A stretch of DNA of 64,000 nt. It comes from Carcharhinus amblyrhynchos. Its lineage: Eukaryota. The stretch's first letter is position 1; every line of letters starts with the position of its first letter. The stretch covers positions 31,930,001 through 31,994,000 of the forward strand of contig OZ336882.1 of assembly GCA_965287045.1 (NCBI GenBank), given 5' to 3'. This document shows positions 1 through 64,000 of this stretch, piece after piece. The notes below the pieces were generated by a model, which saw nothing but the letters and a program-made list of their open reading frames with translations, did no database searches and was not told where the DNA came from. A program made the position numbers and the translations under genes.

Positions 1-442
1 AATTTAGGTGGTATATCCACAGTGCATAACATGACTTGTATAACAGCTTCTGCAAGAAGGGGAAACAATGCGGTTTTTGACTTGAGGTTTTTTTGAATTT
101 ATGTCCCTTGTACCATTCTTTTCTGAAAAATTCATTCAAACAATTCAATCTATATTTTCCGTAAACTGCTGGCACACGTCTGATTGACACAATCCCCAGA
201 ATGTCATTAACCTAAAAGAAGCAGATGCCGTTTATGGTATATTGAGCGTTGGCACCAGAGAGGTTAAAATGATAAGACTGCATTAGCTACAGAGTTGAAC
301 TGTTTTGTAAATGCAGTAATTTTTTGTAGCCATTTCCCTAACATCAGTTGATTGCTCTGTAATTAATCATCCTTAGAGAATCATCATCGGGCCTCCAAAT
401 TCACCATTTTTATAGTCATTCTCCCTGCTACATTTTAAAATT

Positions 443-1136
443 AGATTTGATTTTTAAAATTTGATTTATTATTGTCACATGTATTAACATACAGTGAACA
501 GTATTGTTTCTTGCATGTTTTACAGACAAAACATACCCTTCATAGTGAAAGAAACGAGAGAGTGCAGAATGTAGTGTTACGTCATAGCTAGGATGTAAAG
601 ATCAACTTAATGCAAGGTTAGTCCATTCAAAAAAGTCCGACAGCAGCAGGGAAGAAGCTATTCTTGAATCAGTGACCTCAGACTTTGTGTCTTTTTCCCG
701 GACATTCTGTCTTCCACCTTCCGGGATGTGTGGGGTCCTTAATTAAGCTGGCTGCTTTGCCGAGGCAGCTGGAAGTGTCAACAGAGTCAATGGATGGGAG
801 GCTGGTTTGCATGATGGATTGGGCTACATTCATGGCCTTTGGTAGTTCCTTGCAGTCTTGGGCAGAGCAAGAGCCATATCAAGCTGTGATACAACCAGAA
901 AGAATGCTTTCTATGGTGTATCTGTAAAAGTTGGTGAGAGTCATAGCTGACATGCCAAATTTCCTTAGTCTTCTGAAAAAGTAGAGGCGTTGGTGGGCTT
1001 TTTTAACTATAGTGTCAGTATGGGAAGACCAGAACAGGTTGTTGGTGATCTGGACAACTAAAAACTTGAAGCTCTCAACCCTTTCTACTTCGTCCCCATT
1101 GATGTAGACAGGAGCATCTCCTTTACACTTCGATGC
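443..1136 (-). mobile_element. Rex1/Babar-type LINE 3' fragment
   Basis: ORF 879-1199 VESFKFL..KKAHQRLYFFRRLRKFG..IESILSGCITA; tail acaataataaatcaaat. Confidence 0.85.
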
Positions 1137-1271
1137 AGATATAATGAAAGAGAAAAATAAAAAACTTACATTTATACAATACCTTTCATGATCTTTCAAA
1201 TTGCTTTACAGTCTATTAAATAATTTTGTGTTGTTGTCACTGGTATAATGTAGGCAATGTCATCAAATGGT

Positions 1272-1998
1272 TGGAGATGCCAGTGTTGGACCGGGGTAAA
1301 CACAGTAAGAAGTCTCACAACACCAGGTTAAAGTCTCACATGAGAACACCGTCCACCAGGTATACAGTGCACACTCTTGCAACTTGGCCAATGTTGTCTA
1401 CCTGATACGCAGGAAAGGATGTCCCCAGGCATGGTACATTGGGGAGGCTATGCAGACGCTATGACAACAGATGAATGAACACCACTCGACAATCAACAGG
1501 CAAGAGCGTTCTCTTCCTGTTGGGGAATGCTTCAGCGGTCACAGGCATTCGGCCTCTGAACTTCAGGTAAGCGTTCTCCAAGGCAGCCTTCACGACACAT
1601 GACAACGCAGAGTCGCTGAGCAGAGACTGATAGCCAAGCTCCGCACACTTGAGGACGGCCTCAACCGGGATCTTGGGTTCATGTCACACTATCTGTAACC
1701 CCCATGACTTCCCTGGACTTGCAAAATCTCACTATCTGTCCTGTCTAGACAATACACATCTCTTTAACCTGTGCTTAATGCTCTCTCCACTCACATTCTC
1801 TGTACCTTTAACACTTGAGTACCTGTAAAGACTCGCATTCCAATCATTATTTTGTAAATTGAGTTTGTGTCTTTATATGCCCTGTGAATAGAACTCCCAC
1901 TCACCTGACGAAGAGGCAGCAAGCGCTCTGAAAGCTAATGGCTTTTGTTACCAAATAAACCTGTTGGACTTTAATCTGGTGTTGTGAGACTTCTTACT
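1272..1998 (+). mobile_element. Penelope-like element fragment: GIY-YIG remnant, pLTR and inverted terminal piece
   Basis: 1360-1698 reads roughly SCNLANVVYLIR..WYIGEAMQTL..MNEHHS..VAEQRLIAKLRTLEDGLNRDLGFMSHYL*. Inverted termini at 1304-1335 and 1967-1998. TSD atcaaatggt (1262-1271 and 1999-2008). Confidence 0.9.
1901..1941 (+). ncRNA. Hammerhead-like motif in a Penelope pLTR
   Basis: tcacctgacgaagaggcagcaagcgctctgaaagctaatgg; helix II can pair as AGAG/CUCU. Confidence 0.55.
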
Positions 1999-2879
1999 AT
2001 CAAATGGTGGAACAGCTTACTCCAGCATGGCTTACTCCAGCTCCTAATATGTATGTTCATGTTATTCTGGATGGATGAAATGAGTTGGGCTAGATGGTGT
2101 TTGTCATCCATAATTATACTGCAAACAAAGGCTGGAATATGGCTCGAGTTCAGTTTATTTTGTGGCTAATGGAAGTTTACTGTCTGCAGGCTTTGTGGGA
2201 TGAAATTGCCAAGATGGCAGTGTGTAATGGGCTCACTGTGAATCAGTAACCTTTTTCATCCTGCGACTGATTCTCAAGAGTCTTCTCCATTCACTTCAAT
2301 CTTGCCTTTTTATCTACTTACCTATAATCCAAATTTATCTTGGTGCTTTTATGAGCTTTTTGAGGAATTAAATGTCATGATAAAGATGTTTTGCATGGTA
2401 GATGTTGAAAATATTGTTGTGAGAGTCTTCAGACTTGCTGATTAAGAAAACACAAATACAACTGTGAACCAGGCTTTGTCATCCAACCTCTTAAAAGTTG
2501 TGTCACACAGAGGGCTCCAATGCTTCTCATTGACAAAGACAACCTATGTTGTTCAATTATTCTACTTTGTTGCTCAGGAGACATTTGATCTTTCTATTCT
2601 ATGAAATTACTAATAAAATAGAATCCAATTACGCTCCTTGTATTTAATAATTATGTTGAATAATATCATGCTCCCCAGGCAAACTGTCAGCATTCAGTCA
2701 TCACCCTCTGAATCAAATCACAACCTCAGAAATTGGCATGAACAGATTAACACAGAAATCCTTAGAAACGTGGTCTGTAATTTACTGCTCTAAAATAGGT
2801 TGCATTGTGGAAGATTCTCCTCAGCTAGCGATCAGCAAAATTAACTGATCTGGCAATTGTCCCTAGGGGCTGAACGTTA

Positions 2880-3290
2880 TTGGCAACATCAGCATTAGCT
2901 GTCCATCTGCCTAATTGCCCTTGCACAGGTGATGCCTTCATGAACTATTGCATTCCATCTGGCACAAGTGCATATACATCACAAGGGAGTTTCAGGATTT
3001 TGTCCCAACAACATGAAGGAACAGCAATATAATTTCCAAGGAAGGATGGTATGTGACTTGGAAGGAGAACCAGCCGATGCTAGCAGTCCCGTGCTTTTGG
3101 TGCCTTTGTTTCAGTAGATGGGTAGAGTCGCAGCTTTAGAAGGTGCAGTCAAAGAAGCCTTGTAGATAGCAGACACTTTTGCTGTTGTGCACCAGTTGTA
3201 GAGTGAGTGAATGTTGAAGGTGATAAATAAGGTGCCAATAAAGCGAGCTATTTTGTCCTGGATGCTGTTGAGCTTCTTGAGTGTTGTACC
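2880..3290 (-). mobile_element. 3' end of a distinct CR1-group non-LTR retrotransposon
   Basis: ORF 3111-3329 TTLKKLNSIQDKIARFIG..NIHSL resembles post-RT LINE sequence. Clade not certain. Confidence 0.6.
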
Positions 3291-4260
3291 AATTTGCCAA
3301 TCTAAAGAATCAGTGTTAATTTTGAGCAAAAGAAACCAATTATAGATTTATAGACTCTGGAGGTGAGGGGGACCAACAGAAAACACTTCACAATTGAAAG
3401 TGTTCTATTGAAGAAAATTTTGTACAAAACCTAAGTGGGTCTTCTGGAATGGCAAAGAGGCTAAAAGGGGAGGAAGGAAAGAATATTCAAATATGAAACA
3501 GATTTTTTCTCTGATCTACACTGCTGAACTCAATAGGCGAATATTACAACTACAGTGTTAAAATGTTTCAGGTGTATCCTGTGCAACTCATTCCATTTGC
3601 TCAGAAGAATTCTGAAGATAAAGGCTAGCAGGTACGCTTTAAAGATGGACTGACTTATGGGATAAGTAAATTAATTGATCATGGAATTGGAAGGGGGAAA
3701 ACAGAGCATTGGTTCACCTACCACTATTGCTTCAGCTTGCCCACTAAGGCTAACATCCCTTGGGCTGTCCCTCTCATTCTCTGCCTCCCACCTTTTATCC
3801 TTTCTCTGAGCTCCAAACATTGAAACACAACTCTTTTAACTTCACTCTTATCTCTCTTAAACGCCCCGCCCAAATCATTCCTGGTTTCAGAATGTCATTC
3901 CCACTCAAACACTGACCACCCAACTTTCCTTCATGGCCCTTAATTAACACCGTTGTTCATTTCCTCTCCTCCATTTCAAACCACTGTCACCCCCTTGAAC
4001 AACTGTAGTGTGATTTTCTTAAGTATTAAAAATGCTCAATACCAGTTTTCATAAAATGCACTTAGTCCGCCAAGAGAAAGGACAAGCGTTTAGTGAAGTA
4101 CTTATCTTCGGACTTTTATTCTCAAGGATTAAATTTGCACGTGTGTAAACAGTAGTTAAAATACAAAGAAAGCTTTGATATAACATTTTTTTAACTAAAA
4201 TGTATTTACATTTATTTGGGTACAATAATTTTGTAACATATGGTTACATTTTTAAAAAAT

Positions 4261-4416
4261 AAATGCACTATTATCCACCATATAGGTTTTCAAGCTTGTT
4301 GTAGAAGTTCAGCATAACCTCCTTGCTCATGTACTCTATTTCCCTATTAATAAAACCCAGAATACAATATGCATTGAAATCAATGCATTGTTACCCATCA
4401 CATAGGTTTTCAAGCT
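4261..4416. repeat. 36-bp direct repeat flanking an internal CR1 fragment
   Basis: 4261-4296 versus 4381-4416 match at 30/36. The spacer reads AYCILGFINREIEYMSKEVMLNFYN on minus. Confidence 0.7.
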
Positions 4417-4479
4417 GAAGTTTCACAAACAGACCCCAGGGAGTCCCCAACTTATTTATTTTATATTTGTGCATCAGTT

Positions 4480-5150
4480 GTGACCAAACTACAGCCCCCG
4501 AGCTCCAGAGGATTACGCTAATGTTACAATGTCAGAGCTTAGGATAGGGGACTTAATATTACTGGCTGGAATATTTTCTGGAAATGGAAAGAGAAAAAAA
4601 ATTTGGGAAGGACTAACGCATATCAGTCAAGAATTCCATCACATAACAATATTCTTGGCACTTGCAACATGATAGAATTGATATGGAGGCAGTTAAGGAG
4701 CAAGAAGGAAATGGTATGTATTACCAAACAATGGAGAAATAATAGGAAGGATCTGTTGAAGGTTCAGAGAGATGTGCAAGAACATAGAACAAAATATATT
4801 ACGTGATTTTACCAATCTTAATACAAATTGAATCAAAGGTGTCGCAAATGGTCAAAATGGGAACAATTTTCAGAATATAGGGTACATTCATGACTTGCAT
4901 GGATCTATACATTTCTAGTCCAATTAAAAAATATTGCTTGCTTTAGATCTGGGAAATAAAGTGATGCAAGTGTGGTGAACAGGAAGCAATGAGGAAATAG
5001 AAACCACAGCAGCTGGGCTCATAATTTTGCCAGAAAAGAAGGGTCAAACAAATTGGTGATGGACAAGAAAAGGGCAATATTCAGCAAAACAAAATGGATC
5101 CAAATTAACTGAACCAAAGATCAAATGTCAGAAAATTTGCAAATGATTTA
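4480..5150 (+). mobile_element. Highly degraded CR1 endonuclease-region remnant
   Basis: Weak traces (gggacttaatatt..ggaatattttc, tagatctgggaaat). Confidence 0.45.
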
Positions 5151-5232
5151 TACAATTGGTATGAACTACACATTATGACAATTAAAGCTCATTTCTTGAA
5201 GCGACCCCTCACACAACACAAACTGAATGTAA

Positions 5233-5506
5233 AATTTATTTATTAGTGTCACATTAACATTGCAATGAAGTTACTGTGAAAATTCCCTAGTCGCCACACT
5301 CCAATGCCTGTTCAGGTACACTGAGGGAGACTTTAGCATGGCCAATGCAGCTAACGTCTTTCAAACTGTGTGAGGAAACCCATGGGAACCCATGCAGACA
5401 CAGGGAGAACGTGCAAACTCCACAAAGACAGGTATTCAAGCTGGGAATTGAACTCAGATCCCTGGTGCTGTGAGGCAGCTGTGCTAACCACTGTGCCACC
5501 GTGCTG
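5233..5506 (-). mobile_element. HE1-type V-SINE
   Basis: Minus strand: acggtggcacagtggttagcacagctgcctcacag..gagttcaattcc..gtggagtttgcacgttctccctgtgtctgcatgggtt (tRNA head plus V domain). Confidence 0.88.
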
Positions 5507-6049
5507 TCATTCAATGTACCGAGGCACTTTCTGAAACAAACATTAATAAAAGTAACATTTTCCTTAATGATATTTGAATAAGCTTTCAGCTTGATCAAAA
5601 GTTAATTGCTCCAAATGACAATTATCTTGATTGTTATACAAGTCCTTCCTCTATGACAACAATCTCCCTTTGTACACGTTTCCAAAATACCAGATATGAG
5701 AACTTCAGCCTCAACTTCTACAAATCTCTGACCTTAAAATCAAACCTACCAAAATGCTATGCAATATAGAATTGCATGGCAGTTACCCAGGTGTGAATAA
5801 CTTCACCCATTTGACAAATTAAAACTTTTCAAATTACTAAAGCAGTAAAGTCTTAGGACACTCCATTACAAAGTGATCTTTTTCATCTTTTGTTATAATT
5901 TCATTCACACCAATCTATTTTAGGCTTGAACATAGTGATGCATGAATAATGAGCAAGACTTATTATTATGGACCAATAAATTGTTGTCCTTAGGACATTA
6001 TTTTGACTTTTTCCATTTCAAAATACAAATACACTCTAAACTGAATATA

Positions 6050-6540
6050 CCTAATGCTACAAGACACTAGTTAGACTTTAGTTGGAGTACGGTGTACAGT
6101 TCTGGCCAGAACACTGTAGGAAGGAATTGAACGTATCAGAGAGAGTGCAAAAGAGGTTTATAAGAATGGTTCCAGGGATGAGAAATTTCAGATATGAGGA
6201 TAGATTGGCGAGGTTACGACTGTTTCCTTTGAGAGAAGACTAAGACGAGATCTGATAGACATTTCAAAATCATGAAAGGGCTGGCCAGAGTAGATAGTGA
6301 GAAATAGCAAGATAGCAAGTGTGCCCACTTGTAAAAGGATTAGGAATGAGAGGGCATATATTTAAAGTAATTTACAAAAAAAAGCAAATATGATACGAAA
6401 GAAATCTTTTTCACACAGTAGGTTCAGGTCTGGAATGCAGTGCCTGGAAGCGTAATGGAGGCAGGTTCAATGAAAGCATTTAAGAGGGCATTCAATGATT
6501 ATTCAAATAGAAAAAATGTGCAGGGCAGGGGGACAGACAC
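6050..6540 (+). mobile_element. Old CR1 3' fragment
   Basis: YKTLVR..LEY..VQFW remnants; gtctggaatgcagtgcctg. Confidence 0.8.
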
Positions 6541-6926
6541 AATGGGTAAAATAACCTCCTTCAGCACAGTAACAATTCTGTGAAAGTTGGTTATTTTCCT
6601 TCTCATGATTGCTTTTCAAAGATTCCTGTACAAAATACATGTGTGGATACCAGACATGTGTGGATGTCAGAAGCCCCAGTATGTTTTCATACATCATTTG
6701 GGCGAACATCAGAGAGTTGTCATATCTGACAAAACCAAGGTGAAAAAAAAACTATGCACAGTGCAAAAACAAATCACCCAACTCAAACAAATCAGACAAT
6801 CATTATTAACCATTCCTGTTGTTATTTACTGTTAGCAGAATATTTTCTTTGAGAAAATACCAGAAGTATCCGTCTTGATTTGAAATAATTCAGAGCTACA
6901 TTATATGCTTCCACAAAAAAATCTGC

Positions 6927-7365
6927 ACACTGCAATTTATAGAATGCTTTTCACAACCACCAGGTATCGCCAAACGCTCTACAGCCAATGAAGTACTTTT
7001 GAAGTTTAGCCACACATGAAATAGAAAATGCAAACAGAAAGCATACACAACCAGCAAATTGATAAAGTGATAATCTGTTTTTTGGTGATGCGGATTGAGG
7101 GATAAATGTTGATAAGAACATCAAGAATAATTCCCCTGCTCATAATCAGAATAATGTAATGGAATTTTGTATTGATTGAGCAGGGAGATGGGATTTTGGT
7201 TTTATGTGTCATCTCAAAGGCATGCCATCTTCACATGCTGTCCAGGAGTGCAATGCTCCCTCAGTACTGCACTGGAATGTCATCCTCAATTTTTATACCT
7301 AAGCTCTGAAATGGAGCTTGAACCTAGATCCTTGTAGCTCAGAGGCCAATTGAACCATGGCCTCC
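6927..7365 (-). mobile_element. DeuSINE (SacSINE1-like), inverted relative to 7673-8130
   Basis: gctccctcagtactgcactgg, ttgagggataaatgttg, cagccaatgaagtacttttgaagt. Confidence 0.8.
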
Positions 7366-7672
7366 ACACTGCATAGCCTTGGCATTGCTGTTCAAATTTT
7401 GGGAAGTCAATGGATATGCTAAAGTCAGCCAATGTCTTTAAAATTTCCCTTCTTAAATGCTTCTATTTCAGGGGAAGGATTTCACAAACAAAACCACCTT
7501 CTCTTCTTCCTCACATTACTGGTTAGAACTAAGCTTCATCTATTTCCAAAACAGAACATGGTAAACAGGCTTTGTGTACATATTCCTCACTATTTAGCTG
7601 TCACTCAATTCCCTCTCCCCCATAACCTTATACATTCAATCCAATAGGGAACCCATTTTAATTCAGTTAGTG

Positions 7673-8130
7673 TGTGTCAGCTGTGCTTCAGTTAATTGCA
7701 CTCCACCATCAGAGTCAGACAGTTGTAGATTAAAGTCCTAATCCAGAACTTGAGCACGAAAATGAAGGTTGGCCAATGCAGTACTGAGGGAATGCTGCAT
7801 TGTCAATGGTGTTGTCTGTTGGACGAGATGTTAAACTGGGGAGCTGTCTGCCATCTCAAGTGAATGCAAAAGATCCTGTGACAACATTTCAAAGAAAAGC
7901 AGGGGGTTTGCCTCAACTCTCCTAGTCAATGCTTTTCCTTCAATCAACATCACAAAATCTAGTTACATGGTCATTATCATATTGCTATTTATGAGTATGC
8001 TTTGTGCAAACTAGCTGCCACATTTCCTAGATTACAACAGTGTATACATCAGAGGTATTTTATTGGCCACAAAATGCTTTGGGATGTCTTGTCATTGTTA
8101 AATACACTATATAAATGCAAGTCTTTCTTT
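7673..8130 (+). mobile_element. DeuSINE (SacSINE1-like)
   Basis: Degenerate tRNA-like head; Deu domain gcagtactgagggaatgctgcattgtc..gagatgttaaac..aaagatcc; tail ctatataaatgcaagtctttctttt. Confidence 0.85.
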
Positions 8131-9779
8131 TGCTGAGTGAGAAACTTGTAAAAAAAACTTAAAATATTAGTCTTTTTTATTTGTTGAGAAAAATGTTCAG
8201 CTTCTTGGAATGGATGTGTCTAATTCCCCAGAGGTACATGGTTGTTATACATGGTTTCCAATTTGGATTTACCATAGCTTTGTGAATGATATTTTGCTGC
8301 AGATGGCATTCTTAGTAATACTGAAAATACACCTGTAGCAAAAGTCAGAAGGACTTTCATCTCCAGCTGAAAAGAACAAATCTACTGTATCAAATAAAGC
8401 TTACAGGTTTCATTTAAAGGTCACTTACAGAGAGTCTGTTGCTTGTTAACTTGGAGTAAGTAAGATGACAGAGCCCCATTTTCACAGGGCTGTAATGTCA
8501 TTAAATTTATTGTAGGTTAAACTATAATAAGGTCTTCTCTCCATGAAATCAGATAGGGTAAGATTGATCCGTTTATGGGAGCCCCAGTTAGTAGTCCACA
8601 ATATGAAAGACCTATAATTTCATGTTAAAGTGGAAATCTTTACACAGAGGAGAGAAAGATTAATGTGGAAAAACTCAAAAAATGCCAATGCACCAAAAAA
8701 TGGTGTTATCACATACCTAGGGCAGCGTAGCATAAAGAATTTGACGCAAGCCTAGAAATGTTTTTAAGACTTAAATATTTAGCTATCCAGTGTAAAAATT
8801 TAAATAAATTTTCATCATCAACTTTACACAAACATGAAAACTTGTGCTCATTTCATCATCTCCCACTCTTACCACAAACTAACACTTCAATTCCCTTCAG
8901 CTTACCTTCAGCTTCACTCCAATTAAAAAGTACTGGCCCAAATCTTCTAATCAGAGTTGGAAACTCTCTTTATGAACCTGATCAGACAAAAAAACTACAC
9001 ATTTGTCTTTCTCCAATGTTTCTAGACAATTTCCCAATGGAGGATGCCACAGAACATATTCAATGCACGAAATCTTAGGAAAGAGCAGCTCAGAGAATTT
9101 CTACAACATGAGCTGCTGAATTCTATAAATAAAGTTTAAATGTCCAAAGCCTCTTTAAAAAGCTATGAAGAGGAGGTAAACTACCAGATTTGTTCACTTT
9201 TACAACCCATTTTAGCATTTTACCTCCCATTATTCTGTCTGGTACAAAATAAAACCGACTTTCAAATGTAATCTTGTTAGCTCTGTGGCGTCTAGCTTCT
9301 CGATTGTAGAATCAGTCATTGGGAATATTGTCACACAAGAATTAATTATTACATTGCAATACTGACCTAACTTTGAAAGCATCTATCGAAAAGATATGTG
9401 CATTTGTTCCCAAAGGTGTTATCTAAAGAATAATTGAAATGTTTACAAAGCTTTCCTTGTACAAATCAAAGGAATGCTTCCGAAATCCAAGAGTCTAACA
9501 CTGATGCTGGTTATTAGCACATTTATCTGAGATAGTCTTAGCCTGTGAAATAATTACTACATTGTGTACAACAGGTTAGAATCAAAAAGTTTCAAACACT
9601 TGGAAAGTGGAAAAGTGGGCCAAAGAGAAGTGTGAGGTCGGTGTTGGTTGCTCATGTTGTAAGTAGTCATCTGAGCTTTATTGTACTTGCTCAGCTGATA
9701 GTTCACTGAGCATTTGTATCAGCTCTGTAACTGAAGTCTCCGGGTCCACTAGTATCTCCTCCAACTCCCCCTCCAGAGT

Positions 9780-10443
9780 GGTTCAGTGTCGCTCACCACT
9801 AACAGGGAACTTGCAACCCGACCCTGCAGGAGTGAAGGGGGCAACTGGGGTCCACAAGAGGATCAGGCACAGGAAGACAGTGCCCGTAGGCATTGAGACC
9901 CTGGCAGTGCCAGCCTGTGCCCTTTGGCACTGGCCAAGGGGCAAAGTGCCAATGTCTAGGAGGCATCTTGGCACTGCCCTCCTGGCATGGGGCAGTACCA
10001 AGGGGACAGGGGCCCTGCTGCCTCTCTGCATAAAGGTTGGTGGGGGAGAAGAAAGGGCAGTGATGGGAGCAGGTTGGGGTTGGGGAGATCAGCCTGGGCC
10101 TGGAATAATTTGGGGAAAGGACTGTGGGAGCGGGTGTGTGGACAGCGGGCATTGTGGGGGGTGACGGGGCTGGCCAGCAATCAGGAGGCAATCAGTGCAG
10201 GGCCATCGCACATGCACCAATCTTGGCACAAACAGATTGGTGCACGCGCTGTGGCCTACTCTGCGAGCCGATTTCAGCCTCTCCAGGCCCTCCCAACTGA
10301 AATTTAATGATATTCACACTGATGGCCTCTACAGTGCACAGGGTGTGGGAGATTCTTTGAACTCCCATTGAAAAAAAAGCATGAATTACTCCAGTTTTTA
10401 CACAAATTTGACACTTAGAATTTTTTTTGGGAGAATTCCAGCT
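9780..10443. mobile_element. GC-rich non-autonomous element, left-truncated copy
   Basis: Shares aatgatattcac..gaactccca..caaatttgacac..tttttgggaga with 32738-32880. Confidence 0.7.
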
Positions 10444-10507
10444 TAAGTCCTTACAACTTCAGAGAATATATGTAATTTAGTTATCTAGGAGTTAGACTAG
10501 GGTTTTC

Positions 10508-13500
10508 ATAAGAACATAAGAACATAAGAAATAGGAGCAGGAGTAGGCCATCTGGCCCTTCGAGCCTGCCCCGCCATTCAATAAGATCATGGCTGATCTG
10601 TCGTGGCTCAGTTCCACTTTCCCGCCCTCTCCCCATAACCCTTAATCCCCTCTCTTATCAAAAACCCATCAACCCGCTTCTTAAAAATATTTAGCGAGGC
10701 AGCCTCCACCACTTCAACGGGCAGAGAATTCCAGAGATTCACCACCCTTTGAGTGAAGAAGTTCCTCCTCAACTCCGTTCTGAACTGCCCCCCCTTTATC
10801 TTGAGGCTGTGCCCCCTAGTCCTACTGTCTTTTTTGAGCGGGAAGAGTCTTTCCACCTCTATCCTATCCATCCCATTCATCATCTTATACGTCTCAATGA
10901 GATCTCCCCTCATTCTTCTAAACTCTAACGAGTACAAGCCTAGTTTATTCAGCCTCTCCTCATAGCTCAACCCCCTCAACTCTGGTATCAGCCTAGTAAA
11001 CCTCCTCTGCACTCCCTCCAAGGCCAAAATATCCTTGCGCAGGTGCGGCGCCCAAAACTGCACACAGTACTCCAGCTGCGGCCTCACCAATGCCCTATAC
11101 AGCTGCAGCAAGACCTCCCTACTTTTATATTCAATCCCCCTCGCTATGAAGGCCAGCATCCCATTCGCCTTCCTGACCACCTGCTGCACCTGCAGGCTGG
11201 GTTTTTGCGACTCATGCACAAGGACCCCGAGGTCCCTCTGCACCGTCGCCTGCTGCAGTTTTTCGCCACGTAAGTAATAGTCCTTCCTACCATTCTTCCT
11301 ACCAAAGTGGACCACCTCACACTTGCCAACATTAAATTCCATTTGCCATTTCCTGGCCCATTCACCCAGCCTATCTAGATCCTTCTGCAGACTCTCCACA
11401 CCCTCCGCACAATTTGCCTTTCCCCCAATCTTGGTGTCATCAGCAAATTTCGACACCCTACACTCGGTTCCCTCCTCCAGATCATCTATATAAATGGTAA
11501 ATAGCTGAGGCCCCAGCACCGACCCCTGGGGCACCCCACTAGTCACCAACCGCCAATCCGAATAGCACCCATTGACCCCCACTCTCTGCCTCCTATTTGA
11601 CAACCAATCCTCTATCCACGCTAACACCCTACCCCCAACTCCATGTCCTCTGACCTTCTGCAGTAACCTCTTGTGAGGTACCTTATCAAACGCCTTCTGA
11701 AAATCCAGAAAGACCACATCCACCGGCTCTCCTCTATCCACCGCCCTAGACACATCCTCATAGAACTCCAGTAAATTTGTCAGACACGACTTCCCTTTAA
11801 TGAAACCGTGTTGCGTCTGCCCTATCAAGCAATTCCCTTCAAGATGCCTCGCAATTTCCTCCTTAATGACGGATTCTAACATTTTACCTACCACAGACGT
11901 TAAACTAACCGGCCTGTAATTCCCCGCCTTTTGCCTGGCACCCTTCTTAAACAACGGCGTAACATTAGCCTTTTTCCAATCCCCCGGCACTTCCCCGGAA
12001 TCCAGCGACGTCTGGAAAATAACCACCAAGGCATCCACTATCACCTCCGCCATTTCTTTCAGAACCCTCGGATGCATTCCATCCGGTCCTGGGGACTTGT
12101 CCACAATCAGCCCCTCCAGTCTGTCGCGCACCACCTCTCTAGTAACAGTAATGTCATTAAGACCCTCCAGTCCTACCACCTTTCCATCGCTAACACCCGG
12201 CAAATTATTCACGTCCTCCTCCGTGAAGACAGAAACAAAAAAGTTATTCAAGACCTCAGCCATATCCCCATCCCCTACCACTAGGTCCCCTTTCTCATCC
12301 GCTAAGGGACCAACGTTCACCCTAGCCAGCCTCTTCCTTTTTATATATTTATAAAAACTCTTGCTATCCTTTTTTATATTAAGTGCTAGCCCAGCTTCAT
12401 AGCTTCTTCTACCCTCCTTTATCAACTTTTTTGTCAATCTTTGTTGACATTTAAACCTTTCCCAATCCTCTTCTCGCCCACTGCTCTTAGCTACTCTAAA
12501 TTCCTCCGCTTTTAATTTAACACTTTCCTTCACCTCCTTCGTTATCCACGGCTTATTACCTCTCTTCCTACTGTCCTTTTTAACCATCGGAATAAATTTC
12601 TGCTGAGCACCAAGAAAGATCTCCTTAAAGATCCTCCACTGCTCCTCAGCAGACCTACCTTCCAACGCGCTCCCCCAGTCCACATTCGCCAATTCTTCTC
12701 TCATCCTACCATACTCCCCTCTATTCAAACAAAGGACACGTGTCCGGGAACCCACTTTCTCCTCCTCCATCTGCAACAGAAACTCCACCATACAATGATC
12801 ACTCTCTCCAAGAGGATCCTTCACCTCAAGGTCCCTAATTCTACCCGCCTCATTACATAGCACCAGATCCAAGATAGCTCGCTCCCTCGTCGGCTCCAAC
12901 ACACACTGTTCCAGGAAACTATCCCGGCAGCATTCCAAGAACTCCTCCTCGAGCCCACCTCGTCCAACATGGGTCGACCAATCAATATGCAGATTGAAAT
13001 CCCCCATAACTACTGCCGTCCCATTCCTGCACGCCGCACTTATTTGCGCGTTAACAGCCCGCCCCACCTCCAGATCATTATTCGGGGGCCTATAGACGAC
13101 ACCCACCAGCGTCTTCCTCCCTTTGCTGTTCCTAATCTCCACCCACAACGATTCCACTTTCTGCTCTTTGGCTCCGATATCATCCCTTGCTACCACCTTG
13201 ATGCTGTCCTTAATCAGCAGAGCTACGCCACCCCCTCTTTCCTCCTGCCTATCCTTCCTAAACACTTGATAGCCCTGTACATTCATCTCCCAGTCCCTGT
13301 CACCTTGCAGCCACGTCTCTGTAATGGCCACCAGATCGTATCCATTTGTGTCGATCTGCGCCACCAGCTCATCCACTTTATTCCGAATGCTTCGTGCATT
13401 CAGATAAAGCGCTTTCATCCCAGCCTTCTTCTGGACCCTATTTGCCGTAACGCCACCACTTGGGACATCCTCAGCCTCTTCCCTTACCTGTACCCTATCC

Positions 13501-13556
13501 TTAACTGTAGACCTCCTAACATCACCTACCCTCGCACCCTCCCCCCCCCTAATTAG
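10508..13556 (-). mobile_element. Young CR1 LINE, 5'-truncated near the ORF1/ORF2 boundary, with intact ORF2
   Basis: Contains the 936-aa ORF, a 3' UTR and a (TTCTTATG)n tail at 10508-10530. Both junctions are defined by the empty-site copy at 14238-14383. Confidence 0.95.
10608..13418 (-). CDS. CR1 ORF2: APE endonuclease plus reverse transcriptase
   Basis: YLNARS, ITETW, GDFN, LDLV and SDH endonuclease motifs; KSPGPDG, NYRPVSLTS, FLDFQKAFDKV, GVPQGSVLGP and FADDTK RT motifs; no stops. The frame is also open for 48 codons upstream of the ATG, to 13562. Confidence 0.96.
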   Translation of the reverse strand: MKALYLNARSIRNKVDELVAQIDTNGYDLVAITETWLQGDRDWEMNVQGYQVFRKDRQEERGGGVALLIKDSIKVVARDDIGAKEQKVESLWVEIRNSKGRKTLVGVVYRPPNNDLEVGRAVNAQISAACRNGTAVVMGDFNLHIDWSTHVGRGGLEEEFLECCRDSFLEQCVLEPTRERAILDLVLCNEAGRIRDLEVKDPLGESDHCMVEFLLQMEEEKVGSRTRVLCLNRGEYGRMREELANVDWGSALEGRSAEEQWRIFKEIFLGAQQKFIPMVKKDSRKRGNKPWITKEVKESVKLKAEEFRVAKSSGREEDWERFKCQQRLTKKLIKEGRRSYEAGLALNIKKDSKSFYKYIKRKRLARVNVGPLADEKGDLVVGDGDMAEVLNNFFVSVFTEEDVNNLPGVSDGKVVGLEGLNDITVTREVVRDRLEGLIVDKSPGPDGMHPRVLKEMAEVIVDALVVIFQTSLDSGEVPGDWKKANVTPLFKKGARQKAGNYRPVSLTSVVGKMLESVIKEEIARHLEGNCLIGQTQHGFIKGKSCLTNLLEFYEDVSRAVDRGEPVDVVFLDFQKAFDKVPHKRLLQKVRGHGVGGRVLAWIEDWLSNRRQRVGVNGCYSDWRLVTSGVPQGSVLGPQLFTIYIDDLEEGTECRVSKFADDTKIGGKANCAEGVESLQKDLDRLGEWARKWQMEFNVGKCEVVHFGRKNGRKDYYLRGEKLQQATVQRDLGVLVHESQKPSLQVQQVVRKANGMLAFIARGIEYKSREVLLQLYRALVRPQLEYCVQFWAPHLRKDILALEGVQRRFTRLIPELRGLSYEERLNKLGLYSLEFRRMRGDLIETYKMMNGMDRIEVERLFPLKKDSRTRGHSLKIKGGQFRTELRRNFFTQRVVNLWNSLPVEVVEAASLNIFKKRVDGFLIREGIKGYGERAGKWN

Positions 13557-14237
13557 TCCTGCCTAACATTGCTGGGTAAGTAATCAAGTAAATAAGTATG
13601 AACTGTCCGAAGTCTCCAAGTCTATTTCAGAGTTGGAGACTCTTTCCGAGGATTCTGGGGAGCAGGGGAATGGTCCATTGAAAGTTCAAACTTCACGGGC
13701 AATTTCCACAGAGTCAATGCATTGGAATTTCCAAGGAGTCCCAATGTGCATTTGGGAGATACATCCAGTATCCCACTGTCCTGAGACTGGGGGGAAGATC
13801 CAGACCTCTTAACTTACCATTATTGTTTTGCCAAAATACGCTTCTTGTTGAAAAAAACTTCCATCAGAACACACATGCAAAGAGCAGGTAGTAAATTTGC
13901 TATGGTTAAGTATTCTTTTTCAGAAATGCATTAGCTTTCAGAGAAGGCGATCCCTGACGAGCGAGCGAGGAAGCCAGTGAGTGAGTGAGAGAGAGAGATG
14001 GATGACAAATCTATTTAGCTAATACATTATTGTTTTACAGAATCAAGAAGTAATATTTTTGCATGAAAATAGTGGGGACAAAGGTCTGGAGGTGACACAA
14101 GTTGAATGTGAAAAAGACAAAAGTGATTTTGGGAGTCATGGCAGATTTACAAAGGATGGTTCTATGCAATCATCACTGTTGTAAAATATTTGTTGAAGTG
14201 AAGCCACACAAGCAATTTCGGGGTATGATTGAATTAA

Positions 14238-14383
14238 CAGAGAATATATGTAATTTAGTTATCTAGGAGATAGACTAGGGTTTTCCTGCCTAACATTGCT
14301 GGGTAAGTAATCAAGTAAGTAAGTATGAACTGTCCGAAGTCTCCAAACCTAATTCAGAGTTGGAGACTCTTTCTGAGGATTCT
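14238..14383 (+). repeat. 146-bp direct repeat; the second copy is split as 10460-10507 plus 13557-13656
   Basis: Near-identical sequence cagagaatatatgtaatttag..ggttttc|ctgcctaacattgc..gaggattct. Confidence 0.92.
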
Positions 14384-15089
14384 AATTTCTCTAAAATTAT
14401 TGAATGTAAACATATTCTTGTAATAGCTGAAAAATTATAATGTATTAATTTGTGCGGCCTTGATAGAAAGAATTGAATAGAAACCTGAACAGCAAAACCA
14501 AAGGCCGACTTCATTATGCATCCAAATCTCACTCTCGCAAAACAATATAATATGCCTAATATTAACTTATTTTACTCAGACAAGCAGACAGAATGCACAG
14601 CATTAGAAACCAAAAGCACTTGATAGTTACAATGAAGGTGTGTTTTGTCAAGGACTAAGAAATGCTCTGCATTTTAACAAGAGCATTAGTACGCTAGGCA
14701 TGGGATTCTGTATAACCAATTGTTTCAGGGGATCAAATCCTCACCAAGTAATCAGTTTGAAAGCCAAACTATTCACACAAGTCAACTCCTGACATATTCC
14801 CACAAAATACTTAATTCCACTTAAACTGTTTCCAATTTACATCAAATATAAAGAATTTGGCACTAACATAATGTTTTTTTGCCAATCAGTAAGTTTAATA
14901 CACATAAGAAATACGTTTAAATCCACCCTTAATCTGGACCTAGGGGCAATGGCACAATATAGACAGCTAAGCTGCTTTTATATCACAAACAATGTTTGAC
15001 TTTACTCATTTAACCATTAATATTTTGAGCCTTACCCGAATATCAAAGTTTCAGATGCATTAACCTGCATTTAAAAAAAAATCACACAA

Positions 15090-15260
15090 AGCTCTCCCAA
15101 TGGTTCAAGTTGGTAGACGAACCACATAATGTGCCAGTGAGCTATGCTCATCGTAAAGGTCTCAGGCTTAACCACTTGCCTGCGTGGAGTTCGCTGATCT
15201 CAGCCAGGATAGTGGTGAGCTATTATAATTGGCTTTGAAGAGAAGAAAATAGCCCAGTAA
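15090..15260 (+). mobile_element. Ancient SINE-like remnant
   Basis: tggttcaagttggtag head-like motif and gagttcgctgatctcagcc body. Family not determined. Confidence 0.4.
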
Positions 15261-15681
15261 TACCACTGAACTGAACAACATCTGTCTGACAGAGTGATAC
15301 ATAAAAAAATGTTCGCTCAGAACAGAAAATGAATTTGTAATATGTCTTATTTGTTACTAAAGCAAGGTCAAAAGTCACATTATCCATTCCTTTCAAAAGC
15401 CAAAGATATACCCTGGTTTTGAGTTGCTGAGAAAAGATTGGCACTGTAGCAAGCTTCTATATTTGTATTGGTTTGAACATTTTCATATTCATACACCACA
15501 GTATTGAGTGTCATTAATTTGGCCATATTCTCTCCATCTAACAAAAATAAGCTTTAAACATTTCAGTCCTGCAAAAGTCTGAGCTTACAATGTAATGCTT
15601 TGTAAAAGAAAAATACATCACAAACTACATATTGCTTTATTTTAAACAGAAAATACAATCTACCTCAGTGAACAAAATGTT

Positions 15682-16706
15682 GGTCAGGATTCTCCAGGTT
15701 GATTTGTTACAGCCAGGAATCTCTTTGGCCCATTGAATTTTATGAGAGAGCCAAATAAGGATTCCTGCTGGATGTTCAGCCCCAGCCTCCCAGCCACTGC
15801 CATGGAAATCAGGTTCTCACCTATTGCGGGCAAGCTCCACTACCCCCCCCAGCCAATCCTCAGAGCTGGAAGTCCCACGGGTGCCAATAATTAATCCTGG
15901 TCCATAAGAGCATGGACCTGGTGCAATGGGCTCTACAGAAGAGGACTAGAAGGGGTGTGAGAGGGAACTGCAGTTTCCAACTGTGTTCCTGTTTCCTTCT
16001 GCTGCTGACTGTTGCAGGGAGGGATTCCCTCAAGGGACCTGGGTTTGTAGGGCTGTGATGAGATGGGAGGGTGATAAGAGATGGACCCCTGGGATAGTGG
16101 TCTAGTGGCTGCACTTTGTTGCTCTGGAAAAAGTGGTTTCAATCTCAGGATGGTGATTTCTGGCACTGTTCTGGTAGAGATATTTATCACCATCACTGTC
16201 CTTTAAAATCTTTGAAGTGGCCTGATTACATTAAAAATCATGCCCTGTGCACCCGGAAGCCTTCAAAACCTCATCAATGCTGTTCCACAATAGGGATTGG
16301 CCCTGGTTAATGGCATGGGCAACAGGTGTTAAATAACCTCTTTAAAGTGCTCTTAAAGAAAGGACCGATCGGTTTTACCAAGAAGATCCCCTTGCTGTTT
16401 CTTATAAGGCCCAGCTGCTTTGAATCCCTTCAAAGTGCTTTGATTGACAGCAGGTTGAGTTGCAGGGTGCTGGGGGCAGGGCCTTCAGGAGGCCTGAGGA
16501 AACTCCAGCTCAGAGTGTCTTTTGGGGAAGGGTGGCTGTATCTGAACACTGACATTGGGTGCCCCTTCTGTAAAGCAAGGCTGGCCAGCTTGTTTTGTGG
16601 CATGCATACATTCAAATGATGAAGGTGGGCGAATCCCACCTGACAGGCACTGCTAATGCAAGCAGGGAACACTGATTTTCCCTGAGTTCAGACAGGAGAA
16701 TCGCAC
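15682..16706. mobile_element. Putative non-autonomous DNA element
   Basis: Ends ggtcaggattctcc and ggagaatcgcact; GC-rich against AT-rich flanks. Confidence 0.55.
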
Positions 16707-19700
16707 TGGTTAATTGCGTAACTTACATGATCACACAGGACAGTACAATACAAAAGAAATCCTGCTTCTGTCAGTGGCAAGACATGGAGGAGAAGAAAGG
16801 AGCTTGTTTCTTTTTAAGTGTCAATAATTTCAATTAAACCGTAGGATTCTATTGGCTAAAGGCAGAATTCTTGCTAACATTTTATCCTTCATTCATTAAG
16901 AAAATGTTGGCACAAGTATAAGGTACAGAAATGCACTTTAATCTCACGCCAACTGTTCTAATAACATTGGCAAACTAAGGAAAACACACCACTTGATTCA
17001 AAACTCCAATTCATAAGGGAGCATTAGAAAAGAAAACTAGCATTCGAACACAACTTCCCAAATTATATGGAAGGATATACTACCCAGTAATGGAGCTGAC
17101 TGCGGAAAGATTTTCACCTGAAAATTTGCACAGGAAATCCAAGTGACTAAATTTTGGACAATAAATCTGTGTCTAACAAAATGAATTCTTCCCAGATTGC
17201 AATTAGCAGAACACTACACAGATGTTAAATATTTAAAAAGAGTAGGTTATAACAGGTGTAATACATTATTATTTTTAATTATACGTGCACAGAATAATAG
17301 GTGTCTGACAACACGTTAATCAAATTGGAGGTTATCAAACTTGCAAGAATGGAATTCACTAGATTTGCAAAATTAAATTGCTGCTTTAAATTTCAGATCA
17401 AACATGTTTGTTATTAAATACAAATATTTATGTTGAACAAAATAGACACAGTCTGACATTGTTGCAAGAGTGATAGAACACAGTATTACTGGACTAATCC
17501 TCTGGTTCTCCAATACACAATTTTAGCCAAAGGCATGTGAAAAGAAACAAAAAATCAGTTTCTTCTGTAAGAGGCCAGAGACAATTGAAAGCTTTTCTTT
17601 TTCTGCACACCGCAGAATGGAACACACCAGTAGCAAGTATTATGGGATGTTTGATTAGAAAAACAATTACATATTCTGGTTGAATGTTCCAGTTTCCTTT
17701 TTTCGGCAATCACCAAAGATAACCTTCCAGAATCTAAGATGGACTTGGATTCAGCTAATACCATGTGTTAATCAAGGCAAAGCCAGTTGGAAAAGGATCT
17801 GACTTCAATTCTAACTGAAGCTTTGCATAAGTAACAAGGGGAGACATATTCAAAATGATTTTCCCCCGTGAAGGATGGCTTATATATGTTGTACCTCACA
17901 TCATTATTTTAAGAGATATCAATCCTAATACTCTGGCTTGCTTTCAAAATTCTGTACAGGTACACTGTAATAATCTGCTTTTTGTCACAATCAATCTTAT
18001 ATGAGACTTATAATCATTCTGAAATTTGTTGGAGTTGTTTTGGAAGTGATTAACCTGCACATTTTCCACAGGTAATCAAAGAGCAATCATTAAGTGAGAA
18101 ACCATTATGGCTACTTAAATGTCACTCTATTCATCAATTGTCTAGTAACAGTTTACGATCTTAAAAAAAACTTGAAAGTGGGTAGACATGGCAACCAAAA
18201 TGATACTAGCACCACATTATGAATTACAATTTAATAAATACAAATATTTCATCATACATGCTATTCTTGAAATTTGAAATGAATCTACTGCAGTCTGAAC
18301 ACACTGTGCTTCTCATCCAAGTGAGTGGGGGATTCTCCACCTGCAAGTATTTTTGACATCTCTGCACATGGTGGTTATTTCTGTACCTGAATCATATATC
18401 CATTTCATTTCTATTACTAATGTTCTAATTTTAAACAGGTATTTTTATAACTGACTGATGCACACACTAAGCTTAACACCACTCTACTCTGAAAAATGAC
18501 AGTGCATGAATGGAGCAGCTTCCCTCCTGAAGAGGTTAACATATAGATTTAATCCTAGATTTTCACAGAATAGTGGGAACTGCATACTTTAGCCAAATAG
18601 CCAAAATGGTACCCAGATGCCAGATTCAGAAATCCCATCCCCATTTCCAACAAATCCTACTTTCACTGTCGGGATGGGGGAGCAGGTGTCATTCACACAT
18701 GGGAGAAACCTAAACCCATCAGGGCTAACTGAACCCTACGCTGAGTTCAAACAGAGCCCATTTTTACTGGAGCAAGGTCCATTTCCCTTAGTGTGTGGTT
18801 TAGGATTGTTAAGATGTGAATGTGCATAAAAGTGGATAAAGTCTCTGCAACTGTCAAGCTCTCAAGTGATGTAAATACCTGCTCTTTATATTTCAAAATA
18901 AAACAGCCTGCTCTGTCTCTGAGTTGAAAAAAAGTCAGTATTTACAATTTCAGCAGCTGTTTGTTGGCATAAGCCTGAGAGTTATCATTAGTTTTATTAT
19001 TACTTAACTGCTTCCATGACCTATAGTTATCACAGTGGGAGGCCCGTAAGCCCACAGTTTGACAGCTCAAGCAGGTTATTAAAGGATGAGCTCTCTTTGA
19101 TGTGGGGGAACGAATACAAACGTTTGTTTTTTTAGGGGAGTTAACATTGTGGTGGGCAGCCTATCAGGGTTCCAACTGTGATCCACAAGATGTTTTGTTG
19201 ACAGAGTAAGTGCAGAGTTTGAGAGAGAGCATGGAGCCAAGAGGACAAAAGAATGCGAAAAGGAGCAAGAGTGAGAATACAGCCTGGTGGCAAAAGGGTG
19301 TGGGAAAGTGCGACACTGAAAGTGGAGCCTGGAGAGATACAAAGGCATGGGAAAGACAAGGCTGAGAGTGGAGCAATTGACAGGGGAGTATTTTATTTGT
19401 TTTCCTCATTTATCTTTAAACACTTTTACAATATATTTTAAACTGTAAAGTTTTCTTCACAGTTTTTGTAACAACAGTAGTAAAGATGTATCAAAAAAAG
19501 TAAGTAAATATGAATAAATAAAACAAAAACCTAAAGCATATATGTGTAATTAGAAATGTATAACATTTAGCTGTAGCTGGTACTAGCTTTGACAAGCACA
19601 GTAAATTATAAAATACAATTGGGTTTAAATATTTCTCCCATTTGAAGATGATGACAGTTCTATTAATACAAGAATGATTTAGGTTTTTATGCAGCTCATT

Positions 19701-19857
19701 ATGAAATATTTGGTGTGTATTAAATGTATTTAATTTTATTCATGGGGTTGTGCTTAGAGTACGTTGCCAATTTCAACCTTGCTTCCCACTGCGAAGAAGG
19801 AAGGCCAATCATGCTACCCAGTCACTAACTGCCTAGGTTGTCCAACATTGGATTAAG

Positions 19858-20047
19858 TTAAATTAAAGTCACCATAATCCTAGATGACCATATTTAACCT
19901 AAGAATCACCACACTTCAGGCAAGGGGCAAGGCTGAGAAGATGGGCCTTCATGAATAACCTCAGCTGATACAGGAATTGAACCCACGTTGTTGCTGTTGT
20001 TCCGCATTACAAACCAGCTGTTCAGCCAAGTGAGCTATCGATCCCCC
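19858..20047 (-). mobile_element. tRNA-derived SINE
   Basis: Minus strand: A box tagctcacttgg, B box ggttcaattcc, short body, simple tail. Confidence 0.7.
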
Positions 20048-20924
20048 AACTGAATTAAGTACTTGAAGGAATTCATATCTTTGAATGGGCCTTTATCAAT
20101 GAGAAGATTATTTTAATACAGTGAAGTCTATAATAAAAACTTAGAACTTAATTTTATTTCATCTCAGCAGAACTGTTGAACAGTGAATACTGGGGGAGTT
20201 GACGTGGAGGGTGAAAGGGCAAAATACTTTAGAGGCCTAAATTGGCATTAAGTTGGCAAAGGGACTTTAGAGGCTAATTGGGTGGGTGGAGAGGTACATA
20301 GATTAGCAAGGAGGGAATGGGGGTGCCATGAAGTAGTTGGGAGGAGGGGGTGCAGTGACGTGAGGGCTAAATGGCCTAACTACTTTCATTACAACAGGAA
20401 CCAAGTCCCAGAGCACCAAGGTGAGCTTTTAAACAGTCACCTTAGTACTTGGCATCCCTTGTTGTTGATTCCAAATGTTTCTGAGGGTGCAGTACCGACT
20501 CCTATATGTACCTGCACCCACAGAATGAAAATCCTTCCATTCAAGGCCATTTCTTCCAACACAGGTGCACTGAACCAGGAATTTTCCTAATTCTATGCAC
20601 TGTCTTGGAGGCAAAAATCCTGGCCGGAGTTCCACAAACTTTACGTATTTGCAACTGCTTATTACAAAAGCCACTTACTGACTTACATGGATTTGATAGA
20701 CATTTCAACAGAATTTCGAATAAATATATATCACTTTCCAGAGAGAAACAACCATGAAAATGACAAGTTTTTCTGCCCACACAATGCTCAAAGCACTCAG
20801 TATAAGTAAAATCAATTTGAACTGCACTGATAATGGACAACACAATTAAAGAACATTCAACAGTGCAATGCAGTTGTCATATCTCCCTTCAACTGAATGA
20901 AAACTATAGATCATACTGGAAATT

Positions 20925-21370
20925 CAACATGCATTAATGATCTAGAGGCAAATGTGGGAGGTATAATCAGTAGGTTTGCAGATCACATGAAAATTGGTGC
21001 TGTGGAATTTAATTCTGAAAAGGATGAGGAGATGCATTTTGGGTGGACTAACAAGGCAAGGGAATACACAATGAACAGTAAGATATTTGGAAGAAAGACC
21101 TTGGAGTGCATGTCCAAAGATCCCTGAAAGCTGCAGGACAGGTAGATAGGGTAGTTAAGAAAGCATGTGGAACACTTGCCTTTATTGGCCAAGGCATAGA
21201 GCAGGGAGGTTACGATAGAGCTGTATAAAATGCTCGTTAAGCCACAGCTGGACTACTGTGTGCAATTCTGACCACCACAATATAGGAAGGATGTGATTGC
21301 ATTAGAAAGGATGCAGAGGAGATTTACCAGGACGTTGCCTGTGCAGGAGCATTTCAGTTTTGAAGAACTA
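20925..21370 (+). mobile_element. Old CR1 RT fragment
   Basis: ORF 20897-21127 INDLEANVGGIISRFADHMKIG. Confidence 0.8.
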
Positions 21371-23079
21371 GCCTCTCTTTAGCATTCTGAAAGGTATGTG
21401 AAGCACAAGCACGTTTCTTGCATTTTTAATTAAATACATGTTATATAAAAATTAAAACAGATACTTCTATTTTCAAAACCATTCTTCCTCTTGTGAATTT
21501 TTCACTATAAACGCCTACTTCAACATTTATGACAGAAATTGTCTATAAACATATACTGCAAGGGCATCCTTCCACCAATGGTAATGTAGCATCTCTGTTT
21601 CGCATTTTCCAACTCAGACAACATTTAGCTCCAACTAACATGAATTCTATCCTTCTCAAAATCATGTTTCCTACAATTTACCAATAACTATAAAATCTAG
21701 GCATTATATTAAGAAAATTGCAAAACTTGTTTTAAAATGGACAGTGAATTACATCTATGTACTGTGATCTAATGTTTCCTCCTTTGGCCCTCCAACAACA
21801 CTTAAGACTACACTTGATTTTGGCATCTATCGTCACTTTAGAACAGAAAGAAAATAAAGTTGATTTTTCAAATGAAAATTGCAAAGTGATCAACACTACT
21901 CTTCTGAAAAATTACTATTTGAGTGCGAGTGGTAGAGCTGTTGAGATTATTTAAATATGTTGTGAAATCCAATCGTACATGTGCCATCAAGAACTTATAC
22001 TTTCATAACAATCCTCACAAAGGCAAACATTTTAAAACACTAGATAGAGAGGCGGAGGTAAAGCAAAAAAGTGAAAGAAATGAATAGGATGGGATAGTGA
22101 GCTTCAGGGAACAGTGCAGTTACAAATTATTTTCATAAGGTTTTGAAAGAAAAGAGAGCAATGGAAATTTGGTTATGATTCTGGAAAATAAATTTAGAGA
22201 GAGTGACATAGTTACTGAAGCATTGATCTCAGATGGTGCACTGCACAATAACTTGGAGTTTTGCTGCAGTCACTTGAATAACCAAGCTGCTAAAACTGTT
22301 TTGACAGATAAGCATGTTCCTTTATCTTGTGGGTTGTATCGACAACCAAACCACTTGCATCTTTCACTGGCCAGTGTCAGAAAATGTTATTTATTTAACC
22401 TATATTTAGCCAAGTAAGTCAATTCTCATTTACAATAACAACCTGGTCAAGAGGCTAACATTGCTGCAATAGGAACTACACAACAATACAATTCATTTAA
22501 ACAGTAAAAACAATAAAATACAAAATAGTAGTGAGCTGGATTTGTTTAAAATCGGACAAATAACAAATAATCATAACAGATACAAAAAACAAACCAAAGT
22601 GCTCTCATTCACCACCTTGGAATCTTGGAAAGTGCCATCACCAGTGCTGCTGTTCCTTGGAGCCGCTGCCAGTTCCAGTGAAAACACAGCATGTACTGTT
22701 TATATCTCTGGGTCAAATTTTGTGTCCATCGAAGGATATCACTTTTCTACTTTTATCAGTTAATCACAATCATCACCAAGCACTCACAGGTCAAGAGTCA
22801 CACAACAAAGAGTGCTGCTCTCTCTAGACTGTTCCAAAAATGAATGCCAGTCCAAGCTGAGATGAGTATCCTCTACAGCCTCACTGGCATTTCCATTTTC
22901 CCATTACAGCCACCTTTTTCAGCCCAAATGAAAAACGGTAAAGAATGGGAAGTTCTGTGTCATGCACAACCTCTCCCAGTAAAAAAAAATTAATACGACC
23001 ACATTGAACTTTTTAAAAGGTAAATCTAGCTAATTCATAGTTAGACCCATAATGTCATATGCTAACAATAACCTGAATT

Positions 23080-23720
23080 TATATAACACCTGTAATATAT
23101 TTAAACTTTCCATGACTCTTAATAAAAATTTACACCAAGCCAAAGAAACAAAGTATTAAAACAGGTGACAAAAAGCTTGACAAAAGAGGTGGGTTTTAAG
23201 AAGCGTCTTTAAAGAACAGAGATATAGAGACAGAGATGATTGATGATGGATAGGATAGAGGTGGAGAGACTCTTCCCGCTCAGAAAGGATAGTAGGACTA
23301 CGGGGCATAGCCTCAAGATAAAGGGGGGGCGGTTTAGAACGGAGTTGAGGAGGAACTTCTTCACTCAAAGGGTGGTGAATCTCTGGAATTCTCTGCCCGT
23401 TGAAGTGGTGGAGGCTGCCTCGCTAAATATTGTTAAGACGCGGGTTGATGGGTTTTTGATGAGAGAGGGGATTAAGGGTTATGGGGAGAGGGCGGGAATG
23501 TGGAACTGAGCCATGACAGATCAGCCATGATCTTATTGAATGGCGGGGCAGGCTCGAAGGGCTAGTTGGCCTACTCCTGCTCCTATTTCTTATGTTCTTA
23601 TGTTCTTAGGACAAATTCCAGAGTTGGGGCTAAAGCAGTCACCAGTGGCAGCACAATGGAAATGGGGGATTATACCAAATTGCAGAGATAGGAAGAACTG
23701 AAGCCATGTGGGGTTTGAAA
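23080..23720 (-). mobile_element. L2-like 3' end split by the young CR1
   Basis: aagaggtgggttttaagaagcgtctttaaag before the insert and aaattccagagttggggctaaagcag after it. Confidence 0.6.
23245..23608 (+). mobile_element. Young CR1 3' fragment
   Basis: ORF 23240-23509 matches the ORF2 C-terminus; ends in (ttcttatg)n; inserted in an L2-like 3' end. Confidence 0.93.
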
Positions 23721-24069
23721 ATGGAATTTTTTAAAAAATCAAGAACTGCTGGAGACTATTACACATTTATTAAAAGTGTGTAATGTTCCACCTGTTCTCG
23801 GTTTCTAATGAAATAATAAACAGTTCATTAGCTGTGAGGTAGCAGTGCTAACCACTGTGCCACTCTCCGGAGGCCAGGTCTGAAGTGTTTGTGACAGATG
23901 TGACCAGATTCACACACAGTAAAAACACACTCCACCTACTTACATCAATGGATCATCTTACATGATTGTTAGCTACCCTTGAGCATGCTAAGTAGCTGAC
24001 TTGGTCAAAGCCTGCCCATTCATCTAAATTCTGGCTAAACTTAACAAAATTCGCTGGACCTGACTGTTT

Positions 24070-24360
24070 ACCTCACAGCCCCGGGGACTAAGTTCAATTC
24101 CAGCCTCAGTTAACTGCCTGTGTAGAGTTTGCACATTCTCTCCGTGTCTGCATGGGTTTCCATCAGTGCTCCAGTTTCCTCCCACAGGCCAAAGGTGTGC
24201 AGTAAGGTCGATTGGCCATCCGAAATTGCCCCTTAGTGTCCCAAGATGTGTGGGTTAGGGGGATTAGCAGAGGTTATAGTGATAGGGTCTGAATGGGATT
24301 GTTGTCGGTGCAGACTCAATGGGCCAAATGGCCTCCTTCTGCACTGATGGGTTTCTATGG
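24070..24360 (+). mobile_element. HE1-type V-SINE
   Basis: B box agttcaattcc, V domain, CR1-type tail gggccaaatggcctccttctgcactg. Confidence 0.88.
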
Positions 24361-25657
24361 TCTTAAGATTTTTCTTCAATCCGCCTTCAAATTAATTGAA
24401 GCAATACATGTGCAGCTAACACTAATATTCAGGTCAGATGAAATAGTACCTCTTGAGTTAGACTGCCTCGTAGTTCAATTGTGGCAATTTAGGCATTCCC
24501 CACATGCCGATTTGTTAGGCCACTATGGGAATAAATAGCACTATCAAAGAATATTTAAACCCTGGTATTTACTGCAAATTTTTTGTTGCAGCTCATGAAA
24601 ATTCTCCTAGCTCTAAAATACTTACTGATTTTGTTGCTGAAACTAATAGTTATCAAGGACTGAAATGACAAGAAATTAACATGGCCATAAAAACTAACCA
24701 GTTACACCCAGAAACAGGCTTATTTTGATATCTTTGCAACACCAGGACTCAAACTATTAGCTCTGTATAAAGTGCACAGTTATTTTTATAGTTAACAGCA
24801 CACACCATCTGCAGACACTCCCTGAAGCGCACTTAGAAGTTTTTAGCCTTCATGTTTCCACTTGCTTAGTAACACGCATCAGAAAAGAAAGGTAGCATCC
24901 ATTAAATAAAAACATGCATTTACATATACTTTTCACAATCACCACACATCTCAAAGTGCAATTAAGTACTTGTCTTTTAATTGCAGTCACTATTATAATG
25001 CAGGAAGCGTGGCACCAATTTTCTGCAAACTTCCATCAGCAGCAATATGATAATGACCAGAAAATCTGCATCATACATGGAAATCTAAAGCACACTGACC
25101 CCACCTGTAACATACAACTCCATTAAAAAAGGGTCTTCAAAGTCGTAATACATATGAGAAGTGAACCATTTTCAGCAACTATATAGAAACTTACTAACTT
25201 TGCTTTTAGAGTGATAAATGTAACTGTTGCTGCAATGTTCATTTATGTCTGCTGAAACTTTTCTTGTGGCAACTAAGAGAATCAAGCTGAACTCTGGGCT
25301 TCACACATTTGAAACATGTACAAAATCTGCAGGTTGTTCAACTTTTAAAATATTAAATCTTCATTTAAAAATAGAGTTAATGTGTCCTGTTTAATACATA
25401 ATGGTTATAAAGAAGTAATGCTAATTTGCAGTTTTATTCAGGAAAATTAAACTGTTTGATCTTGTTTGTACAGAGAAGCTGTAATCCAGCCGAAGAGTTA
25501 ATTTCCTCAAGTGACTTCAATGTTCAGAAGGAATGGCTGTTCTCCATTGAGAAAGTAGATGCAGCCATCCAAACACTGACCTTCAAGTGATACAGAAAAC
25601 TGATGGCTGACTGCACAGCATTCTAACTTTTTTAACTATCTTGCTAAGGTTAATTTA

Positions 25658-25886
25658 TTAGCTTCTCAGCCTTTTGGCTAAGATCAAACATCAGATCAAG
25701 ACCAAGATGGGTGCACCGTGTTATCTTGTCAGCTTGGATGTTGTTTTTCTTTCTTGTGAGGAACGTGAATTGGACTCAAATGGAATTTGAATTTGGTTTC
25801 TGGAGCAAGCAAGAAATGGATTAAAGTTCACCGGGGTCCACTCTAAGCAGTAGCTTTGTAACTTCAAAAACAGAATTTTAAAAAAA
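25658..25886 (+). mobile_element. U2 snRNA 5'-headed SINE-like element / chimeric retrocopy
   Basis: 25661-25687 gcttctcagccttttggctaagatcaa matches U2 nt 4-30 at 26/27, followed by ~190 bp of non-U2 body and an A-rich end. Confidence 0.7.
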
Positions 25887-26939
25887 TTTGAATTCATCAG
25901 TTCACTGGAAATGGCAGTTTGGAAAATATTATAATTTTGCTAATTCAAAGTTGGTTTTTAATTTGAAAAAAAGTATATCCAGTAGTACAACTTTAAATCA
26001 GAAGGCATTTATGAATGATATTGATTCAAATTAACAATTCATGTTAAGGAATTTAAGAATAATAGATTGTAGCTAAGGTCAGATATTGTTTACTTCAAAA
26101 ACAAGATTCTGAAAGTTTATGAAGGTGTCAAAAGCTTTCACAGGTGATCAAAAGGCTCAAGAAGATCTTTGGAAAATGTGAATTTGCAGGAGTTAAAAGT
26201 TACAAAGTTTAAGAAAGGTTAGATTATTTTATGTTAAATGCAAGTGGAGAAAGTGAAAGTGAAGTACGCTGTAACAATGCAATGGCTTTTCTGAGGACAA
26301 GGCCAAAGTACAGTTTAAATACAATTGCATGCAAGCTTAGTTTGTTTGGCAAAGACATGAGGCAATGCTTTGTTTCTGACACAACAGGTGAACCAAATTA
26401 ATTAAGAGAGCAAGTATGATACTCAAAAGGAACATTTGACAATCTTCATGCTGTCAGCTATCAGCCACAATACACCAAATATTGACATCTTGCCAAGGCT
26501 TTACTGGAAACTCAAACATAATTGTTACACTTATCAAATGAAACCCAACCTAATGTGGATAAATTGTGATAACTGTGATTGTGTTAGGAGTTTTTATTGT
26601 AAGCACTGATAATTTTACCACATCTGCAAAAAAAATTAGCTTTTGTTAGATGACATCACACGAACTTCATCTTGACAAGAGATAAGCTGCACTTCACGCA
26701 GTGTTGTGATGTTATTTTCTTGCTGATTTATCAATGCTTTCAGTTGGATTTTGTAGGATAATTCGAAATTAACTACAGAATCATATAAAATGCTGAATAT
26801 GCAAATTAAATTCCAACATTGATGAAAGGATGCCAAATGTCTCCCACTAACAAAGGCTACATAATATATAGAAACATTTTCTGACACAAGGAGTATTGTA
26901 CAGAATTAAGTCTGTACGCTGGTAAAAAATGTTTTTAAA

Positions 26940-28235
26940 AAAAAAATGAGCCTAGTAATTACAGGCCAGTCAATTTAATCTGGGTGTTGGGAACACTTTT
27001 GAAAACAATCATCCGAGACAAAACTAACAGTCACTTGATCAAATTAAGGAAAATAAACACATTTGTTGAATGCAAATTCTGTTTAACTAATTTTTTAAAC
27101 AAAGTTTTTTTGATAAAGTAACAGAGAGGGTAATGTGGTTGATGCGATATACATAGGCTTCCAAAAGGTGTTTGGTAAAATGCCACATAACAGACTTGCC
27201 AGCAAAGTTGTTGCCCACAGCATAAAAAGGACAATAGCAGCATAAAAAAGAAGTTGACTGAGTTATAAAAAAATAGTGTAACAGTGATGGGTCAGTACAA
27301 GGTTCATTTTTTTCTTAATCTATATTAATGATCTAGACTTGGGTCTGCAGGACACAATTTCAAATTCTTCAGGTGAAATACCTGAAAGTATTATGAACTA
27401 TGAGAAGGATAATGAAAGACTTCAAGAGGATATAGACTGGCAGGTGTAATGGGTGGACACATGAAAGATGGCATTTGATGCAGAGAAATGTGATGTGATA
27501 TATTTGATAGTAAGAATAAGGAAAGGCAATAAACAATAAAGGGTACAATTTTAAAGAGTGTGGCAGAGCAGAGGGGCCTGGAGGTAAATGTGCACAAATT
27601 GATGGAGGTGGCAAGGCAGGTTGCAAAAGTGGTTAAAGCACATAGGATCCTGGGCTTCATAAACAGTGGCATAGAGTGCAGAAGCAAGAAAGTTATGATG
27701 ATCTTTAAAAAACAATGATTTAGCATCAACTGAAATGTTGTACAATTCTGGATACTACACTTTAAGAAGGATATAAAGGCAATAGATAAGGCACAAAAAA
27801 GATTTATGATAATAGTTCTGGGGACTTCAGTAATGTGAACAGATTGACAAAGTAGTGACTGTTCTCTCAAGAGAACTTAAGATTGATAGAAGATTTCATA
27901 GAAATGCTCAAAAGTCATTAGTGTTGCAGCAAACTAGTTCCATTGGCAGAAGGATCGAGAACCAGAGGACATTGATTCAGTGACTGGCAATAGAACCAGA
28001 GGTGACTTAAATGTTTTTTTTCACTTAACAAGAGGTAAAGGTTTGGAATGCACTGCCAGAGTGTGTGCTGAAGGCAGATTCAATCACAGCTTTCAAAAGG
28101 GAATTGGATAATTATCTGAACAGGTTTACAGGGGAGTGGGGCCAGCTGGAATACTCCTGCAAAGAACCAGCAGGAACACAATGGGTCAAATGAATCATAA
28201 CATGACCTCCTTCTGTGCTGTAACCATTCTATAAT
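26940..28235 (+). mobile_element. Old CR1 fragment (RT to 3' UTR)
   Basis: taattacaggccagt (NYRPV), ttccaaaaggtgtttg, tttggaatgcactgcc and 3' ccttctgtgctgtaaccattcta. Confidence 0.8.
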
Positions 28236-28659
28236 TTTATATCAACTAGCAATTGAAGAAGCTGCTTGTTCCAAAATAGTTATGTAAGCTAGCTGTGATC
28301 TTATAATTCTTAAATTGTTCAAGAATAATGTTCATCAAAGCCCACCGTCAAGAAGTGATTGAAATGAGCTGTTATTACTCTGATTAAATCTGAAGTATCT
28401 GAGGAAAACAAGGAGAGCAATATTTTACAACATTTGTAAACTTGTGAATGGAGCGAATTTTAACACAGACCACTATCAAGAGACACCTTCCGTTAGCCAG
28501 CATCCTGGTTTACTATAAGCCTGGTTACTATTACAAGATTCTATAACAGCAATTTCCAGAGGCTCTTCAAATTGTTTTTCAGCAAAGACATTCTTCAGAA
28601 TGACCACGTTTCATGCCACAGATTATATAAATAATCAACTGTTTACAAAAAAAACTTAC

Positions 28660-28813
28660 TTTTCATTGCCTGAATCAGTGCTTTTCCATCTTTAATCAGA
28701 TCCTTAATGAACTTGTTTGTTTTTTCCAGCTCTGCTTCATGAGACTTGATTCTGTCCCGGAACTGTGGACTATCCAGGTAGCAATCACTGAACTCCAGTG
28801 CCGGTAGGCCCAT
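28660..28813 (-). CDS. ARHGAP26: Rho GTPase-activating protein 26 (GRAF1), first coding exon, start of BAR domain
   Basis: Not in ORF track; read by hand. ACCATGG Kozak context, in-frame upstream TAG at 28858-28856, 154 nt ending A|gtaagt (phase 1). [51 protein letters not shown]; MGLPALEF and KSHEAEL fit ARHGAP26 better than ARHGAP10, ARHGAP42 or OPHN1. Confidence 0.9.
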
Positions 28814-28867
28814 GGTTAACAACAGAAGTGCTAATAGCCAGAAGTGAAAAAGGTACTAGAATCAAAG

Positions 28868-29322
28868 CACGCACACACACACAGTTCGTCCTGGCCACCT
28901 TTCAACATGAACTGTTGCACTGACAAATGACTATCGCAAATCGATTAAGCGGTGTCCCACTGAGTCCTGACCCTGTGTCTATCCCCAGGACAGCAGTTCT
29001 CGCTCTGTCCTGGATGCGCGAGTTCCCTTGCACTGTTTATCCCTTGTCTCTCTCTGTCCTTCCTTGGGGCTGAGTCGGTGCCACTCTCTGACTATCGCTC
29101 CCTTATGTTTTCTCTCCTTGTGTGTGTGTGTCCCTGCCAGTGCAGAAATCTGCGGCTCTCACTATCTCAGGTGAGTCTCTGCCTCTAACCACACTTTGAT
29201 GCCTGTGGCTCTTTCTCCCTGCCCCTGGTGTCTGTACAAGACACCACTCTGGAGTGTGTGTGTGCGTGTGTAAATGTTTCTCCCTCCCGGTTGTGTTTGT
29301 TTGCTTCTCTCTCTCTCTCTTC
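28868..29322. repeat. Short (CA)n, (TG)n and (CT)n microsatellites in the ARHGAP26 leader
   Basis: Runs near 28872-28883, 29119-29130, 29254-29271 and 29306-29320. Confidence 0.8.
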
Positions 29323-29329
29323 CCCTCAG

Positions 29330-29960
29330 CTCTTGGACTGCTGCTAAACTTCTGGTTTCTTCCCTCGGAGCCGCCCCGCTGAATCCAGGCTGCGGTGCTG
29401 GGGAGGGTGGGGAGTTTAGACTCGGCCGCCGCTTCCGATCGCTTCACATTATAATGGTGATGGTCATCGCTGCCCCCTGAGAAACTTCATGAAGGGTTAC
29501 GCTCGCGCTTCCGTCAGCCCGACCAACCAAGCCTGATTATTACTATGGTTACCATTGACGGACGGGGGGCGACCGATCGGGGAACGGACCAATCAGACAT
29601 CGCGGCTCCGTGCCGTAAGTTAGGTTGCACCGTATTCCTGTCAGTTGGCCCGCTATTTGTTGGGGGCGGGGTGGGGGGGGTGGTGCGGAGCTCGTGCAGA
29701 TTTAAAGGCAGTTGGCTCGCGTCCAACTCTTACACGGCCGCGCGGCGGACATTTTCCCACACGGGTTGCGAAAGGTGTTGACCGTGCAACCCGCGGGTCT
29801 TGACAGGTCAGGTTTGTGGTGCGTACAGTTCAAACACATTTGACCTTCAAGTGAGATATTTCAAGCCCGTATTTCTGCACTGTCGGGAGAGGCGCACCAC
29901 TTTTGAATCTCTGCAGCGCAGAAGGAGGCCGTTCGGCCCATCGGGCCTGCAGCGATAACA
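29330..29960 (-). promoter_or_regulatory. CpG-island promoter / 5' leader of ARHGAP26
   Basis: The only long non-repeat CpG-rich stretch in the window. CCAAT box (gaccaatcag near 29587), GC box (gggggcgggg near 29662), cttccg/cgtca motifs near 29510; lies 0.5-1.1 kb upstream of the ATG. Confidence 0.75.
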
Positions 29961-30045
29961 GTTCCTAACCCAGGCCCTATCCCTATAATTCTACGTATTT
30001 ACCCTGCTAGCCACTGCCCCCCCCCCTCCCGAACTCCCGACTTAG

Positions 30046-30768
30046 TAAGATATAAGCAAAATGCTGCTGATATTGGAATCTGAAATAAAATTAGAAAATG
30101 CTGGAAAATCTCAGCGGGTCTGACAGCATCTATGGAGAGAGAACAAAGCCAACGTTTGGAGTCCGGCTGACCCTTTAACAGAGCTCAGAAACTCAAGGCC
30201 GAAATGGCTTTCATGCTTAGCATGTCTTTCATACGAGCAGCATGTTTCCATCCCACTGCTGTGAAGGGAGATTTGGCTGAGCATCAAATTTTCGGCCTTC
30301 GCTGTGGCGGGAGTGTGGTGTGAATGGCCAGTAAGAGCACACCCTCTTTCTCCTTCCACTGATGCTGCCATACCTTTCTAAGAGTAATATCATTCAGCCC
30401 TTCCAGCTTACTCCAATATTCAGTTAGCTCATTCAAAACAGAAAATGCTGCATAAACTCAGCAAGTATGGCAGCATCAGTGGAGAGAGAAACAGAGGGTG
30501 CAATCTTACCAGCCATTCACGCTACACTCCTGCCGCACTGGTCGGAGAATTTGACGCTCAGCCACATCTCCCTTCACGGCAGCGGGATGGAAACATGCTG
30601 CTAGCATGAAAGGTTGTAACATTTCGACCTCGAGTTTCTGAGCTCTGACAAAGGGTCATCCAGGCTCAAAATGTTGGCTCTGTTCTCACGCCACAGATGC
30701 TGTCAGACCTGCTGAGATTTTTCAGCATTTTCAGATTCCAGTTTCCACAGCATTTTGCTTTTATCTTA
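30046..30768. repeat. Large inverted repeat made of Penelope pLTR (second family) and MITE-like pieces
   Basis: Arms 30046-30373 and 30465-30768 align as reverse complements along their length; ~90-bp spacer. Confidence 0.88.
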
Positions 30769-30893
30769 ATGAGAAACAGAGTTAATGTTTTGAGTCCATA
30801 TGACCCTTCTAGAGCTGCTTTTATTCGGTTAGATAATCTGACTTCAATTCCACTGATCCGACACCACCGTAGTGGATCAGATCTTAAACAATT

Positions 30894-31722
30894 ATGAGTA
30901 CAGGAAAGAGATGGAGAATCTGGTGAAATGGTGTGACGACAATAATCTCTCCGTCGGTGTCAGTAAAACAAAGCTGGTAGTCATATAGTCAGAAAGCATA
31001 GTGTAGGACATGCCCCTGTCTACATCAATGGGGACAAAGTGGAAATGGTCGAGAGTTTCAAATTTCTAAGTATCCAGATCACTAGCAACCTGTCCTGGTC
31101 CCTACATGCTTACACTATAGTTAAGAAAGTCCACCAAAGCCTTTACTTTTTCAAGACGCTAAGGAAATTTAGCATGTCGCTATGACCCAATTTTTAGAAA
31201 TGCACCATAGAAAGCATCCTTTCCAGATGTTTCACAGCATTCTTTCTGGCTGTTTCACAGCTTGCTATGGCTTCTGTCCTGACCAAGACCGCAAGAAATT
31301 ACAAAGGGGTGTGAACATAACCCAGTCCATCACGCAAACCAGCCTCCCGTCCATTGGCTCTGTCTACACTTCCCTCTGCCTTGGAAAAGCAGCCAGCATA
31401 ATCAAGAGCTCCACATACCCCGAAGACACTCTCTTCCACCTTCTTCTGTTGGCAAAAAGATACAGAAGTCTGAGATCATGTACCAAGCAAATCAAGAGCA
31501 TCTTCTTCCCTGCTACCATCAGAACTTAGATTGGACTTACCATACAATAAGCTGATCTTTCACTACACCCTACCTATAACTAAACACTATATTCTGCACC
31601 CTGTCCTAGCCTTCTCCCCTGTGTATTCTATGTACAATATATTTTGTCTGTAAAGCATACAAGACACAATAGTTTTCACTGTATCTCAATGCATGTGACA
31701 ATAATAAATCAAATCAAATCAA
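30894..31722 (+). mobile_element. Rex1/Babar-type LINE 3' fragment
   Basis: Homologous to 443-1136; ends acaataataaatcaaatcaaatcaaa. Confidence 0.85.
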
Positions 31723-31839
31723 ACAAACTCCTTTGCTCCATATCCCTTGGCGTCCCCACCAAACAAAAATCAATGTTCTTTTAAGTTTTGAAGTGTTTAC
31801 TTGTCCCAGTGAGCACTGCCTATTGGAGGAGAAAATTCC

Positions 31840-32883
31840 AGGGCCACGATTCTCCTATCCCACTACAGTAATCCCGTGGCGGCTGATTCGCGGGGATTGT
31901 GTGAGTGTTTGCGCTCCGCTTGTGTCTTCAAGCGCTGGATTTCCAGTGGCATTTGCCCCCTGCCGGAAATTGGCAGGGAGATCTAGAAATGATTTAAATA
32001 ATAATTTCCTTACAATTTAAATGAGATTAGTGGGCCCAGGACCGAATTCTCTGGGCCTGCTAGCCTCTCCCACCCCACCAGAGTGTTTCACTCCAACGGG
32101 GATTACACTGGCTCCACTTTCAGGGAACTGCAGTCTGATCCCACTGGAGTGAAGAGGGGGGAATCGGGATGCCCAGGGGTCGGGTGCAGGAGCTGGTGCC
32201 CCTTGGGTAAAGGGCACCCTGGCAGTGCCAACCTGTGCCCCTGGCACTGCCCAAGGTCAAAGTACCAATGCCCAGGGGCCTCTTTGGTACTGCCCATCAG
32301 GCATGGGACAGTCCCAAGGGGGAGGGGCCTATGGGGCAATCAGTGGGGTGGGGTGGTGTGGCAAGTCCAGCTGCCACTCTGCCTAGGGATTGTTCGGTAA
32401 AGGAGGGAGGTCGGCAATCAGGGTGGGCTTTGGGGGGGGTGGGTGGTGGTGGCTGGTTAGCATGCTAGGGGTTCAGAACTGCAGTTAACCATCAGGGGGA
32501 GAATTGGTGGAGTGGGTAATTGGAGAGATTGGGGTGAGCCAGGGGGTGGGGGGAGAGGGGAGGGTCGGGATTGGGCCCAGGGTGGTCAGGAGGCCAGCGA
32601 TTGAGCTGGCCAGCCAGGAGGGAGGCTGTCATTGAGGGGCCTTGGTGCTTGTGCCAATATCGGCACTGACAGATCAGCACATGCCTGATACCGTGCTCAG
32701 CGCGCTAATTTAAGCCTCTTCGGCAGGAATAGTTTTTAATGATATTCACGCTGGGGCCTCTGCAATGCCAAGAAAGTGGAAGATTCTTGTCTGAACTCCC
32801 ACTGAAACGAAACAGTGTGAATTACGACTGTTTTCATGCAAATTTGACACAAATTTGACAAGTTTTTTGGGAGGATTCTGTCT
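31840..32883. mobile_element. GC-rich non-autonomous element with short inverted ends
   Basis: Starts gggccacgattctcc and ends gggaggattctgtc; internal ggcagtgcc/ggcactgcc motifs; homologous to 9780-10443. Confidence 0.7.
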
Positions 32884-33037
32884 GAAAATTTTACCTCCCT
32901 TCATGTGAAAAAGGTGTTTGCTAGATTTTACTGTCAAATGCTCTAGCTATACTTTTTTATTTTGTAATCCAACACCAGATAGAAGGCTGATCTAACTGTG
33001 TCTAGTCTGTCAAATTTTGTCATCACGTGAGAGACCT

Positions 33038-33175
33038 GGGACACGATCTTACCTGCCATTAACACCACAGTCCCACTGCAGCGAGGTCAAAGAATTTGGC
33101 AGCCAGCCAAATCTCCATTCACTATGGCAAGATGGGAAAATCCCGCTGGTGTGAAAGGTGGTAAGGTTCTGGCCC
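33038..33175. mobile_element. Short MITE-like element
   Basis: gggacacgatcttac..gtaaggttctggccc; homologous to 30496-30629. Related short elements at 33606-33733, 55995-56118 and 57555-57659. Confidence 0.65.
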
Positions 33176-33369
33176 TGGAGCTGATCATCCTTAAATCCTG
33201 TATAAATTCTTGGTACCATCATTATTTAATCCTTTTAGCCCCAGTATTAGCCCTGAACCCATCCCAAGACCAATATATCTTCGCTGAAGGGTGTTCCGGA
33301 AATTAACTGCAGTACACAAGATGGAGTTTATTTAACCAGTTCTCTTTACAGTGGAATCATCACTTCCTC

Positions 33370-33870
33370 ACTTTTAATTCCACCCCTGCCCCTTGAAATA
33401 AAGCCCAACATTTTATTTGGCTTCTTACTTTCTGTACAGCCCATTAGCTTTTAGTGATTTATATTTATGGATAGCTAAATCTTTTTGTTCTTCCACAGTT
33501 TATAGGCTTTCATGGTTGAAAATTTTGATTTCCCTTTCTCAAATCCAAGATAAATGATCTCATTGAACTTTGTTTATTGTAGTTTTTCTCACTGGCTCAG
33601 TCAATGGCTGGGATTTTGTGGCTCATTTGTTCTGAAGCCATAAAATCCCACCCAAGGTCAAATGGACCTTTCCATGTCCGCCTCTTGCCCGTTCAAATTC
33701 CCGTGGCAGGTGAAGCAGTAAAATTCCGGCCCATGTTTCTTTGTAACTTTCTGCTCACATCCAGACAACTTATTCTGCCTCCTAATTTGGTGGAATCTGG
33801 AAACCTTGGTAAACATCTCTTTATTTTTCTATCCAAGTCATTAATATGTATAGAAAGCTGAGATCCTAAA
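33370..33870 (-). mobile_element. Degraded CR1 fragment interrupted by a MITE-like element
   Basis: aagcccaacattttatttggcttc (ANKMLGF on minus), ggaaaccttggt..tccaagtcattaatat. Confidence 0.55.
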
Positions 33871-34244
33871 ATTAACTTCTAGAAATCTGGAGATTCTTTC
33901 TAGTGCCAAACTACTCCACAACAGAGGACAGACACGATGATTTTGAAAAGATGAATATATCAGTCTCATGATAAAGGTGTGAAGTAGTGCCTAATGTGCC
34001 AGTAATTGTGAAATTCCTTTGAGCCAACTGAAAGAAGACAATTACCCATAGAGGCAAAATCTTTGGCACAATTTCATAAGCTGAAATGGCAAGGGAGCTG
34101 CATACTGACGCCATGCCCGAAAATCATGGTTATATCTCTGTCACAAATCCTTATTTCCTCTTATAAGGGAACGCTGAACAAGAGAGAGCATTCTTAAAAT
34201 TAGGCCATTCAGGTGGGCTGCTGAACATTTGATCACTTCCACAT

Positions 34245-35130
34245 TTAGAAACATCAAAAATAGAAGCAGGAGTAGGCCATTCAGTCCTTTTCACCTGTTC
34301 TGCCATTCATTTTGATAATGGCTGATTATCAAATTTAATATCCTTATCCTGCCTTCCCCCTATATCCCTTGATCCCTTCAGCCCCCAAGAGCCAAATTTA
34401 ATTTCTTCTTGAAATCACACAACATTTTGACCTTAACTACTTGCTGTGGTAGTGAATTCCACAGATTCACCACTCTCTGGGTGAAGAAATTTCTCCTTAC
34501 CTCAGTCCTAAAAGGCTTACCCCTTATCGTCAAACTGTGCCCTGTATTTATGGACTCCCCACCATCAGAAACATTCTTTCTGAATCTACCCTGTCTAATC
34601 TTGTTAGAATTTTGTAAGTTTCTTGTGAGATTCCCCTCTCACTCTTCTCAACTCCAATCAATATAATCCTAACCAATTTAGTCTCTCCTCATATGATAGA
34701 CCTGCCATCCCAAGAACCAGCCTGGTAAATCTTTGCTGTTCTCAATAGCAAGGACATTCTTCTCAGATAAGGACACCAAAACTGTATATAGTACTCCAAG
34801 TGTAGTCTCACCAATGCCCTCTATAATTGCAGTAAAACATCCCTATTCCTATACTCAAATCTCTTGCTATGAAGGCCAACATGCCATTGGACTTCTCTAC
34901 TGCCTGCTGTAACTGTGTAATTACTTTCAGTGACTGATGCACAAGGACACAAAGATCTTGCTGACTGTCCACCTCTCTCAATTTACACTCATTTAAATAA
35001 TTATCTGCCTTCCTATTTTTGCTACTGAACTGGGTAGTGTCACACTTAATCCATTTAATCCACATTATACTGCATCTACCATGCATCTGCCCACTCACCC
35101 ACTCATCCAACTGCATATGTCCACTCACTT
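34245..35130 (-). mobile_element. Old CR1 3' fragment
   Basis: ORF 34808-35143 resembles the RT C-terminus (GMLAFIAR); CR1 3' UTR agcaggagtaggccattc at 34266. Confidence 0.8.
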
Positions 35131-35619
35131 TGTTTTCTTTCACTTAATTCTTGTCACTACGCCTCGCCTCCCCCCCCCACCCCTCCCCCCACTCCTCCCT
35201 CCCATTTCCTTTCATCTACTATTGAGATTCATAGGCAAGCTTGTTACTTCTTGACTCAATTTCTATGATGTCACTTTTCTGCTCATACCAACTTCCTTTG
35301 ATTCCTTTTCACCCAATACATCAAATTCAATGCTCTCATCCTTGATCATAACCCCTCCATTGCTTATTTTATCTCCCTCTACAAACTAAGCCATAATTTC
35401 TCCAGTTCCACCTTTCTGTGTAACCCATTCACCCCTCACTCCATTGTCAGTTCAATGGCCCACAGTTACCTTGGACTTAGTATCTGGAATCCCAACACAA
35501 ATCTCTGTCAGTGAAAGTCTCCTAAAGTCTATCATTTTGACAATGCTTTCAACCACCTATTTTAGATATTGTTGATTTTTCTTTTCTGACATCGTACAGC
35601 AAAGTTTAGTTTGGATGTT

Positions 35620-36340
35620 ATGGCCTCGCACGAGGGATCGGAGGTTATTGAAGCCATAGGTGGTCAGGGGCAAGACCAGGCAGTGCCCACTTGGCACTGC
35701 CATGGGCACCATTACTGCCAGGGCAGTGCCAAGGGGGTGAGGCTATAAAGATGGGGAGGCAAGTGGGGAGCTGTGTGGGATGTAGAGCTCAGTAGACAGG
35801 GGGCTGATCAGCATGGGGAGTGAGCAATGGGTGTGTTCAGCAGGGAAGAGAGACCTTCAAAGTGGATGTTCGCCAAAGGGGATGACCAGCGCAAGGGGGT
35901 GATCAGTGTACAGGGGAGACTGGCAAATGGTGGAATGTGCAGGGTGTGCTAGAGAGTGGGTTGTGTCTGGAGTTCACGGGGCGGGGGGGGGGGGGGGGGG
36001 GTCCCAACGCCAGTGACCGGTGTTGCCATGGGGAAGGTATATTGCGCCCCCCCCCCCCCCCAATTTGTGGCAAAATCCATGGGATGGATGATGTGCAGGG
36101 GGTGGCAGGAAGTCCTTAGTGTACTGGAAGATTGGGGAGCCTGCACAATGGTACCCTGAGCAGTCTGTAGCTGGCTTCATTGGTCAGCTTAGGCTTGGCT
36201 CTTGGGGGCCCCCAAACAACTAGTGAGACTCACACTTGTGTCATAAGACTGCATTTTCAAACTCGCCCAAAAAAAGGTCTGAAACTTACCTGTTTTCTCG
36301 CTTGTTTGGTGCTTTGGATTTTCTTTGCAAGACTGCACCC
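35620..36340. mobile_element. GC-rich non-autonomous element
   Basis: ggcagtgcc/ggcactgcc motifs, G and C homopolymers, end gcaagactgcaccc. Confidence 0.55.
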
Positions 36341-36740
36341 GAGGTGTTTATTCCCTTGATTATAGAAGAGTAATACCTGATTGAACTGAGGTGTTTAAGA
36401 TGATTTAAGGTGATTAAATAATTTGACAAGACAAATAAATATAAACTATATCATCCGGCTGGGAGAGTTCAGAACAAGTGTGTAATTTTTTAAAATAAGC
36501 GTCGGACCATTTAGGAGTGATGTCAGGAGTGTTTCTGAAAATTTGGAAACCCCACCACAAACAGAGTAGGCAAATTGAAAATTTTAAAAATAAATTGTAG
36601 ATTTTTGTTAAACAATGGTATTAAAAGTTACAGAACCAAGCCAGTTGATGAAGTTAAGGTACAGATCAACCATGATCTGACTGAACAGCAGCAGAAGAAG
36701 TTTAAGGGACTGAATAGCCTATTCCTGTTCCATTGTTCTC
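36340..36740 (+). mobile_element. Old CR1 3' end
   Basis: cagatcaaccatgatctgactgaa..gggactgaatagcctattcctgttcc is a CR1 3' UTR. Confidence 0.65.
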
Positions 36741-37489
36741 AAGTAATTAACTTCACACCCGACCATTACAGACTGTATATATGAATGTCAGATGTTGTTA
36801 TCTCTCCCACTAAAACAAACTCAGAAACCAAAAATTCCAATAAGATGTTTGATTACATATTCAGCACAGCTTTCTTGAGCTGACTAGCCTTGATGGAAAG
36901 TCACCATGAAGTCTAAATCTCACTGATAGGTTCTCAATTAAAAGCATACTTTTAGATAGTAGTAACACTGGAATAAATTCAAAGAGTCAAAAACTGATAA
37001 AGTACCCCCTGTTTTTACTAATGGGCAAAAAAAAAACCTTTGGTTACATATGGAGATACAGTATATAAATACAGTGCTACAATTAGTTATGCTCAAGTAG
37101 AAAATGAACTAAAAACTGAATCTACTTTAATTTTCTTACCAAATTTACAATTTTTCGAAGGATTGTAGCATTCTTTTTCTTTCAACATATTGCAGATACG
37201 TTACAAGGATTTCAGATTTGTTTGAAGTATCAAATTCCAGACAAATACCCAGATTTATCCATCTAATGTGTGTCATTAGCCCAGAATGCATAATATATTC
37301 AGTACTGAATATGTACTCAGGTGGCAACACTTAACTTTGGAAAATATGATTCCCAAATCTTTCTACCACGCGGAATTCCCTTGCCTTATATCTGTATCCA
37401 TTGAAGACTATTTCATAGAGATAGATTATAGTGATTCGTCAACAACTCCATTATTTTTGTATTAAAGACCAAAGTGACCAATGACATGC

Positions 37490-38602
37490 TACATGACTGT
37501 GGCATCATTCTCAACCTGTTCCCCCTGACATGGATGATCCTTTTCCAACACCTCTCTCCCATATTCCATATGCTATGAATGCACTTGCTTGGTTTCATTC
37601 ATATCTGGTTGTTGTCAGAGAATCACCCACAATGGCTCCTCTTCCCACTCCCTCACAGTTGCCTCTGACATCCCCAAAGATACAGCTTTGAATGCCTTGC
37701 ATTTCTCAGCCACATGTTCCCCTGGCAACCAAAAACATAGCATCAGTTTTCATGTGTGATGATGACACCCAGGTCACCACCACCTTTCTCAACTTCTCCA
37801 CTGTCTTCTTTTCCTACATCCAATACTGGATGAGCAGAAATTCTCTCCAATTAAATACAAGGTATTGAGAAAACTGCAGCCACTGTGTTCAGATCCCACT
37901 ACAATCTGTGTTACTTAACCACTGACTCCATCCCTCTTCCTGACAACTGAGGCTAAACAAGACTTCTTGTAAACTTAGTGTCATATTTTGCAAAGATGAG
38001 CTTTCAACTACGTATCTACACCATCACTAAAATTGGCTAATTTCACCTCCAAGATCACTTGACCCAGCACTCCCTCAGCTAATCTGCTGCTAAAATCATA
38101 ATTCATATCTTTCTTATTTCTTTTCCTCAACTATTCCAATACACTCCAGATCACCCTCTCACATTCTCCTGTCAATAACTAGGTAATCAAAAACTCTGCT
38201 GCCCACCTTATTACTTGCACCAAGATCAGCCACCGCCAGTTTGTTGACTTACATTGGCCTCTAATTAAGCAAAACTTCAATTTTAAAATTCTCATCTCTA
38301 TTTTTAAATCCACACATGATCTTACCAAATCCTCTAATCCCACAACCTTCCAAGATACTGTGCTGTGTTAACTATAACCAATTGAACTTACTTTTTATTC
38401 GCTCCAATGTTGGTGACCGTGCCTTCAGCTGCCTCGACTCTGGGCTGCACAATTCCCTCCCTGAATCTAAAGCGTTCCTTAAAATCTCTTGACCCTAATA
38501 TCTCCTCACATGGTTCATTGTCAACTTTTCCTTTATAATGCTCCTGGAGCAGTTACGGACATTTTATTATGTTAAAGGCACTATATAAACACAAGTTGTT
38601 GT
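37490..38602 (+). mobile_element. Old L2 LINE fragment
   Basis: gatgatgacacccag (DDTQ), tggatgagcagaaattctctccaattaaa, caaaactctgctgcc, gacttacattggc; 3' end aaaggcactatataaacacaagttgttgt. Confidence 0.8.
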
Positions 38603-40737
38603 ATTTCACAAAAGGATTATGTTTCTGAAACTTCGTTTTGAAATATCCCTTAACGAAAGACATTTTTGATGTTTAAATTTTCCCCATTGCTATGCAAAAT
38701 TTATCAGACCAATAGAACCATAAGAGTTAAAATTATAATCACAAAACTGGTATTAGGAGAGAATTGTTTACCTAAATGACGATAAACATTTGGAATAATC
38801 TAGCATGCAAAGTACAAGAGTCAGACATGGATGTTGAAAATGCATTTGAAGGTTTGGCTGTCAGCGTTACAGGAGAAGCGATTCAAGTTTCGAGCCACAT
38901 GTCCTTATGCTCTTACATTATATTGCGATCAGTGCAATAACTTTATTTTAATCTGGTGGCTCCATTATGTATGGATCTATGAGCAGATTTCCAATTTCAT
39001 CCACTAAAATAATTGTAAACAATTACTATTCACGTTGGGAAAAGCAATGCAAAGGTCAGCAGTACCAGACCCCCTTCATTCCGATTTCCTGTTTAAAGCA
39101 ATGTGACCGTTTTTGGTAATGAGACAAACTAAAAGGTTGGATTACCTCTATCATATTTTGTTTCTTGACCCTCTCAGTTTACATGACTGGAATTTCATGG
39201 CAGTGGGCACTAGGCCAGTAACAAATTTCAACATAATCCAGGGGGGTATAATTAAATGCAAAAGGAGGAAGTTGCCAGGACAAGTACTTGGTTTCAATGT
39301 ACTCAAAGCGGTAAAGCCCGTTCTAATGATGTAGTCTCTTGCACAGACATTGATTAAAAATGGATTTTAAGACCTAAATTGAGGCCAAATATGAAGCAAA
39401 ATAGTTCATGGGTACTTTCAAATAACCAACTTAAACAAGGAAACCCCTGGTCTGGATTTAAGCTAAAGATAGTTTTTATTGCTCAGACCTCTCTCCTGCT
39501 CTCCCCACCCCCCGCAAATAGGTATTTGGTTACTTCTTCCTGCTTTCCTATTCTGTCTGAGATTTTGAGATGAAATTGATGTAGATTACGTAGAAGAAAT
39601 ACAAAAATTAGTTCTGATTGGAATAAGAAGTGTGTGGTGAACTGGGTTGCTGAGTCCTTCACTGCCCCAGTAACAACAGCGCTGAACTCAGTATCTTGGC
39701 AAAGGTAATGCAAAATCTTAGAACAACATTTAAAAAAGAGTGACCACTATGCTGTAGGTCCACAGGGCATTTCTTTGGTTGCGCCAAATCTGAGGCCAAA
39801 TATCAAATTATTTCAGCTTCCAAAATTATGCATAGTTCCCAGAATGTTCATAATCATTACTAACAATCTAATGTTACAAAACAGTAGTGATTTAAAATAT
39901 TTTCAAAGAATAACAAGTGGTCAAACTGAAGAACCATGTTCATTTAATAGTACAATTTGTCATCTTCCTCAGATATTTACAATGAGATAATTCATGTAGC
40001 AAAAAAAAGACTTGATGGAAAATACCACAAAGTATTTATACAAACGGTTTGAGAGCCAGTGGACATTCAGAATTGAGGACTATACATTTGAACAATAAAG
40101 CACTCTAACAAAGATTTTAAATGTGTCAGAATATATTCTGTGGTTGATACATATATAATCCTAAGTAATTAAAATGTAATATGGCTGCCCTTACCAAAAG
40201 GCCATTTTCAAATGCACATTTTCTCAAAGGCAGAACTATCATATTTCCATTGTAATGGTATATTGTTGAGGCCAACTTATCTTTATACTTCAGCAGTTTT
40301 TTTTTAAAACAGATGTATTTGACAGTTGATATTGGTTTGATTTCTCAAAAAGGTATTCCAATCCACAGATCAGAATTGGACTGAAAGCACATCTCCATTT
40401 TATGCTTGTATAAATTTTCTGAAGAAATCAATAAAATGTCTAAAAGCCAATATTGGAGAGCAATCATTTAATATTTAACTCTCAGCACCCCTCCCTCCAC
40501 TAATTTCGGATTTTTGAAAATAACATGAGTTCTGCTTGTGGGAGAGTCTAAAATAAGGGACCATAAATATAAGATACCCACTAATAAATGAAATAAGGAA
40601 TTCAGGAGAAACAGCTTTACTCAGAGTGGTGAGGATGTAGAACTTGCTACCCAAATGGAGTAGTTAAGACAAATAGTATTGATGCATTTCAAGAGAAGCT
40701 ACATAGGTATATAAGAGAAAACATTAGGAAATGTTGC

Positions 40738-41392
40738 GTGCTATCTACATCAATGGGGACAAAGTAGAAATGGTTGGGTGCTTCAAGTTTTTAGGTGTCC
40801 AGATCACCAACAACTTGTCCTGGTCCCCCCATGCTGAAAATATAGTTAAGAAAGCCCAGCAATGCCTCTACTTCCTCAGGAGACTAAGGAAATTTGACAC
40901 ACCTGCTATGACTCTCACCAACTTTTACAGATGCAACATAGAAAGCATTCTTTCTGTTTGTATCACAGCTTGGTATGGCTCCTACTCTGTCCAAGATCAC
41001 AAGAAATTACAAAGGGTTGTGAGCGAAGCCCATTTCATCACTCAAATTAGCCTCCAACCCATTGACAGTGTCTACACTTCCCACTGCCTCAAAAGCAGTC
41101 AGCATAATCGAGGATCACATGCACCCCAGACATATTCCTTTCCATCTTCTTCCGTCAGAAAACAGATACAAAAGTCTGAGGTCACATACCAACCAATTCA
41201 AGATCAGTTTCTATCTTGCTGCCATCAGACTTTTGACTGGACCTACCTAGCATCAAGTTGATCTTTCTCTGCACCCTAGCTATGACTGTAACATTACATT
41301 CTGCACTCTCTCCTTCTCCAAGAATGACATGCTTTGTCTACAGCACGCAAGAAACAATACTTTTCACTGTATACTAATAAATAAAATCAAAT
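40738..41392 (+). mobile_element. Rex1/Babar-type LINE 3' fragment
   Basis: ORF 40731-41261 FKFLGVQITNNLSW..LYFLRRLRKF..CITAWYG; follows a CR1 3' remnant (40530-40730). Confidence 0.85.
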
Positions 41393-41699
41393 GTTGTCAG
41401 AGTGAAATGAAGCATGGTGGAAGGAGGCCCAGGGGCAACAAAAACAGTATTGGGCATTTTTGTGCTCTTCCATGCAAGATGTAATGCATCCTTGTATTTT
41501 CATTGGATAATCCCATTAGACTTCTATAAGGAGCTTTGAATTCAGTCATAATTGAATCTAAGCATTTCATAGAAATTATTTCTCTTTAAAATCATGCACT
41601 ATGGAAAATACAGTTCAAAAAACTATGTAATTCCTGTAACTCTAGTCTACTGATGAGCTCTACGGCAATTAAAAATTGTCTTGTGCATAGAGTTGCCTC

Positions 41700-42643
41700 A
41701 TCTGGTGCAGATCACGCCAATCTTGGAAAATAGTGTGTGGGCCTAAAAATCGCTTCTACACCTCGTGCCAAATGGATTGCAATCGTCCTGGTCCCTTTCT
41801 AATGGCGCAAACCGGATAAGGCCAGGAAGGGTGCGAGATCAATTAGCATATTTAAAGTGGCATTTAAATATAATCAGTTGGTTTAAAACCCAGCTCCCAG
41901 AATCTTCTAACCCACGAGTGTGGCACGAGAACAGTGAGAACAATAGTGGTCCCGACCAGCAGAGACCAGGAGCAATGGCCATGCCTGGGAGGGTGTTGGG
42001 GGGGGGGGGGGGGGGGGGGTGCGCTCAGAGGTCATTGAAGCCCTGGGTGGTTGGGGACATGACCAGAGAATACTGACCTGACAGTGTACATCAGGCACCC
42101 CGGCGGTGCCAGTTGAACACTGCAAATGTGCCTGGCATGATGGGGAGGGCTGTGCAGAAGAGATCAACCAGAGTGACGCTATGAAGAGGTGGAGTATGAT
42201 GGGGGATTTGCAGGGTGGAGCTTGAAGGGGGTCACAACGGGGGTGGCATATCAGGGGCCAGGCAAGGGGACCCACAGGGAGGGCTCCAATGCTGGTGACC
42301 CATGACTGTGGACGGAGGGGGGGGTGAGGGGAGAATAGTTGGGGAATGTGCACAGATGAAGGGGAGCGATCCCAGTGTTCATGGGGAGAGAAGTGGTGGT
42401 TTCCCAGTGCACTGTGAGATCAGGGTGCCCTTGCAAAATGGTGCTTGAGCACACTGAAGCTGGGCTCACCTGTGTGTGTTTAGCTGACGGTCCCCACCCC
42501 CCAATCAGTATCGGTATGCAACTTACCACTCTCCAAAAAGAAAATATGGGACGATTGCGGTGCAGAATGTGCCTGGGAGACAGGTGTGGATCACTCTCTT
42601 ATTCTCACTATTATGACAGTTTATTTTGGGAAAATTCCACCCA
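41700..42643. mobile_element. GC-rich non-autonomous element
   Basis: gcatatttaaagtggcatttaaat core, long G run, end gggaaaattccaccc. Confidence 0.55.
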
Positions 42644-43324
42644 TAAATAAGTAAAAGTTTAAATATTCCCCACCGCTAATCATTGTGTTTCTTTTAAAAG
42701 AAAGCAAAATTGTGCTTAACTTGCTCATAAATTCAGAGTTAAAATGAGATTCTTATGCAAAATTTCTCTGAGTGCATTCAAAATTTTGTTACAGACATTG
42801 CATAAAGTTATTTGAATACAGGTCCTTACATACTTCTAAATAAGGTCATTTTCAATAACCACTATCCAAGGTTGGTAACATGCAGAAATTGTCATCTTAA
42901 AGTGCAAAATAAAAATTCCAAATCCGGAATAAAATGTAATATTGGTGTCAACATGAGAAACACGTAAATGTAGCAACTCGATTGTTAAAAACAGGAAATG
43001 TACAGTCATGGATGCACCACAACACATTTTATATTCTCCCATTTTACTTCAATGGGATGCTTCCGAAGGTTATTCTGGTCATAATTAAATAGTGAATAAA
43101 CTATACCTGGCCCTACACCTTTCTTTATAAATCAAGGAATTTCAAAATTGCGGCAACCTCCTCTATGGAAAATAGAACTTCATACAACATGGATACTTAG
43201 TCAGTTTCGAAAATATTGCAGTCAATTTTAATTGTTATTTTTCACTGCACAGGTTTCTTTAAAGTGCTATCATATCAGCTAATTTAAATAATCATTTGCA
43301 GCAATTTAGCGAGGTTATAAGTTT

Positions 43325-43428
43325 CCTTTTAATAGTGACTACATTTCGAAAGTACTCATGGACTGTGAAGCACTTGGAGACTTCCAGTGATCGTGAAAAG
43401 CGCAGACGCAGATCCTTCGTTTTCTTTA
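43325..43428 (+). mobile_element. DeuSINE tail fragment just downstream of the GALNT10 stop
   Basis: agtgactacatttcgaaagtactc..gatcgtgaaaagcgc. Further minus-strand fragments at 1160-1260 and 24960-25070. Confidence 0.65.
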
Positions 43429-43549
43429 ATCAAATTAGAAAATAAATTGGCAAAGAGTGAGCTGGCTAATAGCTCGGATGAGGTATGAACCATAGTGACA
43501 TGTATACTCTCTGCTTTTCACCTGCCAAGGCACTAGAAATTAGCTCAAG

Positions 43550-43555
43550 TTTATT
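43550..43555 (-). terminator. Candidate proximal polyadenylation signal (AATAAA) of GALNT10
   Basis: tttatt on plus, about 205 nt after the stop codon. More distal signals exist, so the true 3' end cannot be fixed from sequence. Confidence 0.3.
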
Positions 43556-43760
43556 ATTTCAGCATACAAGCATTTGTACACTTCAAGAGCATATGATGTC
43601 ATCACTGAAACACCAGCCTATACCTGATTCATTCCTGAGATTAACCTTTCAAAATACCATAATTATAAAAAAAAACCTGGATTTGGCTATAAAAACATCC
43701 CATAGAAACCACCCTCAATAAAAATGAATGATTACATCTCAGTGTTTTAAATACAAGTCA

Positions 43761-43925
43761 CTACAAGTTTTGGGCGTTCATATATTCCAAGACTGTTGCA
43801 TTTATATTTTCAAATATCCATTGTTGTGTAGGAGACGAGGGATTACAGGTATTCATAAAAATGTTTTTATCTGTTGCACTGCAGTCCATACAGCTATTAC
43901 TGACTGGATGGTACAGAGTCTTGTC
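43761..43925 (-). CDS. GALNT10: GALNT10 last coding exon, lectin gamma subdomain and stop
   Basis: Not in ORF track; read by hand. tcttctag|GAC to TAG, 55 codons: [54 protein letters not shown]. Confidence 0.93.
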
Positions 43926-45033
43926 CTAGAAGACAGAATAAAAAAAATTGAGTAAATGATTTTGGTATCAGTATGGTGAACATCTACTATATGTACATTT
44001 CCTTCTGCTAACAGGCTTAACCTGTCTTGCTTAAGAGAGATAAAATTTCCTTTGGGTACAAAGGGAGAATTAAAATAAACCAGCTTAGAGTTTCAGTAGT
44101 CCTTCATGTAATGTAAACATGTCTTGATGTTAATCAAAGGTACGGCTGAGTGCAAGTATGATGATCTTGAAGCTCACTATACTTCACCTCCTGCAGAGGA
44201 GAAAATAGTGAAGGAGATCAAAAAAATGCTTTGAAATGTTGGAAATATTCAATAGGTCATCAGTTAAGAATGTCTGTCATGGCGCAAATTGTACCATTTG
44301 TTCTCCTCAAGCTTCAACTCACCTGCGAAAATCAACTTGCCACTCAGAACTCATTTTGTAGAATGTAACATTTTTGTGAACTAATGAAAATCAGGCAGCA
44401 TTTTATAAATTTTGCTTAAAAGATATTCTTGATGCAGTTCAACTATAGAAAATAAGCATTTTTAATTCCAAAGTCAATTCTCTACCTGTCAGTAACCCAA
44501 AATTACTTAAAAAGGCTTTAAAAATATATATACAAAGCCATTTACCAATAAATCGCCATTTGTTGGAGTACAACATTCGATTTTAGTAAATTTTTGAGAA
44601 CATTAAATTAGAAAACATGCTAATGGAGTCCTTGCATCCAAAGTTCCTTGGAGTTTAAAACAGTAATGGGAGACTTCATTCAAACATATAAGATCCCAAG
44701 AGGGTTTGACAGGATAGATGGTGAGATGTTTTCACTGGTAGGAGAGGCTTGGGCTAAGGGGAAATGGCACAGAAAAGAAGTTGAGGCCAGCTAAATTGTA
44801 TTGAATGTTGAGATCAAAAAGGAGAAGGTATTGAGAAACATTAAGGTAGACAAGTCCCCAAGGCCTGATGAGATATACCCCAAAATACTGAGAGAAGAAA
44901 GGGAGGAAATTGTTGGGGTCTTGAGAGAAATCTTTGGATCCTCACTGCCTACAGGGCAGGTCCCAGAGGATTGGAGAATAGCTAATGTTGTTCCCTTGTT
45001 TAAGATGGGTAGCAAAAATAATCCAGGTAATTA

Positions 45034-45498
45034 AGAACATAAGAAATAGGAGCAGGAGTAGGCCATCTAGCCCTTCGAGCCTGCCCCGCCGTTCAATAAG
45101 ATCATGGCTGATCTGAAGTGGATCAGTTCCACTTTCCCGCTCTCTCCCCATAACCCTTAAAAACCTATCTACCCGCAACTTAAATATATTTAGTGAGGTG
45201 GCCTCCACCACTTACAATGGGCAGAGAATTCCAGAGATTCACCACCCTTTGAGTGAAGAAGTTCCTCCTCAACTCTGATCTAAACTGCACCCCCCCTTAT
45301 CTTGAGGCTGTGCCCTCTAGTCCTGCTATCCTTTCTAAGCAGGAAGAATCTCTCTACCTCTACCTTATCCATCCCTTTCATTATCTTATACGTCTCTATA
45401 AGATCCCCCTCATCCTTCTAAACTCCAGCGAGTACAGACCCAGTCTATTTAGTCTCTCTTCATAGTCCAACTCCCTCATGTCTGGTATCAGCCTAGTG
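45034..45498 (-). mobile_element. CR1 3' fragment, slightly older relative of the young family
   Basis: Same tail and 3' UTR with more substitutions; flanked by aatta (45029-45033 and 45499-45503); splits the host CR1 motif PGN|YRPV. Confidence 0.9.
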
Positions 45499-46573
45499 AA
45501 TTACAGGCCAGTTAGGATTTACTCCCATTTGGAAATAACTGGACGTATTAGTGAGGCAACATGGTTTTGTGAAGGGGAGGTCACGTCTTTCGAGGTGGTG
45601 ACGAAAATGCTTGATGAGAGTAGGGCAGTGGATGTTATCTACATGGGCTTCAATAAGGCCTTTGACAAGGTCCCTCATGGCAGACTGGTGCAAAAGGTGA
45701 AGTCGCATGGGATCAGAGGTGAGCTGGCAAGGTGGATACAGAACTGGCTCAGTCACAGAAGACAGAGGGTAGCAGTGGAAGGGTGTGTTTCTGAATGGAA
45801 GGCTGTGACAAGTGGCATTCCTCAGGGATCAGTGCTGGGACCTTTGCTGTTCGTAATATATATATAAACGATTTGGAGGACAATGGAATTGGTTTGATTA
45901 GTAAGTTTGCGATCAACAAAGGTTGGTGGATTTGCGGATAGAGATGAGGACCATTAGAGGATACAGCAGGATATAGACAGGTTGGAGGCTTGGGCGGCGA
46001 GATGGCAGATGGAGTTTAATCCAGACAAATGTGAGGTGATGCATTTTGGAAGGTCTAATAAAGATAGGAAATATACAGTAAATAGCAGAACCCTTAAGAG
46101 TACTGATAGGCAGAGGGATCTGGGCGTACAAGTACACAGGTCACTGAAACACAGATGGAGAAGGTAGTCAAGAAGGTATGCTTGTCTTCATCGGCCGGGG
46201 CATTGAGTTTAAAAATTGGCAAGTCATGTTGCAGCTTTATAGGAACTTAGGCCGCACTTGGAATATAGTGTTCAATTCTGGTCGTAGGATGTAGAGACTT
46301 TGAAGAGGGTACAGAAAAGACTTACCAGCATGTTGCCTGATATGGAGGGCATTAGCAATGAGAAGAGGTTGGGAAAACTTGGTTTGTTCTCACAGGAACA
46401 ACAGACGTTGAGGGGCAATCTCATAGAAATCTACAAAATTATGAGGGACAGATTGGAGTAAGAAGCTTTTTCCCAGGGTGGAAGAATCAATTACTAGGGG
46501 GCACAGATTTAAGGTGCGAGGGACAAGGTTTAAAAGGGATGTATGAGGCAGGTTTGTTTTTTTTTTACACAGA

Positions 46574-47097
46574 ACATAAGAACATAAGGAATAGGAGCAG
46601 GAGTAGGCCATCTAGCCCTTCGAGCCTGCCCCACCATTCAATAAGATCATGGCTGATCTGTCGCTGCTCAGTTCCACTTTCCCGCCCTCTCCCCATAACC
46701 CTTAATCCCCTCTCTCATCAAAAACCCATCAACCCGCGTCTTAAAAATATTTAGCGAGGCAGCCTCCACCACTTCAACGGGCAGAGAATTCCAGAGATTC
46801 ACCACCCTTTGAGTGAAGAAGTTCCTCCTCAACTCCGTTCTAAACCGCCCCCCCTTTATCTTGAGGCTGTGCCCCCTAGTCCTACTGTCTTTTTTGAGTG
46901 GGAAGAGTCTCTCCACCTCTATCCTATCCATCCCATTCATCATCTTATACGTCTCAATGAGATCTCCCCTCATTCTTCTAAACTCCAACGAGTACAAGCC
47001 TAGTTTATTCAGCCTCTCCTCATAGCTCAACCCCCTCAACTCCGGTATCAGCCTAGTAAACCTCCTCTGCACTCCCTCCAAGGCCAAAATATCTTTG
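46574..47097 (-). mobile_element. Young CR1 3' fragment
   Basis: Near-identical to 10508-11040; flanked by cacaga (46568-46573 and 47098-47103); nested in an old CR1. Confidence 0.95.
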
Positions 47098-47394
47098 CAC
47101 AGAGGGTGGTGGGTGCCTAGAACTCATTGTCTGGGAAGGTGGTAGAAGCAGATACAGTCATGGGTTTTAAGGGACATTTGGACAAATACATGATTGGGTT
47201 TGGAAATAAAGGGATATGGTTCCCGGAAGGGTAGGAGGTTTTAGTTCAGGGAAGCATAGTCGGTGCAAGCTTGGAGGACCGAAGGGCCTGTCTCTATGCT
47301 ATCATTTTCTTGAATGGTGGGGCAGGCTTGAGAGGCCAGGTGGCCTACTCCTGCTTCTATTTCTTACGTTCAAAATTAAGCCAGCTTAATTTGA

Positions 47395-49975
47395 GGTTCT
47401 GATGATTGATCATTAGCCAGAAACATTAGCTTTTTCTCTCTCTCAAACAAAGAACAAAGAACAACCCAGCACGGGAAACAGGCCCTTCAGCCCAACGAGC
47501 CCGCGCCGCCATTTCAACAAAGCATTTTCCTACACCTACCCTGCCCCGTGTGTACGTGAATGGTACCCCTAATGTAGCCAGATTCAGGGGAGAATAGTGT
47601 AGGGTCAATTTGGTACACCAATCAGCCTAAGAGCACATCATTGGGGTGTGGGAGGAAACCGGAGCACCCGGAGGAAACCCACACAACCACAGGGAGAATG
47701 TGCAAACTCCCACAGACACTGGCTCAAATCCATGTATCTGCACAGCTAGCAGTGATAGTCACTGAGCTGTTGTGGTGCCCATCTGCTGGTCCAGGATTAA
47801 GCACACACAACAACACGAAGTACTAGGCCGCTCTCGAAACCTCCAAGAGCAGCCCACGCACGACCCACCGTGTGCATGCCCCTCGTTTGACAACAAGGTG
47901 GACTGACACCTGTGGATTAAAGAGACAAAAACATTAACATGTAATACTACATTTCCAGTGTCGCCCCGAGGCTCTGACCCTTTTTAATACCATCTACTAT
48001 AACCCTCCATCCCTGTTTCGCTCATGTGTCTATCTAAGTAAACCTTAAACAAGTCCAACATGCCTGCCTCCACCACCTTACTTGGTAGCGCGTTCCATAC
48101 CCCCACAACCCTCTGCGTGAAAAACCTTCCTCTAGTATCCAAATTATACTTCTCCCCCCTCACCCTTAGATCGTGACCTCTCGTAATTATCCCCAATCTA
48201 GGGAAAAGCCTACCACTGTTAACTCTATCTATTCCCTTCATTATTTTATACACCTCTATCAGCTCCCCCCTTAATCTCTGTCTTTCTAAGGAGAAGATCC
48301 CCAGTTTTTCCAACCTTTCCTCGTAACTCAGTCCTTCCATGCCAGGCAACGTCCTGGTAAACCTCCTCCGCACCCTCTCCAGGGTCTCCACATCCTTCCA
48401 GTAGTAAGGTAACCAGAACTGGACGCAGTACTCCAAATGCGGTCTAACCAACGTTCTGTACAACTGAAGCATTAGACGACAGCTCTTATACTCTATATCC
48501 CTTACTATAAAGGCTAGCATTCCGTACGCTTTCTTCACAACCTTCTCTACCTGTGTTGACACCTTCAGAGACTTGTGCACCTGCACTCCCAGGTCCCTCT
48601 GTATTTCTATACTCTTAATCAGTCTACCTTTTATCATGTAACTCCTCCCTGCATTATTCCTTCCAAAATGCATCACCTCGCATTTGTCAGGATTAAATTC
48701 CATCTGCCATATATACCAACCTATCTATATCCTGCTGTGTCACCTGACAGTCTTCCTCAGTATCTGCCAATCCTGCCATCTTGGTGTCATCTGCAAACTT
48801 GCTGATCACGCCACGTACGCCCTCTTCCAAGTCGTTTATATATAATACAAAGAGGAGAGGTTCCAGTACTGAGCCCTGTGGCACATCACTGGTGACTGAC
48901 TTCCAGCCAGAAAAGGACCCTTCCACTACTACTCTCTGTCTCCTATTGCCCAGCCAGTTTTCAATCCATCTAGCTACCTGTCCTTGTATCCCATGTGCCT
49001 CAACCTTTTCTACCAGCCTACCGTGAAGGACTTTGTCAAACGCCTTACTGAAATCCATATAGATGACATCAACGGCTCGCCCATCGTCAACCATTTTTGT
49101 CACCTCCTCAAAAAATTCTACCAGATTCGTAAGGCAAGACCTCCCATGAACAAAGCCATGTTGCGTATCCCTAATCAGATCGCAACACTCCAAATGCTCA
49201 TACATCCTATCCCTAAGAATTTTTTCCAATAATTTTCCTACCACTGATGTCAAACTCACTGGTCTATAATTACCAGGGTTATCCTTACTACCCTTTTTAA
49301 ACAGTGGTACCACATTAGCTATCCTCCAGTCCTCTGGGACCTCACCTGTGTCCAAAGAAGAGACAAAGATTTGCGTCAGAGGCCCAGCAATTTCATCTCT
49401 CACCTCCCTAAGCAGCCTGGGATAAATACCATCAGGCCCCGGAGCTTTATCCGTCTTTATGCTACCTAAAAACCCTAGCACTTCCTCCCTCGTAATGGAT
49501 ATTTCCTTCCACTGACCTACAGATCCCTCCAAGACATTGCACGGCACCAAACCCCTCTCCTTCATGAATACCGACGCAAAGTATTCATTCAGGATCTCCC
49601 CCATTCCCTCAGACTCGATGCATAGCTCCCCTCCTTTGTCCCTAAGAAGACCAATTTTCCCTCTAACCACTCTCTTGCTCCTAATATAAGAGTAAAATGC
49701 CTTTGGATTTTCTTTAATCCTATCAGCCAAAGACATTTCATGCCCTCTTTTCGCCCTTCTAACTCCCCTTTTAAGCTCCCTCCTACTCTCTCTATATTCC
49801 TCCAGCGCACTCTCCGTTCCCAGTTGTTTCGACCTAACATATGCCTCCCTCTTCTTCCTGACTAAGTCTTCGATACCCCCTGTAATCTCTCCACAGATAC
49901 CGTCTGACCTGTTCAGTGTTTCCAGCAATTTTCATTTTTATTTTGGATTTCGAGCATCTGCAGTATTTTAATTTT
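47395..49975 (+). mobile_element. Second-family Penelope pLTR remnant split by a CR1 (pieces 47395-47444 and 49886-49975)
   Basis: ctgatga..gaaacattagc..tttctctc joins tctctccacagat..tgacctgttcagtgtttccagca, matching 30645-30760. Confidence 0.7.
47445..49885 (-). mobile_element. CR1 LINE of a second subfamily, 5'-truncated, one frameshift, long 3' UTR with V-SINE-like core
   Basis: ORFs 48693-49928 and 47984-48703 are consecutive RT parts; tail (ttctttg)n at 47445-47464; tctctc on both sides (47439-47444 and 49886-49891). Confidence 0.9.
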
Positions 49976-50471
49976 GTACTAATTTTCAGAGCCTGTTTGT
50001 AGCTTGCAAGCGGGAGTACAATTAGTGGAAATTTCCAATGATGATTACTTCATCCTGGAGGAATGTCCAGTTGTGGGTGGGGCTGGCTCCTAGTGTGACT
50101 CTTTACAACCAATGCCAGTGATTATGAAAACTCAATTTATATTGAATATAACTGCCACTTAAAATTCAACGTTTGGATGAATTTCATTGAAAGAAACAGC
50201 GTGACCAAACAAAAGCTCTACCTACCAATTTTACAATAGTGCAACCAACCAGAATCAACAATGTTAGCCATTGGACCTTCAGCTAACTAGACAATGATCA
50301 CAATTGTTAACTGAGATTTGGTCAGAATTTCCGCAGAAAACATTTCTGTCACTGTCAACCAGAGAATGTGGGAAGGATTACGTTCCACGTTGGTTTGGTA
50401 GGTCATAGTGCCTATGGAAATTTATTTAAACTGTACCATATTACTTTATCAAGCAAGTATAATATTAATAG

Positions 50472-50610
50472 AAGATCTTGTGGTGCAGTGGTAGCATCCC
50501 TACCGCTGGACTAGAAGCTTCAAGCTCAAGTCCAACACCAAAACTTATTGGCCGCAGAAACAGCGTTCAACGTGGTTGTTCAGGCTGATAATCAGCTCAG
50601 AAATCCTTCC
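50472..50610 (+). mobile_element. tRNA-derived SINE remnant
   Basis: gtggtgcagtggtagc (A box) and agctcaagtcc (degenerate B box). Confidence 0.55.
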
Positions 50611-53429
50611 ACTATTCCCCCACTTTTCCACAAAATGGTAAAAAGATGAAGATGCATTCATATTGTTGTTTGTGTATCATTCTTAATTTTAAAATTTGAT
50701 TTCTTAATCCAATCTTAACTTCGATCAGATAACCTGCCTTGAAGTGAACTACCAATGCAAATAACTCATCCGATGGCAGCCATTACTAATTTGGTACATT
50801 TATGCATGTCAAAAATTGACTTTGTTATATCCAGTATATGACCACTTACATCTGGTCTTAAAAAAATCTAGTTTATAACTAAAGACTGTTACCTCAAAGT
50901 CATTACTGCTGTCAAAGTGAAGAGGAGGGACCAGGATCTGTTTTCTTTTAGAAAAGAGTAAAAGGTTTTGAACTGATAATGTTAAGTAGAAAAATAAAAG
51001 GGAGTGGGGAAATTATGAAATTTAGGGACAATAGGAAAAACCAAAATGTTAAGTTGAAAGCAGTGTATAATTTTACAGTTATATACTTCTTAAGGTTACA
51101 TTACATTAATACAACTATTCTTGACATCTGATACAATAATAACATGATTTGCTTCTATGCTAGCGTGTGAACTGAAAATGATTTTGGAAAATCGATATTG
51201 ATATGGGATATAACTGCAATTTCTCTGGACTTGCGAGCAATCTAACAGTTAATATAGAGCAAGCTAAGCTCTGTGTTAAAATTAATGGGCCACATGAAAT
51301 GACTTCGAACACTCACAATCCAGTATGAAGCAGGGTTACGAATCGAAAAGATGCAAATGTCTCTCTGATGCAATACAAAATAGATGGGCAGAGTATTTTT
51401 CTCTTAAATACACGAGTTTAGATACATCGTGTTTTTATACAGGAAGGATTTAGGAACTATTCATTATGAGAAACTCCAAACCCAAAATTATATAGTTAGT
51501 TCCATGTCATCAAAGTAAATTGCACCACTTAGTGGAAAGTTGTGGGTTTGCATGTAAAATTCTTCACGTGGCAAATTCTCAGTAGTAGGATTGGGAAACA
51601 GCATGGGTGAATTATCAAGCAATTCTATTGGGCATCTGCCAAAGTGGCATTGTCAAATCCAAAGCTATCTGCACCAGATATAGAGTGTAGGTACTTCACC
51701 AGTGTGGTATTATTTTGTGACTAATAGCTTCAAATCAGCATCTATGAATAATAAAAATGTTAATTCTTGCTTAATGTACGTACTCAGTCACTGTTCAACA
51801 GCTGACAGAAAATCCAGCCATGAATTAATCTGAAACATTCGATTTATAGGGTGGGTTATAGTCTATCGCTTATAATGACTTCCCAGACCAAGTACGGAAT
51901 TTGTATTATTGTGTACAGCTGATGTACTTCACAATGATAATTCTCCCCCTTGCCCTTTAAGTACGTTAGCCATTCCAGCACTTTCCTTTCCTTTTGGTAT
52001 ATTATCTAGCGGAATACCTTTGCAAAAAGTAGAAACAGGTACAATGCAAAATAGCAGACTGAATATACATTCACACCATTTATACTGTTGTGAATGAATA
52101 AAGCCTTTCACTTATTGAATGTTTGCTACCTTACTCTATTGTTAATTTGCATTTTCACTTGCAATGTTTGGATTCACATTTTTTCAGGATTAGCCCAAAA
52201 ATTTTCCAGCCTTGATTGTAGCTGGGGACTTTCCCAGTTAAATACACAATAAAGTCCAATTAACTGATCAGATTGGGAATGTGATTGCTGATGGTTGGCT
52301 GCTCATGATTCAGCAAGTTATCAACCTCAAACCTTCAACACTGAGAACTACCAATCTTCTTCCAATACACTTCATTGCAGTCCACTTCTGTGACACTTAG
52401 GACACATTTCAGTCTTATCTGCTTTTACAAAGTCACTACATCTCCATGGCGTTCTCTTTTTGTGCTCACATTGTCAATATTTAGTACATCCTTGATATTC
52501 TCAATTTACGTTATGCACATTGGCAACAGCATCTGGAAATGTGAAGTCACCTTGGACACCATTGCAACGCTGCTTCAAACCTCAGCCTTCACCTTTAATG
52601 CCACCACTGAAGCCACCCATGCCAAAATGTTCACCTAACATTAAGCTTAAGAAGAGTTATAACCCTCTAATGAGTAAAGTTGAAGCACAGAATAAAAGAG
52701 TCAGTGACAGCATGAATATGCTGCCATTGAGTTGAGTGATAGGAAACTGTAATGATGAATGGTTGTTTTTAGAATTAGACAGTAATCAGTGGGATTCCTC
52801 AGGTATCAATACCAGGACTTTTCCTTTTCTTGATAGATATTAATTGCATTTGATTCTGGTGTACAGGTCACAATTTCAAAATGTGCATTTGACACTCAAG
52901 TTGCAAGTTATACGAACTGTAAGGAGGATAGTGACAGATGTCAAAAGACATTGTTACGCTGGTGGAATCGGAGGGAAGCATATGGCAAATGAAATTTAAT
53001 GCTGAAATCATGCAAAGCGACACAGTTTGCTAGAAAAAAAAACAAGGGCAGCAAGATAAGATAAGGGTAAAATTGAAAATGGGATGCAAGAGGAGAAAGA
53101 TCTGAGCATTTATATGGACAAATCATTGAATGTGGCAGGGCAAATTCAGAAAGAGATTAAAAGGCGTACTGTATCCAGGACTTTATAAGTAGAGGCATAG
53201 AGTACGAAAGCAAGGAAGTTATGATGAACCTTTACAAATCACTGATTCTACCTCAATTAGAGTAGTGTATCCAGTTCTGGACACCATACTTTAGAAAGGA
53301 TATGAAGGCTTCAGAGAAGATGCAGAAAGAGGGATGGGGGCCTTAATTACATGGATAGATTAGTTTGGTTTTTTTTAAACGAGTAGGTTGGGAGGGAATT
53401 TGGGACAGAGTAAGCCAATAAAATCATGC

Positions 53430-54292
53430 ATGAGCCAAAAAATCAGGATCACACCGATTTCCTGGTTCTTGTGATTTTACAAGGTCAGCCTCTTGGCAGA
53501 AACGGGCAAAAGGCTGAATAATTTAAATATATTTAAATTTAAATTTCTATGTATTTTGTGAGTTCGCAGCCCGATTGTCTGGGCTCACTTGCCTTTATGG
53601 CCTCTCCGGGAGAGGTTCTTTCTGGTGAGAGAAACACCTGCTCCCCATGAACAGGAAACAGTCATGTTGGCCTTGCCGGTGGAACTGGAGGCCATTGAGG
53701 CCACCCCCCTCCCCACCCCACCCCGGAAGACAGAGGGCAAAGGGGATGCCCCTTGGGCACTGCCAGTCCAGCATCTGGACAATGTCCATCGAGCAATGCG
53801 GGGGGGTGGGGGGGGGGGGCGGCGGCAGGGTATGAAGAGGGTGACCTGATTGGATTGGGGTGTGGGTGGGGAGGCTGCTGTCTTCTGCAATGGGATCACA
53901 TCAGGGAGAGGGGAGGCGTGATTGGTCTGGGCTACAGGGGCTGGATGCCCAGGCATTGTTGGACTCACGATCAGCCATGGGCCCCCATGATTGCCAGGGG
54001 GCACAGAGTTTGTTGAGGCTGCTTGCGGCAGGGGTCTGATAGCAACTCCGTCTGTTGCTATTGAGCATGTACAGAATCAGAAGTCTACACATGCACAGTA
54101 GCTCGCTCTGCAGGCTAACTGGTGAATTAAGTCCAGCCCACTATCTGCAGCAGCTAGAAACAGTCTACACCAGTTTTTCAATGACAAAGCGCAAAAGATT
54201 GAGTGTGAAAACACACCCAAAAAAATGAATCAGGAATTCTCCCACTTTCACACCAGTTGGATACTTAGAATCATTCTTGTAAAATTCCACCC
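53430..54292. mobile_element. GC-rich non-autonomous element inside an old CR1
   Basis: atttaaatatatttaaat core, gggcactgcc, end gtaaaattccaccc; CR1 sequence resumes after it. Confidence 0.6.
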
Positions 54293-54374
54293 TTGATACA
54301 GGTCTTTAAAGGCTTGAGGGGGTCTAGACAGAGCTGATAGAAGTAAACTGCTCCCATTAGTAGGTGGAAGGGTT

Positions 54375-55212
54375 ACATAAGAACATAAGAACATAAGAAA
54401 TAGGAGCAGGAGTAGGCCATCTAGCCCTTCGAGCCTGCCCCGCCATTCAATAAGATCATGGCTGATCTGTCGTGGCTCAGTTCCACTTTCCCGCCCTCTC
54501 CCCATAACCCTTAATCCCCTCTCTTATCAAGAACCCATCAACCCGCTTCTTAAAAATATTTAGCGAGGCAGCCTCCACCACTTCAACGGGCAGAGAATTC
54601 CAGAGATTCACCACCCTTTGAGTGAAGAAGTTCCTCCTCAACTCCATTCTAAACCGCCTCCCCTTTATCTTGAGGCTATGCCCCCTAGTCCTACTGTCTT
54701 TTTTGAGCGGGAAGAGTCTCTCCACCTCTATCCTATCCATCCCATTCATCATCTTATACGTCTCAATGAGATCTCCCCTCATTCTTCTAAACTCTAACGA
54801 GTACAAGCCTAGTTTATTCAGCCTCTCCTCATAGCTCAATCCCCTCAACTCCGGTATCAGCCTAGTAAACCTCCTCTGCACTCCCTCCAGGGCCAAAATA
54901 TCCTTGCGCAGGTGCGGCGCCCAAAACTGCACACAGTACTCCAGCTGCGGCCTCACCAATGCCCTATACAGCTGCAGCAAGACCTCCCTACTTTTATATT
55001 CAATCCCCCTCGCTATGAAGGCCAGCATCCCATTCGCCTTCCTGACCACCTGCTGCACCTGCAAGCTGGGTTTTTGCGACTCATGCACAAGGACCCCGAG
55101 GTCCCTCTGCACCGTCGCCTGCTGCAGTTTTTCGCCCCGTAAGTAATAGTCCTTCCTACCATTCTTCCTACCAAAGTGGACCACCTCGCACTTGCCAACA
55201 TTAAATTCCATT
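54375..55212 (-). mobile_element. Young CR1 3' fragment, same subfamily as 10508-13556
   Basis: About 14 substitutions in ~830 bp versus the long copy, counted by eye; same tail; nested in an old plus-strand CR1. Confidence 0.95.
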
Positions 55213-56402
55213 GAGAACACTAAAGGTGAATGGCACAAGAATCTAAGGGAACATGAGGAAAACATTTTTTAAAAAAACAGTGACTGGATAGGGTCTGGAA
55301 TGAACTGTGGTGGCAATCGGATAAATATTGGCTTTCAAAAGGGAATTGAATAACTGCCTGAAGAAAGGAATTTGTAGGGCTATGAGGGAGTGAGACTAAC
55401 TGAGTTGCTTTTGTAAGAGAGCTGGCATGAACACAAAGACCAACTGGCCTCCTTCCATGTTATAACCATAAGTGTTGGTAAAATTAACTCCAGCTGCATT
55501 TCCATCTCACAGTCCTGGCTCCATCAACCTCCAACTTCAACCTCAGGCCTTGCTCAGGGAATAAAGGCTAAGCATCTCACTAGAACCCATGCTGAGCTTC
55601 CTCGCTATCTTTTAACTGTTGCCAAAATTACTCTAACATGGGCCAAGTAGAGTGTTGGTGCAGGGGTTTTAAGTGAGGGTTTTAAGTAAGGCTCAAGGTA
55701 CCAGGGATAGTGGAGAAGTTGATTTCCATCTTGGACACAGGCAAGTGCAAGCAACATATCTTAAAACAAGGATGTCAAGGCGTTCAAAATTAAAGCAACA
55801 AACAATATTAAATAGGACTCTTGCCATCACAGATTATCTTATTTGGCTCCTGCATATTTTTAGTAATTCACGGCACCTTTTCTCTTCCAGATTAATAGCA
55901 TTGGTAGCTGCTTGTGGACACTCGATTCTTGATTCGTAATTTATATGCCCACTTATTACGTTTGAGGAACGTAAGAAATAGGAGCAGGAATAGAGGAATT
56001 TTTCCCATTCCTCCTGCCATGGGATCGTAGAGGGTGGGAGGATGGACCATGCAGAGGTCTGTTGACCTCAGGCAGGATTTTACAGTTTTGGGGCAAGTGC
56101 AACTGAAATATTCCACCCTATAGCTCATTCAAGCTTGTTCTACCATTCAGGAAGATCAGGGATGAACTTGTACATCAACATTTCATTTATCAACACTTAC
56201 TTTATATTAAATTTAACGCGCTGGATCAATCAATCAGCATTTCAAAGTTAACATCCTCAGTCAATTTGGAGAGGAAAAAAAGTGTTTTCAAAAGTAAGTG
56301 GTACTAAGAGAGACTTCCCCATCTGTGAATTTGTCCTCTCATCTATGTTATTCACAGCTGTTGGAAATTATTCCCTTATAAAAATTGATTAATACCATTC
56401 AC

Positions 56403-56552
56403 CTTTTTATACTTCCATAGCTGGTTTCCACGCATTCCATGGCAATCAAATAATGTAACAGGACTATTTTGTGAAACAGCATCAAAACAAAATTTTCTAG
56501 TGTGCAGGGGATCTCCGGGGCGTATATCTTCTCGCCAACCCAAAGTGAATAC
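56403..56552 (-). CDS. GALNT10: GALNT10 exon, ricin-type lectin beta subdomain
   Basis: Not in ORF track; read by hand. 150-nt exon, ttcattag| to |gtgaat; [50 protein letters not shown] (QxW motif). Confidence 0.93.
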
Positions 56553-56679
56553 CTAATGAAGTTCAAAATCAAATGTGAAAATTAGTAATGTAACAATTTA
56601 CTACTGCCGTGACTAAAAATCTTAACACTACAATACCTGTGAAAAGGAGTGAGACAAAAGGGCAAACAGATTAATAAAG

Positions 56680-57300
56680 AAAAGCCAATGGGATTCAGGG
56701 AAATGCAGTGACCTGGATACAAAATTGGTTCAGTGGCAGAAAATAAAGGGATACTGATGGATATTTTTGCAACTGGAAGGCAGTTTCCAGTCGGGTTCCC
56801 CAGGGTTCAATACTAAGTCCCCTGCTTTTGGTGGTATAAATAATTTGGATGTGAATGTAGGGGGAATGGTCAAAAAGTTTACAGATGATACAAAAGTTGG
56901 CTGTGTAGTTGATAGTGAAGCAGAAAGCTGTAGGCTGCAGGAAGATATCAATATACTAGTCAGATGGACAGAAAAGTGACAAATGGAATTCAACCTGGAA
57001 AAATATGAGGTGATGCATTTGGGGAGATTAAACAAAGTGAAGGGAGACTAGTGGGAGAATATTAAGAGGTGTAGATGAAGTGTGGGGCCTTGGACTGCAG
57101 TAGTAGAGTAGACTAGAGTAGTAAGGGTCTGGAACTCACTGCCTGATAGAGGCAGAAACATGCGATTCATTTAAAAAGATGACAGGATATGGATCTCAAG
57201 TGCTGTAACCTGAAGGGCTGCAGACTGAGGCTGGGGGCTTGTTTTGCACTGGCACAATCAAGACAGGCCAAATGGCCTTTCTCAATGCCATACGCTTCCT
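56680..57300 (+). mobile_element. Old CR1 RT/3' fragment
   Basis: ORF 56767-56979 KKFTDDTKVG..LQEDI; atggaattcaacctggaaaaatatgagg. Confidence 0.75.
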
Positions 57301-57723
57301 ATGACTGTAACATGGGACAGAGGAGATGTGGAAGTATGTGATTGAGAGAAGGTATTGAAAGGCCCATTGAAGATCAGATTTTCCCCATAAATCCCATCCC
57401 AAATGCAGACTGCAGCTGCTAGTGGCTCCTTTCCTTGGCAAAGCGTGTTATACAATCCAGTGCCTCGCTGCCACCCACATGACTTGGACACACAGAAAAG
57501 AGTAGAGTTAAAGAAAGAAAAGCAGCAGGAAAGAGTGAGATGAAGGCAGACATTATGGGCATTTGCACCAATGCTAAAAAATCCCGACTGAGATCAACGG
57601 ACCTTTGCATGGTCTGTGCCCCACCCCCTACGATTCCAGCAGCAGGGAAAATTCCATCCTTTATCATAACTAACTGGTTCTTAGTTTGTAATTGAAATTA
57701 AAGCACTGTTTCAGCTCACTGAC

Positions 57724-57840
57724 CTGTTCATTAGACCATGTTCCATCTACACCACCTTTGACACAAACATCCAACTTCAGCTGTGAGCCAGAAGCCCCAT
57801 GTTTACTGTCCACACAGAGACCCACACCAACATTACGAAT
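57724..57840 (-). CDS. GALNT10: GALNT10 exon, ricin-type lectin alpha subdomain
   Basis: 117-nt exon, tttcccag| to |gtcagt; [39 protein letters not shown], in frame with the neighbouring exons. Confidence 0.92.
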
Positions 57841-58347
57841 CTGGGAAAGAAAGTTATTTACGTGAATTATAAAACAACTTTTGTTAATGAATTGCATTTT
57901 CTTGGCTCGGGTTTTTCTAGTTTCTGAGCTCTGAACAGGAAGGGACAATTGTGCACTGACTCAAATCTCTTAGGAAAGTAGTTCAACCTCGTCCTCCCTT
58001 TTTATAATTTGAATCATTCATCATCAATGAAAACAAAATACAGACAAAGGAAGGATATTTGGCCATCAAAGCTGTTGTTTTTATGGGCTGTGTAGAATCC
58101 ATCAATAATTTCCATTCCTATTTCTATCCCACTTGACTATTTCAAGTTATTGGCAAGAATCCATTTAATATAATAAATGTTCATTTTTTTTAACCTCTTT
58201 TTATCACTATCATCATAATTTCTTCTATCAGCTAGTTTTTTGTTTTTCAATAGTTAAGAATCTCAATGCCTATCATGCTCTCAACTCGCTGAAGAATAGG
58301 AGAAATCACCAGCTTTGGTGGGATTTTGTTTCTATCTGTACCTTTAT

Positions 58348-58605
58348 CGGCACAGTGGCAAGCACTGCTGCCTCACAGTGTCAGGGACCAGGGTTCAATT
58401 CCGACCTTGGGTCAGTGTGCGTGGACTTTGCACATTCTTCCTGTGTCTGCACAGGTTTCCTCCCATAGTACAAAAATGTGCAGGTTTGGTTGATTGGCCA
58501 TGCTAAATTGACCGTGTCAGCAGGATTAGCAGGTAAATATGAGGGGTTACGGGAATAGGGCCAGGGTGGAATTGTGGTCGGTTCTGCACTGTAGGGATTA
58601 TATGA
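58348..58605 (+). mobile_element. HE1-type V-SINE (internally deleted)
   Basis: ggcacagtggcaagcactgctgcctcacagtgtcagggaccagggttcaattcc plus V domain. Confidence 0.85.
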
Positions 58606-59106
58606 TTTATATTCCTTGTTACAGCTCCACTGAAATCTGTTCAGGAAATAATTTTGTTTGACGTGCAAGACCCTGCTACAGATTCAGGACCTTCCCCCTC
58701 TTAACTCATCAGCCCTTGTTTCTATAGGAAAAATAATAAAAATTCTATTAACATTTACCTCCTACATTTCACTGTCTACCTATGTAACTATTTAGTTCTC
58801 CATAGCAATGGTTTTTCCAGCTAGGGTCTGGCTTTCTATTATCTGTATTAGTTCACTCCACTTAACCCAATCTTTTATTGGTACCAATTAAACTTTTGCT
58901 GTTGACCTATTCACCATTTCAAGAACCAGTCATAACACCTCGATAAAGGTTTCTACCACAGAACTGTCTGCTGAGGTTTTACTTACAAGGCTCATACTCA
59001 TTGGATACAAGATTTATTTATGTGGCTTCACGGAACACCCAATACTCAGTACTATCTTGTCTTCTTCCTTACTTAACTATACTCACCTTCAGGAGATGGA
59101 CTGAAC

Positions 59107-59302
59107 CAGACCTGCAAGAGACACATTTCACCAGGATAAGATAAAACAGAGCAGGGGGACGAGGCCAGCACTCAGCTTTGGGGGTGGACAGCCGCAGACC
59201 TGTGAGATACACGCTTCACCAGGGCAGGGTAAGAGAGTGCAGGGACTAGGCCTTCACTCATCTTTGGGCAGCAGAGAGCATCAGACCTGCAAGGGACTTC
59301 AC
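59107..59302 (+). repeat. ~88-bp tandem repeat (2.2 units)
   Basis: cagacctg at 59107, 59195 and 59282, with conserved ttcaccagg, gcaggg..aggcc..cactca.ctttggg. Confidence 0.75.
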
Positions 59303-60675
59303 CCAACCGTCAAACAGCGCGCTGAGTTTGAAAAAAAAATCAAAAAGTGATGCCATATGAATGCAGAAGCTGATTGGTTTGTGAGTAGCTGATATTAGGG
59401 ACTGTGTTTCAATAGCTGAAGCTAAAAGAAACTCATTTATTGGGAGAAGTATTATTTATTAGCTATATTTAGATTTGTATAGTCTAAGAGGGTTGTGAAT
59501 CTATGGAACTCACTGTCGCAGAATGCAGTGGATGCAGAATCAATCAACGGATTCAAAGAGGTAGATAAATACTTGATCAAAAGCAGGATAAAGGGCTATG
59601 GGGAAAAGGCAGGGAAGTGGAGTTAGGATGAGATGGAGATCAGCTATGACCATATAGAATAGCGGAGCAGGCTTGAACTGATGAATTGCCTACTCTCGCT
59701 CCTAATTCCTATGTTCCTATGTTAATTTTACATTTAAGACATGTCAGGTAAGGACAGCTATGTGGAATGTGTGACTTGTCATTTGTGGTGAGACCTAGCT
59801 GACCACATGTGCAGAAGTGCTCCCAGCTGCAGAAACTGGAGCTCCGGGTTTCAGAGCTTGAGCAGCAACTGGAGACCCTGTGGCGCATACGTGAGGCTGA
59901 ATGTTATGTGCTTAGCATGTTTAGAAGGTGATCACACCATAGCTCAAATGACTAGAGGGCAGAAGGGAATGGGTGGCCAACAGGCAGTCCAGGAGAAAAC
60001 AGGCAGGTAGTGTAGTTGTCCCCTGGGGTCCCACTCACTAATCAGTTTTCCATTTTGTAAGCTGACGAGGGCACTGGTACCTCAAAGCAGTGCAGTTAGA
60101 ACCAAGTGACAGGGAATTCATTAGTCAGGGAGAAAATAGGAGTTTCTGCAACCAAAGATATAACCCAGGATGGTGTGTTGCCTCACTGGTGCCAGGGTCA
60201 GGGACGTCACTAAATGGCTGCAGGGCATCCTGAAAGGGGTGAGTGATGAGTTAGAGGTCGTAGTATATGTTGGTACCAACTGCAATAAAGAGAGAAGATA
60301 TCTTGGAAGATGTCTTCAAAAGAGGCTTTGTGGGTAGAATTTAGGAATATAAAGGTGGCAGCCACATTGCTTGGAGCATATTATAAATCCCCAAAGAATC
60401 AGCGGGAAATAGAGGAGCAGATATGTAATCATTCACTGAGGTGTGAGTAATTATACTAAGGGATTTCAACTTCCCCAACATAAATTGGGATTGTCATAGC
60501 GTAAAGAGTTAAAAGGGCCAGATTTCTTGCAGTGTTTCCAGGGAAGATTTTGTATTAATATGTAGAAGGCCCAGCAAGGAATGGCAAAATCCTCTATCTG
60601 CTTCTGGTTAATGAACACAGTAAGAAGTCTTACAACAGCAGGTTAAAGTCCAACAGATTTATTTGGTAGCAAATG

Positions 60676-60716
60676 CCACTAGCTTTCAGAGTGCTTGCTG
60701 CTCCTTCGTCAGGTGA
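60676..60716 (-). ncRNA. Hammerhead-like motif, inverted pLTR arm
   Basis: Minus strand reads tcacctgacgaaggagcagcaagcactctgaaagctagtgg; helix II is weakened. Confidence 0.55.
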
Positions 60717-61027
60717 GTGGGAGATCTTTTCACAAACAGGGCATATAAAGGCACAAACTCAATTTACAAAATAATGATTGAAATGCGAGTCTTTACAGCT
60801 AATCAAGTTTTAAAGTCTTTGCAGTGAAGAATCGAGCCCCTGCTGTGTTACTGTAAAGTATTGTCTGGAGAAAGTACACATCTCTTTAACTTGTGCTTAA
60901 TGCTCTCTCTACTTACATTGTCTGTACCTTTAAGACTTGATTAGCTGCAAAAGACTTGCATTTCAATCATTATTTTGTAAATTGAGTTTGTGCCTTTATA
61001 TGCCCTGTTTGTGAAAGGATCTCCTAC

Positions 61028-61068
61028 TCACCTGACGAAGGAGCAGCAAGCGCTCCGAAAGCTAGTGG
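61028..61068 (+). ncRNA. Minimal type I hammerhead ribozyme-like motif in a Penelope pLTR
   Basis: UCAC-CUGACGA-A-GGAGC(agcaagc)GCUCC-GAAA-GCUA-GUGG: core, 5-bp helix II, palindromic AGCU helix III and UCAC/GUGG helix I. Confidence 0.7.
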
Positions 61069-62400
61069 CATTTGCTACCAAATAAACCTGCTGAACTTAA
61101 ACTTAGTGTTGGAAGACACCTTACTGTGTTTACCCCAGTCCAACGCCGGCATCTCCACATCTGGGGAATGAAGCCAGACGATTGTTCAACGTGGCAGTGA
61201 GGGAGCACTTCAGCAATGCGACCACATCACACTATGGTTCAAATTTGTTATGGACGAGGAGAAAGATGGCCCGCAAAAGACAGCTTTGGATTTTATTGAA
61301 ATAAGGCAGGATCTGGTGAAAGTTAACTAGGAACAACTCCTTGTGCTAAAGTCTACAGTGAAGCAGTAGGGGACACTTAAGAAGGAACTGGGGAGAATGC
61401 AGGTCCAACATGTCCCCTATCGGGGTAAATGTAGGAGCAATAAGTTCAGGAAATCCTGGATGTCTAGGACAATTCAGGACTGGATCAGGAAGAATAGAAA
61501 GAGTTTTAACAAGACCAAAGGGAGCAATTCCAGCTGTGACCCTACAGGAATATAGGAAGTGCAAGGACGAACTTACGAAAGCAATTGAAAGAACAAAAAG
61601 GGGGCATAAAAAAACCTTATGAACAAGATTATGAAGAATCCTAAAAAATTCTATAAATACATTAAGGGGAAGTTGTTAACCAGGGAAACAGTAGGGCCCA
61701 ATGAAGACCAAGGGGGCAATCTGTGTGAAGCCGTAGAACATTGGAATACTTCTTCACTCAAGAAAAGGAGACTGTAGGTACAGAATTCAGGAAACAGGAC
61801 TGGAACTTGCACAGTTTGACATAGGAAACAAGGAATGAGGAGGTATTGGCGGCTCTGACTGGCTTAAAAAGAATGGACAAATCTCCAGATCTGGATGATT
61901 TGCATTCCAGACTACTGTGGGAGGCAAGGCAAGATATTGCAGAAGTTCTTAATACCTCTCAGATCATGGGGGAAGTACCAGCGGGATCAGGGAAGGCTCA
62001 TGTGATGCCACTTTTTAAGGGTGGTGGTAGAGATGAACCAGGAAATTACAGACTGGTGAGTCTCATGTTATTGGTAGGGAAACTATTGGAGAAAATTCTG
62101 AAGGAGAGAATTAATCTACACTTAGAAAGGCATGGGATAGATAGCATGGTTTTGTCCAGAGGTCACGTCTAACAAATTTGATGGAATTTTTCAAAAATGT
62201 GATCAAATGTGTGGATGAGAGAAGTTCAGTTCATGTAGTTTATATGGATTTTAGCAAAGTCTTTGACAAGGTCCCACATGGAGGCTGATTGAGAAGATTT
62301 AAGCACATGGAATTCAGGGAAACTTGGCAAGATGGTTCCGAAACTGGCTTAGTAATAAAACACAAAGGATGGTGGTGGAAGGCTGTTTGAGTTACCGGAG

Positions 62401-62526
62401 TAAGAAGTCTGACAACACCAGGTTTAAGTCCAACCAATTTAAAATTTAAATCGGTTGGACTTAAACCTGGTGTTGTCAGACTTCTTACTGTGTTTACCCC
62501 AGTCCAACGCCGGCATCTCTACATCA
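62401..62526. mobile_element. Minimal Penelope-like hairpin insertion
   Basis: Perfect 36-bp inverted arms at 62400-62435 and 62453-62488, a 38-nt tail, and a 13-bp TSD tgagttaccggag (62388-62400 and 62527-62539). Confidence 0.92.
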
Positions 62527-63582
62527 TGAGTTACCGGAGGCCAGTATTCAGCGAAGTACCACAAGATTCAGTGCTGGGACCTTTATTGTTTATTATATAC
62601 ATAAATGATATAGATGATAATGAGGAGGGAACGATAAGCAAGTTTGAAAATGACACTGAGATTGGTAGGGTGCTTAATAGTGAAGAAGGTGGTTGTAGGT
62701 TACAGGAAGATATAGATGGGCAGAGCTGTGGCTGATGGTATTTAACCCTAAGTGCAAGGTGATGCACTTTGGAAGAAGTAACAAGACAAGGGATTATTTA
62801 ATGAATGGCAGGACACTAGAAATTCAGAGGAACAGATGGATCATGGGGTGCTTATTCACAGATTCTTGAAGGCAGCACAGCAGGTCAATGGGATGGTTAA
62901 GAAGGAATATGGGACACTTGCTTTTATCAGTCATGGCATAGAATACAAGAGCAAGAATATAATGTTGAAGCTGTACAAGAATATTGGTTAGGCCACAGCT
63001 GGAGTAGTGTGTGCAGTTTTGGTCACCTCATTACAGGAATAATGAGATTGCACTAGACGGGGTAGATGGGATACACCAGGATGTTGCCTGGGGTGGAGCA
63101 TTCAAGCTATAAGGAGAGACTGGATAGGCCAGGATTGTTTTCTTTAGAGCAGAGAATGATTCAGGTATATAAGAATGTGATGGATATGGACTGGGTGAAT
63201 AGGAAGCAGCTATTTCTCTTGGTCAAGGAGTCAATCACAAGGGGGCATAGTTTTGGGTTAGGAATAGGAGTTTTAGAAGAGATTTGAGAAAACCTTTTTC
63301 AATCAGAGGGTGGTGGAAATCTGGAATGCACTGCCTGGGAAGGTAGAGAAGGCCCAAAACGTAACAACATTTAAAAAGTATTTGGAATATCATTTGAAAC
63401 ATCAAAACATTCAAGGATATGGAACGAGTATTGGAAAATGGCATTAGCGCAACTTTGGCTGTAGTTATTGTCAGAGCAGACTTCCTGGGCCAAAGGGCCT
63501 TTTCTGCACTGTACTCCTCCACCTTCTGTAAATTATGCAGCACTGAACCACAATATCCCTTTGTAAATTCCAGCAGACCCAC

Positions 63583-63804
63583 CTCTCCCCAAGCACAAGC
63601 TGGAGGTTCCACTGGTGGATAGTATTTAGGCAAATCCCATGCCACTTCAGTCATAAACCACTTAAAGTTTTTGCAATTAAGGGAATTCCTCAGTTCTTTC
63701 TGTGCAGTCAAATCTCCAGCAGAGATATGCCTGTATTCTGGTCTTCGTTGATAAAGATACTCAGCATATCCATCCATCCACACCTCAGCAACTCGTTTCA
63801 AATT
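63583..63804 (-). CDS. GALNT10: Polypeptide N-acetylgalactosaminyltransferase 10, internal exon (end of catalytic domain/linker)
   Basis: 222-nt phase 0-0 exon bounded by ttacag| and |gtgggt; translates [74 protein letters not shown]. Residues AEVW, SAGD, SLNCK and WFMT favour GALNT10 over its paralog GALNTL6. Confidence 0.92.
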
Positions 63805-64000
63805 CTGTAACACAAACAACATTTCTCTTAATGAATATAATCTGTTGCTTCTTTTGCAAAATGAAAAAAAAATTACAAACATATCTTGTGAAAATGCTTC
63901 AAGGGCTGAGAAATTTGGTTCCTGAAGTTCAAATGGGTGAGGAGATACAATGTTTTTGCTGATGTAGATTGGTAATCATGTGGAATCTGGAGTTTCTGTT

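What the first reader, a model, noticed from the sequence alone, without database searches (positions are those of the whole stretch)
60614..61160. Palindromic Penelope insertion carrying two minimal hammerhead ribozyme motifs inside a GALNT10 intron
Seen: two ~200-bp inverted pLTR arms. The plus arm holds UCAC-CUGACGA-A-GGAGC(7-nt loop)GCUCC-GAAA-GCUA^GUGG at 61028-61068. This gives the catalytic core, an extra bulged A, a perfect helix II, a palindromic AGCU in place of helix III and a 4-bp helix I; predicted cleavage is after A61064. The minus arm copy (60676-60716) is sense to the GALNT10 pre-mRNA. Known: Penelope-like elements carry minimal hammerheads in their pLTRs that are thought to cleave as dimers (Cervera and de la Pena 2014). 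Inference: in the inverted layout each transcript carries one sense ribozyme plus its antisense strand, so the fold-back may sequester it and protect the host intron.
Basis: partly seen in the sequence, partly recalled or inferred. Interest (0 to 1): 0.7.

Follow-up and report, generated by a model that had tools for sequence, protein, structure and literature searches.

The report
Decayed mirror-image Penelope stub with hammerheads
This is an ordinary, decaying scar of a Penelope-type jumping gene in an intron: its two mirror-image ends each carry a small self-cutting-RNA motif already known from such elements, and the copy facing the host gene is mutated and predicted to be inactive.

Summary
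60614-61161 is a 5'-truncated, head-to-head insertion of an abundant Neptune-type Penelope-like retroelement (at least 3811 candidates) in a 5.7-kb GALNT10 intron. It has a probable 9-12-bp target duplication and the family's 31-nt tail at one end only. The hammerhead is real at family level: across 111 copies the core is invariant between two subfamilies, and helix II shows compensatory changes. It is predicted not to fold even without its partner arm. Fold-back is predicted (helix probability 0.000), but it looks like a by-product. The inverted, one-tailed layout is the family's common product (17 of 29; 15 of 20) and is published, including for Penelope-like elements without hammerheads. 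In 1.35 Mb of intronic DNA, hammerhead arms showed no strand bias (30 sense, 35 antisense), and one intact sense motif lacked a partner. That test is weak: 8 of 9 intact sense motifs did have partners. Cleavage and expression were not tested. The scan has reported the same kind of insertion before elsewhere in this genome.

The parts
60605..60615 (+). Probable 5' copy of the target-site duplication (TGGTTAATGAA; last two bases overlap the element start)
   Evidence: Sequence: 9 of 11 identical to 61162-61172. No empty site found, so inferred.
60614..60815 (-). Inverted, 5'-truncated pLTR arm without tail; sense to the host pre-mRNA
   Evidence: 93-95% identical to same-subfamily copies
60676..60716 (-). 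Host-sense minimal type I hammerhead motif; core letters intact, helix II damaged by two CpG transitions (G10.1.U11.1; C.A)
   Evidence: (helix II probability 0.000-0.002 even without the other arm)
60816..60861 (.). 46-nt filler at the inversion junction, origin unknown
   Evidence: No match in four long family copies, in 238 held sequences or in a genome search (self only; that search can miss)
60862..61161 (+). Direct arm: 3' UTR/pLTR end of the element with tail; antisense to the host
   Evidence: 88-92% identical to family copies
61028..61068 (+). Intact minimal type I hammerhead motif (4-bp helix I, extra A after A9, 5-bp helix II, palindromic AGCU, N17 = A61064); antisense to GALNT10
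61131..61161 (+). 31-nt PLE tail, present at this end only; in full-length relatives the ORF's ATG follows directly
61162..61172 (+). Probable 3' copy of the target-site duplication (TGGGGAATGAA)
   Evidence: Sequence
57841..63582 (-). Host intron (5742 nt) of the GALNT10-type gene; insertion 2.4 kb from the donor and 2.8 kb from the acceptor
   Evidence: gene identity

Best explanation
This is a truncated, head-to-head insertion of a Neptune-type Penelope-like retroelement in a GALNT10 intron; its two hammerhead motifs are likely passive relics, and the host-sense one is mutated and predicted to be inactive. The element's RT/GIY-YIG protein likely cut the target, left a 9-12-bp duplication and copied the RNA's pLTR end twice, once from each cut end. 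The two copies would start at the two initiation sites that lie one tail-length apart. Both copies stopped early (about 200 and 300 nt) and were joined back to back through a short filler (inferred from PMC11167929 and the family layout). Since then the insertion has likely decayed neutrally, mostly at CpG. In the parent element the hammerhead is under structural constraint and likely cleaves only as a dimer or with the element's protein (inferred from published relatives). In the host pre-mRNA the antisense arm is transcribed first and a roughly 200-bp hairpin is predicted to bury the single sense motif. That burial is likely a by-product of the insertion mechanism, not a selected protection.
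For: FAMILY. 3811 first-look candidates, 40 scored; the 39 other than the window are 89-92% identical. Relatives hold an uninterrupted 893-aa ORF in 9 of 20 stretches fetched, with RVT_1 E 1.4e-9 and GIY-YIG E 1.2e-4, and a CX4CxxC linker before the nuclease. LAYOUT. 17 of 29 distinct insertions show an outward inverted arm in the DNA held (1.5 kb each side for most), and in all 17 only one outer end has the tail. 15 of 20 ORF-selected loci show the same (counted by hand). This layout is described in PMC3846280 and PMC8557442 (passages). RIBOZYME. In 111 copies cut out by their flanks (96 distinct), helix II pair 2 is GC 68/AU 23 and pair 3 is AU 47/GC 42; covariation score 0.321 against 0.208 shuffled (0 of 500) and at most 0.098 when slid. 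13 of 13 core columns share the majority base between the older and younger groups, against 25 of 54 other columns (Fisher p 0.0003). N17 is A, U or C in 108 of 111. DECAY. Fully intact motifs are 14 of 53 in the older group and 43 of 58 in the younger; losses cluster at CpG positions G8 (15), C11.1 (14) and G12 (12). THIS LOCUS. Host-sense helix II probability is 0.000 for the arm alone, 0.60 for the plus arm alone, 0.000 for both within the whole insertion; G.U wobbles split 6:6 between strands. INTRONS. In 1,346,000 bases inside six CUB-repeat genes: 65 hammerhead-bearing arms, 30 sense and 35 antisense (p 0.62); unpartnered 11 and 15 (p 0.56). One intact sense motif has no inverted partner and forms helices I and II in its minimum-energy fold. 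AGE. A contig from one sample of another organism crosses the left junction (records 18 and 26, 16 differences in 475 nt).
Against: No cleavage assay and no RNA data. In the intronic sample 8 of 9 strictly intact sense motifs did have an opposite-strand partner within 6 kb, as the protection idea predicts. However, 4 of 4 intact antisense motifs did too, and age confounds both. The sample is small, gene strand is inferred from CUB hits, and nested genes are not excluded. Covariation counts are sequences, not independent events, and the older group was picked by similarity to a query that includes the motif. The core letters of the host-sense motif are intact, and the effect of G10.1.U11.1 is predicted, not measured. 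The TSD has 2 mismatches and no empty site was found. 10 of the 17 arm mismatches cluster in 61087-61119, which uniform neutral decay does not explain. The 46-nt filler is unexplained.
Confidence: 0.88

Rival explanations
1. Protective lock: inverted insertions are tolerated in introns because the fold-back silences an otherwise harmful sense ribozyme, so selection favours them.
For: Fold-back is predicted to abolish helices I and II on both strands, and in this layout the antisense arm is always transcribed first (sequence logic). 8 of 9 intact sense intronic motifs have a partner. Retrozyme homologues are reported as depleted from introns in Xenopus (bioRxiv 10.64898/2026.07.22.740005, Results part 1). 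An intronic ribozyme can lower host expression (PMC10919898 abstract passage; a different ribozyme class).
Against: No strand bias among 65 arms or among 26 unpartnered arms, and one intact sense motif is unpartnered. Monomers showed no cleavage (PMC4209133) and the anole motif needed the element's protein (PMC11167929). Inversion also occurs without any hammerhead (62399-62525; Naiads). The host-sense helix II here is already broken, and there is no wobble bias. Intron cleavage need not block splicing (PMC4410947 passage citing Dye 2006).
Confidence: 0.06
2. The insertion has been co-opted by the host as a long intronic RNA hairpin (editing substrate, small-RNA source or splicing modulator), independent of cleavage.
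For: A roughly 200-bp stem, about -370 kcal/mol for the 661-nt host-strand fold. The insertion is fixed long enough to be shared with another organism.
Against: Thousands of similar hairpins exist. It lies 2.4-2.8 kb from the splice sites, with no wobble bias and 9% arm divergence. Incidental editing would not be function.
Confidence: 0.04
3. A non-autonomous mini-element or retrozyme that moves as a unit.
For: Short, no ORF, two hammerheads, probable TSD. Retrozymes are proposed to derive from PLE pLTRs.
Against: The junction with its filler was found only once in the genome search (can miss). Other copies break at different points. The motifs are on opposite strands, not in head-to-tail tandem.
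Confidence: 0.02

Closest known systems
Minimal hammerheads (min-HHR) in pLTRs of metazoan Penelope-like elements (Cervera and de la Pena 2014, PMC4209133; read parts 1-2 of 4)
   Same: Type I core, 4-bp helix I, extra nucleotide between 9 and 10.1, conserved G10.1-C11.1, palindromic 15.2-16.2, no helix III; mostly dispersed truncated copies; pairs 100-700 bp apart on opposite strands already noted; high variability within a genome.
   Different: The parts read name fishes, coelacanth, Xenopus and reptiles, not cartilaginous fishes (supplements not opened). Helix II is 5 bp here. The host-sense copy has lost G10.1-C11.1.
EN+ PLE insertions with inverted pLTR, tail and TSD (Adineta Pen2a/Pen2, PMC3846280; general scheme in PMC8557442; passages only)
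   Same: Head-to-head inverted 5'-truncated arm, 31-bp tail at one end only, 8-10-bp TSD.
   Different: Both arms are truncated inside the 3' UTR so no ORF remains, and the junction holds a 46-nt filler instead of an overlap or palindrome.
Poseidon_Ac of the green anole (PMC11167929; read parts 1-2 of 4)
   Same: pLTR hammerhead and tail; the published two-site internal initiation and cutting/extension of both strands would explain the one-tailed inverted layout.
   Different: This family has the CX4CxxC linker (Neptune/Nematis type), which Poseidon lacks, and its ATG follows the tail rather than starting at helix II.
Animal non-LTR retrozymes (bioRxiv 10.64898/2026.07.22.740005; abstract, passages, Results part 1; supplements closed)
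   Same: PLE-derived, non-coding, hammerhead-bearing.
   Different: Retrozymes are tandem head-to-tail repeats; this is a single inverted insertion with a unique junction.
Domesticated intronic hammerheads of amniotes, e.g. RECK (PMC6155905, passage)
   Same: Type I hammerhead in an intron, sense to the host.
   Different: Those are highly conserved single motifs; this one is a decaying member of a high-copy family and is damaged.

Membership tests
EN+ Penelope-like element (family of origin) | Single ORF with RT and C-terminal GIY-YIG endonuclease | tested here: met
   893-aa ORF in relatives; RVT_1 and GIY-YIG. Those pLTRs are about 70% identical to the window arm; same-subfamily copies (about 90%) carry broken remains of the same ORF. 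The insertion itself has no ORF.
EN+ Penelope-like element (family of origin) | [quoted passage not shown] | tested here: met
   Seen by eye in the C-terminus printed; definition from PMC8557442. My two regular expressions for it were mis-spaced and found nothing.
EN+ Penelope-like element (family of origin) | pLTRs in tandem or inverted arrangement with a 30-40-bp tail at one end | tested here: met
EN+ Penelope-like element (family of origin) | Short target-site duplication | tested here: inconclusive
   9 of 11 match at this locus, no empty site; a clean 10-bp duplication flanks the sister insertion at 1272-1998
Neptune/Nematis clades | CX2-5CxxC motif in the RT-EN linker (absent in Penelope/Poseidon) | tested here: met
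   Residues 755-763 of the L083 ORF; definition
Neptune/Nematis clades | RT phylogeny separating Neptune from Nematis | not tested
   No reference PLE RTs held; Neptune is preferred because it is the one reported in vertebrates
Minimal type I hammerhead, plus copy 61028-61068 | CUGANGA and GAAA core, NUH site, G10.1-C11.1, helices I and II | tested here: met
   family covariation
Minimal type I hammerhead, host-sense copy 60676-60716 | Watson-Crick G10.1-C11.1 and a stable helix II | tested here: not met
   G.U and C.A; -0.8 kcal/mol; probability at most 0.002
Minimal type I hammerhead | Site-specific self-cleavage (as dimer or protein-assisted) | not testable with these tools
   Needs an in vitro assay; cofolding two copies is not a test of the double-hammerhead fold
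Rfam hammerhead families | Match to a curated covariance model | tested here: not met
   No hammerhead family among 15 matches at E up to 10; expected if the models need helix III (inference)
Non-LTR retrozyme | Head-to-tail tandem units each with a same-strand hammerhead | tested here: not met
   Motifs on opposite strands; unique junction

The most novel reading that the evidence does not exclude
The head-to-head layout made by Penelope transposition is a built-in antisense lock: because the antisense arm is always transcribed first, it silences the element's hammerhead in host pre-mRNAs, and this is what lets tens of thousands of ribozyme-bearing copies accumulate in introns, with selection removing young intact sense copies that lack the lock.
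Probability: 0.06. Interest if true: 0.55.

Novelty: new member of a known kind. Interest (0 to 1): 0.12.

Why it matters
This locus matters little: it is one of thousands of decaying stubs, and both its layout and its ribozyme motif are published. The family is more useful than the locus. It has young members with uninterrupted ORFs and natural compensatory variants of helix II, which give ready material for the open question of what PLE minimal hammerheads do. If the lock idea held genome-wide, it would link a transposition by-product to host tolerance of intronic ribozymes.

Tried and rejected
Rfam scan: no hammerhead; only hairpin look-alikes below gathering score. Pfam Ricin_B_lectin search of the genome did not report the window's exons; short-motif scans and PDB did. 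One search used a wrong frame. The SAP30 search found only the C5 gene, so no neighbour was confirmed for the window's gene in the 40 kb held downstream. Sequencing runs: no RNA holder listed, which is no evidence on expression; host expression, cleavage ends and editing remain untested. Contigs of four runs: X8 and X9 (one sample) bridge the left junction; X6 and X7 list no bridging piece, which proves nothing. Empty-site reconstruction from related flank copies found no collinear pair (the same script failed part-way). Filler origin not found. Cofolding gave no usable test of the dimer. In one search one of 9 elements (L102, interrupted 3' pLTR) spoiled the flank means and was dropped. Literature: three searches found no paper on a shark PLE hammerhead or on antisense sequestration by inverted pLTRs; a fourth was on intron cleavage. 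Supplements of PMC4209133 were not opened and those of the bioRxiv paper are closed; either may list cartilaginous-fish motifs. Lunse et al. 2017 was seen only as a reference title and is not held. Rejected readings: chance motif (family-wide covariation), mobile mini-element (unique junction), Poseidon clade (linker motif present), GALNTL6 as host (paralogue on C5).

Full report
Observation. The two arms exist: 60614-60815 (inverted) and its partner 60928-61130, with 17 mismatches and 1 gap in 203 columns. Rfam has no hammerhead match here.

Host gene. Motif scans found GalNAc-transferase exons on the minus strand on both sides. Two exons match PDB 2d7i, GalNAc-T10. The insertion sits in intron 57841-63582, 2.4 kb from the donor and 2.8 kb from the acceptor. 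The nearest paralogue lies on C5; the two equivalent exons are 87 kb apart there against 7 kb here, and it is followed by a more distant GALNT and a SAP30-family gene. That order is the one I recall for GALNTL6, so the window's gene is GALNT10 by elimination. The minus motif is the one in the pre-mRNA.

Anatomy. Mapped on long same-subfamily copies, the insertion is: inverted arm 60614-60815, unmatched filler 60816-60861, direct arm 60862-61161 ending in a 31-nt tail. The flanks read TGGTTAATGAA and TGGGGAATGAA, a probable 9-12-bp duplication; no empty site was found. A contig of another organism (one sample, runs X8 and X9) runs 32 letters across the left junction with 16 differences in 475 nt, so the insertion is likely fixed and older than that split.

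Family. A genome search gave 3811 candidates, 40 scored. One copy continues from the tail straight into an ATG. Searching with that ORF start led to a younger subfamily (pLTR about 70% identical to the window arm); 9 of 20 fetched stretches hold an uninterrupted 893-aa ORF. It carries RT and GIY-YIG and a CX4CxxC linker, which by PMC8557442 (passages) marks Neptune/Nematis and excludes Penelope/Poseidon. No tree was built. The genome looks like a cartilaginous fish from its repeats (recalled, not tested).

Layout is routine. 17 of 29 distinct insertions show an outward inverted arm in the DNA held, always with the tail on one outer end only; 15 of 20 ORF-selected loci show the same (hand count). 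The window itself has a second inverted stub too short to include the hammerhead (62399-62525) and a third insertion whose inverted arm also lacks it (1272-1998). Inverted pLTR, one-sided 31-bp tail and short TSD are described in PMC3846280 and PMC8557442 (passages), including for Naiads, which lack canonical hammerheads. PMC11167929 (parts 1-2 of 4) shows a PLE protein cutting and extending both strands and starting reverse transcription at two sites that bound the tail. Applying that here is inference.

The ribozyme is real at family level. I cut out 111 copies by their flanks, not by the motif, and aligned them. Helix II pairs 2 and 3 swap between G-C and A-U (68/23 and 42/47 of 96 distinct rows). 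The covariation score is 0.321 against 0.208 for shuffles (0 of 500) and at most 0.098 for slid structures; relatedness inflates such counts. All 13 core columns keep the same majority base between older and younger groups, against 25 of 54 others. The cleavage-site base is A, U or C in 108 of 111. Intact motifs fall from 43 of 58 (younger) to 14 of 53 (older), mostly at CpG, which is what neutral decay after insertion gives. All these features match PMC4209133 (parts 1-2 of 4), which also reports opposite-strand pairs 100-700 bp apart and no cleavage by monomers.

Does fold-back protect the host? Folding predicts complete burial: helix I and II probabilities are 0.000 on both strands of the whole insertion. 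But the host-sense arm alone also gives 0.000, against 0.60 for helix II of the plus arm alone, so there is little left to silence today. Of 12 transition mismatches between the arms, 6 are G.U on the host strand and 6 on the other, so there is no sign of selection for the host-strand stem. For a wider test I fetched 1,346,000 bases inside six CUB-repeat genes of known strand and scanned them with a profile. There were 104 arms (50 sense, 54 antisense); 65 carried a motif (30, 35; p 0.62) and 26 of those had no opposite-strand partner within 6 kb (11, 15; p 0.56). One strictly intact sense motif has no partner and forms helices I and II in its predicted fold. Against my reading, 8 of 9 intact sense motifs are partnered; but so are 4 of 4 intact antisense motifs, and young copies tend to be both intact and inverted. 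The test is too small to exclude a modest effect. Literature cuts both ways: retrozyme homologues are depleted from Xenopus introns (bioRxiv 10.64898/2026.07.22.740005, Results part 1) and an intronic ribozyme can affect its host (PMC10919898, abstract passage), while intron cleavage need not prevent splicing (PMC4410947, passage).

Not tested. Cleavage, expression and editing. No RNA holder was listed.

Verdict. A new member of a known kind: a dead, inverted Neptune-type PLE stub with two known-type minimal hammerheads, the host-facing one damaged. Earlier notes of this scan describe the same kind of insertion elsewhere in this genome; they are not independent support, but one gave the lead to PMC3846280. 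Interest 0.12.

Noticed in passing
L083, L084, L085, L087, L092, L094, L096, L100 (3' pLTRs): Among 8 young elements whose 893-aa ORFs differ by only 0.6-1.6% (229 nt upstream of the core: mean 1.7%), the helix II/loop 2 segment takes 4 different, still-pairing forms; 19 forms occur among 58 young copies. A sharply local, structure-preserving hypervariability, echoing the unexplained variability noted in PMC4209133.
   Followed up: partly
L083, L085, L101: The 5' and 3' pLTR of one insertion carry different helix II variants; the inverted arm matches the 3' pLTR in L083 and L101 but the 5' pLTR in L085. This may help tell which template each arm is copied from.
   Followed up: partly
window 61087-61119: 10 of the 17 arm mismatches fall in these 33 nt; by eye against the copy at 1742-1998, most are on the right arm. 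A local mutation cluster, unexplained.
   Followed up: no
window 60816-60861: 46-nt filler at the inversion junction with no other match found.
   Followed up: partly
window 1272-1998: Second family insertion: short inverted arm with tail, broken GIY-YIG C-terminus, pLTR with a damaged hammerhead at about 1903, and a clean 10-bp TSD.
   Followed up: partly
window 62399-62525: Minimal inverted stub (45-bp arms plus tail) of the younger type in the same intron, too short to hold the hammerhead.
   Followed up: partly
L223:1253-1423 (G000:C8:2609253-2609423, minus strand): Intact young-type hammerhead, sense to a CUB-repeat gene, with no inverted arm within 6 kb; a good natural test case for cleavage in a host intron.
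   Followed up: partly
window 10608-13562 (minus): Uninterrupted 984-codon frame similar to LINE ORF2 proteins (E 8.8e-23 to LINE-1 ORF2); likely a young non-LTR retrotransposon.
   Followed up: partly
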